Assembly (NCBI GenBank): GCA_963815115.1
Contig: CAWFFN010000005.1
Span: forward strand, 864,001 to 928,000
Reading direction: 5' to 3'
DNA length: 64,000 nucleotides
Origin: an uncultured delta proteobacterium
GTDB lineage: Bacteria; Desulfobacterota; Binatia; DP-6
The translations under genes and the position numbers were made by a program. Shown one piece after another: positions 1 to 64,000 of the stretch. The notes beneath the pieces are model-generated. The model was not told where the DNA came from and ran no database searches. It was given only the letters and a program-made list of their open reading frames with translations. The stretch's first letter is position 1; every line of letters begins with the position of its first letter.

Positions 1-2
1 CG

Positions 3-476
3 GCGATGGAGCTCCTGCTCATGGTCATCTCGGTGGCGGTGGCGGCGACCGGCGCGGGGCTCGCCTACCTCATGTACTACCGGCGGTCGATCGCGCCCGA
101 GACCTTCAGCGAGCTCGCGGGCGGCCTGCCGTACCGCGCCGTGCTGAACAAGTACTACGTCGACGAGCTGTACGACCTGGTGTTCGTGCGGGGCGTGCTC
201 CTGCTGTCCCGCGCGGCGGCCTGGTTCGACCAGCACGTCGTCGACGGCGTGGTCAACCTGTCGGCCGTGATCGTGCGGGAGGTGTCACGCCTCGGCGGGT
301 TCCTCGACCTGCTGATCGTCGACGGCGCCGTCAACGCGGTCGCCGACGCCACCTTCGCGGTCGGGGGACGCGTCCGTCGCATCCAGACTGGCGCCATCAA
401 CGCCTACCTCTACGTCGTCGTGCTCGGCGTGCTGGGCGGTGTCTTCCTGTGGTGGTCGTGGGCGTCTGCCTCCTGA
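3..476 (+). CDS. nuoL: NADH-quinone oxidoreductase subunit L, C-terminal part (truncated by window start)
   Basis: NKYYVDELYD...DGVVN...RRIQTGAINAY matches the NuoL C-terminus; directly upstream of nuoM-nuoN. Confidence 0.9.
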   Translation, partial: AMELLLMVISVAVAATGAGLAYLMYYRRSIAPETFSELAGGLPYRAVLNKYYVDELYDLVFVRGVLLLSRAAAWFDQHVVDGVVNLSAVIVREVSRLGGFLDLLIVDGAVNAVADATFAVGGRVRRIQTGAINAYLYVVVLGVLGGVFLWWSWASAS

Positions 477-501
477 CGTCGGAGGGAGCGAGAACGATAC
501 G

Positions 502-2046
502 ATGGAACACTGGTTGCTCACGTTGATGGTCTTCACGCCGCTGATCGGCGCGGTCGTCGTCCTCTGCCTGCCGTCCGGCGTCAAGGATGCCATCCGCTGG
601 ACGGCGACGGCCTTCACGGTGCCGCCCATGCTGCTCGCGGTCGTGCTCCTGTCGCGCTTCGATCCCAACGGGGGATTCCAGTTCGTGCAGCGCGGCGACT
701 GGATCCCCGCCTACCACATCCAGTACTTCGTCGGCGTCGACGGCCTCAGCATCACCATGGTCGTGCTCACGGCGCTGCTCTCCTTCCTCTGCATGATCGC
801 CTCGTTCGGGATCGAGAAGGCGCTCAAGGGCTACTTCGCGCTCTTCCTGCTCCTCGAGACCGGCATGCTGGGCACCTTCGTCGCCCTCGACTTCTTCCTC
901 TTCTACGTCTTCTGGGAGCTCATGCTGCTCCCGATGTACTTCCTGATCGGCATCTGGGGCGGCCCGCGGCGCGAGTACGCGGCGATCAAGTTCTTCCTCT
1001 ACACGCTCCTCGGCTCGGTCCTCATGCTCGTCGCCATCCTCTATCTCTACTTCACGCCGGACCAGGCGTCGTTCGACATGACGAGACTGGGCGTCCTGGT
1101 GGCGGACAAGATCCCCATCCACGTGCAGACGATCCTCTGGGTGGCGCTCTTCATCGGCTTCGCCATCAAGATCCCGGCCTTTCCGTTCCACACCTGGCTG
1201 CCCGACGCGCACGTCGAGGCGCCGACGGCGATCTCGGTGATCCTCGCCGGCGTGCTGCTCAAGATGGGCACCTACGGCATCCTGCGGATCAACTACGGCA
1301 TCCTGCCGGCCGCCACGCTGGCGGAGTTCTGGGGCGGGCACAGCCTCGCGTTCTGGCTGCTCGCCGCGCTCGGCACCTGGAACATCATCTACGGCGCGAT
1401 CTGCGCCATGGCGCAGCAGGACCTGAAGAAGCTCGTCGCCTACTCCTCGATCAGCCACATGGGCTACGTGATGCTCGGCATGGCGGCGTTCACCGCGCAG
1501 GGGATCAACGGCGCGGTGCTCCAGATGTTCAACCACGGCACCATCACCGCCATGCTCTTCCTGCTCGTCGGGGTGATCTACGACCGGGCGCACCACCGCG
1601 ACATCAACGGCTTCGGCGGCCTCGCCTCGATCATGCCGCTCTACACCGGCGTGACGGGGTTCGCGTTCTTCGCCGCCATGGGGATCCCGGGGCTCTCCGC
1701 GTTCATCTCCGAGGTGCTGGTCCTGCTGGGTGCCTGGCAGGTCTACCCGGCGCTCACCGTGGTGGCGGCGAGCGCCGTCGTGCTGACGGCGGGCTACATG
1801 CTGTGGGCGTTGCAGCGCATGTATCTCGGGCCGCCGAACCCGCGCTACGCCAACACCGGCTGGGAGATCAACGGGCGCGAGCTCTTCACGCTGGTGCCGC
1901 TGGCCGTCATCGTGCTCGTGCTCGGCATCTACCCGAAGATGATCCTCGACCTGCAGAGTCCGGCGCTGGTCAAGCTGGCGGGGCAGGTGGTCCAGGCCGG
2001 TCCGGGCGGCCCGGCGCGGGTGGCGAGGGCGGAGGCGGCTCGCTAG
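502..2046 (+). CDS. nuoM: NADH-quinone oxidoreductase subunit M
   Basis: FFLFYVFWELMLLPMYFLIGIWG, FPFHTWLPDAHVEAPT, LVAYSSISHMG motifs; ATG 502 after GGAGG. Confidence 0.96.
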   Translation: MEHWLLTLMVFTPLIGAVVVLCLPSGVKDAIRWTATAFTVPPMLLAVVLLSRFDPNGGFQFVQRGDWIPAYHIQYFVGVDGLSITMVVLTALLSFLCMIASFGIEKALKGYFALFLLLETGMLGTFVALDFFLFYVFWELMLLPMYFLIGIWGGPRREYAAIKFFLYTLLGSVLMLVAILYLYFTPDQASFDMTRLGVLVADKIPIHVQTILWVALFIGFAIKIPAFPFHTWLPDAHVEAPTAISVILAGVLLKMGTYGILRINYGILPAATLAEFWGGHSLAFWLLAALGTWNIIYGAICAMAQQDLKKLVAYSSISHMGYVMLGMAAFTAQGINGAVLQMFNHGTITAMLFLLVGVIYDRAHHRDINGFGGLASIMPLYTGVTGFAFFAAMGIPGLSAFISEVLVLLGAWQVYPALTVVAASAVVLTAGYMLWALQRMYLGPPNPRYANTGWEINGRELFTLVPLAVIVLVLGIYPKMILDLQSPALVKLAGQVVQAGPGGPARVARAEAAR

Positions 2047-2052
2047 CGCGTC

Positions 2053-3558
2053 ATGGGTTCGCTCGAGAGTCTGCGCTGGTTCGGGCCGGAGCTCGTGCTC
2101 GCGGCGACGTTGCTCGTCGTCATCGCGGTCGACCTGGTCCGTGGGGCCGAGGGCGGCGAGTGGCCGGGCACGGTGGCCTTCGTCGGCGCCGCGGCCGCGC
2201 TCGTGACGACGCTGTGCCTCCCCGGCGTGATGGGAAGCGGCGGCCTGCTCGGCGCGGTGCCCCAGCACTGGCTGTTCGGCCGCATGCTCGTCCTCGATGC
2301 CTTCAGCGTGTTCTTCAAGCTGCTGCTCGGCCTGTCGCTCCTGGCCGCGGTGTGGATGTCGTTGCGCTCGCCCGAGGTGCGCGGCCGGCCGAACGAGGGC
2401 GAATACCACACCCTGCTCCTCGGCAGCGGACTCGGGATGTTCCTGATGGCCTCGGCGGCCAACCTGCTCACGGCCTACCTGGCGCTCGAGTTCGTGAGTC
2501 TGACCTCCTACGTCCTGACGGGGCACCTGAAGCACAACCGGCGATCGGGTGAGGCGGCGCTCAAGTACCTCATCTACGGAGGCGTCGCGTCCGGGGCGAT
2601 GATCTACGGCATGAGCTGGCTCTTCGGCCTCACCGGCAGCATGGACTACGCGGGCATCGCCGCGGGCCTGGGCCGGCTCGACGCCGGAAGCCGCGGCGCG
2701 CTCTTCGTGGCGCTCCTGCTCGTGCTCTCCGGGTTCGGCTACAAGATCTCGGCGGTGCCGTTTCACATGTGGGCCCCCGACGTCTACACCGGGGCGCCGC
2801 TCCCCGTGACGACGTTCCTGGCCGTCGGCTCCAAGGCGGCGGGCTTCGCCATGCTGCTGCGCTTCTTCGCCTTCGGGATCACGCCGGAGGGTCCGTCGGC
2901 CGCCGTCGCGAGCATCCCGCTGTCCCAGCTGCTGGTGGCGATCAGCATCGCCACCATGACGCTCGGCAACCTGGCGGCGCTCCAGCAGACCAACATGAAG
3001 CGCCTGCTGGCCTACTCGTCGATCGCGCACGCGGGCTATGCGCTGCTCGGCGTCGTGGTCTTTCGCCAGGACGGCATGGACGCCGTGCTGCTCTACCTCG
3101 CCACGTACTACCTGATGAACCTGGGCGCGTTCCTGGTCGTCATGCTGGTCGCGATCCAGACCGGGCGCGAGGATCTCGACGGGTACCGTGGCCTCGCCTG
3201 GCGCGGCGGGGCGCTGCCCGCGGTCACCCTGTCGGTCTTCCTCTTCTCGCTCGCCGGACTGCCGCCGCTGGCCGGGTTTCTCGGCAAGTTCTACGTCTTC
3301 GCTGCCGCCATCCAGGGTCACCTCTACGTCCCGGTCGTCATCGCGGTGCTCAACAGCGTGGTCTCGCTCTACTACTACGCCCGGGTGGTGAAGATGATGA
3401 TCCTCGACCAGCCGGGACCGGACGACCCCCGGGTCTCCTTCCATCCCATCGACCTCGGCGTCGTGAGTGCGCTGTCGCTCGCCACCACGTTTCTCGTCGT
3501 GCAGTTCGGCTGGCTGCTCCGGATCGTCGCGGAGGCCGGCCGGGTGTTCCGGGGGTGA
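2053..3558 (+). CDS. nuoN: NADH-quinone oxidoreductase subunit N
   Basis: EAALKYLIYG, KISAVPFHMWAPDVYTGAP, KRLLAYSSIAHAGY motifs. Confidence 0.96.
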   Translation: MGSLESLRWFGPELVLAATLLVVIAVDLVRGAEGGEWPGTVAFVGAAAALVTTLCLPGVMGSGGLLGAVPQHWLFGRMLVLDAFSVFFKLLLGLSLLAAVWMSLRSPEVRGRPNEGEYHTLLLGSGLGMFLMASAANLLTAYLALEFVSLTSYVLTGHLKHNRRSGEAALKYLIYGGVASGAMIYGMSWLFGLTGSMDYAGIAAGLGRLDAGSRGALFVALLLVLSGFGYKISAVPFHMWAPDVYTGAPLPVTTFLAVGSKAAGFAMLLRFFAFGITPEGPSAAVASIPLSQLLVAISIATMTLGNLAALQQTNMKRLLAYSSIAHAGYALLGVVVFRQDGMDAVLLYLATYYLMNLGAFLVVMLVAIQTGREDLDGYRGLAWRGGALPAVTLSVFLFSLAGLPPLAGFLGKFYVFAAAIQGHLYVPVVIAVLNSVVSLYYYARVVKMMILDQPGPDDPRVSFHPIDLGVVSALSLATTFLVVQFGWLLRIVAEAGRVFRG

Positions 3559-4397
3559 GCACGACCGGCGTCCTCTACGTGGTAGCGACGCCGATCGGGA
3601 ACCTCGAGGACGTGACGCTGCGGGCCCTGCGGGTGCTCGCGGAGGTCGACGTGATCGCCGCCGAGGACACGCGGCGCACCTCGATCCTGCTCCGCCACCA
3701 CGGCATCCGGACGCGGCAGGTGAGCTACTACGACGCCGTCGAGCGGCGCCGCACCCCGGAGCTGGTGGAGCGGATGCGGGCCGGCGCGCGGGTGGCGCTC
3801 GTCAGTGACGCGGGCACGCCCGGCATCGCGGATCCCGGCTACCACCTCGTGCGCGGCGCCATCGAGGCCGGCATCCCGGTGGTGCCGGTCCCGGGCGCCT
3901 CCGCGGTGACGGCGCTGGTCTCGGTCGCGGGCCTGCCCGTCGAGCGGTTCGCCTTCGAGGGCTTCCTGGCGGCGCGGGCGGGCGCGCGTGCGGCGCGCCT
4001 GCGCGAGCTCGCGAGCGAGCGGCGCGCGGTGGTCTTCCTCGAAGCGGGTCGGCGGCTCGCGGCGTTCCTGAAGGACGCGGAGGCGGCGCTGGGAGACCGC
4101 GAGGCGGTGATCGGGCGCGAGCTCACCAAGCTGCACGAGGAGCAGCTGCGTGGCCGGCTGGGCGAGCTGCGCGCGCGCGTGGACGCCGGGGAGCCGGTGC
4201 GGGGCGAGGTCACGATCGTGATCGCGGGTGCCGAAGGTCCGCAGCCCGTGGCATCCGACGCCCTCGACGACAGCATCCGGGTGGCACTCGCGTCGGGTCG
4301 CAGCGTGCGTGAGGTGAGCGCTGCGCTCGCGATGCGATTCGGTCTGCCGCGCCGGGAGGTGTACCGCCGCGCGCTGGAGGTGCAGGGGAAGCGGTGA
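3555..4397 (+). CDS. rsmI: 16S rRNA (cytidine1402-2'-O)-methyltransferase
   Basis: LYVVATPIGNLEDVTLRAL, AAEDTRRT, LVSDAGTPGIADPG, RELTKLHEE; GTG overlaps nuoN stop (GTGA). Confidence 0.95.
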   Translation: MSTTGVLYVVATPIGNLEDVTLRALRVLAEVDVIAAEDTRRTSILLRHHGIRTRQVSYYDAVERRRTPELVERMRAGARVALVSDAGTPGIADPGYHLVRGAIEAGIPVVPVPGASAVTALVSVAGLPVERFAFEGFLAARAGARAARLRELASERRAVVFLEAGRRLAAFLKDAEAALGDREAVIGRELTKLHEEQLRGRLGELRARVDAGEPVRGEVTIVIAGAEGPQPVASDALDDSIRVALASGRSVREVSAALAMRFGLPRREVYRRALEVQGKR

Positions 4398-4419
4398 GGG
4401 GCGCTCGCTCGGCATGGCG

Positions 4420-6090
4420 CTAGGAAGGTATGCGAACCGCGGGTGCGCGGCCACGGCGCGCGGGCAGCGGAGGCAAGCGGTCGAACGGCATCGGCGTCGC
4501 GGAGACCCTTCCCCTCACCGTCCGGGCGTCCGGCATCCCACCCGCCGAGGGATGCGCAGCGTCTCGTGGATCCCGCTCCGCGACCCCGTCCCGTTGCGGA
4601 GGGACCGCCTCGGCGAAAGCGTGCCCGCGCCGGCGCGCGTAGGCCCGCAGGTAGAGCCGGGCGTACTCCTGCGCCGCCTGGTCCCAGGAGTGGTCCTGCG
4701 CCATCGCCCGGCGGCGCATCGCATCGACGTGATGCGCCGGACGGTCGTACCACGTCGAGACGGCCCAGCCGATCGTGTCGGCGAGGCTGTCCGGGCGGAG
4801 ATCGTGGAACACGAACCCGGTCCCCGTGCCGCTGCCCTCGTCGTAGTTCGCCACCGTGTCGACGAGACCGCCGGTGGCCCGCACGATGGGCAGCGTCCCG
4901 TAGCGCATGGCTGTAGATCTGGTTCAGGCCGCAGGGCTCGAAGCGCGATGGCATCAGGAAGAAGTCCGCGCCCGCCTCGATGCGATGGGCGCGAGCGTCG
5001 TCGAACGGGAACCAGGCGCAGAACCGATCGCTGTGCGAGCGGGCTCGTGAAGCAAAGAACCGCTCCGCTTCGGGGTCGCCGGACCCGAGCAGGATCAGCT
5101 GGACGTCCCATCCGAGGATCGTGTCGAGCGCGTGGGCGAGGACGTCGACTCCCTTCTGCGGGACGAGGCGGCCGATGAGCGCGAGGATGGGCACCGCGGA
5201 ACGCACCGGCAGGCCGGCCTCCTCCTGCAGCGCCGCCTTGCATCGTGCCTTGCCGGCGAGGTCGTCCGCGGCGAAGTGTGCCGCGAGGTGCGGATCGGTC
5301 GCCGGGTTCCACTCGTCGACGTCGATGCCGTTCAGGATGCCGACGAGATCGTCTCGGTGCTGGGCGAGGACGCCGTCGAGACCGCACCCGTAGTCGGGGG
5401 TCTGGATCTCGCGCGCGTAGGTCGGGCTCACCGTCGTGAGCATGGTGCCGTGGTGGAGCGCGGCCTTCGTGAGGTTCGTCGTGCCGAAGTGCTCGAACTC
5501 GCGGGCATCGTAGTGCTCGGGTCCGAGGCCGGTGATGAAGAACGCCCCGCCGTCGAACACGCCCTGATAGGCGAGGTTGTGGATGGTGTAGACGGTGGCG
5601 CTGCCGTGCAGCGGCTGCGCCCACTCGACCGTGTTGACGTAGACCGGGACGAGCGCCGTCTGCCAGTCGTTGGCATGGATGACGTCGGGGATCAAGCCGA
5701 GCGCCTTCACCAGCTCGAGCGCGCCGCGCGACAGGAAGGCGAAGCGTTCCAGGTTGTCGGGGTAGGCCTCGGGCGGCGGGCCGTAGAGGTGCGGACGATC
5801 GAAGTAGCGGTGATGCTCCAGGAAGTAGATCGGCACCTCGCTACCCGGGAGCCGGCCGAGACGCACCCGGGCGTGCGCCGTCCCGAACCACATGGGCACC
5901 GAGAGGACGCCCTCCAGCAGCTCGAGCTCGGCCACGGCATGCCGGCGTAGAGCGGCATGACCACGCGGACGTCGAGTCCCCGGCGGCGCAGCGCCTTCGG
6001 CAGGGCCCCGATCACGTCGCCGAGCCCGCCCGTCTTGGCGAACGGCGCGCACTCGGGCGTCACGAAGAGGACTTTCAGCGGGGCTGCCAT
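4420..6090 (-). CDS. glgA: Glycogen synthase (GT5); two apparent frameshifts near 5930 and 4910
   Basis: [59 protein letters not shown] spread across three frames. Confidence 0.9.
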
Positions 6091-6116
6091 GGGTCGAAGA
6101 CCTCCAGGTCGCCGCA

Positions 6117-7702
6117 TCACGATGCGTAGATCCGGTAGTCGATCTGGGGGAAGATGTTGTCCTTGACCTCGATGTCCGCGAGCCAGGTCTCCGTCACCTC
6201 ACCGGCCCTCAGGTCCTGGTACAGGCGGTTGAAGCGCAGGATGTGCTCGTTGATCCGGCGGGTGGCGTAGGGGACCGTGGTCCCGGTGCGCATGATGAAC
6301 GTCCAGTCGCTCGCCTGCGCCAGCATCAGCTCGCGCGCCGCTTGATTGAGAGCGCGGGCGGTGAGCCCGTCGGCCGACGGATGGCGACGCGCCAGCTCGA
6401 CCATGCGCTCGCGCGGCCACGTGCAGGTGGCGGTAGATCCAGGCGTTGCTCTCGTTGAGCCAGTACTCGTTGTAGCCCTTCCACCCCCAGGACGACGCGC
6501 AGGGCGTCGCCACCTGGTTGGTGGGGTGGCGATCGAGGTAGTCCCCCGGCGTGATCGTCTCGATCGTCGTGCTGGTCGAAGTGCAGCTGGCGGAAGAGAT
6601 CGCCGAGGAAGAGCGGTCCCTCGTACCACCAGTGGCCGTACAGCTCGGCGTCGTAGGGGCTGACGATCATCGGCGGGCGATCCATGCCGGCCGCGAGGCC
6701 CTCGGCCTGCCGCTGCCGCGCCTCCGGAAGTGCGCCGCGTGCTCGCCCGGCGCGCTGCCGGGCGATGTCGGGATCGTAGACCCACTTGTCGTGCAGCTGG
6801 TCGTGCGTGATCGCGTGGTACTTGATGCCGGTGTACATGCGGTGGCCCTCGGGATGGATGTACGGGCCGATGTAGTCGAGCGGCAGGTCGAAGCCGATGT
6901 CGCGGTAGAAGTCGCGGTAGTGCCGGTCGCCCGGGTAGCCGTCGCGCGCGCTCCACACCTGGCTCGGAGGACTCGGTGTCGCGCCCGAAGGCGGCCACGC
7001 CGCTACGGCAGTAGAGCGGGGCATAGGCGCCGTAGACGGGCGGCGGTCGGCGAACAGGATCCCGTGCGTGTCGACGAAGAAGTAGCGGATCGCCGCCTCG
7101 CGCAGCAGCTCGTCGACGCCGGGGACGTAGCCGCATTCGCCGAGCCACATGCCCGGCGGACGACGGCCGAAGTGCCGCTCGTACAGGTCGGCCGCGATGT
7201 GCACCTGGGCGCGCAGCGCGGCCCAGTTGCGGTCGAGGAGCGGGAAGAAGGCGTGCGTCGCCGTCGAGGTGATGACCTCGAGCCGTCCCGCCTCCTGCAG
7301 GCGGCGAAGCGCCCGGACCAGGTTGCCCTCGTGGCAGCGCCAGGTGTGGCGCAGCGACTGGAAGCGATCCGAGTACATCTGCGCCAGCCGGTGGTAGTCG
7401 GGTTCCGGACGTGTCCGGTCGAGCTCCTTCTCGGCGAGCTCGATCAGCCGGTCGAGGTGGCGGGCGTAGCGCTCCTTCAGAAGATCGTCGGTGAGCATCG
7501 TGAGGAGCGGCGCCGAGAGCGAGACGGTGCAGCGGTACGGGACCGCGTCGGCGACGAGCCCCTCGAACATCTGCACCAGCGGCAGGTAGGTCCCGGTGAT
7601 GCCCTCGTAGAGCCACTGCTCCTCCATCACCGTCGGGTCCTCGGGATGCCGAACGAACGGCAGGTGGGCGTGCAGCACGAGCGCGAGATATCCGGTAGGC
7701 AT
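6117..7702 (-). CDS. GH57 1,4-alpha-glucan branching enzyme (DUF1957 type); about 6 apparent indels
   Basis: [53 protein letters not shown] across frames. Confidence 0.9.
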
Positions 7703-7706
7703 CGGA

Positions 7707-9263
7707 TCACCGTTTCGGTGGCACCGATTCCGCCCTGGTCGTCGGTCCATCCGCAGGATACCCGAGCACGCTCTCGCTCGCTCCTCCCAGGCGGCGCTCG
7801 CTGGCACCGAGGTGCTTCCGCTCGCTCGCGCCACCGGAGAGCCACTGGCTGGCTCCGAGGAAGCGACGTTCACTCGCCCCCTGCAGGCGCCACTCGCTCG
7901 CGCCGGCATAGAGGATCTCGCTGGCACCGAGATAGCGCAGCTCGCTGGCGCCGAGGCGGTAGACCTCGGAGGCCCCGCCCAGCCTGAGCTCGCTTGCCGC
8001 ACGCCAGTGACGCTCGCTGGCGCCGAGCGCGATCTGCTCCGAGCCCCCCGGCGTGCGGCGGTCCCCCCGCGTCGTGAGGTGCGCGGCGCCGCCCGTCTGT
8101 CCCACCCACGACCGATACGTCTCCCAGATGGCCAGCACCTTCCGCTCGGCTCTGGCACCGAGCCCCCGGATCACCACGTGCCAGGGGCCGTAGACGATGT
8201 GGGTCCTGCCGTCCACGGAGCGGACCGTCACCGTGCCGCCGAACCGTTCCTCGATGTACGGCGACGGCTCCACCGGGTAGGGGAACGGGCCGGCGTCCCA
8301 GCTCGTCCGGACGAGGGGCCCTTCCCATTCGAGCTGCTGTGTGCCGGCCCAGTCGAACACGCTCTCCCACCCGGTCCCGAAGCTCTCGTCGCGGAGAATC
8401 CACTCGCCGTCCGCCCCCGCGTGCGTGCGGCGAATGTCCCAGACGCGCACGGGCTCGACGTGGGCGGTCAGCCCGCGCGCGGTGGGGACGACCGCGGGCG
8501 TCCGGCCGTCCGCGGCCGGCTCGCCGACCTCGCCGGTCCTGGCGTGGACCGTGAGCCATTCGACTCCGCCGGGAGCTACCGGCTCCGCGCGCGGGAAGTC
8601 CGCCCGGCCGGAGCGCGTGATACGGACGAAGTAGCCCTCCTGCGACTTGAGGCCGAGCTCGATGATGGCCGTGGACGTCGGCTTGCCGATGAAGAAGAAC
8701 CACTGCCGGTCGGTTCGCGACACCGACTGATCGAAGTAGCCGTGGGCGTTGGTCCCGTCGAAGATGCGGTTCGTGACGTCGTAGACGCGGAGGTTGAGCC
8801 AGGCGTCCTGCCCGCCGCGGCCCAGACCTGCCCGGGCTCGCTCGATCGCCTCGTCGGTCACCTCCCAGTAGACGTAGAGCCGCTCGGGATCGACGACCAT
8901 GGCCGTGACACGGTCCTGTCCGTATCCCCACGGAATCCGCCCTGCCTCGACCGCCGTCTCCGCCGGGCGCCCGAGGTCGAATTTGTGCGGACGATCGGCG
9001 GGCTCCCGCGCCTCGGCTCCTGCCAGGAGCGCAAGTCTCTGGAAGGCCTGCAGGAATTGGGTGGCGAGCGCATCCTTGGTGAGCCGGTGGATGCCGGTGA
9101 GACCGAGGTAGCGGGCACCTTCCAGTAGCTGACGGCGCGTGTGTCGCAGGACGGCGTCGAGCGACGGCGTCGAGAACCCGGGGCCTGCGTCGTCACGGGT
9201 GACGCCGAGTAGCTCCCGGATTCGGGAGAGAATCGTTTCGGGCGACGAGAATTCCTGCGGCAT
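7707..9263 (-). CDS. DUF4912-like protein with Rho-N-like N-terminal motif and C-terminal GASE repeats
   Basis: RRQLLEGARYLGLTGIHRLTKDAL (Rho-N-like); YGQDRVTAMVVDPERLYVYWE and LRVYDVT typical of DUF4912; adjacent to GH57. Confidence 0.8.
   Translation of the reverse strand: MPQEFSSPETILSRIRELLGVTRDDAGPGFSTPSLDAVLRHTRRQLLEGARYLGLTGIHRLTKDALATQFLQAFQRLALLAGAEAREPADRPHKFDLGRPAETAVEAGRIPWGYGQDRVTAMVVDPERLYVYWEVTDEAIERARAGLGRGGQDAWLNLRVYDVTNRIFDGTNAHGYFDQSVSRTDRQWFFFIGKPTSTAIIELGLKSQEGYFVRITRSGRADFPRAEPVAPGGVEWLTVHARTGEVGEPAADGRTPAVVPTARGLTAHVEPVRVWDIRRTHAGADGEWILRDESFGTGWESVFDWAGTQQLEWEGPLVRTSWDAGPFPYPVEPSPYIEERFGGTVTVRSVDGRTHIVYGPWHVVIRGLGARAERKVLAIWETYRSWVGQTGGAAHLTTRGDRRTPGGSEQIALGASERHWRAASELRLGGASEVYRLGASELRYLGASEILYAGASEWRLQGASERRFLGASQWLSGGASERKHLGASERRLGGASESVLGYPADGPTTRAESVPPKR
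7757..8050 (-). repeat. Intragenic tandem repeat, about 12 x 24 bp, encoding (L/G)GASExxx octapeptides
   Basis: Translation GGSEQIAL-GASERHWR-AASELRLG-GASEVYRL-GASELRYL-GASEILYA-GASEWRLQ-GASERRFL-GASQWLSG-GASERKHL-GASERRLG-GASESVLG. Confidence 0.92.
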
Positions 9264-9294
9264 CGGGACCGGCTCAGCGATCGATCACGGAAAG

Positions 9295-9310
9295 TGCAGC
9301 AGCTACGCCC
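9295..9310 (-). promoter_or_regulatory. Possible sigma54 -24/-12 promoter of the DUF4912-GH57-glgA operon
   Basis: Minus strand GGGCGTAGCTGCTGCA has GG-N10-GC spacing about 30 nt above the ATG, but is a weak consensus match. Confidence 0.35.
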
Positions 9311-9689
9311 GCCGCTGCGATGCGGGCTCGGTGAAATCTCCTTTCGCGCCAGCCCTGTGGCCGTCCGGGAGATCCGCTGTCACGAGGCTGCCACGCGCCG
9401 GTCATACTGGCGTGGCCGCTCCGGTTCCTCCGACCGGGCGGGTCTTCCGCGCGAAACCTCTCTGCAGAGAGCTGCTCAGTTGCATCTGGCGAACGGGTGA
9501 ACGGTGTCATCCTCCTGTAGACCGGGGATTGTCACTTGTCCACCTCGGCAGATTCCGGAGCAGGCTCGTGATCGGACTCGCCACGATCGAGCGGGACGCA
9601 TGCGGCGGGGCAAGCGGCAGGGTACGCGCAATGCCGAAACACGCGGTCGCGTTCTCCCTCGCGGCCGCAATTCCTGATAGTGGGCTCGC

Positions 9690-10472
9690 GTGAGGCTGAG
9701 AATGCTCGGCGGCCTCGCCGTGGGCATCGCGGCCGCCGCGATGGTGCCGTTCGTGTCACTCGATCACTTCATATTCTTCCCCGACCACGACGTTCCGCCA
9801 CCCCCGCCGGGCGTGGTGGAGCGCTGGTTCACGACCGCTGACGGCGTGCGCCTCCACGCCTGGCACGCCGTCGCCCCCGAGGGGGCGCCGACCCTCGTCT
9901 GGTCGCACGGCAACGCCGGCAACATCGCCGGCCGTGCCCCGGTCTTCCACGCGCTCGCTTCCCGCGGGCTCGGCGTCCTCGCCTACGACTACCGAGGCTA
10001 CGGCAGAAGCGGGGGCACGCCGAGCGAGGCGGGCGTCTACCGCGACGTCGAAGCAGCGTACGACACCGTGGCGCACCCCGGAGCACGCCTCGTCGCGTTC
10101 GGCGAGTCGCTGGGCGGCGCGGTGTCGATCCACCTGGCCACGGTGCGCCCCTGTGCCGCCGTCGTCGTGGTCTCGACGTTCACCACCATGCGCGAGGTGG
10201 CGCGCTTCCACTACGGCGTGGCCGGGCTGCTCGCCGGCGGTGGATTCGATTCGCTCCGCCGCGTCCGCGGCGTCCACGTCCCGCTGCTCGTCGCGCACGG
10301 CGACGAGGACGAGGTGGTGCCGTATGGGCTCGGCCAGGCGCTGTTCGCCGCCGCAGGAGAACCCAAACGCTTCCTCCATCTCCCGGGAGCCCACCACAAC
10401 GACGTGTTCGAGCAGACGGCGCTGCTCGACGCCATCGCTGACTTCGCACGGGCCGCAGCCGCGGCACGATGA
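9690..10472 (+). CDS. Alpha/beta hydrolase (ABHD13/BEM46-like)
   Basis: HGNAGN, YDYRGYGRSGG, GESLGG nucleophile elbow, HGDEDEVVP, GAHHND. Confidence 0.9.
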   Translation: MRLRMLGGLAVGIAAAAMVPFVSLDHFIFFPDHDVPPPPPGVVERWFTTADGVRLHAWHAVAPEGAPTLVWSHGNAGNIAGRAPVFHALASRGLGVLAYDYRGYGRSGGTPSEAGVYRDVEAAYDTVAHPGARLVAFGESLGGAVSIHLATVRPCAAVVVVSTFTTMREVARFHYGVAGLLAGGGFDSLRRVRGVHVPLLVAHGDEDEVVPYGLGQALFAAAGEPKRFLHLPGAHHNDVFEQTALLDAIADFARAAAAAR

Positions 10473-10518
10473 CGCGCGGTAGCGTCGGGTTTCAGCAGCG
10501 GTCTTCACGATCGAGCTT

Positions 10519-10532
10519 TCCTCCGCACCGCG
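10519..10532 (+). repeat. 14-bp direct repeat TCCTCCGCACCGCG, left copy, upstream of GH13
   Basis: Identical to 12470-12483. Confidence 0.8.
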
Positions 10533-10551
10533 AAAGGAGCTAACGGGAGCC

Positions 10552-12465
10552 ATGCCCATCCAGCGCAACGAAGTCGGCGCGCACGTCAGCGGCACGAACG
10601 TGGAGTTCGGCGTCTACTTGCCCGGGGTCACCGCGGCCGACGGATTCGACCTGAGGGTCCGGATCATTCACATGGCCGATCAGTTCGTGCCCGAGCTCCC
10701 CTCGGTGCCCCTGTCGCTCGCGTTCGATCCCACGCACCCGCTCGGCTTGTGGAGCCTGTCGGGGGGCGCCGCGGTCGACCTGGCGGCCGTGACCGCGCCG
10801 AGCGGTTCGCACTTCGGGCAGAACGGGCAGTATCTCTATCGCTACGAGCTGCTCCGCAACGACGCGGTGGTCACCAAGATCTTCCTCGATCCGTTCGCGG
10901 TCGAAAATGGACCTGGCCTGCTCGGAGTGTTCACGGTGGGGCCACAACCCGGCTTCTCCTGGACCGACACCGCCTACCAGACCCCGCCCCTCGACGAGCT
11001 CGTCATCTACGAGCTCAACGTGGCCGAGTTCTACGGCACCTTCGCGGGCACCATCGCGCGGCTCGACTACCTCGAAGGGCTGGGCGTGAATTGTCTGTCG
11101 CTGATGCCCATCACTCCCGTCAAACACGAGTTCGATTGGGGATACGGCCCGCTCGGATATCTTGCGCCGGAGGACTCCCTGGGAGGGCCGCTCGGGCTCA
11201 AGCAGCTGGTCGATGCTGCTCACGCGCGCAACATCGCCGTCGTGCTCGACGTCGTCTACGGCCACGCCGACCAGTCCTTCGCCTACAGCGTGGTCTACGA
11301 CGACATCAAGCGCTCGACGGGTCTACACGTCGCGAATCCCATGATGCAGGACCCGAACCAGGACGGCTTCGGCCGCGGATTCGATCACACGCTGGCGTTC
11401 GCACGCCAGTATTGCCTGGAGGCCAACAAGCATTGGCTGGAGGAGTACCACGTCGACGGCTTCCGCTACGACAACGTTCCGGGGTTCTACGATCGCAACC
11501 CCCTGGCCAAGTACGGGACCCTGGTGTTCGACACCTACGTCCACAGCCGCGGGATCGCCCGCTTCGAGGACACGGGGAACTTCAGCCGCATCATTCAGAT
11601 CGCGGAGGACCTGGACAACCCCAGGGACATCCTGCGCAACACGTTCAGCAGCGCTACCTGGCAGGACGGCCTGCTCGGCAAGGTCCGCAACATGGCGGAG
11701 AACGGCAACTACGTCGACGACGATTTCGTGCTCCGCCTCGACCCCGGGTTCGGCGCCGATCCGTTCCCCGATACCAAGGACGCATCACCCGCCGGGGACA
11801 GTCCATTCCCGGTCGCGCCGCTGCAGTACCTCAACTCGCACGACCACAGCTGGTTCATCACCAGCTTTGGGCTCGAACCGCCGCTCACGCCAGACGACAT
11901 CCGCTTCGGCGACCGCAGCCGCTTCTTCAAGATGCAACCCTATGCCATCGCGCTGCTTGCCAGCCGAGGCGTGCCGATGTTGTGGGAGGGCGAGGAGCTC
12001 GGCGAGAACTACGCCATCGCTGGCGCGGGCGCGCTGCGCATCTCGTTTCTTCGGGGCATGCACTGGGAGTACTTCTACGACGAGGACGGAAACCCGCTGG
12101 TACGCCTCTACCGCCGCATGGGTCAGCTGCGCCGCAAGCTGCCCGCGTTGCGCAGCCGCGATTTCTTCTACTTCAACGCGCAGTCGCGCCCCGGGCAGGG
12201 GCTGGTCGCGTTCGAGCGGAGATCGCCGGCGGTCCCGGGGCGCCCGGAACAGATCGCCCTCGTGTTGCTGAACTTCTCCGACAGCCCGGGCACGCTCACC
12301 GTGCCCGCGCCGCGGGCGGGGACCTACCGCGAGATGGTCGATCGCCTCAACCGCACCGCCGAGCTCGACGTGATCGCCGCGAGCGCCAGCGCTCCGCTTG
12401 CCCTCGGCGTGCCCTCCAACTACGGGCAGATCTTCGTCACCCCGCCGCCCGCAGCGGGGATCTGA
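10552..12465 (+). CDS. Alpha-amylase family GH13 enzyme (branching enzyme/trehalohydrolase-like)
   Basis: LVIYELNV, DWGYGP, LDVVYGH, DGFRYD (nucleophile), IAED (acid/base), YLNSHD. Confidence 0.88.
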   Translation: MPIQRNEVGAHVSGTNVEFGVYLPGVTAADGFDLRVRIIHMADQFVPELPSVPLSLAFDPTHPLGLWSLSGGAAVDLAAVTAPSGSHFGQNGQYLYRYELLRNDAVVTKIFLDPFAVENGPGLLGVFTVGPQPGFSWTDTAYQTPPLDELVIYELNVAEFYGTFAGTIARLDYLEGLGVNCLSLMPITPVKHEFDWGYGPLGYLAPEDSLGGPLGLKQLVDAAHARNIAVVLDVVYGHADQSFAYSVVYDDIKRSTGLHVANPMMQDPNQDGFGRGFDHTLAFARQYCLEANKHWLEEYHVDGFRYDNVPGFYDRNPLAKYGTLVFDTYVHSRGIARFEDTGNFSRIIQIAEDLDNPRDILRNTFSSATWQDGLLGKVRNMAENGNYVDDDFVLRLDPGFGADPFPDTKDASPAGDSPFPVAPLQYLNSHDHSWFITSFGLEPPLTPDDIRFGDRSRFFKMQPYAIALLASRGVPMLWEGEELGENYAIAGAGALRISFLRGMHWEYFYDEDGNPLVRLYRRMGQLRRKLPALRSRDFFYFNAQSRPGQGLVAFERRSPAVPGRPEQIALVLLNFSDSPGTLTVPAPRAGTYREMVDRLNRTAELDVIAASASAPLALGVPSNYGQIFVTPPPAAGI

Positions 12466-12469
12466 CCTC

Positions 12470-12483
12470 TCCTCCGCACCGCG
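12470..12483 (+). repeat. 14-bp direct repeat TCCTCCGCACCGCG, right copy, 4 bp after GH13 stop
   Basis: Identical to 10519-10532. Confidence 0.8.
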
Positions 12484-12606
12484 CTCGCTCGCGGCCGCTG
12501 GTGGCGCGTGACGCCGAACGGCCGCCTTCTCCGCCGACGGCATCGACCACGCCAGCCCGAGTGCCGCCTGCTTGCGCTGTGCGCCGCCGCCCGGCTCTAT
12601 GGCGCC

Positions 12607-13026
12607 ATGGCAGCCGAGGCGAACCCGCTCGAGGAAGGGACCGCTCTCCAGCTCGACTTCGAGAAGCTCCGCCGCATCGCGGAGCGCGATCAGCACGTGG
12701 TCCCGGTCGTCCTGCAGGACGCCGACTCGGGCGAGGTGCTCTTCGTCGGCTACGCCAACGCCGAGGCGTTGCGGGAGACCCTGCGCACCCGGCGGGCGGT
12801 CCTGTGGTCCACCTCGCGCGACGAGCTCTGGCGCAAGGGAGAGACCTCGGGTGACGTCCTCGACCTGGTCGACGTCTCGGTCAACTGCGAGCAGAACTCG
12901 CTCCTCTACCGGGTGCGGCGGCGTGCCGGCGGCGCCTGTCACACGCGCGACGCGAGCGGCCAGAGCCGCCGCGGCTGCTACTACCGCCGGCTGGTCGACT
13001 CGGGCGCGGCGCTCGAGTTCGTCTGA
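12607..13026 (+). CDS. hisI: Phosphoribosyl-AMP cyclohydrolase
   Basis: WSTSRDELWRKGETSG, VNCEQNSLLYRV, GACHT motifs. Confidence 0.9.
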   Translation: MAAEANPLEEGTALQLDFEKLRRIAERDQHVVPVVLQDADSGEVLFVGYANAEALRETLRTRRAVLWSTSRDELWRKGETSGDVLDLVDVSVNCEQNSLLYRVRRRAGGACHTRDASGQSRRGCYYRRLVDSGAALEFV

Positions 13027-14688
13027 GGCCTGGCGGGCGGCGCAGCGCCCTCGGCCAGCACCAGCGTGGCGCGTTCGACGTTGCCGATGCGTCCCGCGGC
13101 GCTCGCGAGGGGCGGCCCCACGAGCTCCGCGTTCCTGAGCGCCTGGTAGGCCGGCGCCAGGGCGATCACGCCGTCGCCGGGCCGGATGCGCTCGGGGCGT
13201 CGTTCCAGGCTCGGCAGCGGCCGACCCGCATAGACCACCACCGGCCGCACGGTCGGACCGTAGAACGCGAGGCGGCCCGGCGGAAAGCGCGCCGCGGCGG
13301 TGCGGGCGAACGAGGCGAGCGAGTCACTGCTGCTGGAGGCCGCGTCCATCGCCGGCTCCCCGGAGACGAGCCACACGACGCTCGCCGCGGTGACCAGGAC
13401 CACCAGGCCCGCCCAGGCACGGCAGGCGATGGCGACGGCCGCCATGCCGGCGACGATTCCCATCACCATGGCCGTCGCGCCGACGCCGCCGAGCGCCGTG
13501 ACGACCGCGTCACGGGTCAGCTGATCCGACTCGGAGAGCCACGTCGGATGCTCGACGAAGACGAGGACGGCGCCGGTGACGGCCAGCATGAAGGCGGCCG
13601 CGACCGCGGCCGAGACGCGGGTCACGCGCAGCGGCGTGAGCGGCGCCCGCAACAGCGCGATCAACAGCGGCGCCGTCAGGAGGGCCAGCGGCGGCACCGA
13701 CGGCAGCAGGTAGTAGCGGAGCTTCCACTCCGCCGGCGTGAACACCAGAACCGGCGCCACGGCCCAGCACAGGAGGAAGCGTGCGCGCGGATCGCGCAGG
13801 CCGCCGCGGCGCCAGAGCTGCCAGAGGGCGACGGCAACGAACGGCGTCCAGGGCCAGACGATTGCGGGAAGGTGCTGGGGGTAGAAGAGAAGATGATAGT
13901 ACCACGGCCGGCGCGAGTAGGCCTCGCCCGAGGCGAGGCCGCCGGCGAGGTTGCGCACGTAGCGTCCGACGAGATGCTCGTGGACGAAAAGGTCGCCCCA
14001 GCCGGCCCAGGCGAGCGCGTACCACCCCAGGCCGAGGACGGCGAACGCGACCACGCCGGCGGGCGTCAGAAACGACGTGAGACGGCGGAGCTGCCCCTGC
14101 CAGAGCAGGAAGAGGATCAGCGTGACGGCGAAGAGCGCCGGCGCCACCGGACCCTTGGCGAGCACCCCGAGGCCGACGAGCGCCAGCGCCATGGCGGCGC
14201 GACGGCGGTCGCCCTCGAGCGACCAGCGGTAGGCCTGGCCGAGCGCCAGGCAGAGCAGCAGGACGAGGAGCGCGTCGGGCCGGGCGACGCGCGCGTGGGC
14301 GAACACCGAACGGGTGGTGGCGAGCACGACGCCCGCCGCGAGCCCCGCGGGCGGCCCGAGAAGCCAGCTGCCGAACTCGACGGTCCACCAGACCATCCCG
14401 GCGGCCGCCAGGATGGAGGGTGCGCGGACCGCCGTCTCGGAGAATCCGCCGGCCGCGCAGGGAATCGCCGCCAGCCAGTGGTAGAGCGTCGGCTTGTCGG
14501 GAAGGAGCTCCTGGTTGAAGCGCGGCCACAGCCAGTGGCCGGCGACCATGTCCTGCACGATGCCCGCCTCCCGCGCCTCGTCGTCGCCGACGATGGCGAC
14601 GTTGCCGGTGCCGTGGAGCGCGAGCAGGACGTAGGCGAGCGCCAGCAGCACGCCCCGCGTTCGCGGCGACGCGAGTCGCCGCGCGAGA

Positions 14689-14705
<17 letters not shown>
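12981..14705 (-). CDS. ArnT/PMT-family (GT-C) membrane glycosyltransferase
   Basis: DDEARE...[29 protein letters not shown]; multiple TM helices. Confidence 0.85.
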
Positions 14706-17012
<2,307 letters not shown>

Positions 17013-17026
17013 CTAAATCCGGCGCG

Positions 17027-18361
17027 GTGCCGCGCCGCCTCCTGCTGCAACTCCTGGCCCTCTTGGCGGCCGGTGTCCCGCGCACGGCTGCGCCGGTGAC
17101 CCTTCCGGTCGAAGCGTTCAGCTTGCCGAACGGGCTGCGCGTGCTGGTGCACGAGGATCACTCGACGCCGGTGATCTCGTCCTACGTGTTCTTCCGCGCC
17201 GGCTCGCGCAACGAGCACTGCGGCGCCACCGGCATCGCGCATCTCTTCGAGCACATGATGTTCAACGGCGGGAAGAAGTACGGCCCCGGCATGTTCGACG
17301 ATCTCATCGAGGGGAACGGGGGCAACACCAACGGCTTCACCACGCGCGACTTCACCGCCTACCTGAACAACTTTCCTCGCGCCGCGCTCCCGCTCGTGCT
17401 CGACATCGAGGCCGACCGCATGTGGCATCTCGCGCTCACCCCGAAGAACCTCGAGCAGGAGCGCGGCATCGTGATGGAGGAGCGCCGGCTGCGCATCGAC
17501 AACGACGTCGACGGCACCATGAACGAGGAACTCTACCTGCAGGCCTACCAGCGCAGCCCGTACCGCTGGAACACGGTCGGCTTCATGGAGGATCTTCGCA
17601 ACATCACGCTGGAGCAGGCCAAGGCGTACTTCGAGACCTACTACGCGCCCGACAACGCGGTGCTGGTGCTCGCGGGTGACGTGACCTCCGAGGCCGCGAT
17701 GACCCTGGTACGCCGGATCTTCGGTCCCATTCCGCGCCGCCCGCCGCCGCCGCCCGTGGACGCGGAAGAGCCGGTGCAGGACGGGGAGCGTATCATCCGC
17801 GTGCGCAAGCAAGCCGAGCTGCCGGCCGTGCTGCTCGGCTATCACGGCGTGCGTGCGTTGGATGCCGACCGGGCCGCGCTCGACGTCGCGGCGCGCGTGC
17901 TCACCGGCGGCGAGAGCAGCCGGCTGACCCTCGACCTCGTGCGCACGCGCGAGGTGGCCACCTCCGTGGGCGCGGACCTCCAGTGGGGCATCGACCCCGA
18001 CCTGTTCCTGATCTACGCCAAGGCGAAGCCGGGGAAGACGGCGGACGATCTCCTCCACGGCATCGACGACGGCGTCGCCAGGCTCGGTAGCGATCCGGTG
18101 ACGCCGGAGGAGCTGTCCCGCGCCAAGCGGCAGCTCCGCATGGAGCTGGTGAAGGGGCTCAAGACCGACAGCGGGAAGGCGAACCAGCTGGGCTACTTCG
18201 AGGTGGTGTTCGGGGACTACCGCAAGCTGTTCGATCTGGAGGCGGCCTGGGACGCGGTCAGCGCGGCCGACGTGCAGCGCGTCGCCTCGACCTATCTCCG
18301 GCTCGAGAAGCGCACCACGGTCGTGCTCCAGCCGGTAGCGGCGGAGGGACACGCGCGATGA
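17027..18361 (+). CDS. M16 zinc peptidase, catalytic subunit, with signal peptide
   Basis: TGIAHLFEHMMF (HxxEH), NGFTTRD, ERGIVMEERR, YYAPDNA. Confidence 0.92.
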   Translation: MPRRLLLQLLALLAAGVPRTAAPVTLPVEAFSLPNGLRVLVHEDHSTPVISSYVFFRAGSRNEHCGATGIAHLFEHMMFNGGKKYGPGMFDDLIEGNGGNTNGFTTRDFTAYLNNFPRAALPLVLDIEADRMWHLALTPKNLEQERGIVMEERRLRIDNDVDGTMNEELYLQAYQRSPYRWNTVGFMEDLRNITLEQAKAYFETYYAPDNAVLVLAGDVTSEAAMTLVRRIFGPIPRRPPPPPVDAEEPVQDGERIIRVRKQAELPAVLLGYHGVRALDADRAALDVAARVLTGGESSRLTLDLVRTREVATSVGADLQWGIDPDLFLIYAKAKPGKTADDLLHGIDDGVARLGSDPVTPEELSRAKRQLRMELVKGLKTDSGKANQLGYFEVVFGDYRKLFDLEAAWDAVSAADVQRVASTYLRLEKRTTVVLQPVAAEGHAR

Positions 18362-19762
18362 CCCGCGGCGCGGCGCTCGCCCTCGCGCTGTTCCTCCCCC
18401 TCGTCGCACGCGCGGCGGAGCCGCTGAAGCTGCCGCCGGTGACGCGTCTCACGCTGGAGAACGGCCTCCGGGTCATCGTCGCCGAGACGCACGAGGTGCC
18501 GCTGGTCGAGTTCTACGTCATGGTCGGCGCCGGGGCAGCCCAGGATCCTGCCGGGAAGGCGGGGCTCGCGTCGCTCACGGCCGACGCGCTGACGAGGGGG
18601 GCGGGCAATCTCTCCGCCGAGGAGTTCGCGCGCTCGGTCGACTCTCTCGGCGCGACGCTCGATGCCGCCGCCGGGAGCGACGGCACGATCGTCGACGGGG
18701 AGTTCCTGCGCGACGACTTCGGCGCCGGGCTGGAGCTCCTGCGCGTCGTGCTGCGCGAGCCCACCTTCGCGCGCGACGAGGTGCGGCGCGGCCGTGATGC
18801 ACAGCTCGCCGCTCTCGTGGCGGCGCTCGAGAACCCATCGACGGTGGCCGAGAAGTGCTTCAGCGCCTTCCTCTACGGCAGCTACCCCTACGGGCGATGG
18901 CAGGACGGCAACGCGCGCAGCGTCACGAAGCTCAAACGGGGCGACGTGCGCGACTTCTACGGCCGCTGGTACCGTCCGAACAACACGATTCTCGCCGTCG
19001 TGGGCGACGTCACGGCGGACGACGCCGTGACCCGCATCCGCAATGCCTTCGGCTCCTGGGAAGCGCGGCCCGACGCGGTGCCCGAGCGGGCCGGTCCGCC
19101 GCCGGCCGGTCGGTGCCCGCCGCGTGCTCCTGGTCGACAAGCCGGATGCGAGCCAGGCCCAGATTCGCATCGGCGCGATGGCGATGCGGCGCAACGATTC
19201 GGAGCTGCTCCCCGCGCAGGTCGCCAACACCGTCCTCGGCGGCGGCTTCAGCTCGATCCTGGTGGACGAGCTGCGCATCAAGCGCAGCCTCACGTACGGC
19301 GCGTCGAGCGCCTTCGTGGCGCGCCTCACCGGGGGCGACTTCCGCATCAGCACGTTCTCGAAGAGTCCCACGGCCGTCCAGGCGCTGGCCCTGGCGCTCG
19401 AGGTCGCGGGCGGCTTCCGGCAGCGGCCGATCGATCCCAAGCTGCTCGCCAAGGCCAAGGCCTACCTCCAGGGTCAGTTCCCGCTCCGGCTGGAGACCCC
19501 GGAAGCGCTGGCGGCTCGGCTCGCGGAGATCGAGTTCTTCGGGCTGCCGCAGGACGACCTCGCGACCTACCAGGCGCGTGTCGCCGCGGTGACGCCAGCG
19601 ACCGCCGGCAGCGCGGCGGCGCGCTGGATGCCGGACCCGAGCGGGGTGGCGATCGTGATCGTGGGCAAGGCGGCGGAGATCCGCCCGGCGCTGGAATCGC
19701 GCTTCGACTCCGTGCGGGTGGTCACGCCACCGGGGTGCGACGCGCTGACGCCGACGCCGTAG
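18358..19762 (+). CDS. M16 peptidase non-catalytic partner subunit; frameshift near 19105
   Basis: LENGLRVIV, GLASLTA, WYRPNN, then LLVDKPDASQ, LGGGFSS in the next frame; no HxxEH. Confidence 0.85.
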
Positions 19763-19765
19763 CCC

Positions 19766-21610
19766 TCACCGAGCCATCGGCCCTGGAGCGACGATCCCCC
19801 CCGTCGGTTCCGCGACGGGCACGAAGACCGCCTCGGGGAACTCCCGTGCGAGGCGATCGCGCGCGGACGCGGGCATCCCGTCGTCGAGGACGACGAGGCG
19901 TCCCCCTCGCGCCAATGCTCGCTCGAGGCCCGCGTCCCGCACCGGCAGGCCCGGCCACACGTCGCCGTCCAGGTTGCGCTCCAGGTAGCGTCGCAGCTCG
20001 GGCACAGGGGCCGCGTTGTAGACCTGGACCCGCCCCGCGCCGAGGCCGCGCAGCATCGTGGCGAGGCGCCGCTCGGCAGCCACCCGCGGATCGGGTGCCA
20101 GCCAGCGAACCGCCGGATCGTTCGGCCAGCGGCCGTCGCCGAACTCCGCGCGCTCGCCGTAGACCGCCACGCGCAACCCGCGCTCCCGCGCCCGACCCAG
20201 CAGGTCGTCGCTCGGCAGCGCGAGGACCGCCGTCACCGGTGTCTGGAACATGGTCTCGATCGGGGGCGGGGAGTTGAAGACCACCCAGGGACCCTCGCCG
20301 AGACCGTCTGCCTCGCGCGCGAAGAACCGCACCTCCTCGGCCCACGGCTCCGCGCGCCAGCCCGCGAGCCAGGGTTGCTGAGCGGTGATCACCGCGTGGC
20401 CGAGGAAGGTCATGCAGACGACTACGGCCGCGGCCGCCATCAGGCGCCCCCTCGCCAGCCCGCGCGCCACGAACCAGCCGTACGCGCAGAAGACCACCGG
20501 GAGTGCGATCAGCACGTAGCCGTTCATCTTCGTCGCGGCGAGGGTGAACGCGGCATAGGTCAGCACGAGCCAGGCGACGAGGGGGAGCCAGTCGCGCCGG
20601 CGCGTCACGGCTTTCGCCACGAAGGCGCCGAGCACGAGCCACACGAGCGGGCCGTAGTCGAGTGGCAGGCGTGCCAGATGAAAGGTCCACGACCCTCCGT
20701 GTCCCTCCACCGGATGGAAGAGGCGCACGCCGCCTCGCGCGCTGGCGTCAGCGAAGGCGGCGGGGAACGCGTGCGCCGTGTACAGGGTCCAGGGCAGCGC
20801 CACGAGGATCCCGACCCCGAGGGCAACCGCGGGCGCGGCGAGGGCGGTCGCCGCCGAGACCCGGCGGCCGAGGAGGCAGAACCCGAAGAAGGCCGGGATC
20901 ACCAGCGCCGGCCATTCCTTGGTGAGCCAGGCCAGGCCGAGCACCACGCCCACCGCCAGCGTGCCGGCGCGGAACGCCCGCCGGCGTCGTGCCCCGGCCG
21001 CGGCTGCCGTCCAGGCCGCGACGCACGCACCGAGACCGACGAGTGCCCAGAGGATGGCGTCGACGTGATCCGTCGCCCGCAGACCACCGCCGACGAGGGC
21101 ACAGCGGCCGTGCCAGGCGTGAAAGGCGGCCGCCGCGAGCGACTCGGAGCGGTCGAGAAAGGCGCGGGCGAGCAGGTAGGTGCAGCCGACGGCGGCGGTG
21201 CCGAGCGCCAGGCTCGGCACGCGGAGCGCGAGCTCGCTCGGGCCGAGGACGCCCATCGCTGCGGCCATCAGCCAGAGGGCGAGCGGCGGCTTGTGGAGCC
21301 AGACGTGCGACTGCGTCCACCGGCCCGGGCCGACGTCGACCAGCGGCCGCTCGACGAGGGTCGGGAGGAGCGGATGCTCCATCAGGTGGCGCGCGACGAG
21401 GGCGTGGTAGCGCTCGTCCCATGCGCCCAGCCAGGCGTGCCAGGCGAGATTGGCGCGCAGGATCGCGGCGGTCAGGAGGACGAGCCCGAGCGCCAGTCCG
21501 GAGCGGCCGCGACGGGCGGCGGCGACCGCGCCCGCCGTCGCCGCCGCCGCGGACAGCACGCTCGCCCACCCGAGCCAGTCCATCAAGACCTCGGCCAGGG
21601 CCTCGGGCAC
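19766..21610 (-). CDS. ArnT/PMT-family membrane glycosyltransferase
   Basis: WDERYHALVA, VWLHKPPLALW, LAWLTK, ATKMNGY; start may be ATG 21583. Confidence 0.82.
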   Translation of the reverse strand: MPEALAEVLMDWLGWASVLSAAAATAGAVAAARRGRSGLALGLVLLTAAILRANLAWHAWLGAWDERYHALVARHLMEHPLLPTLVERPLVDVGPGRWTQSHVWLHKPPLALWLMAAAMGVLGPSELALRVPSLALGTAAVGCTYLLARAFLDRSESLAAAAFHAWHGRCALVGGGLRATDHVDAILWALVGLGACVAAWTAAAAGARRRRAFRAGTLAVGVVLGLAWLTKEWPALVIPAFFGFCLLGRRVSAATALAAPAVALGVGILVALPWTLYTAHAFPAAFADASARGGVRLFHPVEGHGGSWTFHLARLPLDYGPLVWLVLGAFVAKAVTRRRDWLPLVAWLVLTYAAFTLAATKMNGYVLIALPVVFCAYGWFVARGLARGRLMAAAAVVVCMTFLGHAVITAQQPWLAGWRAEPWAEEVRFFAREADGLGEGPWVVFNSPPPIETMFQTPVTAVLALPSDDLLGRARERGLRVAVYGERAEFGDGRWPNDPAVRWLAPDPRVAAERRLATMLRGLGAGRVQVYNAAPVPELRRYLERNLDGDVWPGLPVRDAGLERALARGGRLVVLDDGMPASARDRLAREFPEAVFVPVAEPTGGIVAPGPMAR

Positions 21611-21635
21611 GGCGTCGAGCGCTCGCCCGACGCGG

Positions 21636-23201
21636 TCAGTGGCCCGCCTCGGTCTCGACCGTGAGCCAGCGCGCGGCCAGCAGCCAGGCTGCCATCAGCG
21701 CGTACCCGGCCGCCCATGGCCACGCCGGGCGCAGCGCCATCGCGGTGTCGCCGGGGGTCCAGCGATAGGAGTGGATGAGACCCACGGCGGCGAGCGCCGC
21801 GGCGAGCCCGCACCAGGCCGCCGCGCGTTCGAATTGGCGCTCGATGATCGCCACGGTGGCGGCGGCGAGGATCATGGCGGTGAAGATGAACCCCTGCTCG
21901 AGAGCGAAGGCGCCGTCGATCCAGGTGTCGCTGGCGTGGAAGGCCGGGATCAGCGCGGGAGAGAACGGCGGTCCTCCCGGCATCCCGACCCCCGCCGCCC
22001 GCAGCCCGCTCTTCGCCATCAACGCGCCCCAGGCCCCGACCCCCGGCAGCAGCCCCAGGACGACGGCGGGCGCGTGTTCCCGCGGGGTCGCCTGGAAGGA
22101 CTGCGCCGTGATGACGATGCCGATCCACAGCACGATCGCCATGCCGGCGTCGATGGGCACCGCCCAGGCGATGTGCGATACCGTGCCGGTGAGGCAGACG
22201 ACCGTCGCGAAAACGGCGTTCAGGACCGAGTAGCCCGAGCGCGCGCCCATCGCCTTCCAGCCGGGATGGCCGATGTAGATGGTCGTCGGAAAGCAGGAGC
22301 CGAAGCAGGCGGCGGCGACGCTGCCGAGGCCGTTCATCGCGAGCGAGGGCGCGGTGGGATAGGCGTCGCCGGCGGCCTCCGCGCTCTCGATGTTCTGGAG
22401 CGAGCCGACGACGTTGAACAGACCCATCGGCAGGATCACCGAGAAGTAGGCGAGGAGGTGGTTGCTGCCGAGCCCGGCGAGGAGGTCGCCGAGCGCTGGC
22501 AGCGGCGCGTGCAGCGCGGCCGGCAGCGCCGGCGCCTCGCCCGGTGCGACGCCGGTGAGCCACGCCAGCGCCGTGCCCGCGCCGACCGCGACCAGGCCGC
22601 CCGGGAGCCCGCCGCGGATGCCGACGCGGCCGAAGTACGTGACCAGCACGATGGCGAGCGTCGCGAGGCCGACGACGGGGTGCGCGAAGGTCCGGAAGAA
22701 GAAGCCGAGCGAGATGAAGCCGAGCGCGATGCCCGCGAGCGTCGAGAGGAGCGCGGCGCGAGGCGTCGCCCGCCGGACCGCGTCCGCCGCGGGCGCCAGG
22801 ACGAGCTCGATGACGCCCGACGCGAGGCACGCCACCAGGCCGGCCTGCCAGGCGACGCGCGCGGGATCGGCCGCGCCCGCGGCTTCCGCGGCGAGCTTCG
22901 CGGGCAACATGATCAGGAACACGTGACCGAAGAGCGACACGGTGTTGATGCCGTAGGGCAGCGCGCAGACGTCGGTGCGCCCGGTGCGGGCCGCGAGCCG
23001 GCGCGCCTGCCAGGCATAGAAGAGATTCCCGACCACGAGCGACACGGCGGCGCCGGGCAGGATCCGGCCGTACAGCAGCGCGGACGGCATGCCGAGCACG
23101 ATCCGGCAGAGCGAGTCGATCAGGAGCAGCTGGACGAGGTTGTCGAGCGCGAGTCCGAAGAAGCCATCGATGTCGCCCCGGACCAGGAAGGGGAGCCGCA
23201 T
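21636..23201 (-). CDS. NCS2/AzgA-like nucleobase permease
   Basis: GDIDGFFGLALDN, ALPYGINT, TPRAALL, NIESAEAAGD, PTTIYIGHPGWK. Confidence 0.8.
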   Translation of the reverse strand: MRLPFLVRGDIDGFFGLALDNLVQLLLIDSLCRIVLGMPSALLYGRILPGAAVSLVVGNLFYAWQARRLAARTGRTDVCALPYGINTVSLFGHVFLIMLPAKLAAEAAGAADPARVAWQAGLVACLASGVIELVLAPAADAVRRATPRAALLSTLAGIALGFISLGFFFRTFAHPVVGLATLAIVLVTYFGRVGIRGGLPGGLVAVGAGTALAWLTGVAPGEAPALPAALHAPLPALGDLLAGLGSNHLLAYFSVILPMGLFNVVGSLQNIESAEAAGDAYPTAPSLAMNGLGSVAAACFGSCFPTTIYIGHPGWKAMGARSGYSVLNAVFATVVCLTGTVSHIAWAVPIDAGMAIVLWIGIVITAQSFQATPREHAPAVVLGLLPGVGAWGALMAKSGLRAAGVGMPGGPPFSPALIPAFHASDTWIDGAFALEQGFIFTAMILAAATVAIIERQFERAAAWCGLAAALAAVGLIHSYRWTPGDTAMALRPAWPWAAGYALMAAWLLAARWLTVETEAGH

Positions 23202-23207
23202 CGGCGG

Positions 23208-24263
23208 TCAGCCCCGCGAGCGGGCGAGCGGTACCTGGACGTCGTAGCGGCGGCCGCCACGCCCCAGCGAGAGCACGATGCCGGGCGCCCCGCGCGCCGC
23301 CTCCAGCCGCTGGCCCAGCGCATCGAGCGAGTCGAGCCCCTCGCCGTCGAGGCCGAGGAGGCGGTCGCCCCGCTCGACGCCGATGCGCTCCGCCACGCTG
23401 CCCCCGCGGACGCGCGTCACGACGAGCCCGTCGTCGCCCTCGCGGGCCTGGAGTCCCAGGAGGTCCCAGGCGAGGGAGTTCCCGTCGGGCTCGGGCGGCC
23501 GGCGGCCCGACACCAGGGTGTCCACCACGCGCCGGGCGCGATCGACGGGGATGGCGAAGCCGATGCCCTGCGCGTTGCCGTAGATCGCGGTGTTGATGCC
23601 GACCAGCTCGCCGAGGATGTTGAGCAGCGGGCCGCCCGAGTTGCCCGGATTGATCGAGGCGTCGGTCTGGATGAAGTCGGTGAAGGTGCGGCCGCCGCTC
23701 TGCAGGCTGCGCTTGACGGCGCTGACCACCCCCGTCGTCACCGTGTGCGACAGGCCGAAGGGATTGCCGATCGCGATCACCGTCTCTCCGATCATCAGGT
23801 CGTCGGAGTGCCCGAGCGCGATGTGCGGCAGCGCGCCGGCGTTGATGCGCAGCACCGCCAGGTCCGAGTCGGCGTCGCGCCCGACGAGCTTGGCGTCGAA
23901 CTCGCGGCCGTCGGCGAGCGTCACGTGGATGCGTCCTCCGCGCAGGATGACGTGCTCGTTGGTGAGGATCGTGCCGTCGCCCTGTACGATGATGCCCGAG
24001 CCGAGGCTGGTGCGCGTGGAGCGTCGCGGCCGCGAGTCGAAGAAGTCGCGGAAGAACTGGTCGAAGAACGGATCGCCGCCGAACGGCGATTGGCGCTGCA
24101 CGACGACCTGCTCGGTGGAGATGTTGACGACCGCGGGCCCGGCCCGCTCCACCGCCTCCACGACACGGCTGCGACGCGCGGGATCGGTCTCCGGCGCGGC
24201 CGCGCGCGTGGTGCCGGCGAGCAGCACCAGGGTCAGGATCGTCGCCCACGTGGTCGTTGCCAT
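23208..24263 (-). CDS. HtrA/DegP-like trypsin serine protease with PDZ domain
   Basis: Signal peptide; LGSGIIV, TNEHV, DLAVL, IQTDASINPGNSGGPL. Confidence 0.93.
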   Translation of the reverse strand: MATTTWATILTLVLLAGTTRAAAPETDPARRSRVVEAVERAGPAVVNISTEQVVVQRQSPFGGDPFFDQFFRDFFDSRPRRSTRTSLGSGIIVQGDGTILTNEHVILRGGRIHVTLADGREFDAKLVGRDADSDLAVLRINAGALPHIALGHSDDLMIGETVIAIGNPFGLSHTVTTGVVSAVKRSLQSGGRTFTDFIQTDASINPGNSGGPLLNILGELVGINTAIYGNAQGIGFAIPVDRARRVVDTLVSGRRPPEPDGNSLAWDLLGLQAREGDDGLVVTRVRGGSVAERIGVERGDRLLGLDGEGLDSLDALGQRLEAARGAPGIVLSLGRGGRRYDVQVPLARSRG

Positions 24264-26383
24264 GGCACTCGATTCTCCCGGTCGGCGAGCACGAAGTCGA
24301 TCTGACGGCGATCCGGCGACGCCCCCGCGACCGCCACGCGCACCGGATCGCCGACCCGGAACGTGCGCCGGGTGTGCCGGCCGCGCAGCAGGTGCTGCCC
24401 TTCGCGCGGCTCGTAGAAGTCGTCCCCGAGGGTGCCGATGTGCACCAGCCCCTCGACGAAGACCTCGCGGAGCTCGACGAAGAACCCGAACCCGGTGACG
24501 CTGCTCACGACGCCGTCGTACTCCTGTCCGACCTTGTCCTGCATGAACTGGACCCTCTTCAGCTGCAGGATCTCGCGCTCGGCGTCCACCGCCACCCGCT
24601 CGCGCCGCGACGTCTCCTCGGCGATGGCGGGCAGATCGATCGGGATGCGTCCGCGTCCCGTCCGGGCGAAGCGCAGCACCCGGTGCGTGACGAGGTCGGG
24701 ATAGCGCCGGATGGGCGACGTGAAGTGCATGTAGGCGTCTATGGCGAGGCCGAAATGGCCGAGGGGCTCGGCCGCGTAGCGCGCCTGCTTGAGCGAGCGC
24801 AGGAGCACGGTGTTCACGAGCCGGGCCTCCGGGCGCCCCTCGACGGCGTCCAGCACGGCCTGGAACGCCGCCGGCGTCGCCCGCCCGCGATCCAGACGAA
24901 GCCGCAACCCGAAGCCCTCGAGAAGCTGCGCCAGCTCGCGGACGTGCATCGGGTCGGGCGGCTCGTGGACGCGATGCAGCCCGGGAAGGCGCCGCCGCAG
25001 GAGCTCGCGTGCGACGGCCTCGTTCGCGGCCAGCATGCACTCCTCGATCAGGCGGTGTGCGACGTTGCGCTCGGCGCGCACGATCTGCTCCGGCCGGCCG
25101 CGGAGGTCGATCAGGATCTCGGCCTCGGGGAGATCGAAGTCGATCGCGCCGCGGGCGCGGCGCCGGGCGAGGAGTCGCCCGGCGAGGCGCTCGGCGAGCT
25201 CGAGCGGCCCGACGAGAGGCCCCAGCGCGGAACGCACGGCGGGATCGCGATCGGCCAGCACGCGGCGCACCTCGGTGTAGGTGAGACGCGCGGCGCTACG
25301 CATCACGCCGTCGGCGAACTCCGCCGCGCGCGGCTGGCCCCGTGCGTCGAGGTCGAGCCGCACGACCTGCACCAGGCGATCCTCGCCTGCGCGCAGGCTG
25401 CAGAGGTCGTTCGACAGCTCCTCGGGCAGCATGGGTACCACGCGATCGGGAAAGTAGACGCTGGTGCCGCGCGCACGCGCTTCGCGGTCGATGGCGCCGT
25501 CCTCGGGGACGTAGTGGGCCACGTCGGCGACGGCCACCGTGAGCCGGAAGCCGGTGCCGAGCGCCTCGACCAGGACGGCGTCGTCGAAATCGCGGGCGTT
25601 CTCGCCGTCGATCGTGACCAGGGGCAGCGCGCGCAGGTCGAGCCGGTCGCGCAGGTCGGGGCCTGCGAGCTGCCGTGGCAGGCGGCGCGCCGCCGCGCGG
25701 ACGGGGGCCGGGAAGTCGAGTGGCAGGCCGTGAGAGCGGATGACCGCCTCGGTCTGGACGCGCGGGTCGTCGGCCGGTCCGAGGACCTGCTCGACGCGGG
25801 CGACGGCTTCCGGGCTCCGCTCCGGGTACGCCACCAGGCGGGCGACGACGAGATCGCCGTCGCGCGCGCCGCCGTCGGCGCCGCGGTCGACCAGCACGGG
25901 CACGGTCACACGCGGGTCGCGCGGCACCAGCAGCGCTCGGCCGCGTGCGGGGCGGTAGACGCCGAGCAAGGTCTCCACGCCGCGCGACAGGATGCGGACC
26001 ACGCGGCCGTCCGGCCGCCCGCCGCGTCCCAGCCGCCGGACGCGCACCAGCGCGCGATCGCCGTGCATCGCCGGGCTCAGGCTGCGGGCCGACAGGTAGA
26101 CGTCCTCGGCCGCGGGATCGTCCGGCACGAGGAATCCGAATCCGCCCGGGTTGGCGCTCACGCGGCCGGCCACCAGGCCGGACTCCCCGGGGAGCGCCCA
26201 GCGGCCGCCCGAGAGCGCGAGCACGCGGCCGTCGCGCTCCAGGGCCTCCAGCCGCGCGACGGCCGGAGCATGCTCGGCACGCCCGACCCGCGCAGCGCGC
26301 AGCAGGGCCGCCTGCGTCGCCGGCCGGCGGCGGCGCGCGAGCGCGGCGAGGAGGCGCGCGTCGAGGTCGGGATCGGGCGGCGT
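24233..26383 (-). CDS. rnr: Ribonuclease R (start uncertain)
   Basis: GFGF cold-shock domain, TIDGENARDFDDA, HFTSPIRRYPDL, S1 domain; frame stays open upstream of GTG 26224 through an HTH-like segment. Confidence 0.92.
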   Translation of the reverse strand, partial: TPPDPDLDARLLAALARRRRPATQAALLRAARVGRAEHAPAVARLEALERDGRVLALSGGRWALPGESGLVAGRVSANPGGFGFLVPDDPAAEDVYLSARSLSPAMHGDRALVRVRRLGRGGRPDGRVVRILSRGVETLLGVYRPARGRALLVPRDPRVTVPVLVDRGADGGARDGDLVVARLVAYPERSPEAVARVEQVLGPADDPRVQTEAVIRSHGLPLDFPAPVRAAARRLPRQLAGPDLRDRLDLRALPLVTIDGENARDFDDAVLVEALGTGFRLTVAVADVAHYVPEDGAIDREARARGTSVYFPDRVVPMLPEELSNDLCSLRAGEDRLVQVVRLDLDARGQPRAAEFADGVMRSAARLTYTEVRRVLADRDPAVRSALGPLVGPLELAERLAGRLLARRRARGAIDFDLPEAEILIDLRGRPEQIVRAERNVAHRLIEECMLAANEAVARELLRRRLPGLHRVHEPPDPMHVRELAQLLEGFGLRLRLDRGRATPAAFQAVLDAVEGRPEARLVNTVLLRSLKQARYAAEPLGHFGLAIDAYMHFTSPIRRYPDLVTHRVLRFARTGRGRIPIDLPAIAEETSRRERVAVDAEREILQLKRVQFMQDKVGQEYDGVVSSVTGFGFFVELREVFVEGLVHIGTLGDDFYEPREGQHLLRGRHTRRTFRVGDPVRVAVAGASPDRRQIDFVLADRENRVPWQRPRGRRS

Positions 26384-26393
26384 GGGCGCGGGG

Positions 26394-26951
26394 CTACTCG
26401 GCGAAGACGGCCGCGGCGACGACCGAGGTCCACAGGCCGTCGCGGTCGCCGATGGCCGACTGCGTGACGTTGCGGGTGATGACGATCTTGTCGCTCACGC
26501 GCCAGAGATCCTTGCGCTCATCGTAGCTCGTGTTGGGGTCGAAGTCGACGCCCAGCACCGTGGCCAGCATCGACGCCGCCAGGTCCTCGGCGTAGTCGCC
26601 GGCGTGCTTGTCGGTCTGCCCGAAGCTGTGGTGCTCCGAGAGGTAGCCGTACTGCGAGCGGTCCTTGGGGATCGCGACGCCGACCGAGGCGGCCACCAGG
26701 CGATGCGGCTCGTTGGTGGCGTTCTCGCTCATCACCACGTAGAGGATCTGTCCGGGCCTGAGCAGCTTCTGCCCTTCCGCCTTCGAGATCAGCTTGGCGT
26801 GCGGCGGGAAGATCGACGACACGCGCACGAGGTTGAACTGCGCGATGCCGGCAGCGCGCAGCGCCATCTCGAAGCTCGAGAGCTTCTCGCGGTGCTTGCC
26901 GACGCCGGCGGTGAGGAAGATCTTCTTGGTGACGAACGCTGGGCTGCTCAT
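26394..26951 (-). CDS. pdaD: Pyruvoyl-dependent arginine decarboxylase
   Basis: SFEMALRAAGIAQFNLVRVSSIFP (Ser-Ser self-cleavage site), YGYLSEHH. Confidence 0.9.
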   Translation of the reverse strand: MSSPAFVTKKIFLTAGVGKHREKLSSFEMALRAAGIAQFNLVRVSSIFPPHAKLISKAEGQKLLRPGQILYVVMSENATNEPHRLVAASVGVAIPKDRSQYGYLSEHHSFGQTDKHAGDYAEDLAASMLATVLGVDFDPNTSYDERKDLWRVSDKIVITRNVTQSAIGDRDGLWTSVVAAAVFAE

Positions 26952-27026
26952 CCTCGTGTAGTCCCCGGAGCGCCTAACATGATCGCCCTGGTCGCACAAC
27001 ATCGGCCCGGGGACACGGCGGGAATT

Positions 27027-27476
27027 TCACGGCGAGCCCGGCACCCCGCGGAGCTCGACCTGGTCGCCCGGACGCACGCCGTGGCGCGCCGCCCAGCCCC
27101 CGTTCACCTCGAGCACGTACGCTGACGGCGCACCCACCGAGATCGGCGCCAGGGAGAGCGGCACGGCGTCGGGATGGATGCCGACGATGCGGCCGTCGCG
27201 GGCGATGAACAGCATGTCGAGCGGGATGAGCGTGTTCTTCATCCAGAAGGACTGGTCGGTCTCCCCCGGAAAGATGAAGAGCATGCCGCCGTCCTCGGGC
27301 AGCGAACGGCGATACATGAGACCCCGCTCCCTGTCGGCAGGCGTGTTGGCGACCTCGAGCTGGACGCTGACCGGCGCGCTCTGCGTGCCGTGCACGACGG
27401 CCGTGGGGCCGTCCCGTCCGCCGCAAGCCAGCGCGAACGTCAGGACGATCGTCAGTACGGTCGCGCACGGTTGCAC
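27027..27476 (-). CDS. DUF192 family lipoprotein
   Basis: LALACG-type lipobox, RERGLMYR, GMLFIF, FWMKNTLIPLDMLF, YVLEVNGG. Confidence 0.88.
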   Translation of the reverse strand: MQPCATVLTIVLTFALACGGRDGPTAVVHGTQSAPVSVQLEVANTPADRERGLMYRRSLPEDGGMLFIFPGETDQSFWMKNTLIPLDMLFIARDGRIVGIHPDAVPLSLAPISVGAPSAYVLEVNGGWAARHGVRPGDQVELRGVPGSP

Positions 27477-27504
27477 GACGAACTTGCGTGGAATAAGCGA
27501 AAGG

Positions 27505-29580
27505 ATGCTCAACGCTGCCGCGTTCACGGTGGTCTTGGTCGCCGCCCTGGGCATTTTTCTCTACCAAGTCTGGGGACGCTTCAACCTGCTGCGCGCGGCG
27601 ACCGGCAGGTTCACCCTCGATCGCGTTCCGGAGCGCATCCGGGCGACCCTGGTGTACGCCTTCGGGCAGGAGAAGTTCATCCGGCCGGAGGTGGGCATCG
27701 TCCGCGAGCGCACGGCGGGCTGGGTCCACTTCTTCGTGTTCTGGGGATTCGTGATCCTGGGCCTCCAGATCACCACGATGTTCGGTCGCGCCTACTCGAG
27801 CAACTTCTATCCCTTCCCGTTCACGCCGGACCTGCTCGGCAGGCCCTACTGGCTGGTGCGCGACCTGTTCGAGGCGGCGGTCTTCGTCTGTATCCTCATC
27901 CTGCTCACCCGCTGGCTCGTCACCCAGCCGCGCCGGCTCTTCGGCTACGCGCCCGCGGAGGAGCGCCACCGCCACCACTCGCACTGGGAGGCGTACCTGA
28001 TCCTCGGCTGCATCGGGGCGATCGTGTTCTTCGGGCCGGTCTACGACGGCAGCCGCCTGCTCGCGGCAGGCGTCGACAGCTTCACCGGCGACGCCCGCTG
28101 GGAGCCGTTCTCCTATCTCATGAGCCGGGTGATGGACGCCATCGGCGGTCCCGGCATCGCCAAGCCGCTCGGTGACGCCGCCTGGTGGGTGCACAACCTG
28201 GCCGTCCTGGTGATGCTCAACTTCCTCCCGCTCGCCAAGCACTTCCACGTCATCACCTCGCTGCCGAACGCGTTCTTCAGCAAGCTCGAGCCGCTCGGGC
28301 AGCTGTCGAAGCCCGAGTACGACGAGAACACCGTCCGTTACGGCACCTCGCACATCGACCACTTCACCTGGAAGCAGGTGCTCGACATGTTCAGCTGCAC
28401 GGAGTGCGGGCGCTGCTCGTCGCAGTGCCCGGCCACCGCCACCGGGAAGCCGCTCGCCCCGCGCCAGCTCCTGCTCGACCTGCGCGACTACCTCTACAAG
28501 CACCAGGACGAGGTCATCGCCAAGCGCGTGGGCGTCACGACCGACGGCGCGGGAGGTGCCGAGCTGCCCGCGGTGGGCGAGAACATCGTCGGCCCCGTGA
28601 TCGAGGACGAGGTGCTGTGGTCGTGCAACATGTGCCGGGCGTGCGAGGAGTCGTGTCCGGTGATGATCGAGTACGTCGACAAGATCGTCGACATGCGGCG
28701 CCACCTGGTGCAGGAGGAAGCGCGCTTCCCGAGCGAGCTCAACCGGGTGTTCAAGGGCATGGAGACGCAGTCGAACCCGTGGGGTGTCGGCCCGGCGAAG
28801 CGCTTCGAGTGGGCGGACGGGCTCGACATCCCGACCGTCGCCGACAAGCCCGACGCCGAGTATCTCTACTACGTCGGCTGCGCCGGGGCGTTCGACGATC
28901 GCAACAAGAAGACGACGCAGGCGTTCGCGCGCCTGCTCAAGAAGGCCGGCATCGATTTCGCCTGCCTGGCTCAGGAGGAGCCTTGCAACGGCGACTCCGC
29001 CCGCCGTCTCGGCAACGAGTACCTCTACCAGAGCATGGCGCAGATGGCGGTCGAGACCTTCAACGGCTACAACGTGAAGAAGGTCATCGTGAACTGCCCG
29101 CACTGCTTCAACACCATCAAGAACGAGTTCGTGCAGTTCGGCGGCAACTACGAGGTGGTGCACGCCGCCGACCTGGTGAAGCAGCTGATCGAGTCGGGCA
29201 AGCTCCAGCTGAACGGCGGCTTCGACAAGCGCACCGTCTATCACGACTCGTGCTACTATGGCCGCTTCAACAACGTGTACGACGAGCCGCGCGACGTGCT
29301 GCGCTCGTCCGGTGCCAGGGTCGAAGAGGTGCCGCACCGCCACCACAACTTCGGGCGCTGCTGCGGCGCGGGCGGCGGGCGCATGTGGGTCGAGGAGCGC
29401 GCCGACCAGCGCGTCAACCTGCTGCGCACCGACGAGGCGCTGCAGGCCAACCCCGAGGTGATCGCCGTGTCGTGCCCCTTCTGCATGACGATGCTGTCGG
29501 ACGGCATCAAGGCCAAGGACCTCGAGGACCGCGTGCAGACGCTCGACGTGATGGAGATCGTCGACCGCGCGACGCGGTAG
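27505..29580 (+). CDS. Membrane-bound Fe-S oxidoreductase (FadF/ETF:menaquinone oxidoreductase-like)
   Basis: N-terminal TM region with His residues (WVHFF, WWVHN, KHFH); CTECGRC and CNMCRAC ferredoxin motifs; CCG domains (YHDSC, CCGAGGG, CPFC). Confidence 0.88.
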   Translation: MLNAAAFTVVLVAALGIFLYQVWGRFNLLRAATGRFTLDRVPERIRATLVYAFGQEKFIRPEVGIVRERTAGWVHFFVFWGFVILGLQITTMFGRAYSSNFYPFPFTPDLLGRPYWLVRDLFEAAVFVCILILLTRWLVTQPRRLFGYAPAEERHRHHSHWEAYLILGCIGAIVFFGPVYDGSRLLAAGVDSFTGDARWEPFSYLMSRVMDAIGGPGIAKPLGDAAWWVHNLAVLVMLNFLPLAKHFHVITSLPNAFFSKLEPLGQLSKPEYDENTVRYGTSHIDHFTWKQVLDMFSCTECGRCSSQCPATATGKPLAPRQLLLDLRDYLYKHQDEVIAKRVGVTTDGAGGAELPAVGENIVGPVIEDEVLWSCNMCRACEESCPVMIEYVDKIVDMRRHLVQEEARFPSELNRVFKGMETQSNPWGVGPAKRFEWADGLDIPTVADKPDAEYLYYVGCAGAFDDRNKKTTQAFARLLKKAGIDFACLAQEEPCNGDSARRLGNEYLYQSMAQMAVETFNGYNVKKVIVNCPHCFNTIKNEFVQFGGNYEVVHAADLVKQLIESGKLQLNGGFDKRTVYHDSCYYGRFNNVYDEPRDVLRSSGARVEEVPHRHHNFGRCCGAGGGRMWVEERADQRVNLLRTDEALQANPEVIAVSCPFCMTMLSDGIKAKDLEDRVQTLDVMEIVDRATR

Positions 29581-29585
29581 GAGAG

Positions 29586-29698
29586 CGACCCGAGACTCCG
29601 TCTCGGGTCGGGACGGAAAGCGAGAATGAGGCTCGATGAGCAGTGCGGACGTCGTGCCGCGGGCGGCACGGCCGCCGCGGCAGACGATTCCGGAGCGC
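29586..29698 (+). repeat. REP/REPIN-like element, copy A (single arm)
   Basis: CGACCCGAGAC-tcc-GTCTCGGGTCG hairpin plus GTGCCGCGGGCGGC-acg-GCCGCCGCGGCA; closely matches the reverse complement of 42700-42811. Confidence 0.88.
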
Positions 29699-29712
29699 GA
29701 GCTTCACACTAG

Positions 29713-32565
29713 CTAGCCGAGGCGCGCGAGATAGGCTTCGGTGTTGGCGCGGAGGCGCTGCTCCCGCTCCGTGGGGTCTTCCTCGACGAAGACCTCGTCC
29801 GGCTGGATGCGGAACAGTGGCTGGCCCTTGCGCACGACCGCCCCGCTCGTCGCCAGCACCTCGGTGACGGTGCCCGCGAAGCTCGCGTACACCTTGTTGA
29901 ACATCTTCATCACCTCGATGATGTAGAGGGCGTCGCCGCGCTCGAAGTGACCTCCCGCGGTGATGAAGGGTGGTAGGTCGGGCGCCTCCTGGGAGTAGAA
30001 CGTCCCGCCCATCGCGGCGACGATCTCGTCCGCCTTGGTCACCGGCGGCGGGACGAGGACCTTGCGCATCGCCTCCTGGTGCGACGGCTCGTGCAGCCGT
30101 TCCGGGATGCGGACGGTCAGGTCGTCCTCGAGCGCGAGGTCGTAGAAGCCGGTCTTGTCGGCGATGAGCGGCAGCAGCGCCAGGATGTCCAGCCCGAGCT
30201 GATGTCCGGCGTGCGCCGCGCGCACGCGGCCCCACGCCGGGTCGTCGAATCCGAACGCGGGCGCGTCGCCCCGGAGCGTCAGATCGAGCTCCGGCCACGT
30301 CGTGCCCGCCGGGACGTGCGTCCCGACCTTCTCGTAGAAGGCGAGCGCGGTGTCGAGGAGCTCCCGGTCGTGATCCCAGATGCGGTAGGCAGCCGCGGTG
30401 TGGACGGTGTCCATGTCGAGCAGGCGGTAGGTCTCGGCCAGCACCTCGACCGGGTTGCGCTGCCATTCGACCTCGCCGTCGCGGACGACGTAGTCGAGCC
30501 GGTGCTGGGAGAGCCACGCCGACAGGAAATGCGGCTCGTCGAACAGCAGGCGGATCGGCCGTTCGAGCAGGGTCTCCTTCAACTCGATCACCCGGCGCGT
30601 GGCCTCGAGCGCGTCGGAGCTGGCAGCCGCCGTCGCCCGGCGGGCGATCTGCTGGAAGGCGTAGTCGAGATCGATGCCGTGGGCCTCCTGCGCGAGCTCG
30701 CCGAGCAGCGTGAGGTACGGGACGACGAACCTGGTGGTCGGCTTGGCCCACGGATCGCGCGCCAGGAACCACATCAGGATGCCGTAGTGGAACTCCAGGT
30801 TGGTGGCGAGGTCCATGCCCCGGAGCGCCGTGCGGCGGAAGATCTCGACCAGGCGCTGCCAGCTCTCCGGACGATCCTTGCCGGTCGCGAGCAGCAGCGC
30901 GACGTTGGAGTCGTAGGCGCCCGCGAGCCGGTAGCGCATGAAGAGCCCCGTGTCGGGATTCTTGATGGAGATGCCCTGATCGTCCCGGATCTCGCCCGCG
31001 ATGGGGTCGGACCACGACATGATGACCCCGCCGGCGGCCGGGCTGAGCGCGCGGTCGGTCGCGTTGAGCCGCGCCTCGATGGTGGCGCCGTCGCGCCGGA
31101 AGCGCGCGGGTCTGGGAAGGCGCCGCTTGTGCCGGGCGATGAGCGCCATCGCCTCGACCAGCGAGTGCACCTCGAAGCCGTCGGTCTCGTCGTCGGGGTT
31201 GGTGAACCGGAGGCCGTAGCAGAGCTCCGAGACCCGGTGCTCCACCTGGATGCGGGTGTTCACCTCCATGAAGTAGTGCCGCTCGCCCTCGACGATGCAC
31301 TCGAAGGTCGATGCCGAGTCGAGCCCGACCGCCACGCCGAAGCGCTCGGCCTCGGCCTCCATGCGCTCGAGGACGCCGAGGTCGCCCTCGAGCGTCTTCG
31401 CCTTCGTCGGCTGGCTCGCGGCGCGCGCCTGCGCGATGGCGTCACGCAGTCCCTCCTGGGTGATGGAGACCTCGACGAGCTTCTGCTCGTGCATCTGGAG
31501 GGAGCAGTCGCGACCGCCGAGCGAGATGCACCATTCGCCGTTGCCGAGGATCTGGATCTCGTTGTGGCGGGTGTGCTCGACGTTCAGCTCGAGCAGCATG
31601 TTCTTGTTGTCGCCCACGCCTGTGGTCTTCACCTCGGCGAGGACCTCGCGCACGAGCCCGGCAACCCGCGCGGCGTCGCCGAAGATGCGCTGGCCCTTGC
31701 CGCCGCCGCCGCCGATGGCCTTCAGCCGGAAACGGCGTCCTGGCTGCTCGCGCAGCAGACGCTCTGCCTCGAGCCGGAGGGTCTCGCCGAGCTCGTCGAT
31801 CGTGAAGAGGTCGACGTGCCGCGAGTAGGAGGCTTCCAGGACCTGCGTCGCCAGATCCGCGAGAGGCTTCGCCGAATCGCGGAGCGCCGGTACCTCGAGC
31901 CCGTGCGTCTTCGCCAGGCGCGCGAGCGCGGCATGGTCGGGGCATTTGCGCAGCAGGGTGCGCACGGTCGCGTCGTTGATGCCGGGCGTGACCGACACGT
32001 CGTTCTCGATCGCCGTGCGCTTCGCCTGGTCCTTCGCGCCGGCCGCCATCTGCGTGTGCGAGCACGGGCCGATGAAGGTGAGCCCGGCGTCCTCGAGCGC
32101 GCGCACGAACGCGGCATCCTCGGCCATGAAGCCGTAGCCGGCGAACACGGCATCGTACGCGTGCTGGCGGCAGATCCGGATGATGTCGGCCACCCGCTGC
32201 TCGCGCTCCTCCTTGGTGGCGCCCGTGTAGTCGGGTACGGGATGCACGAAGCGCGGGTTCATGATGCGGAGCTCGGGCGACAGCGCGCGCGGGAAGACGA
32301 TGCTGTCCTTCTCGGACAGCAGCATGCCGACCTGGACCATGCCCATCTCGCGGAAGACGTCGATCGCCTCCTTGCGGATCGGCCCGCGGCAGACGATCAG
32401 CACCTTCATGTCGTCGCACGCGAAGGTGCGGGCCCACGCCGAGCGCGACTCGCCCAGGCGGCGGTCCCGGAACTGGTAGGGGTTGTCGCGGTAGGGCGCG
32501 CGCGACTCGGCGAGCCGGCGATCGCGATCCTTCGCCGGGTCGAGGGGACGGGCTGGAATGGCCAT
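29713..32565 (-). CDS. Fused biotin carboxylase-BCCP subunit of an acyl-CoA carboxylase (~950 aa)
   Basis: VLIVCRGPI, FAGYGFMAE, GGGGKG, RDCSLQ, FMEVNTRIQVEH, EVMKM biotinylation site. Confidence 0.9.
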   Translation of the reverse strand: MAIPARPLDPAKDRDRRLAESRAPYRDNPYQFRDRRLGESRSAWARTFACDDMKVLIVCRGPIRKEAIDVFREMGMVQVGMLLSEKDSIVFPRALSPELRIMNPRFVHPVPDYTGATKEEREQRVADIIRICRQHAYDAVFAGYGFMAEDAAFVRALEDAGLTFIGPCSHTQMAAGAKDQAKRTAIENDVSVTPGINDATVRTLLRKCPDHAALARLAKTHGLEVPALRDSAKPLADLATQVLEASYSRHVDLFTIDELGETLRLEAERLLREQPGRRFRLKAIGGGGGKGQRIFGDAARVAGLVREVLAEVKTTGVGDNKNMLLELNVEHTRHNEIQILGNGEWCISLGGRDCSLQMHEQKLVEVSITQEGLRDAIAQARAASQPTKAKTLEGDLGVLERMEAEAERFGVAVGLDSASTFECIVEGERHYFMEVNTRIQVEHRVSELCYGLRFTNPDDETDGFEVHSLVEAMALIARHKRRLPRPARFRRDGATIEARLNATDRALSPAAGGVIMSWSDPIAGEIRDDQGISIKNPDTGLFMRYRLAGAYDSNVALLLATGKDRPESWQRLVEIFRRTALRGMDLATNLEFHYGILMWFLARDPWAKPTTRFVVPYLTLLGELAQEAHGIDLDYAFQQIARRATAAASSDALEATRRVIELKETLLERPIRLLFDEPHFLSAWLSQHRLDYVVRDGEVEWQRNPVEVLAETYRLLDMDTVHTAAAYRIWDHDRELLDTALAFYEKVGTHVPAGTTWPELDLTLRGDAPAFGFDDPAWGRVRAAHAGHQLGLDILALLPLIADKTGFYDLALEDDLTVRIPERLHEPSHQEAMRKVLVPPPVTKADEIVAAMGGTFYSQEAPDLPPFITAGGHFERGDALYIIEVMKMFNKVYASFAGTVTEVLATSGAVVRKGQPLFRIQPDEVFVEEDPTEREQRLRANTEAYLARLG

Positions 32566-34259
32566 CAGTGGAACTCGCGCTGCGGTCCGACCATGGGCCC
32601 CGGGACGTAGTGATTCAGGAGGAAGCGCAGGTGATGGGTGAGGACGCGGCGCAGGTCGGTGGGCATCACGATCTCGGAGATCGAGCCCAGCGACAGCGCC
32701 TCGCGCGGGTTCATCAGCTCGCGCTCGTAGCGCTGGTTGAGCTCGGCCTCGCGCGCCTTCACCCACTCCGCCACCTCGGCCTCCGGGACGCCCGCTCGGC
32801 GCTTCTTGGCGGCCTCGTCGCGCATCTTGCGGATCTCGGTCTTGTAGACGAACTCCTTGCCGGCGGTGCCCATGACCGCGACCCGCGTGGTGGGAAGCGC
32901 GAGCACCACGTCGGCACCGGTGGCGTAGCTGTTGAACGCGGCGTACGCTCCGCCGAAGGCATTGCGCAGGATGAGCAGCACCCGCGGCGTGCGGATGTCG
33001 ATGATGGCGTCGAGCATGGCGCGCCCGGCCTGCACGATGCCGCGAGTCTCCTGGTCACGTCCGGGCAAGAAGCCGGTGGTGTCCTCGATGAAGATCACCG
33101 GGGTGTTGTAGATCGAGCAGAAGCGGACGAAGCGCGCGATCTTGTAGGCCGCGTCGACGTCGATCTGCCCGCTGGCGACGGCACTGTTGTTGGCGACGAA
33201 CCCGACGACATGACCGCCGAGCCGCCCGAAGGCCGTGATGGCGTTGCGCGCCCGGTCGGGCTGGACCTCGAAGTAGTCGCCGTGGTCGCAGATGCGCTCG
33301 ATCAGGATCGTGACGTCGAGCGGCGTGTTGAAGCCGGTGGGCGAGTTGAAGGCCTTGCGCAGGAGCGTGTCGATCTCGGTCGTCGGACGGTCCACCGAGT
33401 CGCTGGTGCGCTCGAAGGGCGGCGCCACGCGGCTCGAGTTGGGGAGGTAGCTCAGCAGGCGCTGCGCCGTGCGCAGGGCGGTCACCTCGTCGCTCACCGT
33501 CAGATCGGCGACGCCGCTCGCGCCGTGCACCTTCGGGCCGCCGAGGTCGTCCGGGGTGACGTCCTCGCCGAGGACGCTCTTGATGACGCCAGGACCGGTG
33601 AGGCCGAAGAAGGTGTTCGCCGCCTGGATGACGAAGCTGCCCTGGCGCGGCAGGTAGGAGCCGCCGCCCGCGTTGTACCCGAACATGCACATGATGCTGG
33701 GCGCGACGCCGCTGATCTTGCGCAGCGCCGTGAACGCCTCGGCGTAGCCGTCGAGGCCGCCGATCCCCGCCGGCACGAAGGCGCCGGCGCTGTCGTTCAT
33801 GCCGAGGCAGGGAATGCCGCGGTCGCCGGCCAGGTAGATGAGGTTGGCGAGCTTGCGGCCGTTGGTGGCATCCATCGAGCCCGCGCGGATGGTGAAGTCG
33901 TGGCCGTACAGTGCCACGTCGCGACCACCGATCTTGACCACCGCCGTGACGATGGATGCGCCGTCGAGATTCGGACCCCAGTTCTGGTACAGCACCGTCG
34001 GCTGCGTGTCGGGATCCTGCAGGACCTCGATCCGCTCCCACACCGTCATCCGATCCTTGGCGTGCTGGCGGATCGTCTGCATCGTGCCGGCGGCGACGTA
34101 TGGTTTGCGCCGCAGCTCCTCGCCGGCGGCGAGTGCCCGGTCGTAGGGACCCGGCGTCGCGGTGGTGGTGCCCGCGTCGGGACCGGCACCCGCGAGCGGA
34201 TCGTCGAGCGCGGGGACCGCGGGTGAGACCGTCGTCGTCTTCGGCTTCGGCTTCGCCAT
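32565..34259 (-). CDS. Acyl-CoA carboxylase carboxyltransferase subunit
   Basis: [42 protein letters not shown]; TGATG coupling to next gene. Confidence 0.9.
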
Positions 34260-34449
34260 GGACTTCCGGGAGCGGACCCAGGCGGGGAGGCCCGGTCCGA
34301 GCGCCTCTACCTAGTGGGGTCGGGAAGAAAACGCCAGCGGGCAGGGCGCCGGTCCCCCGAGCCGCGCCGCAGCCACGACCGACAATTCGCGGCATCCGAC
34401 CCGAGAGCAACCGTGCCGCGTCACGGCGGCGCGGTGCCCGCTCGGGAGG

Positions 34450-34890
34450 CTACGATGCCGCGTTGGCAGGGGTGAGCCGGCGGCCGGTGATCTCCGCCGG
34501 GATGATCTTGAACCACTGGTCGCGCGGACCGGGGGCCCAGGGCCGGACGGGGAGCTGGCGAAGAAGCTCGGACTCCCGGTCGATGGCATTGGTGATGTCA
34601 CGCCCGTAGCCGTGCACCGTGACGCTCCATCCCCGGCGGCCCTCGACGTCGATGTCGTCCACCTCGAAGGCCACGTGGGCGAGTGCCACCTCGGTCGCCA
34701 CCGTCAGCTCGGCCGTCCGGAACACCACGACGCCGTGCTCGTCGGCCGCGTAGTTGAGGGGAATCAGGTGGGGCCGGCCCTCGATCACGACCGCGAGGCG
34801 GCCGACACGGCCCCGCCGGAGCAGGCCGAGGCATTCGTCCCGTCCGAGTGGCTGGAGGGACCCTTCCGGGTTCACGGGCTCAGCGGTCAT
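34450..34890 (-). CDS. Pyridoxamine 5'-phosphate oxidase-like (split-barrel flavin-binding) protein
   Basis: ECLGLL..VGRLA, PLNY, VVFRT, VAFEVD, GWSV, ITGRR. Confidence 0.85.
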   Translation of the reverse strand: MTAEPVNPEGSLQPLGRDECLGLLRRGRVGRLAVVIEGRPHLIPLNYAADEHGVVVFRTAELTVATEVALAHVAFEVDDIDVEGRRGWSVTVHGYGRDITNAIDRESELLRQLPVRPWAPGPRDQWFKIIPAEITGRRLTPANAAS

Positions 34891-34987
34891 GGTTGCTGGT
34901 ACTGCTTGGCCGACCGCTCTGTAAAGAGGGCCCGTGACGCGGTCGCCGGTCATGTACGTCCCGGGGCGGGACACGGCGGGGCGCGGG

Positions 34988-35629
34988 TCAGGCTCGGGTT
35001 TGCCCGGACGGCCGGCGCGGTCCGGACACCGCGGCGGACCCCACGAGCAGGAAGCGCCAAGGCCTCAGCGCGTCGGCGCCGGCGTACGCCACCCCGACGC
35101 GTGGGGTCCGTGCGACCGCCCCTCCTCGAACCGGCTGGGCGTCGAGAATGCGAAGCTGGCCCGCAACCAGGTCGGCGCCGTCGTCCGCGCGCGTCAGCCC
35201 GAGTGCCCGGCAGAGCGAGCCGGGTCCGCGGCAGAGCCGCCAGTCCGGCCCGTCGTCGAGCCCGCGCCGCGCGCGCATGAGCGCGATCCCTTCCAGCGGC
35301 TCCAGGGCCCGCAGCAGCACCGCTTCCGGCACGCCCGGCCCCTGGGTCACCACGTTCACGCAATGATGCATCCCATAGACGAAGTACACGTAGGCATGTC
35401 CCGCCGGACCCCACATGGTCTCGTTGCGCGGGGTGCGTCGGCCGCCGGCACTGTGCGCGGCGCGGTCGCGCGGGCCGCGGTACGCCTCGACCTCGACGAT
35501 GCGGCCGGCGGTGCGTCCCTCGCGGGTCTCGTGGACGAGCACCTTGCCGAGCAGTGCCCGGGCCACGCGCAGCGTGGGCTGCAAAAAAAACGAGCGGCCC
35601 AGGGGCCGCTCGTGCGAGGACAGGGACAC
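34988..35629 (-). CDS. DNA-3-methyladenine glycosylase (MPG/AAG family)
   Basis: VARALLGKVL, GRIVEVEAY, AYVYFVYGMHHC, AVLLRALEP, GPGSLC, RVGV, PWRF. Confidence 0.92.
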   Translation of the reverse strand: MSLSSHERPLGRSFFLQPTLRVARALLGKVLVHETREGRTAGRIVEVEAYRGPRDRAAHSAGGRRTPRNETMWGPAGHAYVYFVYGMHHCVNVVTQGPGVPEAVLLRALEPLEGIALMRARRGLDDGPDWRLCRGPGSLCRALGLTRADDGADLVAGQLRILDAQPVRGGAVARTPRVGVAYAGADALRPWRFLLVGSAAVSGPRRPSGQTRA

Positions 35630-35649
35630 TGAAGCGCGGCGAGCGCCGC

Positions 35650-36612
35650 TCACGAGGCCTTCAGCTTCTTCACTTCCTCGGTCAGCTCGGGGACCGCCTT
35701 GAAGAGGTCCGCGACGAGCCCGTAGTCGGCCACCTGGAAGATCGGGGCCTCCTCGTCCTTGTTGATGGCGACGATGACCTTCGAATCCTTCATGCCGGCG
35801 AGATGCTGGATGGCGCCGGAGATGCCGACCGCGATGTAGAGCGTGGGCGCGACCACCTTCCCGGTCTGTCCCACCTGGAGGTCGTTCGGCACGTAGCCGG
35901 CGTCGACCGCCGCCCGGCTGGCACCCATCGCCGCGCCGAGAGCGTCGCACAGCGGCTCGAGGTAGGTGGTGAAGTTCTCGCCGTTCTTGAGACCGCGACC
36001 GCCCGAGCACACGATCGACGCCTCGGTGAGGACGGGACGATCGGATTTGGTCTCGGCGAACTCGACGAACTTGGTCTTGCCGTCGCCGGCCGGGGGCGAG
36101 GCCTTCGTCACGGTGCCGCTGCCGCCCGGCGTGGCGGGAGGGAAGGCCGTGCCGCGCACGGAGACGACGCGCGGGCTGCCCTCGATCTTGACGGTGACGA
36201 AGAGGTTGCCCGCCCACATCGGACGGACGAAGGTCGTGGCGTCGACGATGCCGCTGATGTCCGACACCATGCCCGCACCGAGGCGGGCGGCGAGGCGCGG
36301 GAGGAGGTCCTTGCCGACCGCGGTCGCGGTCGCGACGACGTCCTCGACGCTCTTCTCCTTCACCACCTCGGCGAGGGCCGTGGTGTACGCGTCGGCGACG
36401 TAGTGCTCGAACTGCGGGCCATCGACCGCGACGACGTCGACGCCGTACGTGGCGAGCTCGCCGGCGAGGGCGTCGATGCCCGAGCCGAGAACGACGGCCA
36501 GGCACTTGCCCCCCGCCTTCTCGGCGAGCGTCTTGCCCGCCGTCAGACCGACCAGCGTGGTCTTGGGGAACTTTCCGTGGAGATGCTCGGCGACGACCAG
36601 TACGTTTCCCAT
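35650..36612 (-). CDS. etfA: Electron transfer flavoprotein alpha subunit
   Basis: [39 protein letters not shown]. Confidence 0.96.
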
Positions 36613-36629
36613 GACGAAATCCTTCGACC

Positions 36630-37379
36630 TCAGATGACCTTGGCTTCCTCGTGCAGGATCTTCACCAGCTCCTGCACCGAGGCGACCTTGCGACCCGCGG
36701 CCCGCTTGGGCGGGGTCTCGAACTTCACGACCTTCACCCGCGGCGTCACGTCGACGCCCAGGTCGGCCACCGGAATCTCCTTCAGCTCCTTCTTGCGCGC
36801 CTTCATGATGCCGGGGAGCGAGGCGTAGCGCGGCTCGTTCAGCCGGAGATCGGCGGTGACGACCGCGGGAAGTGCGAACGCGAGCGTCTCGAGGCCGCCG
36901 TCGACCTCGCGGGTGACCTTGGCCTGGCCGTCCGCCAGCTCGAGCTTGGAGGCGAAGGTGGCCTGCGGCCAGCCGAGCAGCTCGGCCAGCATCTGGCCGG
37001 CGCAGTTGTTGTCGTAGTCGACGGCCTGCTTGCCCATGAGGATCAGCTCGGGCTTCTCCTGCTCGGCGAGCTTCTGGAGCACCCGCGCCACCGCCAGCGG
37101 CTCGAGGTTCTCGTCCGTGAGCACGAGGATGGCGCGATCGGCACCCATCGCGAGCCCCGTGCGGAGCTGCTCCTGCGCGGCCTTGGGGCCGATGCTCACC
37201 AGCACGACCTCGGAGCCCGCGTGCTTCTCCTTCAGGCGCAGCCCTTCCTCGACCGCGATCTCATCGAAGGGGTTCACCACCCACTTGATGTTGTCGATCA
37301 CGAAGCCGGTGCCGTCGGCGTTGATCTTGAGCTGCGTCTCCGGATCGGGGACGCGCTTCACGGTGACCAGGATCTTCAC
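36630..37379 (-). CDS. etfB: Electron transfer flavoprotein beta subunit
   Basis: [43 protein letters not shown]. Confidence 0.96.
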
Positions 37380-37412
37380 GGGGTGAGTCTCCTTCGGGGG
37401 GAATTCCGGAAC

Positions 37413-37453
37413 CGAAACCCGCTTTCGCTACACCGCTCGGTCCCGGCAGTCAA
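37413..37453 (-). promoter_or_regulatory. sigma70-type promoter of etfBA with overlapping palindrome
   Basis: TTGACT-N17-TAGCGA on the minus strand; CGAAA-N5-TTTCG dyad at 37413-37427 overlaps -10/+1. Confidence 0.55.
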
Positions 37454-37471
37454 GGAAGCATGGGGTCGGCG

Positions 37472-38266
37472 TCAGCTCGCTTCCCGGCGCCCGACGTCGA
37501 AGCCGAGACGGCTGGAGAGATCGCGGCCTGCCTTCGCGATGAGCGGCGCAAGTTCCTTGTCGATGCGCTCGGCCTGGAAGCGGTAGGCCGGTCCCACCAC
37601 CGCGAGGGTGCCGACCACGTTGCGCGTGTAGTCGCGGATCGGGACCGCGACGGCGCGCACGTCTTCCATGTGCTCGCCCATGTCGATGGCGTAGCCGTTC
37701 GACGCCACCGACTTGAGCTGCTGCTGCAGCGCCTGGCGGTCGACGGGCGTCCGCTCGGTGAACTTGGGAAGCGGGTCGGGCAGGATGGCCCGTAGATCCT
37801 CCTCGGCCTGGAAGGCGAGAAGGGCCTTGCCGGCTGCGGTGCAGTGGAGCGGAAGCGTCTCACCCACCTGCGAGACGATGCGCACCGAGCGATCAGCCTC
37901 CACGATCTCCACGGGGACGACGCCGTCGCGACGGAGCACCGCCACGTAGGCGGTCTCGCGCGCCTGACGGACCAGCTCGATCATGATCGGCCGCGCCTGG
38001 CGGAGCAGGCCCATGTGTCGCACGTAGCTCTGCCCCAGCTCGAGACAGCGGACCCCGAGGCGGTAGTTCTCGGTGGCGCGGTTCTGCTCGATGTAGCCGC
38101 GCGACTCGAGGGTGGCGAGCAGGCGGAAGACGTTGTTCTTGTGCAGCTTGAGACGCTTCGACAGCTCCGTGACGCCGAGCTCTTCCGTGTCGAGGCAGAA
38201 CTGCTCGAGGACGTCGAGCGAGTGCGACACGGACTGGATGATGTAGTTCGATTTCTCGCGGCGCAT
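37472..38266 (-). CDS. IclR family transcriptional regulator
   Basis: IQSVSHSLDVLE, GVTELSKRLKLHKNNVFRLL HTH, PLHCTAAGKALLA. Confidence 0.93.
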   Translation of the reverse strand: MRREKSNYIIQSVSHSLDVLEQFCLDTEELGVTELSKRLKLHKNNVFRLLATLESRGYIEQNRATENYRLGVRCLELGQSYVRHMGLLRQARPIMIELVRQARETAYVAVLRRDGVVPVEIVEADRSVRIVSQVGETLPLHCTAAGKALLAFQAEEDLRAILPDPLPKFTERTPVDRQALQQQLKSVASNGYAIDMGEHMEDVRAVAVPIRDYTRNVVGTLAVVGPAYRFQAERIDKELAPLIAKAGRDLSSRLGFDVGRREAS

Positions 38267-38281
38267 TCGGTGGCCTTCCCA

Positions 38282-38322
38282 AAAACGCGTTTTAGACTAC
38301 GACGCTGCCATCGGGGAGTCAA
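38282..38322 (-). promoter_or_regulatory. sigma70 promoter of iclR with AAAACGCGTTTT operator-like palindrome
   Basis: TTGACT-N17-TAGTCT followed immediately by a perfect 12-bp palindrome at 38282-38293. Confidence 0.65.
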
Positions 38323-38468
38323 CGCGGGCCGGCGGCCTCGAGAGCTGGCCGCAAACGCCTGCAGAATCTAAGTCTTACATGGATCACGCTGCGATGTCCG
38401 AGCAGGCGAACGCCGTCTTGACAGGAACGCGACGCTGCGGAACGTTTGCGCGCCGAAGGGAGCAGACG

Positions 38469-39185
38469 ATGGACGGAAAGAGCGCGATGGTCGAGGTGCA
38501 GACCCCTGGCGGCGCGATGCCGGCTCAGCTCGCGCGCCCGGGTGGCGATGCGCCGGCTCCGGCAGTGATCGTCATCCCGGAGGCGTTCGGTCTGAACGCC
38601 CACATCAAGGACGTCGCCCGCCGGATCGCGGCGGAGGGCTACGTGACGCTCGCGCTCGACCTGTTTCATCGCGGCGGGCCAGGCCGCGTGGCGGGCTACG
38701 ACCAGCTTCCCGAGGCGCTTCGCCTGATGGGGGAGCTGACGGACGCCGGCATCGTCGAGGACGTCGGTGCTGCCGTCGCGCACCTCGAAGGCCAGCCGTT
38801 CGTCCGGGCAAACCGCATCGGCATCACCGGCTTCTGCATGGGAGGGCGCGTCAGCTATCTCGCGGCTTGCGCGCTGCCGGACAAGATCAAGGCGGCGGTG
38901 CCGTTCTACGGGGGTGGCATTCCGATCGACCGGACGGCGACGCTGGGGGCGCCGGTGCTCGCCTTCTTCGGCGAGGACGACGCCTTCATTCCGCTCGACC
39001 AGGTGCGTGCGCTGGAGGAAGAGGCCAAGCGCCGGGGCAAGTCGCTCGAGACGGTCGTCTACCCGAGCGCGCCGCACGGTTTCTTCTGCGACGAGCGCGA
39101 CTCGTATCGGCCGGACGCGGCGCGGGACGCGTGGGGTCGCCTGAAGTCGTTCTTCGCCAAGCATTTGCAAGCGTCTGACGGGTGA
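38469..39185 (+). CDS. Dienelactone hydrolase family protein
   Basis: EAFGLN, GFCMGG, FYG, D..IP, HGF. Confidence 0.92.
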   Translation: MDGKSAMVEVQTPGGAMPAQLARPGGDAPAPAVIVIPEAFGLNAHIKDVARRIAAEGYVTLALDLFHRGGPGRVAGYDQLPEALRLMGELTDAGIVEDVGAAVAHLEGQPFVRANRIGITGFCMGGRVSYLAACALPDKIKAAVPFYGGGIPIDRTATLGAPVLAFFGEDDAFIPLDQVRALEEEAKRRGKSLETVVYPSAPHGFFCDERDSYRPDAARDAWGRLKSFFAKHLQASDG

Positions 39186-39188
39186 CGC

Positions 39189-40118
39189 GTGCGCATCCTC
39201 CTGGTCGGTCAGGCAGCGTTCGCGGAGCAGGTGCTGGCCGGGCTCGCGACGGCCGGTCACCACGTGGTGGGAGTCGTCTGCCCTCCCGACCGTGGCGACA
39301 AGCTCGATCCCGTGAAGGCGGCGGCCGTCGGCCGGGGCATCGCCGTGAGCCAGTTCGCCTCTCTCAAGGCCCCCGCGGCCCGCGAGGCCTTCGCGGCGGC
39401 CGACGCCGACCTCGCCGTGCTGGCCTACGTGACGCAGATCGTCCCCGAGCCGCTTCTCCAGCTGCCCCGGCATACCGCGATCTGCTTTCATCCCTCCCTG
39501 CTTCCCCGCTACCGGGGCGGCAGCGCGATTCCGTGGCAGCTCATCCGGGGCGAGACGCGCTCGGGCGTCACCGTCTTCTGGCCCGACGCGGGCATCGACA
39601 CCGGTCCGGTGCTCCTGCAGCGTGAAGCCGCAGTCGATCCCGAGGACACGGCCGCGACGCTCTATTTCAAGACCCTCTTTCCTCTCGGCGTCCAGACCGT
39701 GCTCGACAGCGTGCAGCTGATCGCCGAGGGTCGCGCGCCGCGCGAGCCGCAGGACGAGACGTGCGCCACGTACGACCCGCTGCTCACCGATGCCCACGCC
39801 GCGATCGACTGGAAGCGACCCGCCTCCGAGGTGCACGACCTGATCCGTGGCTGCGATCCGCAGCCGGGCGCGCACACCACCTGGCGCGACACCCGGCTCC
39901 GGCTGTTCGAGCCCCGGCGTGACGAGCGCAGCGGTCCGGCCGGCCAGGTCCTCGCCGTGGATGCGCACGGCGTGGTGGTCGCGGCCGCCGCGGGCTCGGT
40001 GCGCTGCGCGCGCGCCCGCGGCGACGGCCCCAAGGCCGCCGCCGTGGAGGTGGCGAGCGCGCTCGGCATCACGCCGGGGGCACGTCTGGGAGACCCTGGC
40101 GTTTCCGGCGGTCAGTAG
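39189..40118 (+). CDS. Formyltransferase-family protein (Fmt-like / 10-formyl-THF hydrolase type)
   Basis: HPSLLPRYRG, FWPDAGIDTG, IDW, IRGCDPQPGA; N-terminus LVGQAAFA rather than the Fmt FMGTP motif. Confidence 0.8.
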   Translation: MRILLVGQAAFAEQVLAGLATAGHHVVGVVCPPDRGDKLDPVKAAAVGRGIAVSQFASLKAPAAREAFAAADADLAVLAYVTQIVPEPLLQLPRHTAICFHPSLLPRYRGGSAIPWQLIRGETRSGVTVFWPDAGIDTGPVLLQREAAVDPEDTAATLYFKTLFPLGVQTVLDSVQLIAEGRAPREPQDETCATYDPLLTDAHAAIDWKRPASEVHDLIRGCDPQPGAHTTWRDTRLRLFEPRRDERSGPAGQVLAVDAHGVVVAAAAGSVRCARARGDGPKAAAVEVASALGITPGARLGDPGVSGGQ

Positions 40119-41053
40119 ACCAGCGGCACCGAGAAATCGAAGAGCTTGCGCTGATCGCAGCCGAGGTTGATGTCGAGGCGGCCGCGCAGCTTGACGTTGA
40201 CGTTGACCGTGAAGCCGAGCGGCTCGCCGCGCGGGATCGCCGCGGCGGCGAGGACCGAGCCGCCGGCCGCGTGGCCCTGCATCGTGCCGAGGATGAAGGG
40301 ATACTCGGGATCGGGGGCGGTGATCGTGGTGCCGTCGTGGACGGTGATGCTCGGACACACCGCGGTCCCGCCGGCGCTGCACTTCCAGCTGATCCGCTGC
40401 CCGGGCGAGAAGCCGGGCCGGGTGGTGTCGATCCCGTTCGAGTCGACGTCGTAGATGCTGCTCGGCTCGGGACCGTCGTCCGGGCCGTCGGCGACGGCGA
40501 TCGCCGCCTGCTCGGCTCCGGACAGCGAGCCGGCCGCCGTGGCGGTGATCGGATTCTGCCGCTTCACGTTGAGCCAGTGCATCGTCGGCGCGCGCCAGGC
40601 GGTGCAGTTGATCCCGGGTGAGTCGCAGGCGCGTGGCAGGAGCTCGGTGTAGACACCTCCCTGGCAGGTGCGATCGCCCGACGCCGACGGGAACACCATC
40701 ACGGTGGTACCCTGGCGCAGGTTGGCGAGATGCCAGATGCCACGGCCGTCGGTCCAGGCGCTTCCGAGAAGCACCGCGTTGCCGTGGTTCTTCCAGCCGC
40801 ACCAGCTGAACGCATCCTGTCCGGGCTCCGCCCCGTCGATGCCCTCGCGGAAGTTCCGCTGCCGGTACCAGAGCTCCACCAGCCGGCCCGGCGCGGCGAT
40901 GCCCTCGACGCCGTCGAGATCGTTGTTGTTGGTGGTCACGCGGTAGATGAGTGGCGCGTTCCCCACCGAGTGTACCGTGACGGCGCGCAGCACCAGTCCC
41001 GAGAGGACGACTACGCCCGCGGCCACGACCATGACCCTCTGCCCATGTGACAT
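40112..41053 (-). CDS. Hypothetical exported Cys-containing protein
   Basis: AGGAGG RBS before ATG 41053, hydrophobic N-terminal segment, host-like codon pattern, 7 Cys; family not recognised. Confidence 0.7.
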   Translation of the reverse strand: MSHGQRVMVVAAGVVVLSGLVLRAVTVHSVGNAPLIYRVTTNNNDLDGVEGIAAPGRLVELWYRQRNFREGIDGAEPGQDAFSWCGWKNHGNAVLLGSAWTDGRGIWHLANLRQGTTVMVFPSASGDRTCQGGVYTELLPRACDSPGINCTAWRAPTMHWLNVKRQNPITATAAGSLSGAEQAAIAVADGPDDGPEPSSIYDVDSNGIDTTRPGFSPGQRISWKCSAGGTAVCPSITVHDGTTITAPDPEYPFILGTMQGHAAGGSVLAAAAIPRGEPLGFTVNVNVKLRGRLDINLGCDQRKLFDFSVPLVY

Positions 41054-41093
41054 GAGACCTCCTTCGCCCGGGCGGGAAGGCTCGCGGTGCCAG

Positions 41094-41109
41094 TGCAGGG
41101 GTCGTGCCG
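41094..41109 (-). promoter_or_regulatory. sigma54 -24/-12 promoter of the exported protein gene
   Basis: CGGCACGACCCCTGCA (GG-N10-GC), just downstream of an enhancer-binding protein gene. Confidence 0.65.
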
Positions 41110-41163
41110 GCGGAATCGGCCGCAGCCTCGCAGGCGGACGGGTGGCCGCTGTAGCCGCTGTGC

Positions 41164-42480
41164 TCAGCTCGTTGCACGGCCTGCCGGTGTGAGGGGATCG
41201 CGAATGCCGTGTCGCTCCATGCGGCGCCACAGCGTGACGCGCGAGATGCCGAGTGCGGCGGCGGCACGCTGCCGGTTCCAGCGATGGTCGTTCAGCACGC
41301 GGAGGATGCGTGCTCGCTCGTCTGGCCAGAAGCTCCCGTCGAGCATCGGCGCGCGCCGCAGCAGCCCGGCGAGATCGTCTCCTTCGGCGGTGGCCAGGAT
41401 GAGCAGGGACTCGAGCGTGTTCTCGAGCTCGCGCACGTTGCCCGGCCACGAGTGATTGAGGAGCGGGCGCAGCGCGGCCGGCGCCGGCACCGCGAAGCGC
41501 GTGCCGTGGCGACGGTTGAAGGCGGCGACGAAGTGGGAGACCAGCAGCGCGAGGTCGGCGCCGCGCTCGCGCAGCGGTGGGAGATGGATGGTCAGCACGC
41601 GCAGCCGGTAGTACAGGTCGCGCCGGAAGGTCCCCGCCTCCACCATGCGCCAGAGCTCCCGGTTGGAGGCGGCGAGGAGACGGACGTTCACCCGGCGAGC
41701 CGCACTGCCCCCGAGCGGGCGCACCTCGCCGTCCTGGACCACGCGGAGCAGCTTCGCCTGGAGAGGAAGCGGCAGATCCTCGATCTCGTCGAGAAAGAGC
41801 GTGCCCCCGTCGGCGAGTCGCAACGCGCCCGGTCGCGACTCGAGCGCGCCCGTGAAGGCCCCCCGCGCGTGGCCGAAGAACTCGCTCTCCGCCAGCGTCT
41901 CGGGAATCGCCGCGCAGTTGACGGGCACGAAGGCCCGCCCGCTCCGGGGGCCGGCGGTGTGGATTGCCCGCGCCACCACCTCCTTGCCGGTGCCGGTCTC
42001 TCCCTCCAGCAGGACCGGTGCCTCGGTTCGCGCAGCGGTGCGCACGAGCGCCCTCACCCGCTCCATCGCGAGACTGGCGCCGATCAGTCCCGCGAGCGGC
42101 TCGTCGCCGGGGGATGCGACCCGTCGCGGCGGGGCGCAGGCTGCCGCCGCACCGACGCGAGCGCCGATCTCGGGTGCGCCCAGCATCAGGTAGTCGGTCG
42201 CGCCGCCCTTGAGCGCGTCGATCGCCGCTTCGGCCCGATCGTGCTCGCCCACGACCACGACCGGCACCGGCGGCGTGCGGCCGCCGACGGCTGCCATCAC
42301 GCGTCCCAGCTCGGCACGACCCGTGGGGCCGAGCACGATCACGTCGGGACGCTCGACGTCGAGGAGCGACCCTGGATCGCGTACGCTCGCGGACGCGCGC
42401 CGGAGGTCGGCGACGTGAGCCCGCAGCGCCTCGCACAGCGTGGCGGCAGATGGTTCGTCGTCGAGGAGCAGCACCCGCAT
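41164..42480 (-). CDS. sigma54-dependent enhancer-binding protein (degenerate receiver, AAA+, Fis HTH)
   Basis: GETGTGKE, GAFTGA, LFLDEI, FRRDLYYRL, WPGNVREL, AAAALGISRVTLWR. Confidence 0.93.
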   Translation of the reverse strand: MRVLLLDDEPSAATLCEALRAHVADLRRASASVRDPGSLLDVERPDVIVLGPTGRAELGRVMAAVGGRTPPVPVVVVGEHDRAEAAIDALKGGATDYLMLGAPEIGARVGAAAACAPPRRVASPGDEPLAGLIGASLAMERVRALVRTAARTEAPVLLEGETGTGKEVVARAIHTAGPRSGRAFVPVNCAAIPETLAESEFFGHARGAFTGALESRPGALRLADGGTLFLDEIEDLPLPLQAKLLRVVQDGEVRPLGGSAARRVNVRLLAASNRELWRMVEAGTFRRDLYYRLRVLTIHLPPLRERGADLALLVSHFVAAFNRRHGTRFAVPAPAALRPLLNHSWPGNVRELENTLESLLILATAEGDDLAGLLRRAPMLDGSFWPDERARILRVLNDHRWNRQRAAAALGISRVTLWRRMERHGIRDPLTPAGRATS

Positions 42481-42567
42481 CGGCCGGACGACCTCCCTGA
42501 AAGGGGCACCCGCGACGCTAGTCAAATGCCGCCACGGAGACAACGACTGCGATCGGAATACGCGGGA

Positions 42568-42812
42568 TCGACCCGAGACTGCGTCTCGGGTCGAGAGGGG
42601 AGGCGAGGGTGGGGCGCTCGGTGGCGTGGGCGAGCGCCGTGCCGCGGCCGGCGAAGCCGGCGCGGCAAACGTGGCACGCGTGCCGTTTCAGCTCCGGGCG
42701 TGCTCCGAAACGTCTGCCGCGGCGGCTTCGCCGCCCGCGGCACGACGTCCGCACCGTAGATCGAGCTTCATTCCCGCTCTGCCTCCCGACCCGAGACGGA
42801 GTCTCGGGTCGG
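42568..42812 (-). repeat. REP/REPIN-like element, copy B (full, two inverted arms)
   Basis: Terminal hairpins 42568-42594 and 42786-42812 (CGACCCGAGAC-N3-GTCTCGGGTCG) plus two internal GCGAAGC-loop hairpins. Confidence 0.9.
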
Positions 42813-43313
42813 ACTGATCTCGACCAGGACGACACCGGCGTCGACCATGTCACCCGGCGCGGCGGCCACGACGGCGACGGTGCCCGCGAGCTCGGCGCGC
42901 AACATGGTCTCCATCTTCATCGCCTCGAGCACGACGAGCGCCTGGCCGGCCTCCACCCGGTCTCCCGCGGACACCAGCACACGGATCACCTTGCCAGGCA
43001 TGGGGGCGATCGCCACGCCGGCTCCGCTGCCAGCGGAAGCGCGGCGCGGCGCCTCGCCGAGCGCGAAGGCGTGGGGGCGCCCGTCGAGTGCGACCAGCAC
43101 GCGATCGCCCTGACGGACGACGACGGCGCGCCACGCGCGACCGTCGACGGCGAGCACGAATTCCGTGCCGCCGCCGGGAACCGCGCCGACGGGACGGTGG
43201 GCGAGCTGTCGCACGTGGTGCTCCTGCCCGTCGACCGCGGCCGGAGCGCTCCCGGGAGGATCGGGCAGCTCGACGGTGAGCGTGCGCTCGCCCAGACGGA
43301 GTCGTGTCTCCAT
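42768..43313 (-). CDS. Biotin carboxyl carrier subunit
   Basis: APMPGKV, LEAMKME; last residues and stop come from repeat copy B. Confidence 0.9.
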   Translation of the reverse strand: METRLRLGERTLTVELPDPPGSAPAAVDGQEHHVRQLAHRPVGAVPGGGTEFVLAVDGRAWRAVVVRQGDRVLVALDGRPHAFALGEAPRRASAGSGAGVAIAPMPGKVIRVLVSAGDRVEAGQALVVLEAMKMETMLRAELAGTVAVVAAAPGDMVDAGVVLVEISPTRDSVSGREAERE

Positions 43314-43317
43314 GCGC

Positions 43318-44808
43318 TCAGGTCGCGAGCCGCCAGCGTCCGAGGGTTTCCCACGGCGACGGAGCCACTGCGGGGCCGGCCGCGATGGTGGTCGCCCCGG
43401 TCGACGCCCGCAGGCCAAGCGCTGCGGCGACGGCGGCCGCCACGACCTCGGCCTCGTCCTGCCGCCAGCCCGAGAGGTGCTCGTCGACGAAGCCGGTGTG
43501 CGTCGCGCCGGCGAGGAAGGCGGGGTGGGCGGCCACGTCCTGCAGGAAGGCGAGGTTCGTCGCCGGGCCGAGCACCGTCGTCTCGCGCAGCGCCTCCCGC
43601 AGGCGCTCGACCGCGGAGGAGCGCCCCGGTCCCCAGACCGAGATCTTGGCCAGCAGCGAATCGTACTCGACGGGCACGGACATCCCCACGGCGATTCCCG
43701 AGTCGACACGCACACCCGGCCCGGCCGGCTCGCGCAGGGCGAGGATCACGCCGGCGCTGGGCAGGAAGCCTGCGGCCGGATCCTCGGCGCACACCCGCAC
43801 CTCGATCGCGTGACCGCGGGAGGTGACGTCGGATTGTGCAAGCCCCAGGGGCTCGCCGCATGCCACCCGCAGCTGCGCCGCCACCAGGTCGATTCCCGTC
43901 ACCCACTCCGTCACGGGATGCTCGACCTGCAGGCGCGTGTTCATCTCGAGGAAGTAGAAGCGTCCCTCTCCGTCGAGCAGGAACTCCACCGTGCCCGCGC
44001 TCGTGTACTCCACGGCGCGCGCCACCGCGAGCGCGGCCTCGGTGATCTCGGCCCGGAGCCGGGGCGTCATCACCGGGCAGGGTGTCTCCTCCACGATCTT
44101 CTGGTGGCGGCGCTGGATCGAACATTCCCGCTCGCCGAGATGGAGCAGGGTGCCGTGGCCGTCGCCGAGCACCTGCACCTCGACGTGGCGCGGTCGCTCG
44201 AGGAGCTTCTCGAGATAGACGCGCGGGTCGCCGAACGCGGAGTCCGCCTCACGGGCGGCGGTTTGCAGCGACTCCTCCAGCTCGTTCGCGTTCGCCGCCG
44301 CACGCATGCCCTTGCCGCCGCCACCGGCAGCGGCCTTGACGAGCACCGGATAGCCGAGGCTCGCCGCGCGTCGGGAGGCCTCGCCGACGTCGCCTGCAGC
44401 CACCTCGGCGCCCGGCACGAGGGGCACGCCCGCCCGCGCGACCATGGCGCGTGCGGTGAGCTTGTCGCCCATGGCCGCGATGGCCTCCGGCGACGGGCCG
44501 ATCCAGGTGAGGCCCGCATCGACGACGGCGCGCGCGAAGGCGGCATTCTCGGCGAGGAAGCCGTAGCCGGGATGCACGGCGTCGGCGTTCGACAGAGCGG
44601 CCGCTTCGAGCAGCGCATCGATCCGGAGATACGACTCGCGGGCCGGGGGCGGCCCGATGGCGACGGCGCCGTCGGCCGCGAGCACGTGCGGCGCCCGTCG
44701 GTCGGCGTCGGAATGCACCGCGACCACGGCGAGGCCCTGCGCGTGACAGGCGCGGGCGATGCGGATGGCGATCTCGCCCCGATTGGCGATCAGCACTCGC
44801 CGCATCAT
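43318..44808 (-). CDS. Biotin carboxylase subunit (methylcrotonyl-CoA carboxylase-like)
   Basis: VLIANRGEIA, HPGYGFLAEN, GGGGKGMR, ERECSIQRRHQK, FLEMNTRLQVEH. Confidence 0.93.
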   Translation of the reverse strand: MMRRVLIANRGEIAIRIARACHAQGLAVVAVHSDADRRAPHVLAADGAVAIGPPPARESYLRIDALLEAAALSNADAVHPGYGFLAENAAFARAVVDAGLTWIGPSPEAIAAMGDKLTARAMVARAGVPLVPGAEVAAGDVGEASRRAASLGYPVLVKAAAGGGGKGMRAAANANELEESLQTAAREADSAFGDPRVYLEKLLERPRHVEVQVLGDGHGTLLHLGERECSIQRRHQKIVEETPCPVMTPRLRAEITEAALAVARAVEYTSAGTVEFLLDGEGRFYFLEMNTRLQVEHPVTEWVTGIDLVAAQLRVACGEPLGLAQSDVTSRGHAIEVRVCAEDPAAGFLPSAGVILALREPAGPGVRVDSGIAVGMSVPVEYDSLLAKISVWGPGRSSAVERLREALRETTVLGPATNLAFLQDVAAHPAFLAGATHTGFVDEHLSGWRQDEAEVVAAAVAAALGLRASTGATTIAAGPAVAPSPWETLGRWRLAT

Positions 44809-46409
44809 CACATGCGGAAGACGCCCCACGTGGTTCGTGGCACCGGCGCATGCAGGGCGGCCGCGAGGGCGAGTCCGAGCGCGTCACGGGTCTCCAGCGG
44901 ATCGAGGATGCCGTCGTCCCAGAGCCGCGCGGTGGCGTAGTACGGGCTGCCCTCGGTCTCGTACTTGGCCCGGATCGGGGCCGCCAGCTCCTCCGCCTCC
45001 GCGGCCTCGAGCGTCTCGCCCCGCGCCTCGAGCTGCTGGCGCTTGACGGTGAGCAGCGTCTGGGCGGCCTGCTCGCCTCCCATGACGGAGATGCGGCTGT
45101 TGGGCCAGGTGAAGAGGAGGCGCGGGGAGTAGGCGCGCCCGCACATGCCGTAGTTGCCGGCGCCGTGCGAGGCGCCGATCAGCACGGTCAGCTTCGGTAC
45201 CGCGGCGTTGGCGACGGCGTGCACCATCTTGGCCCCGTCCTTCGCGATGCCGCCTTGCTCGTAGCGCTTGCCGACGATGAAGCCGGTGATGTTCTGCAGG
45301 AAGAGCAGCGGCACGCGGCGGGCGCACGCCAGCTCGATGAAGTGCGTCCCCTTGAGCGCCGACTCGGAGAACAGAACGCCCTGATTCGCGAGGATGCCGA
45401 CCGGACAGCCGTGCAGGTGTGCGAACCCCGTGACCAGCGTCGGACCGTAGCGCGGCTTGAACTCGTGGAAGCGACTGCCGTCGACCAGCCGTGCGATGAC
45501 CTCGCGGACGTCCGTCATGTGCCGGGGATCGCGCGCGACGATGCCGTGGAGCTCCGCGGGGTCGTATGCCGGCGGCTCCGGCGCCTCGCGCGCCAGCGCG
45601 GGCGGGGGCGGAGCGGGCACGGCGGCCATGATCTCGCGCGCCAGGCGGAGCGCGTCGGCGTCGTCCTGCGCCAGGTGATCGGCCACCCCGGACAGGCGGG
45701 TGTGGACGTCGCCGCCGCCGAGCTCCTCGGCCGTGACGTCCTCCCCGGTGGCCGCCTTCACGAGCGGCGGGCCGGCGAGGAAGATCGTGCCCTGGTTGCC
45801 GACGATCACCGCCTCGTCGCACATGGCCGGCACGTACGCGCCGCCCGCCGTGCACGAGCCGAGGACGACGGCGACCTGCGGGATGCCGGCCGCCGACATG
45901 CGGGCCTGGTTGTAGAAGATGCGGCCGAAGTGATCCCGGTCCGGGAACACGTCCGCCTGCAGCGGCAGGAACGCGCCGCCGGAGTCGACCAGGTAGACGC
46001 AGGGGAGGCGGTTCTCGAGCGCGATCTCCTGGGCGCGGAGATGCTTCTTCACCGTGAGCGGATAGTAGGTGCCGCCCTTCACCGTGGCGTCGTTGGCGAC
46101 CACCACCGCCTGCTGGCGTGCGATGGTGCCGATCCCGGTCACCAGGCCGGCGCCCGGGGCGTCGTCGTAGCAGCCGTACGCGGCGAGCGGCGACAGCTCG
46201 AGGAACGGCGTGCCCGGGTCGAGCAGGCGTTCGACCCGCTCGCGAGCGAGCAGCTTGCCACGGGCGGTATGCCGGGCGCGGGCCTCGTCGGAGCCGCCCT
46301 GCGCGGCGCGCTGGCGCGCCGCGCGCAGCTCGGCCACCAGCCGTGCCATGTGCTCGGCGTTGGCGCGGAACTCCGGATCGCTCGGGCGGACGCGCGTCTC
46401 GAGCCGCAT
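44808..46409 (-). CDS. Methylcrotonyl-CoA carboxylase beta (carboxyltransferase) subunit, LiuB/MccB-like
   Basis: [50 protein letters not shown]-terminus. Confidence 0.92.
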
Positions 46410-46411
46410 CC

Positions 46412-47308
46412 TCACCAGAAGAGCGAGCGTCGGGCGGCGAGGCCGTCGGCGAGCATGCCGGCGATGCGCCCCTTCACCTGATCGACCTTCTCGGCGATGA
46501 CCTCGTCCTCGTCGTTGGGATTGCCCTCGAAGCGCATCGGCTCGCCGAAGTGGATGTGGTACTTCACGGGAAGCGGGATGAGGCCCAGCGGGCCCAGCCA
46601 GGGCCAGGTGAGGGTCACCGGGAAGGCGGGCATGCCGAGCAGCCGTCCCAGCCCGCGCAGGTTGGCGATGGCAATGGTCTGCTCCTCCGAGCCGACGACC
46701 GCGACCGGCACGATCGGGCTGTGCGTCTCGAGCGCGAGCCGCATGAATCCGTAGCCGAAGTCCTGCAGCTGGTAGCGCTCCCAGAAGAGCTTGTTCATGC
46801 CCCGCACGCCCTCGGGGAAGGCGATGACGCACTCGTCGGCCTCGAGCAGGTCGACGCAGTTCTTGCGGGTGCCGACGACCGACCCCGTGCGCACCATCGC
46901 GATGTTGACCCACGGGACCGTCGGCAGCCAGTACTCGCCCATGCCGCGGATGATGCGCGGCGGCTCCGCCTCGAGCACCATCGCCGTGCCGATCATCGAA
47001 GCGTCGATGGCGACCTGCCCGGCATGGTTGCCAATGAGCAGCATGCGCCCCTGCGGGAGGCGGTCGATGCCATGCGTCTCGACGCGGAACCAGTAGCGGT
47101 AGAGGAGGGCGCTCATGACGAGCCCACGCCTCGCGGCGACGGGGCTGAAGCCGAACGCGTCGTAGCCGTAGGCGTTCAGGTGGGTCGGGATGCGGCGCAG
47201 GCGGGAGTCGATCTCGTCCTCGATCTCGGCGAGCGACTCCTCGGCGACCTTCGACGTTCCCGGGAACAGCCCGGCGACCGTCTGGAGCAGTGACTCAGCG
47301 ACGGACAC
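46412..47308 (-). CDS. Lysophospholipid acyltransferase family (PlsC-like)
   Basis: [10 protein letters not shown] (HxxxxD-type), [13 protein letters not shown]. Confidence 0.88.
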
Positions 47309-48326
47309 TGGCGAAGGTGTCCTCGAGCGAGTGTCGCGGCGTGAAGCCGGTGGCGTTGCGGAATCGCCGGCCGTCGAGCGTGCAGGGATACTTGACGAAG
47401 TCGAACGCGCCGGGCGGCACGTGGTAGAGGCCGAGATTGAAGAGCTGCCCGAAGACCAGTCTGGCCAGGGGCTCGGGGATCGGGAGCGCGACGCCGCCGG
47501 TCTGCTCGACCGCCACCGAGAGCGGTACCGCGCCCGGTCCCACCACGTTGAACACGCCGTGCGTCCCGCTCTGGAGCGCGAGGGCGACCGCATCCGCGAC
47601 GTCCTCCTCGTGGATGAACTGCATCATGGGGTCGAAGCCCATGATGGTGGGGACGTAGCGCTGGCGGAGGTACTGCGCCATCGAGCCCGAGACGTGAGGT
47701 CCCAGGATGCTCACCGGACGGAGGATGGTGGTGGCGATCTCCGGATGCCGCCACAGGAACGCCGTGCACAGCGTGTCCACCTCGGCGAGGTCGCGAATCT
47801 CGGGATAGGTGCGGCTGACGTTCAGGGGATACTCTTCGTCGACGTAGTACGGGTTGTCGGGGAGCGCGCCGTACACGTAGCTGCTCGAGATCACGACGAT
47901 GCGCTTCACCCCGTGCGCGACGCAGTACTCGAGGAGCATCTTCGTCCCGAGGACGTTCACCTCGTGCCGCACGCGCGGCTCGACGCGGAAGTGCCGGATG
48001 AGAGCGTGGTGCACGATGGCGTCGGGCCGCTCGGTGCGGAAGATGTCCTCCATCTTGCGCTTGCGGAGATCGAGGACGTGCACGCTGATCTCCGGGGGAT
48101 GGTCGTCCCACGGTGTCCGATCGACGCCGGTGAGGGCGAAGGTGCCGCCGAGCCGCCTGGCGATGAGCTGCCCCTGCCCGCCGGCGATGCCGGTGATGAG
48201 GATCTTCTCTCCCGGCCGGGCGCCGGCCTGGGGGGCGGCCGCGGCGGAGGCGGCGGCCGTCGCCTCGGGAGTCGGGGTGCCGCGGGCGGCGCGCCGCCCC
48301 GGCCCATCGATCGAGCCACGCGCCAT
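47295..48326 (-). CDS. NAD-dependent epimerase/dehydratase
   Basis: ILITGIAGGQG, NVLGT, SSSYVYG, GFDPMMQFIHEED. Confidence 0.88.
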   Translation of the reverse strand: MARGSIDGPGRRAARGTPTPEATAAASAAAAPQAGARPGEKILITGIAGGQGQLIARRLGGTFALTGVDRTPWDDHPPEISVHVLDLRKRKMEDIFRTERPDAIVHHALIRHFRVEPRVRHEVNVLGTKMLLEYCVAHGVKRIVVISSSYVYGALPDNPYYVDEEYPLNVSRTYPEIRDLAEVDTLCTAFLWRHPEIATTILRPVSILGPHVSGSMAQYLRQRYVPTIMGFDPMMQFIHEEDVADAVALALQSGTHGVFNVVGPGAVPLSVAVEQTGGVALPIPEPLARLVFGQLFNLGLYHVPPGAFDFVKYPCTLDGRRFRNATGFTPRHSLEDTFASVRR

Positions 48327-48407
48327 GTCGCTGGCCGGGTTACGCCGGGGCGGCGCCCGCGGTCAAGCCGTCGTCGAGCGGAGGGCGCCCGGGAGCCGCC
48401 CCGGCCC

Positions 48408-49364
48408 CTACTGCTGCTGCTGGGGGAGTGCGTCGGGCGGTGGCTCGGGCTCCGCGCTGGCCACGTTCTCGCGCACGTGCTCGCAGCCGTCGTCGTCGAC
48501 GGCGGGCCGCACGCGGACGTCGACCGAGAGCCGCTGACCCGCGTGGCCGCGATAGACGCCGCGCACCGGAGCCACGTCGCCGTAGTCCCGGCCGTACGCC
48601 ACCCGGATGTGGCCGGCCGACACCGGCACGCCGAGCGTCGGATCGAGGCCGAGCCAGCCGATGTCGGGAACGAAGACCTCGGCCCAGGCGTGCGAGGCCT
48701 GACCGCCGATGACCTCCTCGAGGCTCGCGGCCGCGGGGTTGCGCGGCACGAGGTAGCCGGAGACGTAGCGCGCCGGAAGCCCGCGGCTGCGCGCCAGGGC
48801 GATGAGGAGGTGGGCAAAATCCTGGCACACGCCCGCGCCGGCGTTGAGGACGTCGTGCACCGAGGAATGGACGTGCGTGGAGCCCTTCTCGTAGCGGAAG
48901 TTGTCGTGCACGACGGTGGTGGCGGCGCGGACGAACCCCAGGGCGCTCCCGCCGCTCGCCTCCTCGACCGCGCGCAGGAGCGGCGCGATTCCTTCCGGGT
49001 TCGGCACGTAGGTGGACGGCACCAGGAAGTCGTAGTGCGCGTCCAGCAGTGCTTCTCGCTCGCGGTCGACCGCGGCCAGCGCGATGCCCCGGTCGAGCGC
49101 GGGTGCCGGCTCCTGCACCATCACGGTCGACTCCGCCTCGACCCGCAACCGGCGGTGCTTCTGGACGATGTTGAAGCGGTGGACCCAGTTGCCGAAGTAG
49201 TCGCGTGACGTCGAGGGCGCCGTCGCCGGGGTGGTGCGAAGCCGAAAGCCGATGCAGTGCTGGGCCTCGTCGTCATGCGGCTGGAGGTGGAGCTCGTTGT
49301 AGCTCTCGGAGACCGGGCCGTCGTACTCGAACTGGGTGACGTGATGCAGACGAACGCGGTTCAT
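48408..49364 (-). CDS. Transglutaminase family protein with N-terminal Bact_transglu_N-like domain
   Basis: HVTQFEY, DYFGNWVH, GVCQDFAH (Cys), SHAWAE (His), LDPT (Asp), GRDYGDVAP; ends in QQQQ. Confidence 0.92.
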   Translation of the reverse strand: MNRVRLHHVTQFEYDGPVSESYNELHLQPHDDEAQHCIGFRLRTTPATAPSTSRDYFGNWVHRFNIVQKHRRLRVEAESTVMVQEPAPALDRGIALAAVDREREALLDAHYDFLVPSTYVPNPEGIAPLLRAVEEASGGSALGFVRAATTVVHDNFRYEKGSTHVHSSVHDVLNAGAGVCQDFAHLLIALARSRGLPARYVSGYLVPRNPAAASLEEVIGGQASHAWAEVFVPDIGWLGLDPTLGVPVSAGHIRVAYGRDYGDVAPVRGVYRGHAGQRLSVDVRVRPAVDDDGCEHVRENVASAEPEPPPDALPQQQQ

Positions 49365-50317
49365 GTGCCGACCTCGTAGTAGAAATAGGTGCGCGCCACG
49401 TGCTCGCCGATGGCGCGGCAGGTGCGCTCCACCTCGGCGAGGAATGCGTGCAGCCCGCGGCCGACGATGTCCTCGATGCGGTCGTACTTGAGACCGTCGT
49501 ACAGCCGTCCCGTCAGGCGCTCGGCCTCGTTCGCATAGGCATCGGGTCCCGAGCCGCTGAGCGCGCGCAGCGCCGTCTGCAGCACGCCGATGCTGAAGCG
49601 CAGCGAGCGGGGGTGCTGGGGATGGAGCAGGAGGAGCTCGGCGACGCGCTCGGGCTCGATGCGGGTGTTGTAGGTGCGGCGGTAGAACTCGTACGCCGCG
49701 ACCGACTTGAGCACCGCCATCCACTGGTGGTTGTCCGGGTCGCTCATGCCGGGCAGGCCCTCGACGAGCGTGTGGTACTGCACGTCGACGATGCGAGCCG
49801 TCATCTCGGCCCGCTCGAGCACCTGACCGCCGTTCAGGAAGTGCCAGCCCTCGTCGCGCGGGAAGGTGGCGCGGCTGACGCCCATGAAGCGATGGCTTCC
49901 CGACTTGACCAGGTCACAGAAGGCGTGCGGGCCGGAGGCGAGCACGTCGTCGACGCGGAACCGGGTCACCTCGAGGTACAGGCTGTTCAGGTCCTCCCAC
50001 ATCTCGCGCGAGATGCGGTCGCGGATGGTGCGCGCGTTCTCCCGCGCCTTGGACACGCATTCCACGATCGAGTCCGGGTTGTCCGGGCTGAAGCCCAGGA
50101 ACTCGAACACCGAGCGCGGCGCCGCCTCGTCGTACTGCGCGAAGAAGCGCTCATGCGCTCCGCTGATGATGACGAGCGGCTCCCAGCGCAGGCGATAGGG
50201 CTGATGCGCGCCCTCGAGCATCATGTAGTAGTTGACGTCGAGGATGCGGGCGGTGTCCTCCGCCCGCTCCATGTAGCGGGCCATCCAGAAGAGCGAATCG
50301 GCGATCCGGGAGAGCAT
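49361..50317 (-). CDS. Alpha-E domain protein (DUF403)
   Basis: [39 protein letters not shown]. Confidence 0.93.
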   Translation of the reverse strand: MLSRIADSLFWMARYMERAEDTARILDVNYYMMLEGAHQPYRLRWEPLVIISGAHERFFAQYDEAAPRSVFEFLGFSPDNPDSIVECVSKARENARTIRDRISREMWEDLNSLYLEVTRFRVDDVLASGPHAFCDLVKSGSHRFMGVSRATFPRDEGWHFLNGGQVLERAEMTARIVDVQYHTLVEGLPGMSDPDNHQWMAVLKSVAAYEFYRRTYNTRIEPERVAELLLLHPQHPRSLRFSIGVLQTALRALSGSGPDAYANEAERLTGRLYDGLKYDRIEDIVGRGLHAFLAEVERTCRAIGEHVARTYFYYEVGT

Positions 50318-51780
50318 CAGTCCTCGCCCTGCAGGATCCAGGTGTCCTTGCTGCCGCCGCCCTGCGAGGAGTTGACCACCATCGACCCGTCGCGCAGCGC
50401 CACGCGCGTGAGACCGCCGGGTACGATGGTGACCCGGTCGCCGTCGTACAGGCAGTAGGGCCGGAGATCGACGTGCCGGCCGACGAGGCGGCGGCCGTCG
50501 GCATCCCAGCAGGGAACGCGCGACAGCCCGACCAGCGGCTGCGCGATGTAGTTGCGAGGGTCGGCGCGCAGGCGGTCGCGGAAGGCCGCCAGCGTGGCAC
50601 GGTCGGCCATCGGCCCCATCAGCAGGCCGTAGCCGCCCGATTCGCCCACCGGCTTCACGACCAGCTCGTGCAGGTGCTCGAGCACGTAGCCGAGATCCTC
50701 GGCGCGGTGGCACAGGTAGGTGTCGACGTTGCGCAGGATCGGTTCCTCACCGAGGTAGTAGCGGATGAAGGTGGGCACGTAGGCGTACACCGCCTTGTCG
50801 TCGGCGACGCCGTTGCCGACCGCGTTCACCAGCGCGACGTTGCGTGCCCGGTAGGCGCCGATGAGTCCGGGAACGCCGAGGATCGAGTCGGGCCGGAAGG
50901 CGAGAGGGTCCAGGAAGTCGTCGTCGATGCGGCGATAGATCACGTCGACGCGCCGCAGGCCCCGGATCGTCTTCATGAACACCACGTCGCCGTCGACCAC
51001 GAGATCGCGGCCCTCGACCAGCTCGATGCCCATCTGCTGGGCGAGGAAGCTGTGCTCGAAGTAGGCGCTGTTGTAGATGCCCGGCGTCAGCAGCACGATG
51101 CTGGGACGGTCGCCGCCGCGCGGCGCGACGCTGCGCAGGATCTGCAGCAGCTCCGTCGGGTAGTGGTCGACGGGACGCACCTCGTACTCCTGGAACAGCA
51201 TGGGGAAGGTGCGCGTCATCACGAGCCGGTTCTCGATCACGTAGGAGACGCCGCTGGGCGTGCGGACGTTGTCCTCGAGGACGACGAACTCCCCGTTCCG
51301 GGAGTCGCGCACGAGGTCGATGCCGGCGATGTGCACGTGAATGCCGCGCGGCGCTTCGATCCCGACGACCTCGCGGCGAAACTGCGCGCACGACAGCACC
51401 AGGGCGCGCGGGATCTTGCCGTCGCGCAGGATGCGTTGCGCTCCGTAGACGTCCTGCAGGAACAGGTTCAGCGCGACGACGCGCTGGGCGAGGCCGCGCT
51501 CGACACGGTCCCATTCCGAGCGCGGCAGGATGCGCGGCACGAGGTCGAAGGGGAAGAGGCGTTCCGTCCCGCGCCCGTCGCTGTAGACCGCGAAGGTGAT
51601 GCCCTGGAGGAGGAACGAGAGATCGGCCAGTCGGCGGCGCTCGTCGAGCTCCTCGCGGCCCATGGTTCTGAGCCGAGCATGGATCTTGCGATAGTGCGCA
51701 CGCGGTGCGCCGGAGTCCTCGAACATCTCGTCGAAGAACCCCCCGGGATCGTATCCGTTCAACAACGAGGCCACAGTCAC
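50317..51780 (-). CDS. Circularly permuted type 2 ATP-grasp protein
   Basis: [64 protein letters not shown]. Confidence 0.94.
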
Positions 51781-51794
51781 CTGCGAGATGGCCG

Positions 51795-51899
51795 AGCAAC
51801 CCGCGTGCCGCGAGTATCGGCTCACATTGCCCAAAAGACCGGCGATCTGTCCCGGACCGGGCCTGTTTGGCGGGCGGGGCGCTGCCCAACCGGCAGGCA
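51795..51899 (-). promoter_or_regulatory. sigma54 promoter with NtrC-like upstream boxes for the ATP-grasp operon
   Basis: CGGCACGCGGGTTGCT at 51795-51810; 17-bp GCC-N9-GGC dyads at 51828-51844, 51860-51876, 51883-51899. Confidence 0.75.
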
Positions 51900-51919
51900 G
51901 CCCTCGATTCGCGGGATAT

Positions 51920-53449
51920 CTACAGGGTGAGCCGGCGGTGGGCGTCCAGCATGGCGGTGCGGATGGGCACGCCGTGGGGGCAGGCACCCGCACAGGGCGC
52001 GGGACAGCCGGCGCAGACCGACGCCGACTTCTCCAGCCGGGCATAGAGGCGCATGCCCTCGCGCTCCCAGCCGTAGTCGCGGGCGTACATGCGGTAGCGC
52101 AGCACGTCGTGGATCGGAAGGCTCTCGGGACAGGACCCCAGGCACAGCCCGCAGTGCGGCTGGCAGTAGTCGCCCTCCACCAGCTGATCGTAACGCTCGA
52201 GAAGCGCCACGTCCTCCTTGCGCAGCGCGCTGCCCGATGCGGCCAGATACTCGTCGACGTGCTGCAGCGTGGAGAACGAGATCACCAGGCAGGAGACGTT
52301 GGGATTCGAGAGCACCCAGCGGAACGCGGCCTGCGAGTATGCCGCCTGACCGTCGCGGAAGCCGGCCAGGTCGGCGTGGCGCGCACCCTTGAGCGTCTTC
52401 ATCGCCACGATGCCCACGTCGTGCTGCTTGGCCTTCTCGATGATGTGCCCGAAGTGGGGCCACATCCCGAAGTGGTACGCGAGCATCATGACGTCGAAGC
52501 GTCCCGAGTCGATCGCCGTGTTCGCGACCTCCTCCAGGTTCGGCGTGTGCGTGCTCACGCCGAGGAAGCGGGCCTTGCCCTGCTCCTTCAGGCGGTCGAA
52601 GGCCTCGTGGATGTTGGGCGCCATCAAGCGATCGACGCGGTCGCACGAATGGATGTGGATGAGATCCACGTGGTCGGTCTGGAGCCGGCGCAGACTCTCC
52701 TCCACGGACTCGATGATCCGGGGCACTGGCGTGTCGCTCGGCAGGTGACCGTCGGGCCGGCAGAACTTGGTGGCGAGGAAGATCTGGTCGCGCCGCCCCT
52801 TCATCGCCTGGCCGAGGAGCGTCTCCGAGCCGGCGTCGGCGTAGTCGGGAGCCGTGTCGACGTATGTGACGCCGCGCTCGAGCGCGGCCGAGGGGACCTC
52901 GAGATCGCGGATGCGGCCGGAGCCGAGCGAGATGTCGGAGACCATGACGTTGGTGCGCCCGAGGCGCCGGTGCGCGCGGATCTGCGAGCCCGCCCACTCC
53001 GGACGCGGCGATGGTGCGGTGCTCTCGACCTTGGCGTTGAAGATCTCGCGGCCGACCGCGATCCAGCCGGCGTTCCGGCCGACGGCCGCCGCGGCGCCGC
53101 CCACCGAGGCCGCCACGGCGGCGCCACCGGCGCGCAGCACCGCGCGACGGGTCGATCCCTCCGTCGTGGCGACGAAGCCCGCGGGTGCGCCCGCCCCGCA
53201 AGCCGGACACGCCACCCGGTGAACGCGCAGGGTCGTGGCGACCACGGCCGCGAGCAGCACGATGACCGGGAGCCAGAGCTTCCACATCGGCAGCAGGCTT
53301 TTCTGCATCCCTTCCATCACGTCGTGCAGGAGGTCGCCGCCGAGCCACGCTGCCAGGAGAAAGCCCAGTCCCCACAGCGCAAGCAGTGAGCCTCTCGCCA
53401 GGCGCATCGCCCGCCGTTCCATCTGACGACCGCAATCCGGGCAGATCAT
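51920..53449 (-). CDS. Membrane-anchored aldo/keto reductase with C-terminal 4Fe-4S dicluster
   Basis: [38 protein letters not shown]; [10 protein letters not shown] and CAGC..CAGACP; AGGAG RBS. Confidence 0.88.
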
Positions 53450-53503
53450 GACGCTCTCCTCGCTGTTGACAGCCCGCGCCGCGTCGGCGCAGGGAGTCGC
53501 CTC

Positions 53504-54313
53504 ATGACCTACAGGCAGGGGCGGGACTCGCGCAACGGGCGGATCGGCGGTGTGCTCCTGCTGCTCGCGCTCTCGGCCGGATCGAGCAGAGCCATCGACC
53601 TCGGGACGGCGCGGCTGGTCGACCTCACGCATCCGTTCGACGAGACGACGATCTACTGGCCGACGGCGCGCCATTTCCAGCTCGAGGTCGTCGCCCACGG
53701 GGAAACACCCGGGGGGTGGTGGTACGCCGCCAACAACTTCTGCGCCGCGGAGCACGGTGGCACGCACATGGACGCACCCATCCATTTCGCGGAGGGCCAC
53801 TGGACCGCCGACGAGATCCCGCTCGAGCGCCTGATCGGGCCCGCGGTGGTGGTCGACCTCCGCGCACGGGTTGCCGGCGATCGTGACGCGCTGCTCCGGG
53901 TGCAGGATCTCGAGGCCGACGAGGCCGCCCATGGTCGGATCCCCGATGCGGCCATCGTGCTCGTGCGCACCGGATGGTCGCGCTACTGGGCCGACCCCGG
54001 CAGCTATCTCGGCACCGCCGTCGCGGGCGACACCGCGCATCTGCACTTCCCCGGCGTCTCGGGCGACGCGGCGGCGTGGCTCGTCACTCGGCGCCGGATC
54101 CGCGCCGTCGGCATCGACACGGCATCGATCGACCGGGGTCAGTCGCACGACTTCCTCGCACACCGGGCATTCGGGGCCGCGAACGTCCCGATCTTCGAGA
54201 ACCTGGCCGCGCTCGAGGAGATGCCGGTGCGCGGCGCGACGTTCGTCGGGCTTCCGATGAAGATACGCGGCGGCAGCGGCGGCCCGCTGCGCGCGATCGC
54301 GGCGCTGCCGTGA
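53504..54313 (+). CDS. Cyclase family metal-dependent hydrolase (KynB-like) with signal peptide
   Basis: VDLTHP, EHGGTHMDAP.H, LVRTGW, GIDT.SID, FENL, GGSGGPLR. Confidence 0.9.
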   Translation: MTYRQGRDSRNGRIGGVLLLLALSAGSSRAIDLGTARLVDLTHPFDETTIYWPTARHFQLEVVAHGETPGGWWYAANNFCAAEHGGTHMDAPIHFAEGHWTADEIPLERLIGPAVVVDLRARVAGDRDALLRVQDLEADEAAHGRIPDAAIVLVRTGWSRYWADPGSYLGTAVAGDTAHLHFPGVSGDAAAWLVTRRRIRAVGIDTASIDRGQSHDFLAHRAFGAANVPIFENLAALEEMPVRGATFVGLPMKIRGGSGGPLRAIAALP

Positions 54314-54790
<477 letters not shown>

Positions 54791-54836
54791 GGTCGCGAAC
54801 CGGGATGCAGGACCGCCCATGAGGCGGCGTTTGACC

Positions 54837-54881
54837 GGCGTGCTCGGGAGGGCGGAATGCCTTCCCGGGCACGCGCCGTTT
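54837..54881 (+). terminator. Long GC-rich hairpin after glnB (possible terminator or stabiliser)
   Basis: GCGTGCTCGGGAGGGC-ggaat-GCCTTCCCGGGCACGC followed by only a short TTT. Confidence 0.45.
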
Positions 54882-54901
54882 CGCAGCGTGACGGGCCGCT
54901 C

Positions 54902-55144
54902 ATGAACGGAAGGGACGTGGACATCTCCGGCGTGAACGCCCGCCTGGTGGAGGCGGCGGAGACGGGCGAGACGATCGAGGTCATCCTCGTCGTGCGCGGC
55001 AAGGTGCGTCCGGTCCGGGGCGCCGACCGCCGCCGCTGGCGGATGCGGGTCGACAGCGACCACGTGCTGACGTTCCGCGCCGATGCCGTCGTGGCTGCGA
55101 CGCCGATCCCGAAAGGGGCGGGCCCGGGGACACGCGGCCGGTGA
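54902..55144 (+). CDS. Small hypothetical protein (80 aa)
   Basis: MNGRDVDISGVNARL...; GC3-rich codons and protein-like composition; family not recognised. Confidence 0.55.
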   Translation: MNGRDVDISGVNARLVEAAETGETIEVILVVRGKVRPVRGADRRRWRMRVDSDHVLTFRADAVVAATPIPKGAGPGTRGR

Positions 55145-55163
55145 GCACCACCCGTGGAGCGGG

Positions 55164-55268
55164 TGCTTTCACGGCGAGCAAGCCGATGCCCGTGGAACGA
55201 GCGGTGCTGTCGTCGTCAGGCTCGAAAGGTGCGAGGGGCGAGGGCGTCATCCTGGCACCGCCCTTGCT
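55164..55268 (+). promoter_or_regulatory. Near-consensus sigma54 promoter with paired NtrC-like boxes driving a non-coding region
   Basis: TGGCACCGCCCTTGCT at 55253-55268; TGCT-N9-AGCA at 55164-55180 and TGC-N11-GCG at 55187-55203. Confidence 0.78.
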
Positions 55269-55278
55269 CTGAAGACCC

Positions 55279-55430
55279 GTGTAGTCTTCGGCTGGCCCGG
55301 CAAAGACACACCAGTCCCCCCCTGGTGGCCGGCGCGCGGCAGGCCAAAAAGGCGAGTTAGGCAAACGGGTCCGCATAACCTGTTGGGTCGATGGGCAGCC
55401 TGGCCGCCGCCAGCCGAAGACTACGCGAAA
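55279..55430 (+). ncRNA. Putative sigma54-dependent structured small RNA (family not recognised)
   Basis: Predicted +1 coincides with a 16-bp perfect closing stem (55281-55296/55409-55424); internal hairpins, one with a UCCCCCC loop; no credible ORF. Confidence 0.62.
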
Positions 55431-55598
55431 GCCGACCGGCCCGCGCTGCGGCTTGCGGATTGAGCGGTGCGCTTTCGGCCGCGACCAGCCTGCTCGCGAT
55501 CGAGCCCACGCAGTCCGGGAACACGTGCGTGGGGTCAGGACGACGCGGTCCAGCGCGGTCTTTGAACCCCGGGACGAAAGGGTTAGTCTCGGCCGGTC

Positions 55599-57791
55599 AT
55601 GGCGGAGTCCAACGACCGAGCGAATCTCACCCGCTGGCTGGAGCTCGCCCGCAAGGAGCGCCGCGGAGCGGAGCCGGACGACCTGGTCTGGCAGACGCCC
55701 GAGGGTCTGGCGGTCAAGCCGCTCTACTCGCAGGCGGACGTCGCCGGTCTCGACGTCCTCGACACCGTGCCCGGCGAATTCCCGTTCCTGCGCGGCCCGC
55801 GCGCCACCATGTACGCGGAGAAGCCGTGGACGATCCGCCAGTACGCCGGCTTCTCCACCGCCGAGGAGTCGAACGCCTTCTACCGCGCCAACCTCGCTGC
55901 CGGACAGATGGGCCTGTCGGTCGCCTTCGATCTCGCCACCCATCGCGGCTACGACAGCGATCACCCGCGCGTCGTGGGCGACGTCGGCAAGGCCGGCGTC
56001 GCGATCGACTCCGTCGAGGACATGAAGATCCTCTTCGACGGCGTGCCGCTCGACAAGATGTCCGTGTCGATGACCATGAACGGCGCCGTGCTGCCGGTGC
56101 TGGCGAGCTTCATCGTGGCCGGCGAGGAGCAGGGCGTGCCGCGGGCCAGGCTCACCGGGACCATCCAGAACGACATCCTGAAGGAGTTCATGGTCCGCAA
56201 CACCTACATCTACCCGCCGGCACCCTCGATGCGGATCGCGGCCGACATCATCGAGTACACGTCGAAGGAGATGCCGCGCTTCAACTCGATCTCGATCTCG
56301 GGCTACCACATGCAGGAGGCCGGGGCGACGTGCGATCTCGAGCTGGCGTTCACCATTGCGGACGGGCTCGAGTACGTGCGCGCCGCGCTCTCGAAAGGGC
56401 TCGACATCGACGCCTTCGCGGGGCGCCTGTCGTTCTTCTTCGCCATCGGGATGAGCTTCTACATGGAGGTGGCGAAGCTGCGCGCGGCGCGTCTCCTGTG
56501 GGCCACGCTGATGAGGAAGCACTTCGGGCCCAAGCAGGCGGCCTCGCTGATGCTCCGGACGCACTGCCAGACCTCGGGCGCGAGCCTCACCGAGCAGGAC
56601 CCCTTCAACAACATCGTCCGCACCACCATCGAGGCCATGGCCGCCGTCTTCGGCGGCACCCAGAGCCTGCACACGAACTCCTTCGACGAGGCCATCGCGC
56701 TGCCGACCGACGCCTCGGCACGCGTCGCCCGCAACACCCAGCTCATCCTCCAGCTCGAGACCGGGATCCCGAAGGTGATCGACCCCTGGGGCGGCTCGTA
56801 CTTCATGGAGGCTCTGACCCACGCGCTCGCGGCGAAGGCGCTCACCATCATCGACGAGGTCGAGCAGCTCGGCGGCATGACCAAGGCGATAGAGGCCGGC
56901 ATGCCGAAGCTGCGCATCGAGGAGGCTGCCGCCCGCCGTCAGGCGCGCGTCGACCGGGGCGAGGACGTGATCGTCGGCGTGAACAAGTTCAAGCTGGCGG
57001 AGGAGCCCGAGATCGACACGCGCGAGATCGACAACACGGCGGTGCGCGAGGCGCAGGTACGCGGTCTCGAGCGCATCCGCGCCACCCGCGACGCGGGCAA
57101 GGTCCGTGACACGCTGGCGGCACTCGTGCGCTGCGCGGAGACGGGGGAGGGAAACCTCCTCGGGTTCGCGGTCGAAGCGGCGCGGGCGCGGGCGACGATC
57201 GGCGAGATCTCGGACGCCCTCGAGAGCGTCTGGGGCCGCTTCCAGGCCCAGATCCGGTCGATCTCCGGGGTCTACGGCGGGCACTTCGCGGACGACGCCG
57301 ACTGGAAGGCAATGCGCGAGGAGATCGACCGCTTCGTACACGATCAGGGCCGGCGGCCGCGACTCCTCGTGGCGAAGGTGGGCCAGGACGGGCACGATCG
57401 CGGCGCCAAGGTGATCGCGACCGCCTTTGCCGACCTCGGGTTCGACGTGGACGTCGGCACGCTCTTCCAGACGCCCGAGGAGGTGGCACGCCAGGCGGTC
57501 GAGAACGACGTGCACGTGGTCGGCATCTCGACCCAGTCGGGCGGCCACAAGACGCTCGTGCCGCAGCTCGTCCGCGAGCTCGAGCGCCTCGGCGCCGGGG
57601 ACATCGTGGTCACGGTCGGCGGCATCATCCCGGCGAAGGACTACCGGATGCTCGAGCAGGCGGGCGTCAAGGCGGTCTTCGGCCCGGGCACGAACGTGCC
57701 GAAGGCGGCGCGCCGCGTGCTCGAGCTGATCAAGGTTCCGACCCGAGACTTCGTCTCGGGTCGGACGGGGAGCGAGCGTGCGACGTCTTGA
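55599..57791 (+). CDS. scpA: Methylmalonyl-CoA mutase (fused catalytic and B12-binding domains)
   Basis: [49 protein letters not shown]; C-terminal tail from repeat copy C. Confidence 0.96.
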
Positions 57792-58001
57792 CCGGTGCGA
57801 TCGTCGTGCCGCGAGCGGCGAAGCCGCCGCGGCAGACGAGCCGGCAGCGGAAGCGACATGCTCGTGAGCGGCGAACGCTCGCCTCTGGCCTCTCCCAAGG
57901 GTTGCCGCGCCGGCTTTGCCGGCCGCGGCACGGCGGTCGTCGGGTTCACGGGGCGCCACACGCTCGCCTCCCCTCTCGCCCCGAGACGAAGTCTCGGGGC
58001 G
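57737..58001 (+). repeat. REP/REPIN-like element, copy C (full)
   Basis: Terminal hairpins 57737-57765 and 57977-58001 plus two internal hairpins; both arms align with copy B. Confidence 0.9.
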
Positions 58002-58006
58002 TGGTA

Positions 58007-59017
58007 ATGCGGCTCGCGGCCGACCTCGTGGCCGGCGATCGCCGCGCGCTCGCCAAGGCGATCACGCTGGTCGAGAGCACGCGCGGCGACGACCAGGCGG
58101 GGGCGCAGCGGCTGCTCGAGCAGGTCCTGCCCCGGACCGGGCGCGCCGTCCGTGTCGGCGTGACCGGCGCGCCGGGCGCGGGGAAGAGCACGTTCATCGA
58201 GGCGTTCGGGCTCTATCTCATCGCGCGGGGGAAGCGCGTCGCGGTGCTGGCCGTCGATCCGTCGAGCGCGCGCTCCGGCGGCAGCATCCTCGGCGACAAG
58301 ACGCGCATGGCCCGGCTGGCGGTCGCGCCGGAGGCGTTCATCCGGCCCAGCCCGTCTGGGGGATCGCTCGGCGGCGTCGCCCGCCGCACTCGCGAGGCCA
58401 TTCTCGTGTGCGAGGCGGCGGGCTACGACGTCGTGCTGGTCGAGACCGTCGGCGTGGGTCAGTCCGAGGTGGCGGTCGCCTCGATGGTCGACTTCTTCCT
58501 GGTGCTGATGCTCCCGGGCGCGGGCGACGAGCTGCAGGGCATCAAGAAGGGCATCCTCGAGCTCGCCGACGCGCTCGCGGTCAACAAGTGCGACGGCGAC
58601 AACGTGCGGCGCGCGGAGCGCGCGGCGGGCGAGTACCGGGCAGCGCTGCACCTCTTCCGTCACGTGAGCGCGAACTGGGACCCTCCCGTGTTGCTGGTGA
58701 GCGCCCTCGAAGGTCGGGGCATGGAGCAGGTGTGGGCCACGGTCGAGGACCACAGGGCACGCCTGAGCGCGTCCGGCGAGCTGGCCGCACGGCGCCGCGA
58801 CCAGCAGCAGCAGTGGTTCGTGTCGATGCTGCGCGACGGCCTGGAGGAGCGCTTCCGCCAGCGCCAGGACGTCCGCCGGCTCCTCCCCGACCTGGAGGCG
58901 GCGGTCGTGGCGGCGAAGATCACGCCCACGGAGGCGGCGCGCCGATTGCTCGCACTGCTCGACGACGGCGGCGACGGCGGCGAGCGCGCGAGCGCGCCGC
59001 GCCGTGCGCGGGGGTGA
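58007..59017 (+). CDS. meaB: Methylmalonyl-CoA mutase-associated GTPase
   Basis: [50 protein letters not shown]. Confidence 0.95.
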
Positions 59018-59020
59018 ACC

Positions 59021-60035
59021 GTGAAGATCCGCGTCGGACTCGGACTCGCCCAGCTGCCGTTCGCGGACGCGCGGGCGTTCTGGCGCTTCATCGAGCGCTG
59101 CGAGGCGAGCGACCTCGACTCCCTGTGGCAGACCGACCGCCTGGTGTCCTCGGTGCCCCAGCTCGAGCCGATGAGCGTGATGGCGGCGCTCGCGGGCGGC
59201 ACCGAGCGGCTCAAGTTCGGCATGAACGTCACGGTGGTGAGCTTCCGCGACCCGCTCGTGCTCGCCAAGGAGTGCGCCACGATCGACTTCCTGAGCGGCG
59301 GCCGGTTGCTGCCCGCCTTCGGCGTCGGTCCGGCGATCGCCCCCGAATGGGCTGCCACCAGCCGGCCGTACGCCGGCAGCGGCGCGCCGCGCGGACGAGG
59401 CGCTGGAGATCATGGCGCGTCTGTGGACGGGCGAGCGCCTGACCTTCACGGGCGAGCACTACCGCTACGCCGGCGCGCGCATCGCCCCGCTGCCGGTGCA
59501 GCGGCCGCTGCCGCTGTGGATCGGCGGCAGCAGTCCGGCCTCGATCCGGCGCACGGCGCGGCTGGGAACCGGGTGGCTGGCCGGTCCGCAGAGCCCGGAG
59601 CAGGTGGGGCCGGTCATCGCGGCGATCCGCGAGGCCAGCGCCGCCGCCGGCCGGCCGATCGATCCCGACCACTACGGGGTCACCGTCCCGTTCCGCTTCG
59701 GATCGCCCGACGAGCCGCTGGTGCAGGCCGTCGGCACGCAGCTCGCGCAGCGCAATCAGGGTGCCGATCCCGCGCGTCACGTCGCGATCGGCGGCGCGGC
59801 CCACATCCTCGACCGCCTCGACGAGTTCCGGGCGGGGGGCGCGTCGAAGTTCGTGCTGCTCCCCATCGCCGCCGGGGACGCCGAGGTGCTCGATCAGACC
59901 GAGCGCCTGATCGGTGAGGTCCTCCCGGTGGTTCACGGGCCCGAGGGCAACGGCTGGCGAAAGCGCCCGGCGGCGGAGTACACTACACCTGCCGCGCCCG
60001 CCGCGCGCACGCCCACGAGGGAGCCCGAGCGATGA
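59021..60035 (+). CDS. LLM class flavin/F420-dependent oxidoreductase; frameshift near 59390
   Basis: DSLWQTDR, RDPLVLAKECATIDFLSGGR, then PLPVQRPLPLWIGG in the next frame. Confidence 0.85.
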
Positions 60036-62072
60036 CACGCGAAGCGCACCTGCTCTACGACGCCGACGGCAAGCCCACGCACGATGCGCCGTGGATCTTC
60101 CGCACCTACGCCGGGCACACCAACGTCGCAGGAGTCGAACGCGCTCTACCGGGCGAATCTCTCCCGCGGCCAGACCGGCCTCTCGATCGCCTTCGACCTG
60201 CCCACCCAGTGCGGCTACAGCTCCGACCATCCGCTGGCGGTGCCGGAGATCGGCAAGGTGGGCGTTCCCGTCAACACGCTCGACGACTTCGCGCTGCTCT
60301 TCGACGGCATTCCCGTCGACGAGATCAACACCTCGATGACGATCAACGCGACCGCGATGTGGCTGCTGGCGCTCTACGTCGCCCTCGCCGAGCAGCGCGG
60401 CGTCGACCCGGCGCGGCTCCAGGGCACGACGCAGAACGACATCGTGAAGGAGTACCTGGCGCGCGGCACCTACATCTTCCCGCCGCGCGAGTCCGTCCGC
60501 CTCATCGTCGACATGTACGAGCACTGCCTGCACCACGTCCCGCGCTGGAACGCGTCGAACATCTGCTCGTACCACCTGCAGGAGGCGGGCGCGACGCCGA
60601 CGCAGGAGCTGGCCTTCGCGCTCGCCACCGCCATGGCCGTGCTCGACGCCGTGCGCGCGCGCGGCGGCTTCAGCGGCGACGACTTCGAGCGCTGCGTCGG
60701 GCGCGTGTCCTTCTTCGTCAACGCCGGCATCCGCTTCGTCGAGGAGATGTGCAAGCTGCGCGCCTTCGCCGAGATGTGGGACGAGATCACGCGCGACCGG
60801 TACGGCGTGACGAATCCGAAGTACCGGCTCTTCCGCTACGGCGTGCAGGTGAACTCCCTCGGCCTCACCGAGGAGCAGCCCGAGAACAACGCCTGGCGCA
60901 TCCTCATCGAGGCGCTCGGGGTCACGCTCAGCCGCACCGCCCGCTGCCGGGCGCTCCAGCTGCCGACGTGGAACGAGGCGCTCAGCCTGCCGCGGCCCTG
61001 GGACCAGCAGTGGTCGCTGCGCCTCCAGCAGATCCTGGCCTACGAGACCGACCTGCTCGAGTATCCCGACCTGTTCGACGGCTCGCCCGTGGTGGCGTCC
61101 AAGGTCGCGGCGCTCAAGGCGGCCGCCTACACGGAGATCGCGACCATCGAGGAGCTGGGCGGCGCCATCGAGGCGATCGAGTCGGGCTATCTGAAGGCGG
61201 CGCTGGTTCGCAGCCAGGCGCAGCGGATGGCGCGCATCAATGCGGGCGACGCGGTGGTCGTCGGCCGCAACCGCTGGACCGAGGGCCTGCCGTCGCCGCT
61301 GCTCTCGGGCGAGGACGGAGGACTCTTCCGGGTCGACCCCGGGTCCGCCGCCCAGACGCTCGAGATGCTGCGCGCCACCCGCAGCCGGCGCAGCCAGGCG
61401 GCGGTGGACGACGCGCTTCGCCGCCTGCGTGACGACGCGGTCGCGGGCAAGAATCTCATGCCGGCGTCCATCACCTGCGCGAAGGCGCGGGTCGCGACCG
61501 GCGAATGGGCGGACGTGCTGCGGCAGATCTTCGGCGAGTACCGGCCGGCGACGGGAATCGACGGCCAGCAGCTCGGCCTCGAGAACGCCCGGGTCGCCGC
61601 GGTGCGCGCCCGGGTCGCCGCCTGGACGGCGGGGCACGGGACGCGGCCGCGCATCGTCGTCGGCAAGGCCGGGCTCGACGGCCACTCGAACGGCTCGGAG
61701 ATGATCGCGGTCGCCGCCAAGCACGCCGGCTTCGACGTGGTCTACGGCGGCATCCGCATGACGCCCGAGGAGATCGTCCAGTCGGCCGTCGAGGAGGATG
61801 CCTCCGTGCTCGGCCTCTCCGTCCTCTCCGGGTCGCATCTCGAGATCGCGCGCATGGTGCTCGAGGCGCTCGAGCGACAGGGAGCGCGCGAAGCCATCCC
61901 CGTCGTCCTCGGCGGCATCGTGCCGGATGCGGACGTCGAGCCGCTCGGGCGCCTCGGCGTCAAGGCGGTCTTCACGCCCCGCGACTTCGACCTGATGGCC
62001 GTGATGGACCGCATCCTCGACGTCATCGGTGCGCCCCGCGATGAGCCCGAGGCACGCGTCGCCAGCGCGTGA
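60032..62072 (+). CDS. ecm: Ethylmalonyl-CoA mutase-like (Ecm/MeaA) B12 enzyme; frameshift near 60128
   Basis: PWIFRTYAGH, GQTGLSIAFDLPTQ, QNDIVKEYLARGT, NICSYHLQE, GLDGHSNG (Ecm/MeaA-type signatures). Confidence 0.85.
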
Positions 62073-63087
62073 GCCGGCGAGGCGTGGCGGCGCGCCCCCG
62101 GCGCTCGATGCCGGCGTGCGGGCGTTGCTCGAGCGCGCGGCACGGCTCGAGAAGCACCCGCTCGCGCGTCTGATCACGCTGGTCGAGCAGGAGCACGACG
62201 CCGGTCGCGCCGGGCGTGCCGCGCTGTTCCGCCACCTGGCGGCCCATGCCGACGCCTACCCGCTCCGCGCCCGCGTGATCGGCATCACCGGAACGCCGGG
62301 GTCGGGAAAGTCGACGCTGATCGGGCGGATCGCCCTCGAGCTGCTGCACGATGACCCGAGCGCGCGCGTCGCGGTGCTGGCGATCGATCCCTCGAGCGCC
62401 GAGTCGGGCGGGGCGCTCCTCGGCGACCGCGTGCGCACGCATTTTCCCGTCGGGGAGCGCCGCATCTTCTTTCGCTCCCAGGCGACCGACGGCGATCTCG
62501 GCGGCGTCGGGCGCCGCACCTTCGCGGTCACGCGTCTCCTGCGTCACCTCTTCGATTTCGTCTTCGTGGAGACGGTCGGCATCGGGCAGAGCGAGATCGA
62601 GGTCACGGCGCTCGCCGATCTGACGGCGCTCGTCCTGCAGCCGCTCGCGGGCGACCATGTCCAGTTCCTGAAGGCGGGCGTGATGGAGGTGCCCGACGTG
62701 TTCGTCATCAACAAGTGCGACGAGGCCGCGCTGGCTCGGCGGAGCCTGCACGAGCTGCGCTCGGCGCTCGACACGGCCCGCGTCGGCCGCGAGGCCCATC
62801 CCATCTTCAAGACGAGCGCACTGCGCGGAACCGGGATCGCGGAGCTGGCCGCCTTCCTGCGCCGGACGGTGCAGCCACCCGACGCGACGTCCCTGCGGCG
62901 CCGCGAGCGCCACTTCCTCGCCCGGGCGGTGGCGGGACGTTACGGCCGCTTCGGTGTGGAGGAGCTCGAGCGGGTGATGGCGGCGTGGCCCGCCGAGCGT
63001 GCCAGGCGGGCCTCCTACGAGGAGCTCGAGGACGCCGCGCTGGAGGAGATCCGCGGCCGCATCCGGCCGCGCGAGGCGGGGGCGTAG
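62041..63087 (+). CDS. Second, divergent MeaB/ArgK-family GTPase
   Basis: ARLITLVE, GITGTPGSGKST, AIDPSS, LLGDRVR, ETVGIGQSE, NKCD. Confidence 0.88.
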   Translation: MSPRHASPAREPARRGGAPPALDAGVRALLERAARLEKHPLARLITLVEQEHDAGRAGRAALFRHLAAHADAYPLRARVIGITGTPGSGKSTLIGRIALELLHDDPSARVAVLAIDPSSAESGGALLGDRVRTHFPVGERRIFFRSQATDGDLGGVGRRTFAVTRLLRHLFDFVFVETVGIGQSEIEVTALADLTALVLQPLAGDHVQFLKAGVMEVPDVFVINKCDEAALARRSLHELRSALDTARVGREAHPIFKTSALRGTGIAELAAFLRRTVQPPDATSLRRRERHFLARAVAGRYGRFGVEELERVMAAWPAERARRASYEELEDAALEEIRGRIRPREAGA

Positions 63088-63089
63088 CC

Positions 63090-63710
63090 GTGCTGCGGCT
63101 CTACGACCACCTCGCGTCGGGCAACGGCTACAAGGTCCGATTGCTGCTCCATCAGCTCGGCATCCCGTTCGAGCGGGTCGAGCTCGACATCGTGCAGGGC
63201 GAGACGCGCACGCCGGAGTTCCTGGCGAGGAACCCGAACGGCCGCATCCCGACCCTCGCGCTGGAGGACGGAAGCCACCTCGCCGAGTCGAATGCCGTCC
63301 TCTTCTACCTGGCCGACGGGACCGCCTTCCTGCCTGCAGATCGCCTCGCGCGCGCCCGCGTGCTGCAGTGGATGTTCTTCGAGCAGTACAGCCACGAGCC
63401 GAACATCGCGACGGTGCGCTTCTGGCTGCACACGGGGCTCGATGAGGAACGGCGGTCCATGCTCGCTCTCAAGCGGCGGCTGGGCCACGCTGCTCTCGGC
63501 GTGATGGAAGGGCATCTGCGCGAGCAGACCTTCTTCGTCGGCGAGCGCTACGGCATCGCCGACATCGCGCTCTACGCCTACACCCACGTGGCGGACGAGG
63601 GCGGCTTCGAGCTCGAGCCCTATCCCGCGGTCCGGGCGTGGCTCGAGCGCGTGCGCGCCCAGCCCGGCCACGTTCCGATCACGTGGGAAGGCTCGACGGC
63701 GACGCCCTGA
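63090..63710 (+). CDS. Glutathione S-transferase family protein
   Basis: SGNGYKVRL, NPNGRIPTL, LAESNAVL, QWMFFEQYSHEP, ADIALYAYTH. Confidence 0.93.
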   Translation: MLRLYDHLASGNGYKVRLLLHQLGIPFERVELDIVQGETRTPEFLARNPNGRIPTLALEDGSHLAESNAVLFYLADGTAFLPADRLARARVLQWMFFEQYSHEPNIATVRFWLHTGLDEERRSMLALKRRLGHAALGVMEGHLREQTFFVGERYGIADIALYAYTHVADEGGFELEPYPAVRAWLERVRAQPGHVPITWEGSTATP

Positions 63711-63730
63711 CGGCCCTCGAGTCGCCCGCG

Positions 63731-64000
63731 CTACTCGGGATCGACGAAGCGCGCCGGCCGCTTCTCGAGGTTCGACTGCACCGCCTCGAGCTGGTTGGGC
63801 GAGCCGATCAGCGAGCGCTGGATCGCCTCCTCGAGCCGGAAGCCCTCCTCGCGGCTGGCCGCCACGGTGGTGTTGAGGAGGCGCTTCGCGGCGCGCACCG
63901 CGCTCGGCGACTTGCCGGCGATCTCCCGTGCCATCGCCAGCGCCGCCTCGCGCGGCGACTCCTCGACGCGCGTCGCGAGGCCGAGCGCGACCGCCTCCTC
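63731..64000 (-). CDS. Enoyl-CoA hydratase/crotonase family, C-terminal part (truncated by window end)
   Basis: EAVALGLATRV...AREIAGKSPSAVRAAKRLL...NQLEAV..EKRPARF. Confidence 0.82.
   Translation of the reverse strand, partial: EEAVALGLATRVEESPREAALAMAREIAGKSPSAVRAAKRLLNTTVAASREEGFRLEEAIQRSLIGSPNQLEAVQSNLEKRPARFVDPE

Follow-up and report, generated by a model that had tools for sequence, protein, structure and literature searches.

The gap upstream of scpA

The window, that is, the whole 64-kb stretch of DNA that was analysed, holds a candidate structured RNA of about 150 bases in the gap 5' of scpA, the methylmalonyl-CoA mutase gene. This gap begins after a conserved open reading frame (ORF) of 95 amino acids at 54857-55144, located between glnB and the RNA element. 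An earlier note on this DNA had placed the RNA next to glnB and had seen no credible ORF in the gap. As to the first, the immediate 5' neighbour is the 95-aa ORF and not glnB; the second holds for the RNA element itself, the gap nonetheless being preceded by this conserved ORF. A 12-codon frame starting at ATG 55391 was rejected as a small ORF within the RNA, its ATG lying inside a helix and being devoid of a ribosome-binding site. This frame is closed by TAA in five relatives (G001, G003, G006, G018, and G023), and the stop is absent in three others (G000, G002, and G005). At the far end of the gap, the sequence TAGTCT is present at 55584-55589, and the suggestion that scpA has a promoter of its own agrees with the conservation in relatives of a TTGAAC-N16-TAGTCT arrangement 9 nt 5' of the scpA ATG.

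All the features of the RNA gene described below are on the plus strand. The sequence TGGCACCGCCCTTGCT, at 55253-55268, is an exact match to the TGGCAC-N5-TTGCW consensus of the sigma-54 (-24/-12) promoters. It had been described as near-perfect, and it turns out to be an exact consensus whose distance to the RNA is fixed in relatives. The exact consensus occurs only once in the window, and with up to one mismatch there are 3 matches, where 0.79 would be expected and 4 of 100 shuffles reach 3. Further upstream lie two putative activator sites, TGCTTTCACGGCGAGCA at 55164-55180, a 17-bp dyad of the TGC-N11-GCA type centred about -107 from the predicted start, and TGCCCGTGGAACGAGCG at 55187-55203, of the TGC-N11-GCG type, placed 23 bp after the first one. 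Both dyads could be read where they had been reported, and their positions are conserved in relatives.

The RNA predicted to start from this promoter would be about 148 nt long (55279-55426), with a start deduced from the -12 element and a 3' end set at the end of the closing stem, P1. The 5' arm of P1 (55279-55296) pairs with the 3' arm (55409-55426) in the RNAalifold consensus, with compensatory changes in both arms, and includes the perfect 16-bp inverted repeat formed by 55281-55296 and 55409-55424, which is found just as it had been pointed out. The P2 hairpin (55297-55332) consists of the base CCGGC/GCCGG (55297-55301 and 55328-55332), an internal loop AAAGACA, and the upper stem CACCAG/CUGGUG, which carries the apical loop UCCCCCC (55315-55321). 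This loop is unpaired in the minimum free energy (MFE) fold and is a candidate anti-Shine-Dalgarno seed. The third helix, P3, is formed by GCGGCAGG (55336-55343) and CCUGGCCGC (55399-55407), as given by the RNAalifold consensus and the covariation count, and the P4 hairpin, AACGGGU-CCGCAUA-ACCUGUU (55364-55384), bears a second conserved pyrimidine-rich loop. Just 3' of P1, two adenines at 55428-55429 (columns A154 and A155) are invariant in the 8 long-form sequences. Folding of the core (55279-55426) gives an MFE of -80 kcal/mol, corresponding to a z score of -4.48, and none of 200 shuffles is as stable.

A further stem, CGAAAGC/GCTTTCG, had been proposed at 55426-55477. Its letters are present, at 55426-55432 and 55472-55478, but the hairpin is neither conserved nor better than chance: the segment 55420-55480 has a z score of +0.30, with 123 of 200 shuffles as stable, and relatives have a gap to scpA that is shorter by about 90 nt. 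It was therefore rejected both as a part of the RNA and as a terminator. No canonical terminator or U-tract was found 3' of P1 on the plus strand of this genome, so read-through toward scpA would be possible in the class to which this genome belongs. Members of the 145-nt class, on the other hand, carry a hairpin followed by U5-U7 directly 3' of P1.

Conservation and covariation of the RNA

Homologues of the element were found in 16 of 25 Candidatus Binatia MAGs that belong to the same family, and on 42 soil or sediment metagenome contigs, and none was found when 133 genomes from 18 other families of the class were searched. The RNA thus appears to be restricted to one family of Binatia, uncultivated soil bacteria. 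In relatives, conservation sets in precisely with the promoter and ceases where P1 ends (55424).

Within the 8 close homologues, the RNAalifold consensus contains 52 predicted pairs, 9 of them compensatory. For the 16 genomic sequences, pairing extends to 95.2% of the cells and double changes occur at 20 pairs, the slid-register control reaching at most 7. Adding the metagenomes gives 49 distinct sequences, with 94.2% pairing and compensatory changes at 27 of 48 pairs, the slid control here reaching at most 9. None of 500 shuffles matched the real count in either set. The multi-branched fold outlined in the earlier note, whose stems lie where it had put them, is thereby found to be conserved and covarying in relatives. 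Across the 49 sequences, compensatory changes affect 8 of the 11 pairs of the outer P1 helix (helix 1), the upper stem of P2 covaries (one of its pairs being CG in 19 sequences and GC in 17), and P3 (helix 5) is 99.7% paired, with 4 of its 8 pairs compensatory and one of them GC in 25 sequences and UA in 24. Within the inner P1, CGGCUGGC/GCCAGCCG is invariant, and 5 of the 8 inner pairs never vary. As to the orientation of the RNA, relatives have G-U pairs in P1 that would turn into C-A if the opposite strand were read, which fixes the plus strand, and the covariance-model score is 173.9 bits on the plus strand versus 34.1 on the minus strand. Judged by these alignments, this is a conserved, covarying, structured RNA under selection at the RNA level.

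The perfect inverted repeat could also belong to a feature acting at the DNA level, such as the end of a mobile element, a site of recombination or protein binding, or a terminator for glnB and the 95-aa ORF. Such an explanation would accommodate the fact that the minus strand also folds well (z -3.13), and that in G014 the element, there without a promoter, sits directly after the 95-aa ORF. Nevertheless, we find it barely credible, because the compensatory changes and the plus-strand G-U pairs indicate selection on RNA, the promoter is kept at a fixed distance, no T-run follows the stem, and the genome has only one copy of the 241-nt element. The same observation disposes of a MITE or other repeat element, a possibility raised at the outset: the 16-mer arm and its complement occur only at this locus of the 6.9-Mb genome, the other matches all having 2 mismatches.

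The element is not uniform among its carriers. The copies of G010 and G014, although divergent, still have the UCCGCA loop motif of P4, and in the 145-nt class a UCCCC or UCCUC loop is carried on the P4 arm. Five reduced copies of 94-115 nt (one each in G008, G020, and G024, and two in G016) retain the three-way-junction core and the sigma-54 promoter and are devoid of C-rich loops. A divergent RNA 3' of the 95-aa ORF was searched for in G017, G007, and G012, which have no match to the model, and at the loci of this ORF in G008 and G020, and none was seen.

The genes surrounding the RNA bear on a different explanation, according to which the element would be a cis-acting 5' leader or attenuator through which the sigma-54 promoter drives scpA-meaB. 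The scpA start is only 58-85 nt 3' of the element in 6 of 8 close relatives, and the lack of a canonical terminator between the RNA and scpA in this genome would fit such a role. However, about 1.3 kb, including a gene on the opposite strand, separate the RNA from scpA in G005 and G018, the flanks differ and other genes lie downstream in G021, G008, G020, G024, and G016, and the gene that comes after the RNA is convergent in G020 and in contigs L109, L131, and L137. In addition, conservation ends with P1, scpA has the separate conserved -35/-10 promoter described above, and the 145-nt class has its U-tract terminator, all of which makes a leader function very improbable. Since the flanking genes vary among genera and are sometimes convergent, the RNA is not the leader of scpA; from this comparison of neighbourhoods, its gene is independent of the neighbouring genes. 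It lies beside glnB in genus g1 and beside amtB in genus g2.

A search of the whole window against Rfam 15, which includes 6S RNA, riboswitches (among them the glnA/glutamine riboswitch) and sRNAs, gave no match at the gathering thresholds. In E-value mode, the region 55050-55650 gave only two matches at chance level, scoring 15.2 and 12.2 bits where 45 and 46.7 would be required; one of the two coincides with the promoter letters only. The RNA had initially been called unassignable to any family, and so it remains after this check. A full-text literature search found no description of a regulatory RNA in Candidatus Binatia. We conclude that this is a real, previously undescribed family of structured RNAs, probably sRNAs of a known kind, which could enter the RNA family databases and help to annotate soil and peat metagenomes.

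Sigma-54 and the candidate activator

The motif YGG-N8-TTGCW, a sigma-54 promoter of the GG-N10-GC form, is found 21-28 nt 5' of the conserved CGGCU of P1 in 16 of 17 genomic copies and in 39 of the 40 metagenome copies with at least 45 nt of upstream sequence; in total, 55 of the 57 examinable copies have a promoter of their own. The RNA would therefore be provided with its own conserved sigma-54 promoter, the activity of which is predicted. The genome encodes one rpoN (208 bits on PF04552) and has 49 matches to the sigma-54 activator domain PF00158, corresponding to about 40 enhancer-binding proteins, any of which might in principle read the upstream dyads.

The TGC and GCA of the first dyad are invariant columns across 9 relatives, and, counted from the model start, this site occupies -110 to -113 in the metagenome copies of the long class as well as in 10 genomic copies; most long-form copies have the second one at -87 to -90. 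Genome-wide, strict TGCY-N9-RGCA dyads are located 5' of 8 of the 77 strong sigma-54 promoter matches. These upstream regions contain 10 strict dyads, against 0.63 expected from the genome density, a count to be read beside the 3 dyads of the downstream control windows, also above that expectation. The eight dyad promoters include those of the amtB-glnK-glnA operon (C12, two dyads) and of a second amtB (C9, two dyads). Both amtB-glnK-glnA and amtB are textbook targets of NtrC, and the amtB orthologues of the family have a sigma-54 promoter in 13 of 14 cases. Genes for a circularly permuted ATP-grasp protein and for transglutaminase-like, patatin-like, and porin-like proteins share the same dyads.

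An adjacent pair of genes encodes an ntrB-like (PAS-HisKA-HATPase) and an ntrC-like (REC-AAA-HTH_8) protein. The latter (C7:258506-259885) is the best NtrC candidate, scoring 536 bits on TIGR01818, below the curated cut-off of 558.6, and no protein of the genome reaches this NtrC equivalog cut-off. The enhancers of the sRNA and of amtB were also aligned locally, the score and the shuffle maximum being 26 and 26 in G008, 22 and 28 in G020, and 19 and 23 in G000, with no signal in four other genomes. This similarity is only modest.

Several of these data could also be accounted for by the same RNA and sigma-54 promoter with dyads read by an enhancer-binding protein other than NtrC, in response to a signal unrelated to nitrogen. 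The number of PF00158 matches, the absence of any protein at the equivalog cut-off, the modest statistics of the enhancer comparison, and the unclear nitrogen link of the ATP-grasp, transglutaminase-like, patatin-like, and porin-like genes would all be compatible with it. Nonetheless, we regard this as unlikely, given that the same class of dyad, in the same layout, is found at amtB-glnK-glnA and at the second amtB, that the RNA gene lies beside glnB in one genus and beside amtB in another, and that a full-length ntrB/ntrC-like pair exists. An NtrC-type protein is likely to be the activator, because the dyad and sigma-54 layout is shared with amtB-glnK-glnA and the second amtB, and a role as a regulator of nitrogen starvation is the most likely one for the RNA. 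The set of promoters with sigma-54 elements and TGC-N11-GCA dyads, which takes in amtB-glnK-glnA, the second amtB, and the RNA, together with the ATP-grasp and transglutaminase-like genes, would then give an initial picture of the regulon for nitrogen stress in Binatia.

Candidate mode of action and comparison with known systems

The reading that we favour, with a probability of roughly 0.6, is that of an independent structured RNA gene of about 150 nt, a "Binatia sigma-54 sRNA", driven by an NtrC-type activator and sigma-54 and acting in trans through its C-rich loops. The sigma-54 RNA polymerase would bind to the -24/-12 element at 55253-55268 and would be activated by an NtrC-type enhancer-binding protein from the two TGC-N11-GC dyads located about 85-110 bp upstream, so that the RNA would be made when fixed nitrogen is scarce, alongside amtB, glnK, and glnA. 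The transcript, starting from about 55279, would fold at once, with the long terminal stem P1 closing a three-way junction from which the P2 arm exposes the UCCCCCC loop and the P3/P4 arm a UCCGCAUA loop. Most likely, these C-rich loops would act in trans, without Hfq, by pairing with G-rich Shine-Dalgarno regions, and this pairing at the target mRNAs would change their translation or stability.

In the MFE folds of the 49 distinct members, 32 have an apical loop containing CCCC, UCCC, or CCCU and 7 further members a UCCUC apical loop (39 of 49 together). It is P2 that carries the C-rich loop in one class, and P4 in another. The genome, which is 100% complete, was searched for Hfq and CsrA, and neither was found. 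As regards targets, several genes, among them the amtB of amtB-glnK-glnA, have a run of G7-G8 at the Shine-Dalgarno position, and CA...A flanks around the G7 runs are no more than twofold enriched (15 versus 7.5 expected). G012 and G013, two genomes with no detected sRNA, also have the G-run Shine-Dalgarno at amtB, and the idea that it tracks the presence of the sRNA was consequently dropped. A duplex ranking with a 12-nt loop seed put secreted proteins with CAGGGGGGGA-type ribosome sites on top. As this ranking covers 3,882 gene starts from a crude, home-made collection that does not include, and hence does not rank, the amtB start (C12), it would provide a lead only. Two candidate target sites were compared in 5 relatives: the one belonging to a 1139-aa secreted beta-propeller protein retains its G-run (G5-G7), and the one belonging to a radical SAM gene does not.

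The five reduced copies without a C-rich loop imply that the conserved core may do something other than anti-Shine-Dalgarno pairing. The RNA could instead bind a protein or a ligand, its invariant three-way junction being a platform that sequesters or senses a factor, with the C-rich loops as accessories. The 49 sequences show hardly any variation in the inner P1, the base of P2, and most of P3, in spite of these parts being helical, and what the reduced copies retain is exactly the core and the sigma-54 promoter. Against this, the varying gene neighbourhood points to no partner, no riboswitch or protein-binding RNA of Rfam matches, neither Hfq nor CsrA is there to be sequestered, and the persistence of the C-rich loops in 39 of 49 members, even when moved between arms, speaks for selection on the loops themselves; we thus deem a binding function quite unlikely. 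A more specific version, in which the RNA is not mainly antisense and the junction is dedicated to binding a protein or metabolite that belongs to the nitrogen-status network, is a long shot as well, and if true it would mean that sigma-54 drives an RNA for sequestering or sensing, in a lineage without detected Hfq or CsrA.

The pairing mechanism that we prefer has precedents. RsaE/RoxS and other C-rich-loop sRNAs of Firmicutes have unpaired C-rich hairpin loops complementary to Shine-Dalgarno sequences, and do not strictly need Hfq. The likeness would concern a possible way of working, not membership, since the Binatia RNA has no Rfam match to them and differs in its sigma-54 promoter, its architecture, and its phylum. 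NcS25 of Burkholderia was considered as a sigma-54 sRNA analogue and set aside, as its paper states that there is no upstream sigma-54 motif.

The closest parallels come from nitrogen regulation. According to the report on NrsZ from Pseudomonas aeruginosa (Wenner et al. 2014, PMC4253122), this sRNA is induced by nitrogen limitation via NtrB/C and RpoN, is made of tandem repeated stem-loops with a ACAGGCAG loop that are processed to units of about 40 nt, and is proposed to open the 5' UTR of rhlA, which inhibits itself. Like the predicted Binatia RNA, NrsZ is intergenic, has a consensus RpoN promoter of the TGGCAC-N5-TTGCW type, is encoded beside a nitrogen-regulation gene, and works through a conserved loop motif on stem-loops. 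In contrast, the Binatia RNA, from another phylum, is a single three-way junction with an 18-bp closing stem and C-rich loops, the ACAGGCAG motif is absent from 55279-55426, and the two are unrelated in sequence and structure. NfiS and NfiR from Pseudomonas stutzeri are reported as non-coding RNAs of the NtrC/RpoN nitrogen network (PMC6606865); they differ in being tied to the control of nitrogenase mRNA, and have no homology to the Binatia RNA. GlnZ from Enterobacteriaceae, reported as an NtrC-controlled riboregulator from the glnA 3' UTR (PMC9731577; bioRxiv 10.1101/2022.04.01.486790), likewise links nitrogen limitation to post-transcriptional control. GlnZ is processed from the 3' UTR of the glnA mRNA, whereas the Binatia RNA has its own promoter in 55 of the 57 examinable copies, G014 having the sole copy that might resemble a 3' UTR product. 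The pattern of sRNAs driven by sigma-54 and NtrC, known from Pseudomonas, would thereby be extended to a distant, uncultivated lineage without detected Hfq or CsrA.

Locus and fold of the RNA

Judged by comparative sequence analysis, the element at 55279-55426 (+) is a real RNA gene, conserved, structured and preceded by a sigma-54 promoter, and the small RNA (sRNA) that it would encode is very probably nitrogen-regulated and of a new family. It lies in the gap between the stop codon of a 95-aa ORF (54857-55144, +) and the start of the methylmalonyl-CoA mutase gene scpA at 55599. When the sequence was re-read, the motifs named in the earlier note were found at their coordinates: a sigma-54 promoter of exact consensus (TGGCACCGCCCTTGCT; 55253-55268, +), which occurs once within the 64-kb window, two 17-bp TGC-N11-GC dyads (55164-55180 and 55187-55203, +), and a perfect 16-bp inverted repeat (55281-55296 / 55409-55424, +), with inner hairpins that also agree with its description. 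The RNA had been placed next to glnB; this P-II gene (54452-54790) is indeed nearby, but one gene further upstream, with the 95-aa ORF intervening.

The core (55279-55426) folds at -80 kcal/mol (z -4.48), which none of 200 shuffles attains, and the extra hairpin proposed at 55426-55477 (z +0.30) is no better than shuffles. According to RNAalifold on eight close sequences, the fold consists of a terminal stem of 18-19 bp (P1), a hairpin with the loop UCCCCCC (P2), and a stem whose extension terminates in a further hairpin (P3 and P4). In alignments fitted to the covariance model, and thereby biased in favour of structure, pairing on 16 genomic sequences holds in 95.2% of cells and 20 of 52 pairs have changed on both sides (at most seven in six slid registers; observed value reached by 0 of 500 shuffles), while the 59 matches, of which 49 are distinct, show compensatory change at 27 of 48 pairs (at most nine in slid registers), such as GC 25 / UA 24 in P3 and CG 19 / GC 17 in P2. 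Given the slid controls and how large the effect is, the fold is convincing despite this bias, and the structural conservation in relatives on which the earlier proposal depended takes the form of a covarying fold. The transcribed strand is predicted to be the + strand, since the model scores 173.9 bits there vs 34.1 bits on the opposite one, and since G-U pairs in P1 of relatives would be C-A mismatches if read on the other strand.

An origin of the inverted repeat in MITE ends would require many copies, and the 16-mer occurs in the 6.9-Mb genome at this locus only, the element being single-copy. Nor could the RNA be assigned to a family, as had been supposed: Rfam 15 returned no match over the whole window at gathering thresholds, and in permissive mode on the RNA locus gave two matches only, both chance-level.

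Distribution and gene neighbourhood

A DNA search of 40 relatives recovered the region in eight (9/41 with the source genome included), the best-conserved block, at 76-87% identity, being delimited by the promoter (55254) and the last base of the closing stem (55424). In the alignment, conservation begins at both dyads, whose ends, TGC and GC(A), are their only fixed part, picks up again at the -24/-12 element, spans the fold, and ends directly after the 3' arm. A first covariance model, built on eight sequences, detected the RNA in 16 of 25 genomes belonging to its own family within Binatia (8/14 genera), and a second one, run with stricter filters, in 10 of 17 family members, the source genome left out of the count. 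Under these filters the second model gave no matches in 133 genomes of 18 other families in the class, and among 151 genomes sampled across the phylum it matched only the source genome and the sole other family member included. The carriers are Candidatus Binatia MAGs, some filed under uncultured delta proteobacterium or Thermodesulfobacteriota. A pattern scan of metagenomes added 42 contigs, all matched by the model (42/42). Metagenome contig L121 has two copies (1526-1680, -, and 5157-5303, +), both with small indels relative to other copies, which may be assembly errors or a genuine duplication.

The proximity of scpA, which in close relatives starts 58-85 nt downstream, raises the possibility of an mRNA leader. 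Across the family, however, the downstream gene varies (flanks differ in genomes G021, G008, G020, G024 and G016), it is convergent in G020 and in contigs L109, L131 and L137, and in G005 and G018 a monooxygenase-like gene on the opposite strand lies between the RNA and scpA. Because of these varying neighbours, the gene order identifies the RNA as an independent gene and not a scpA leader. As the earlier note had suspected, scpA has its own promoter (TTGAAC-N16-TAGTCT, 55562-55589), which ends 9 nt before the ATG and whose -35 is also kept in relatives, suggesting that the scpA mRNA is leaderless. A canonical hairpin with a U-tract after P1 is absent in the source genome's class. In the 145-nt class, a variant of the RNA, a hairpin and U5-U7 stand directly 3' of P1, sharing bases with its 3' arm (contigs L123:326-385, L128:4845-4900 and similar ones); they could form an intrinsic terminator competing with lower P1.

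The conserved 95-aa ORF, which separates the RNA from glnB (or from amtB in genus g2), has no match in Pfam or NCBIfam. Of 11 family genomes searched, 9 contain it, as does one genome of a different family, and its carriers include genomes that lack the RNA; in G014, the RNA directly follows it without a promoter of its own. Genes for a further methylmalonyl-CoA-mutase-like protein and a further MeaB-like GTPase lie a few kb downstream of scpA-meaB (60036-63087, +).

Sigma-54 promoter and putative activator

In 16 of 17 genomic copies the promoter motif YGG-N8-TTGCW stands 21-28 nt upstream of the invariant P1 sequence CGGCU; it is also present in 39 of the 40 metagenomic copies having enough upstream sequence. 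The -12 GC at 55266-55267 predicts a transcription start near 55279, where P1 begins. In nearly all long copies the dyads lie near -111 and -88 relative to the model start (near -100 and -78 for the 145-nt class); at least one is listed for 30 of 33 distinct metagenome copies, two of the other three having less than 45 nt of upstream sequence.

The source genome has one rpoN, matches the sigma-54 activator domain 49 times, and yields 77 strong sigma-54 promoter matches vs 32 in reversed-sequence controls. At -160 to -30 of these 77 there are ten strict TGCY-N9-RGCA dyads, against 0.63 expected from genome density and three in downstream control windows. They belong to eight promoters, including those of the amtB-glnK-glnA operon and of a second amtB (two dyads each), and that of a circularly permuted ATP-grasp gene inside the window (CGGCACGCGGGTTGCT, 51795-51810, -; dyad TGCCTGCCGGTTGGGCA near 51883-51899, -, ~89 nt upstream on that strand), which is likely in the same regulon as the sRNA. 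The -89 offset of this dyad is identical to that of sRNA site 1. The dyads at the promoter of the amtB-glnK-glnA operon (C12:380911-382370 of the source genome, locus L045/L056) are of the TGC-N11-GCA type, and among the family's amtB orthologues 13 of 14 carry a sigma-54 promoter.

The genome encodes an ntrB-like/ntrC-like pair, and NtrC is the likely activator of the sRNA promoter; we rate it short of proven because the protein scores 536 bits, below the 558.6 that the NtrC equivalog model sets as its cut-off, and because the sRNA and amtB enhancers, compared directly, resemble each other modestly. Another sigma-54 enhancer-binding protein is encoded 13 kb upstream of the RNA (41164-42687, -), its best NCBIfam matches being of the NifA, NorR, RtcR and NtrC types, all far below cut-offs.

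C-rich loops, candidate targets and known systems

In MFE folds, 32 of the 49 distinct sequences expose CCCC, UCCC or CCCU in an apical loop, and seven more UCCUC. The arm that bears this loop is P2 in the source genome's class and P4 in the 145-nt variant, and such movement between arms points to selection on having the loop, rather than on its site. The loops, complementary to G-rich or GGAGG ribosome-binding sites, would pair with target mRNAs. Alternatively, the junction core (inner P1, P2 base and P3) may serve as a binding platform, as five reduced copies (94-115 nt) keep promoter and junction core and lack the C-rich loops. Hfq and CsrA were searched for in the source genome and neither was found; the sRNA of its class has no U-tail.

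If the loops do pair with mRNAs, candidates would be the several dozen putative genes with G7-G8 runs at the Shine-Dalgarno position, which include amtB from the amtB-glnK-glnA operon (AAGGGGGGGGAAGACCUAUG) as well as genes for several secreted proteins. At four sites, 10-13 nt are perfectly complementary to the loop and its 3' flank, and the G-runs of amtB and of a gene for a beta-propeller protein are kept in relatives. Since the amtB run is also conserved in two genomes without a detected sRNA, these targets remain guesses. The source genome contains 390 runs of at least seven G (for example at C8:130191, C8:451631, C7:1138657 and C9:654072), with ~45 candidate hits, some spurious or duplicated, at 2-14 nt before a putative start codon; many of the genes encode secreted proteins, often Cys-rich or beta-propeller, of large paralogous families. 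The ribosome-binding site of the operon amtB (C12) is a run of eight G complementary to the C-loop.

A full-text literature search for 'Binatia' with 'small RNA' found no paper. The RNA family is new, and the kind of RNA is already known from other bacteria. In its presumed mode of action, the RNA comes nearest to C-rich-loop sRNAs such as RsaE/RoxS. The closest functional analogue is NrsZ of Pseudomonas, described as an RpoN- and NtrB/C-dependent intergenic sRNA adjoining ntrC that acts via loop motifs (PMC4253122); it is unrelated to the Binatia sRNA in sequence and architecture. GlnZ and NfiS/NfiR are further NtrC-linked riboregulators.
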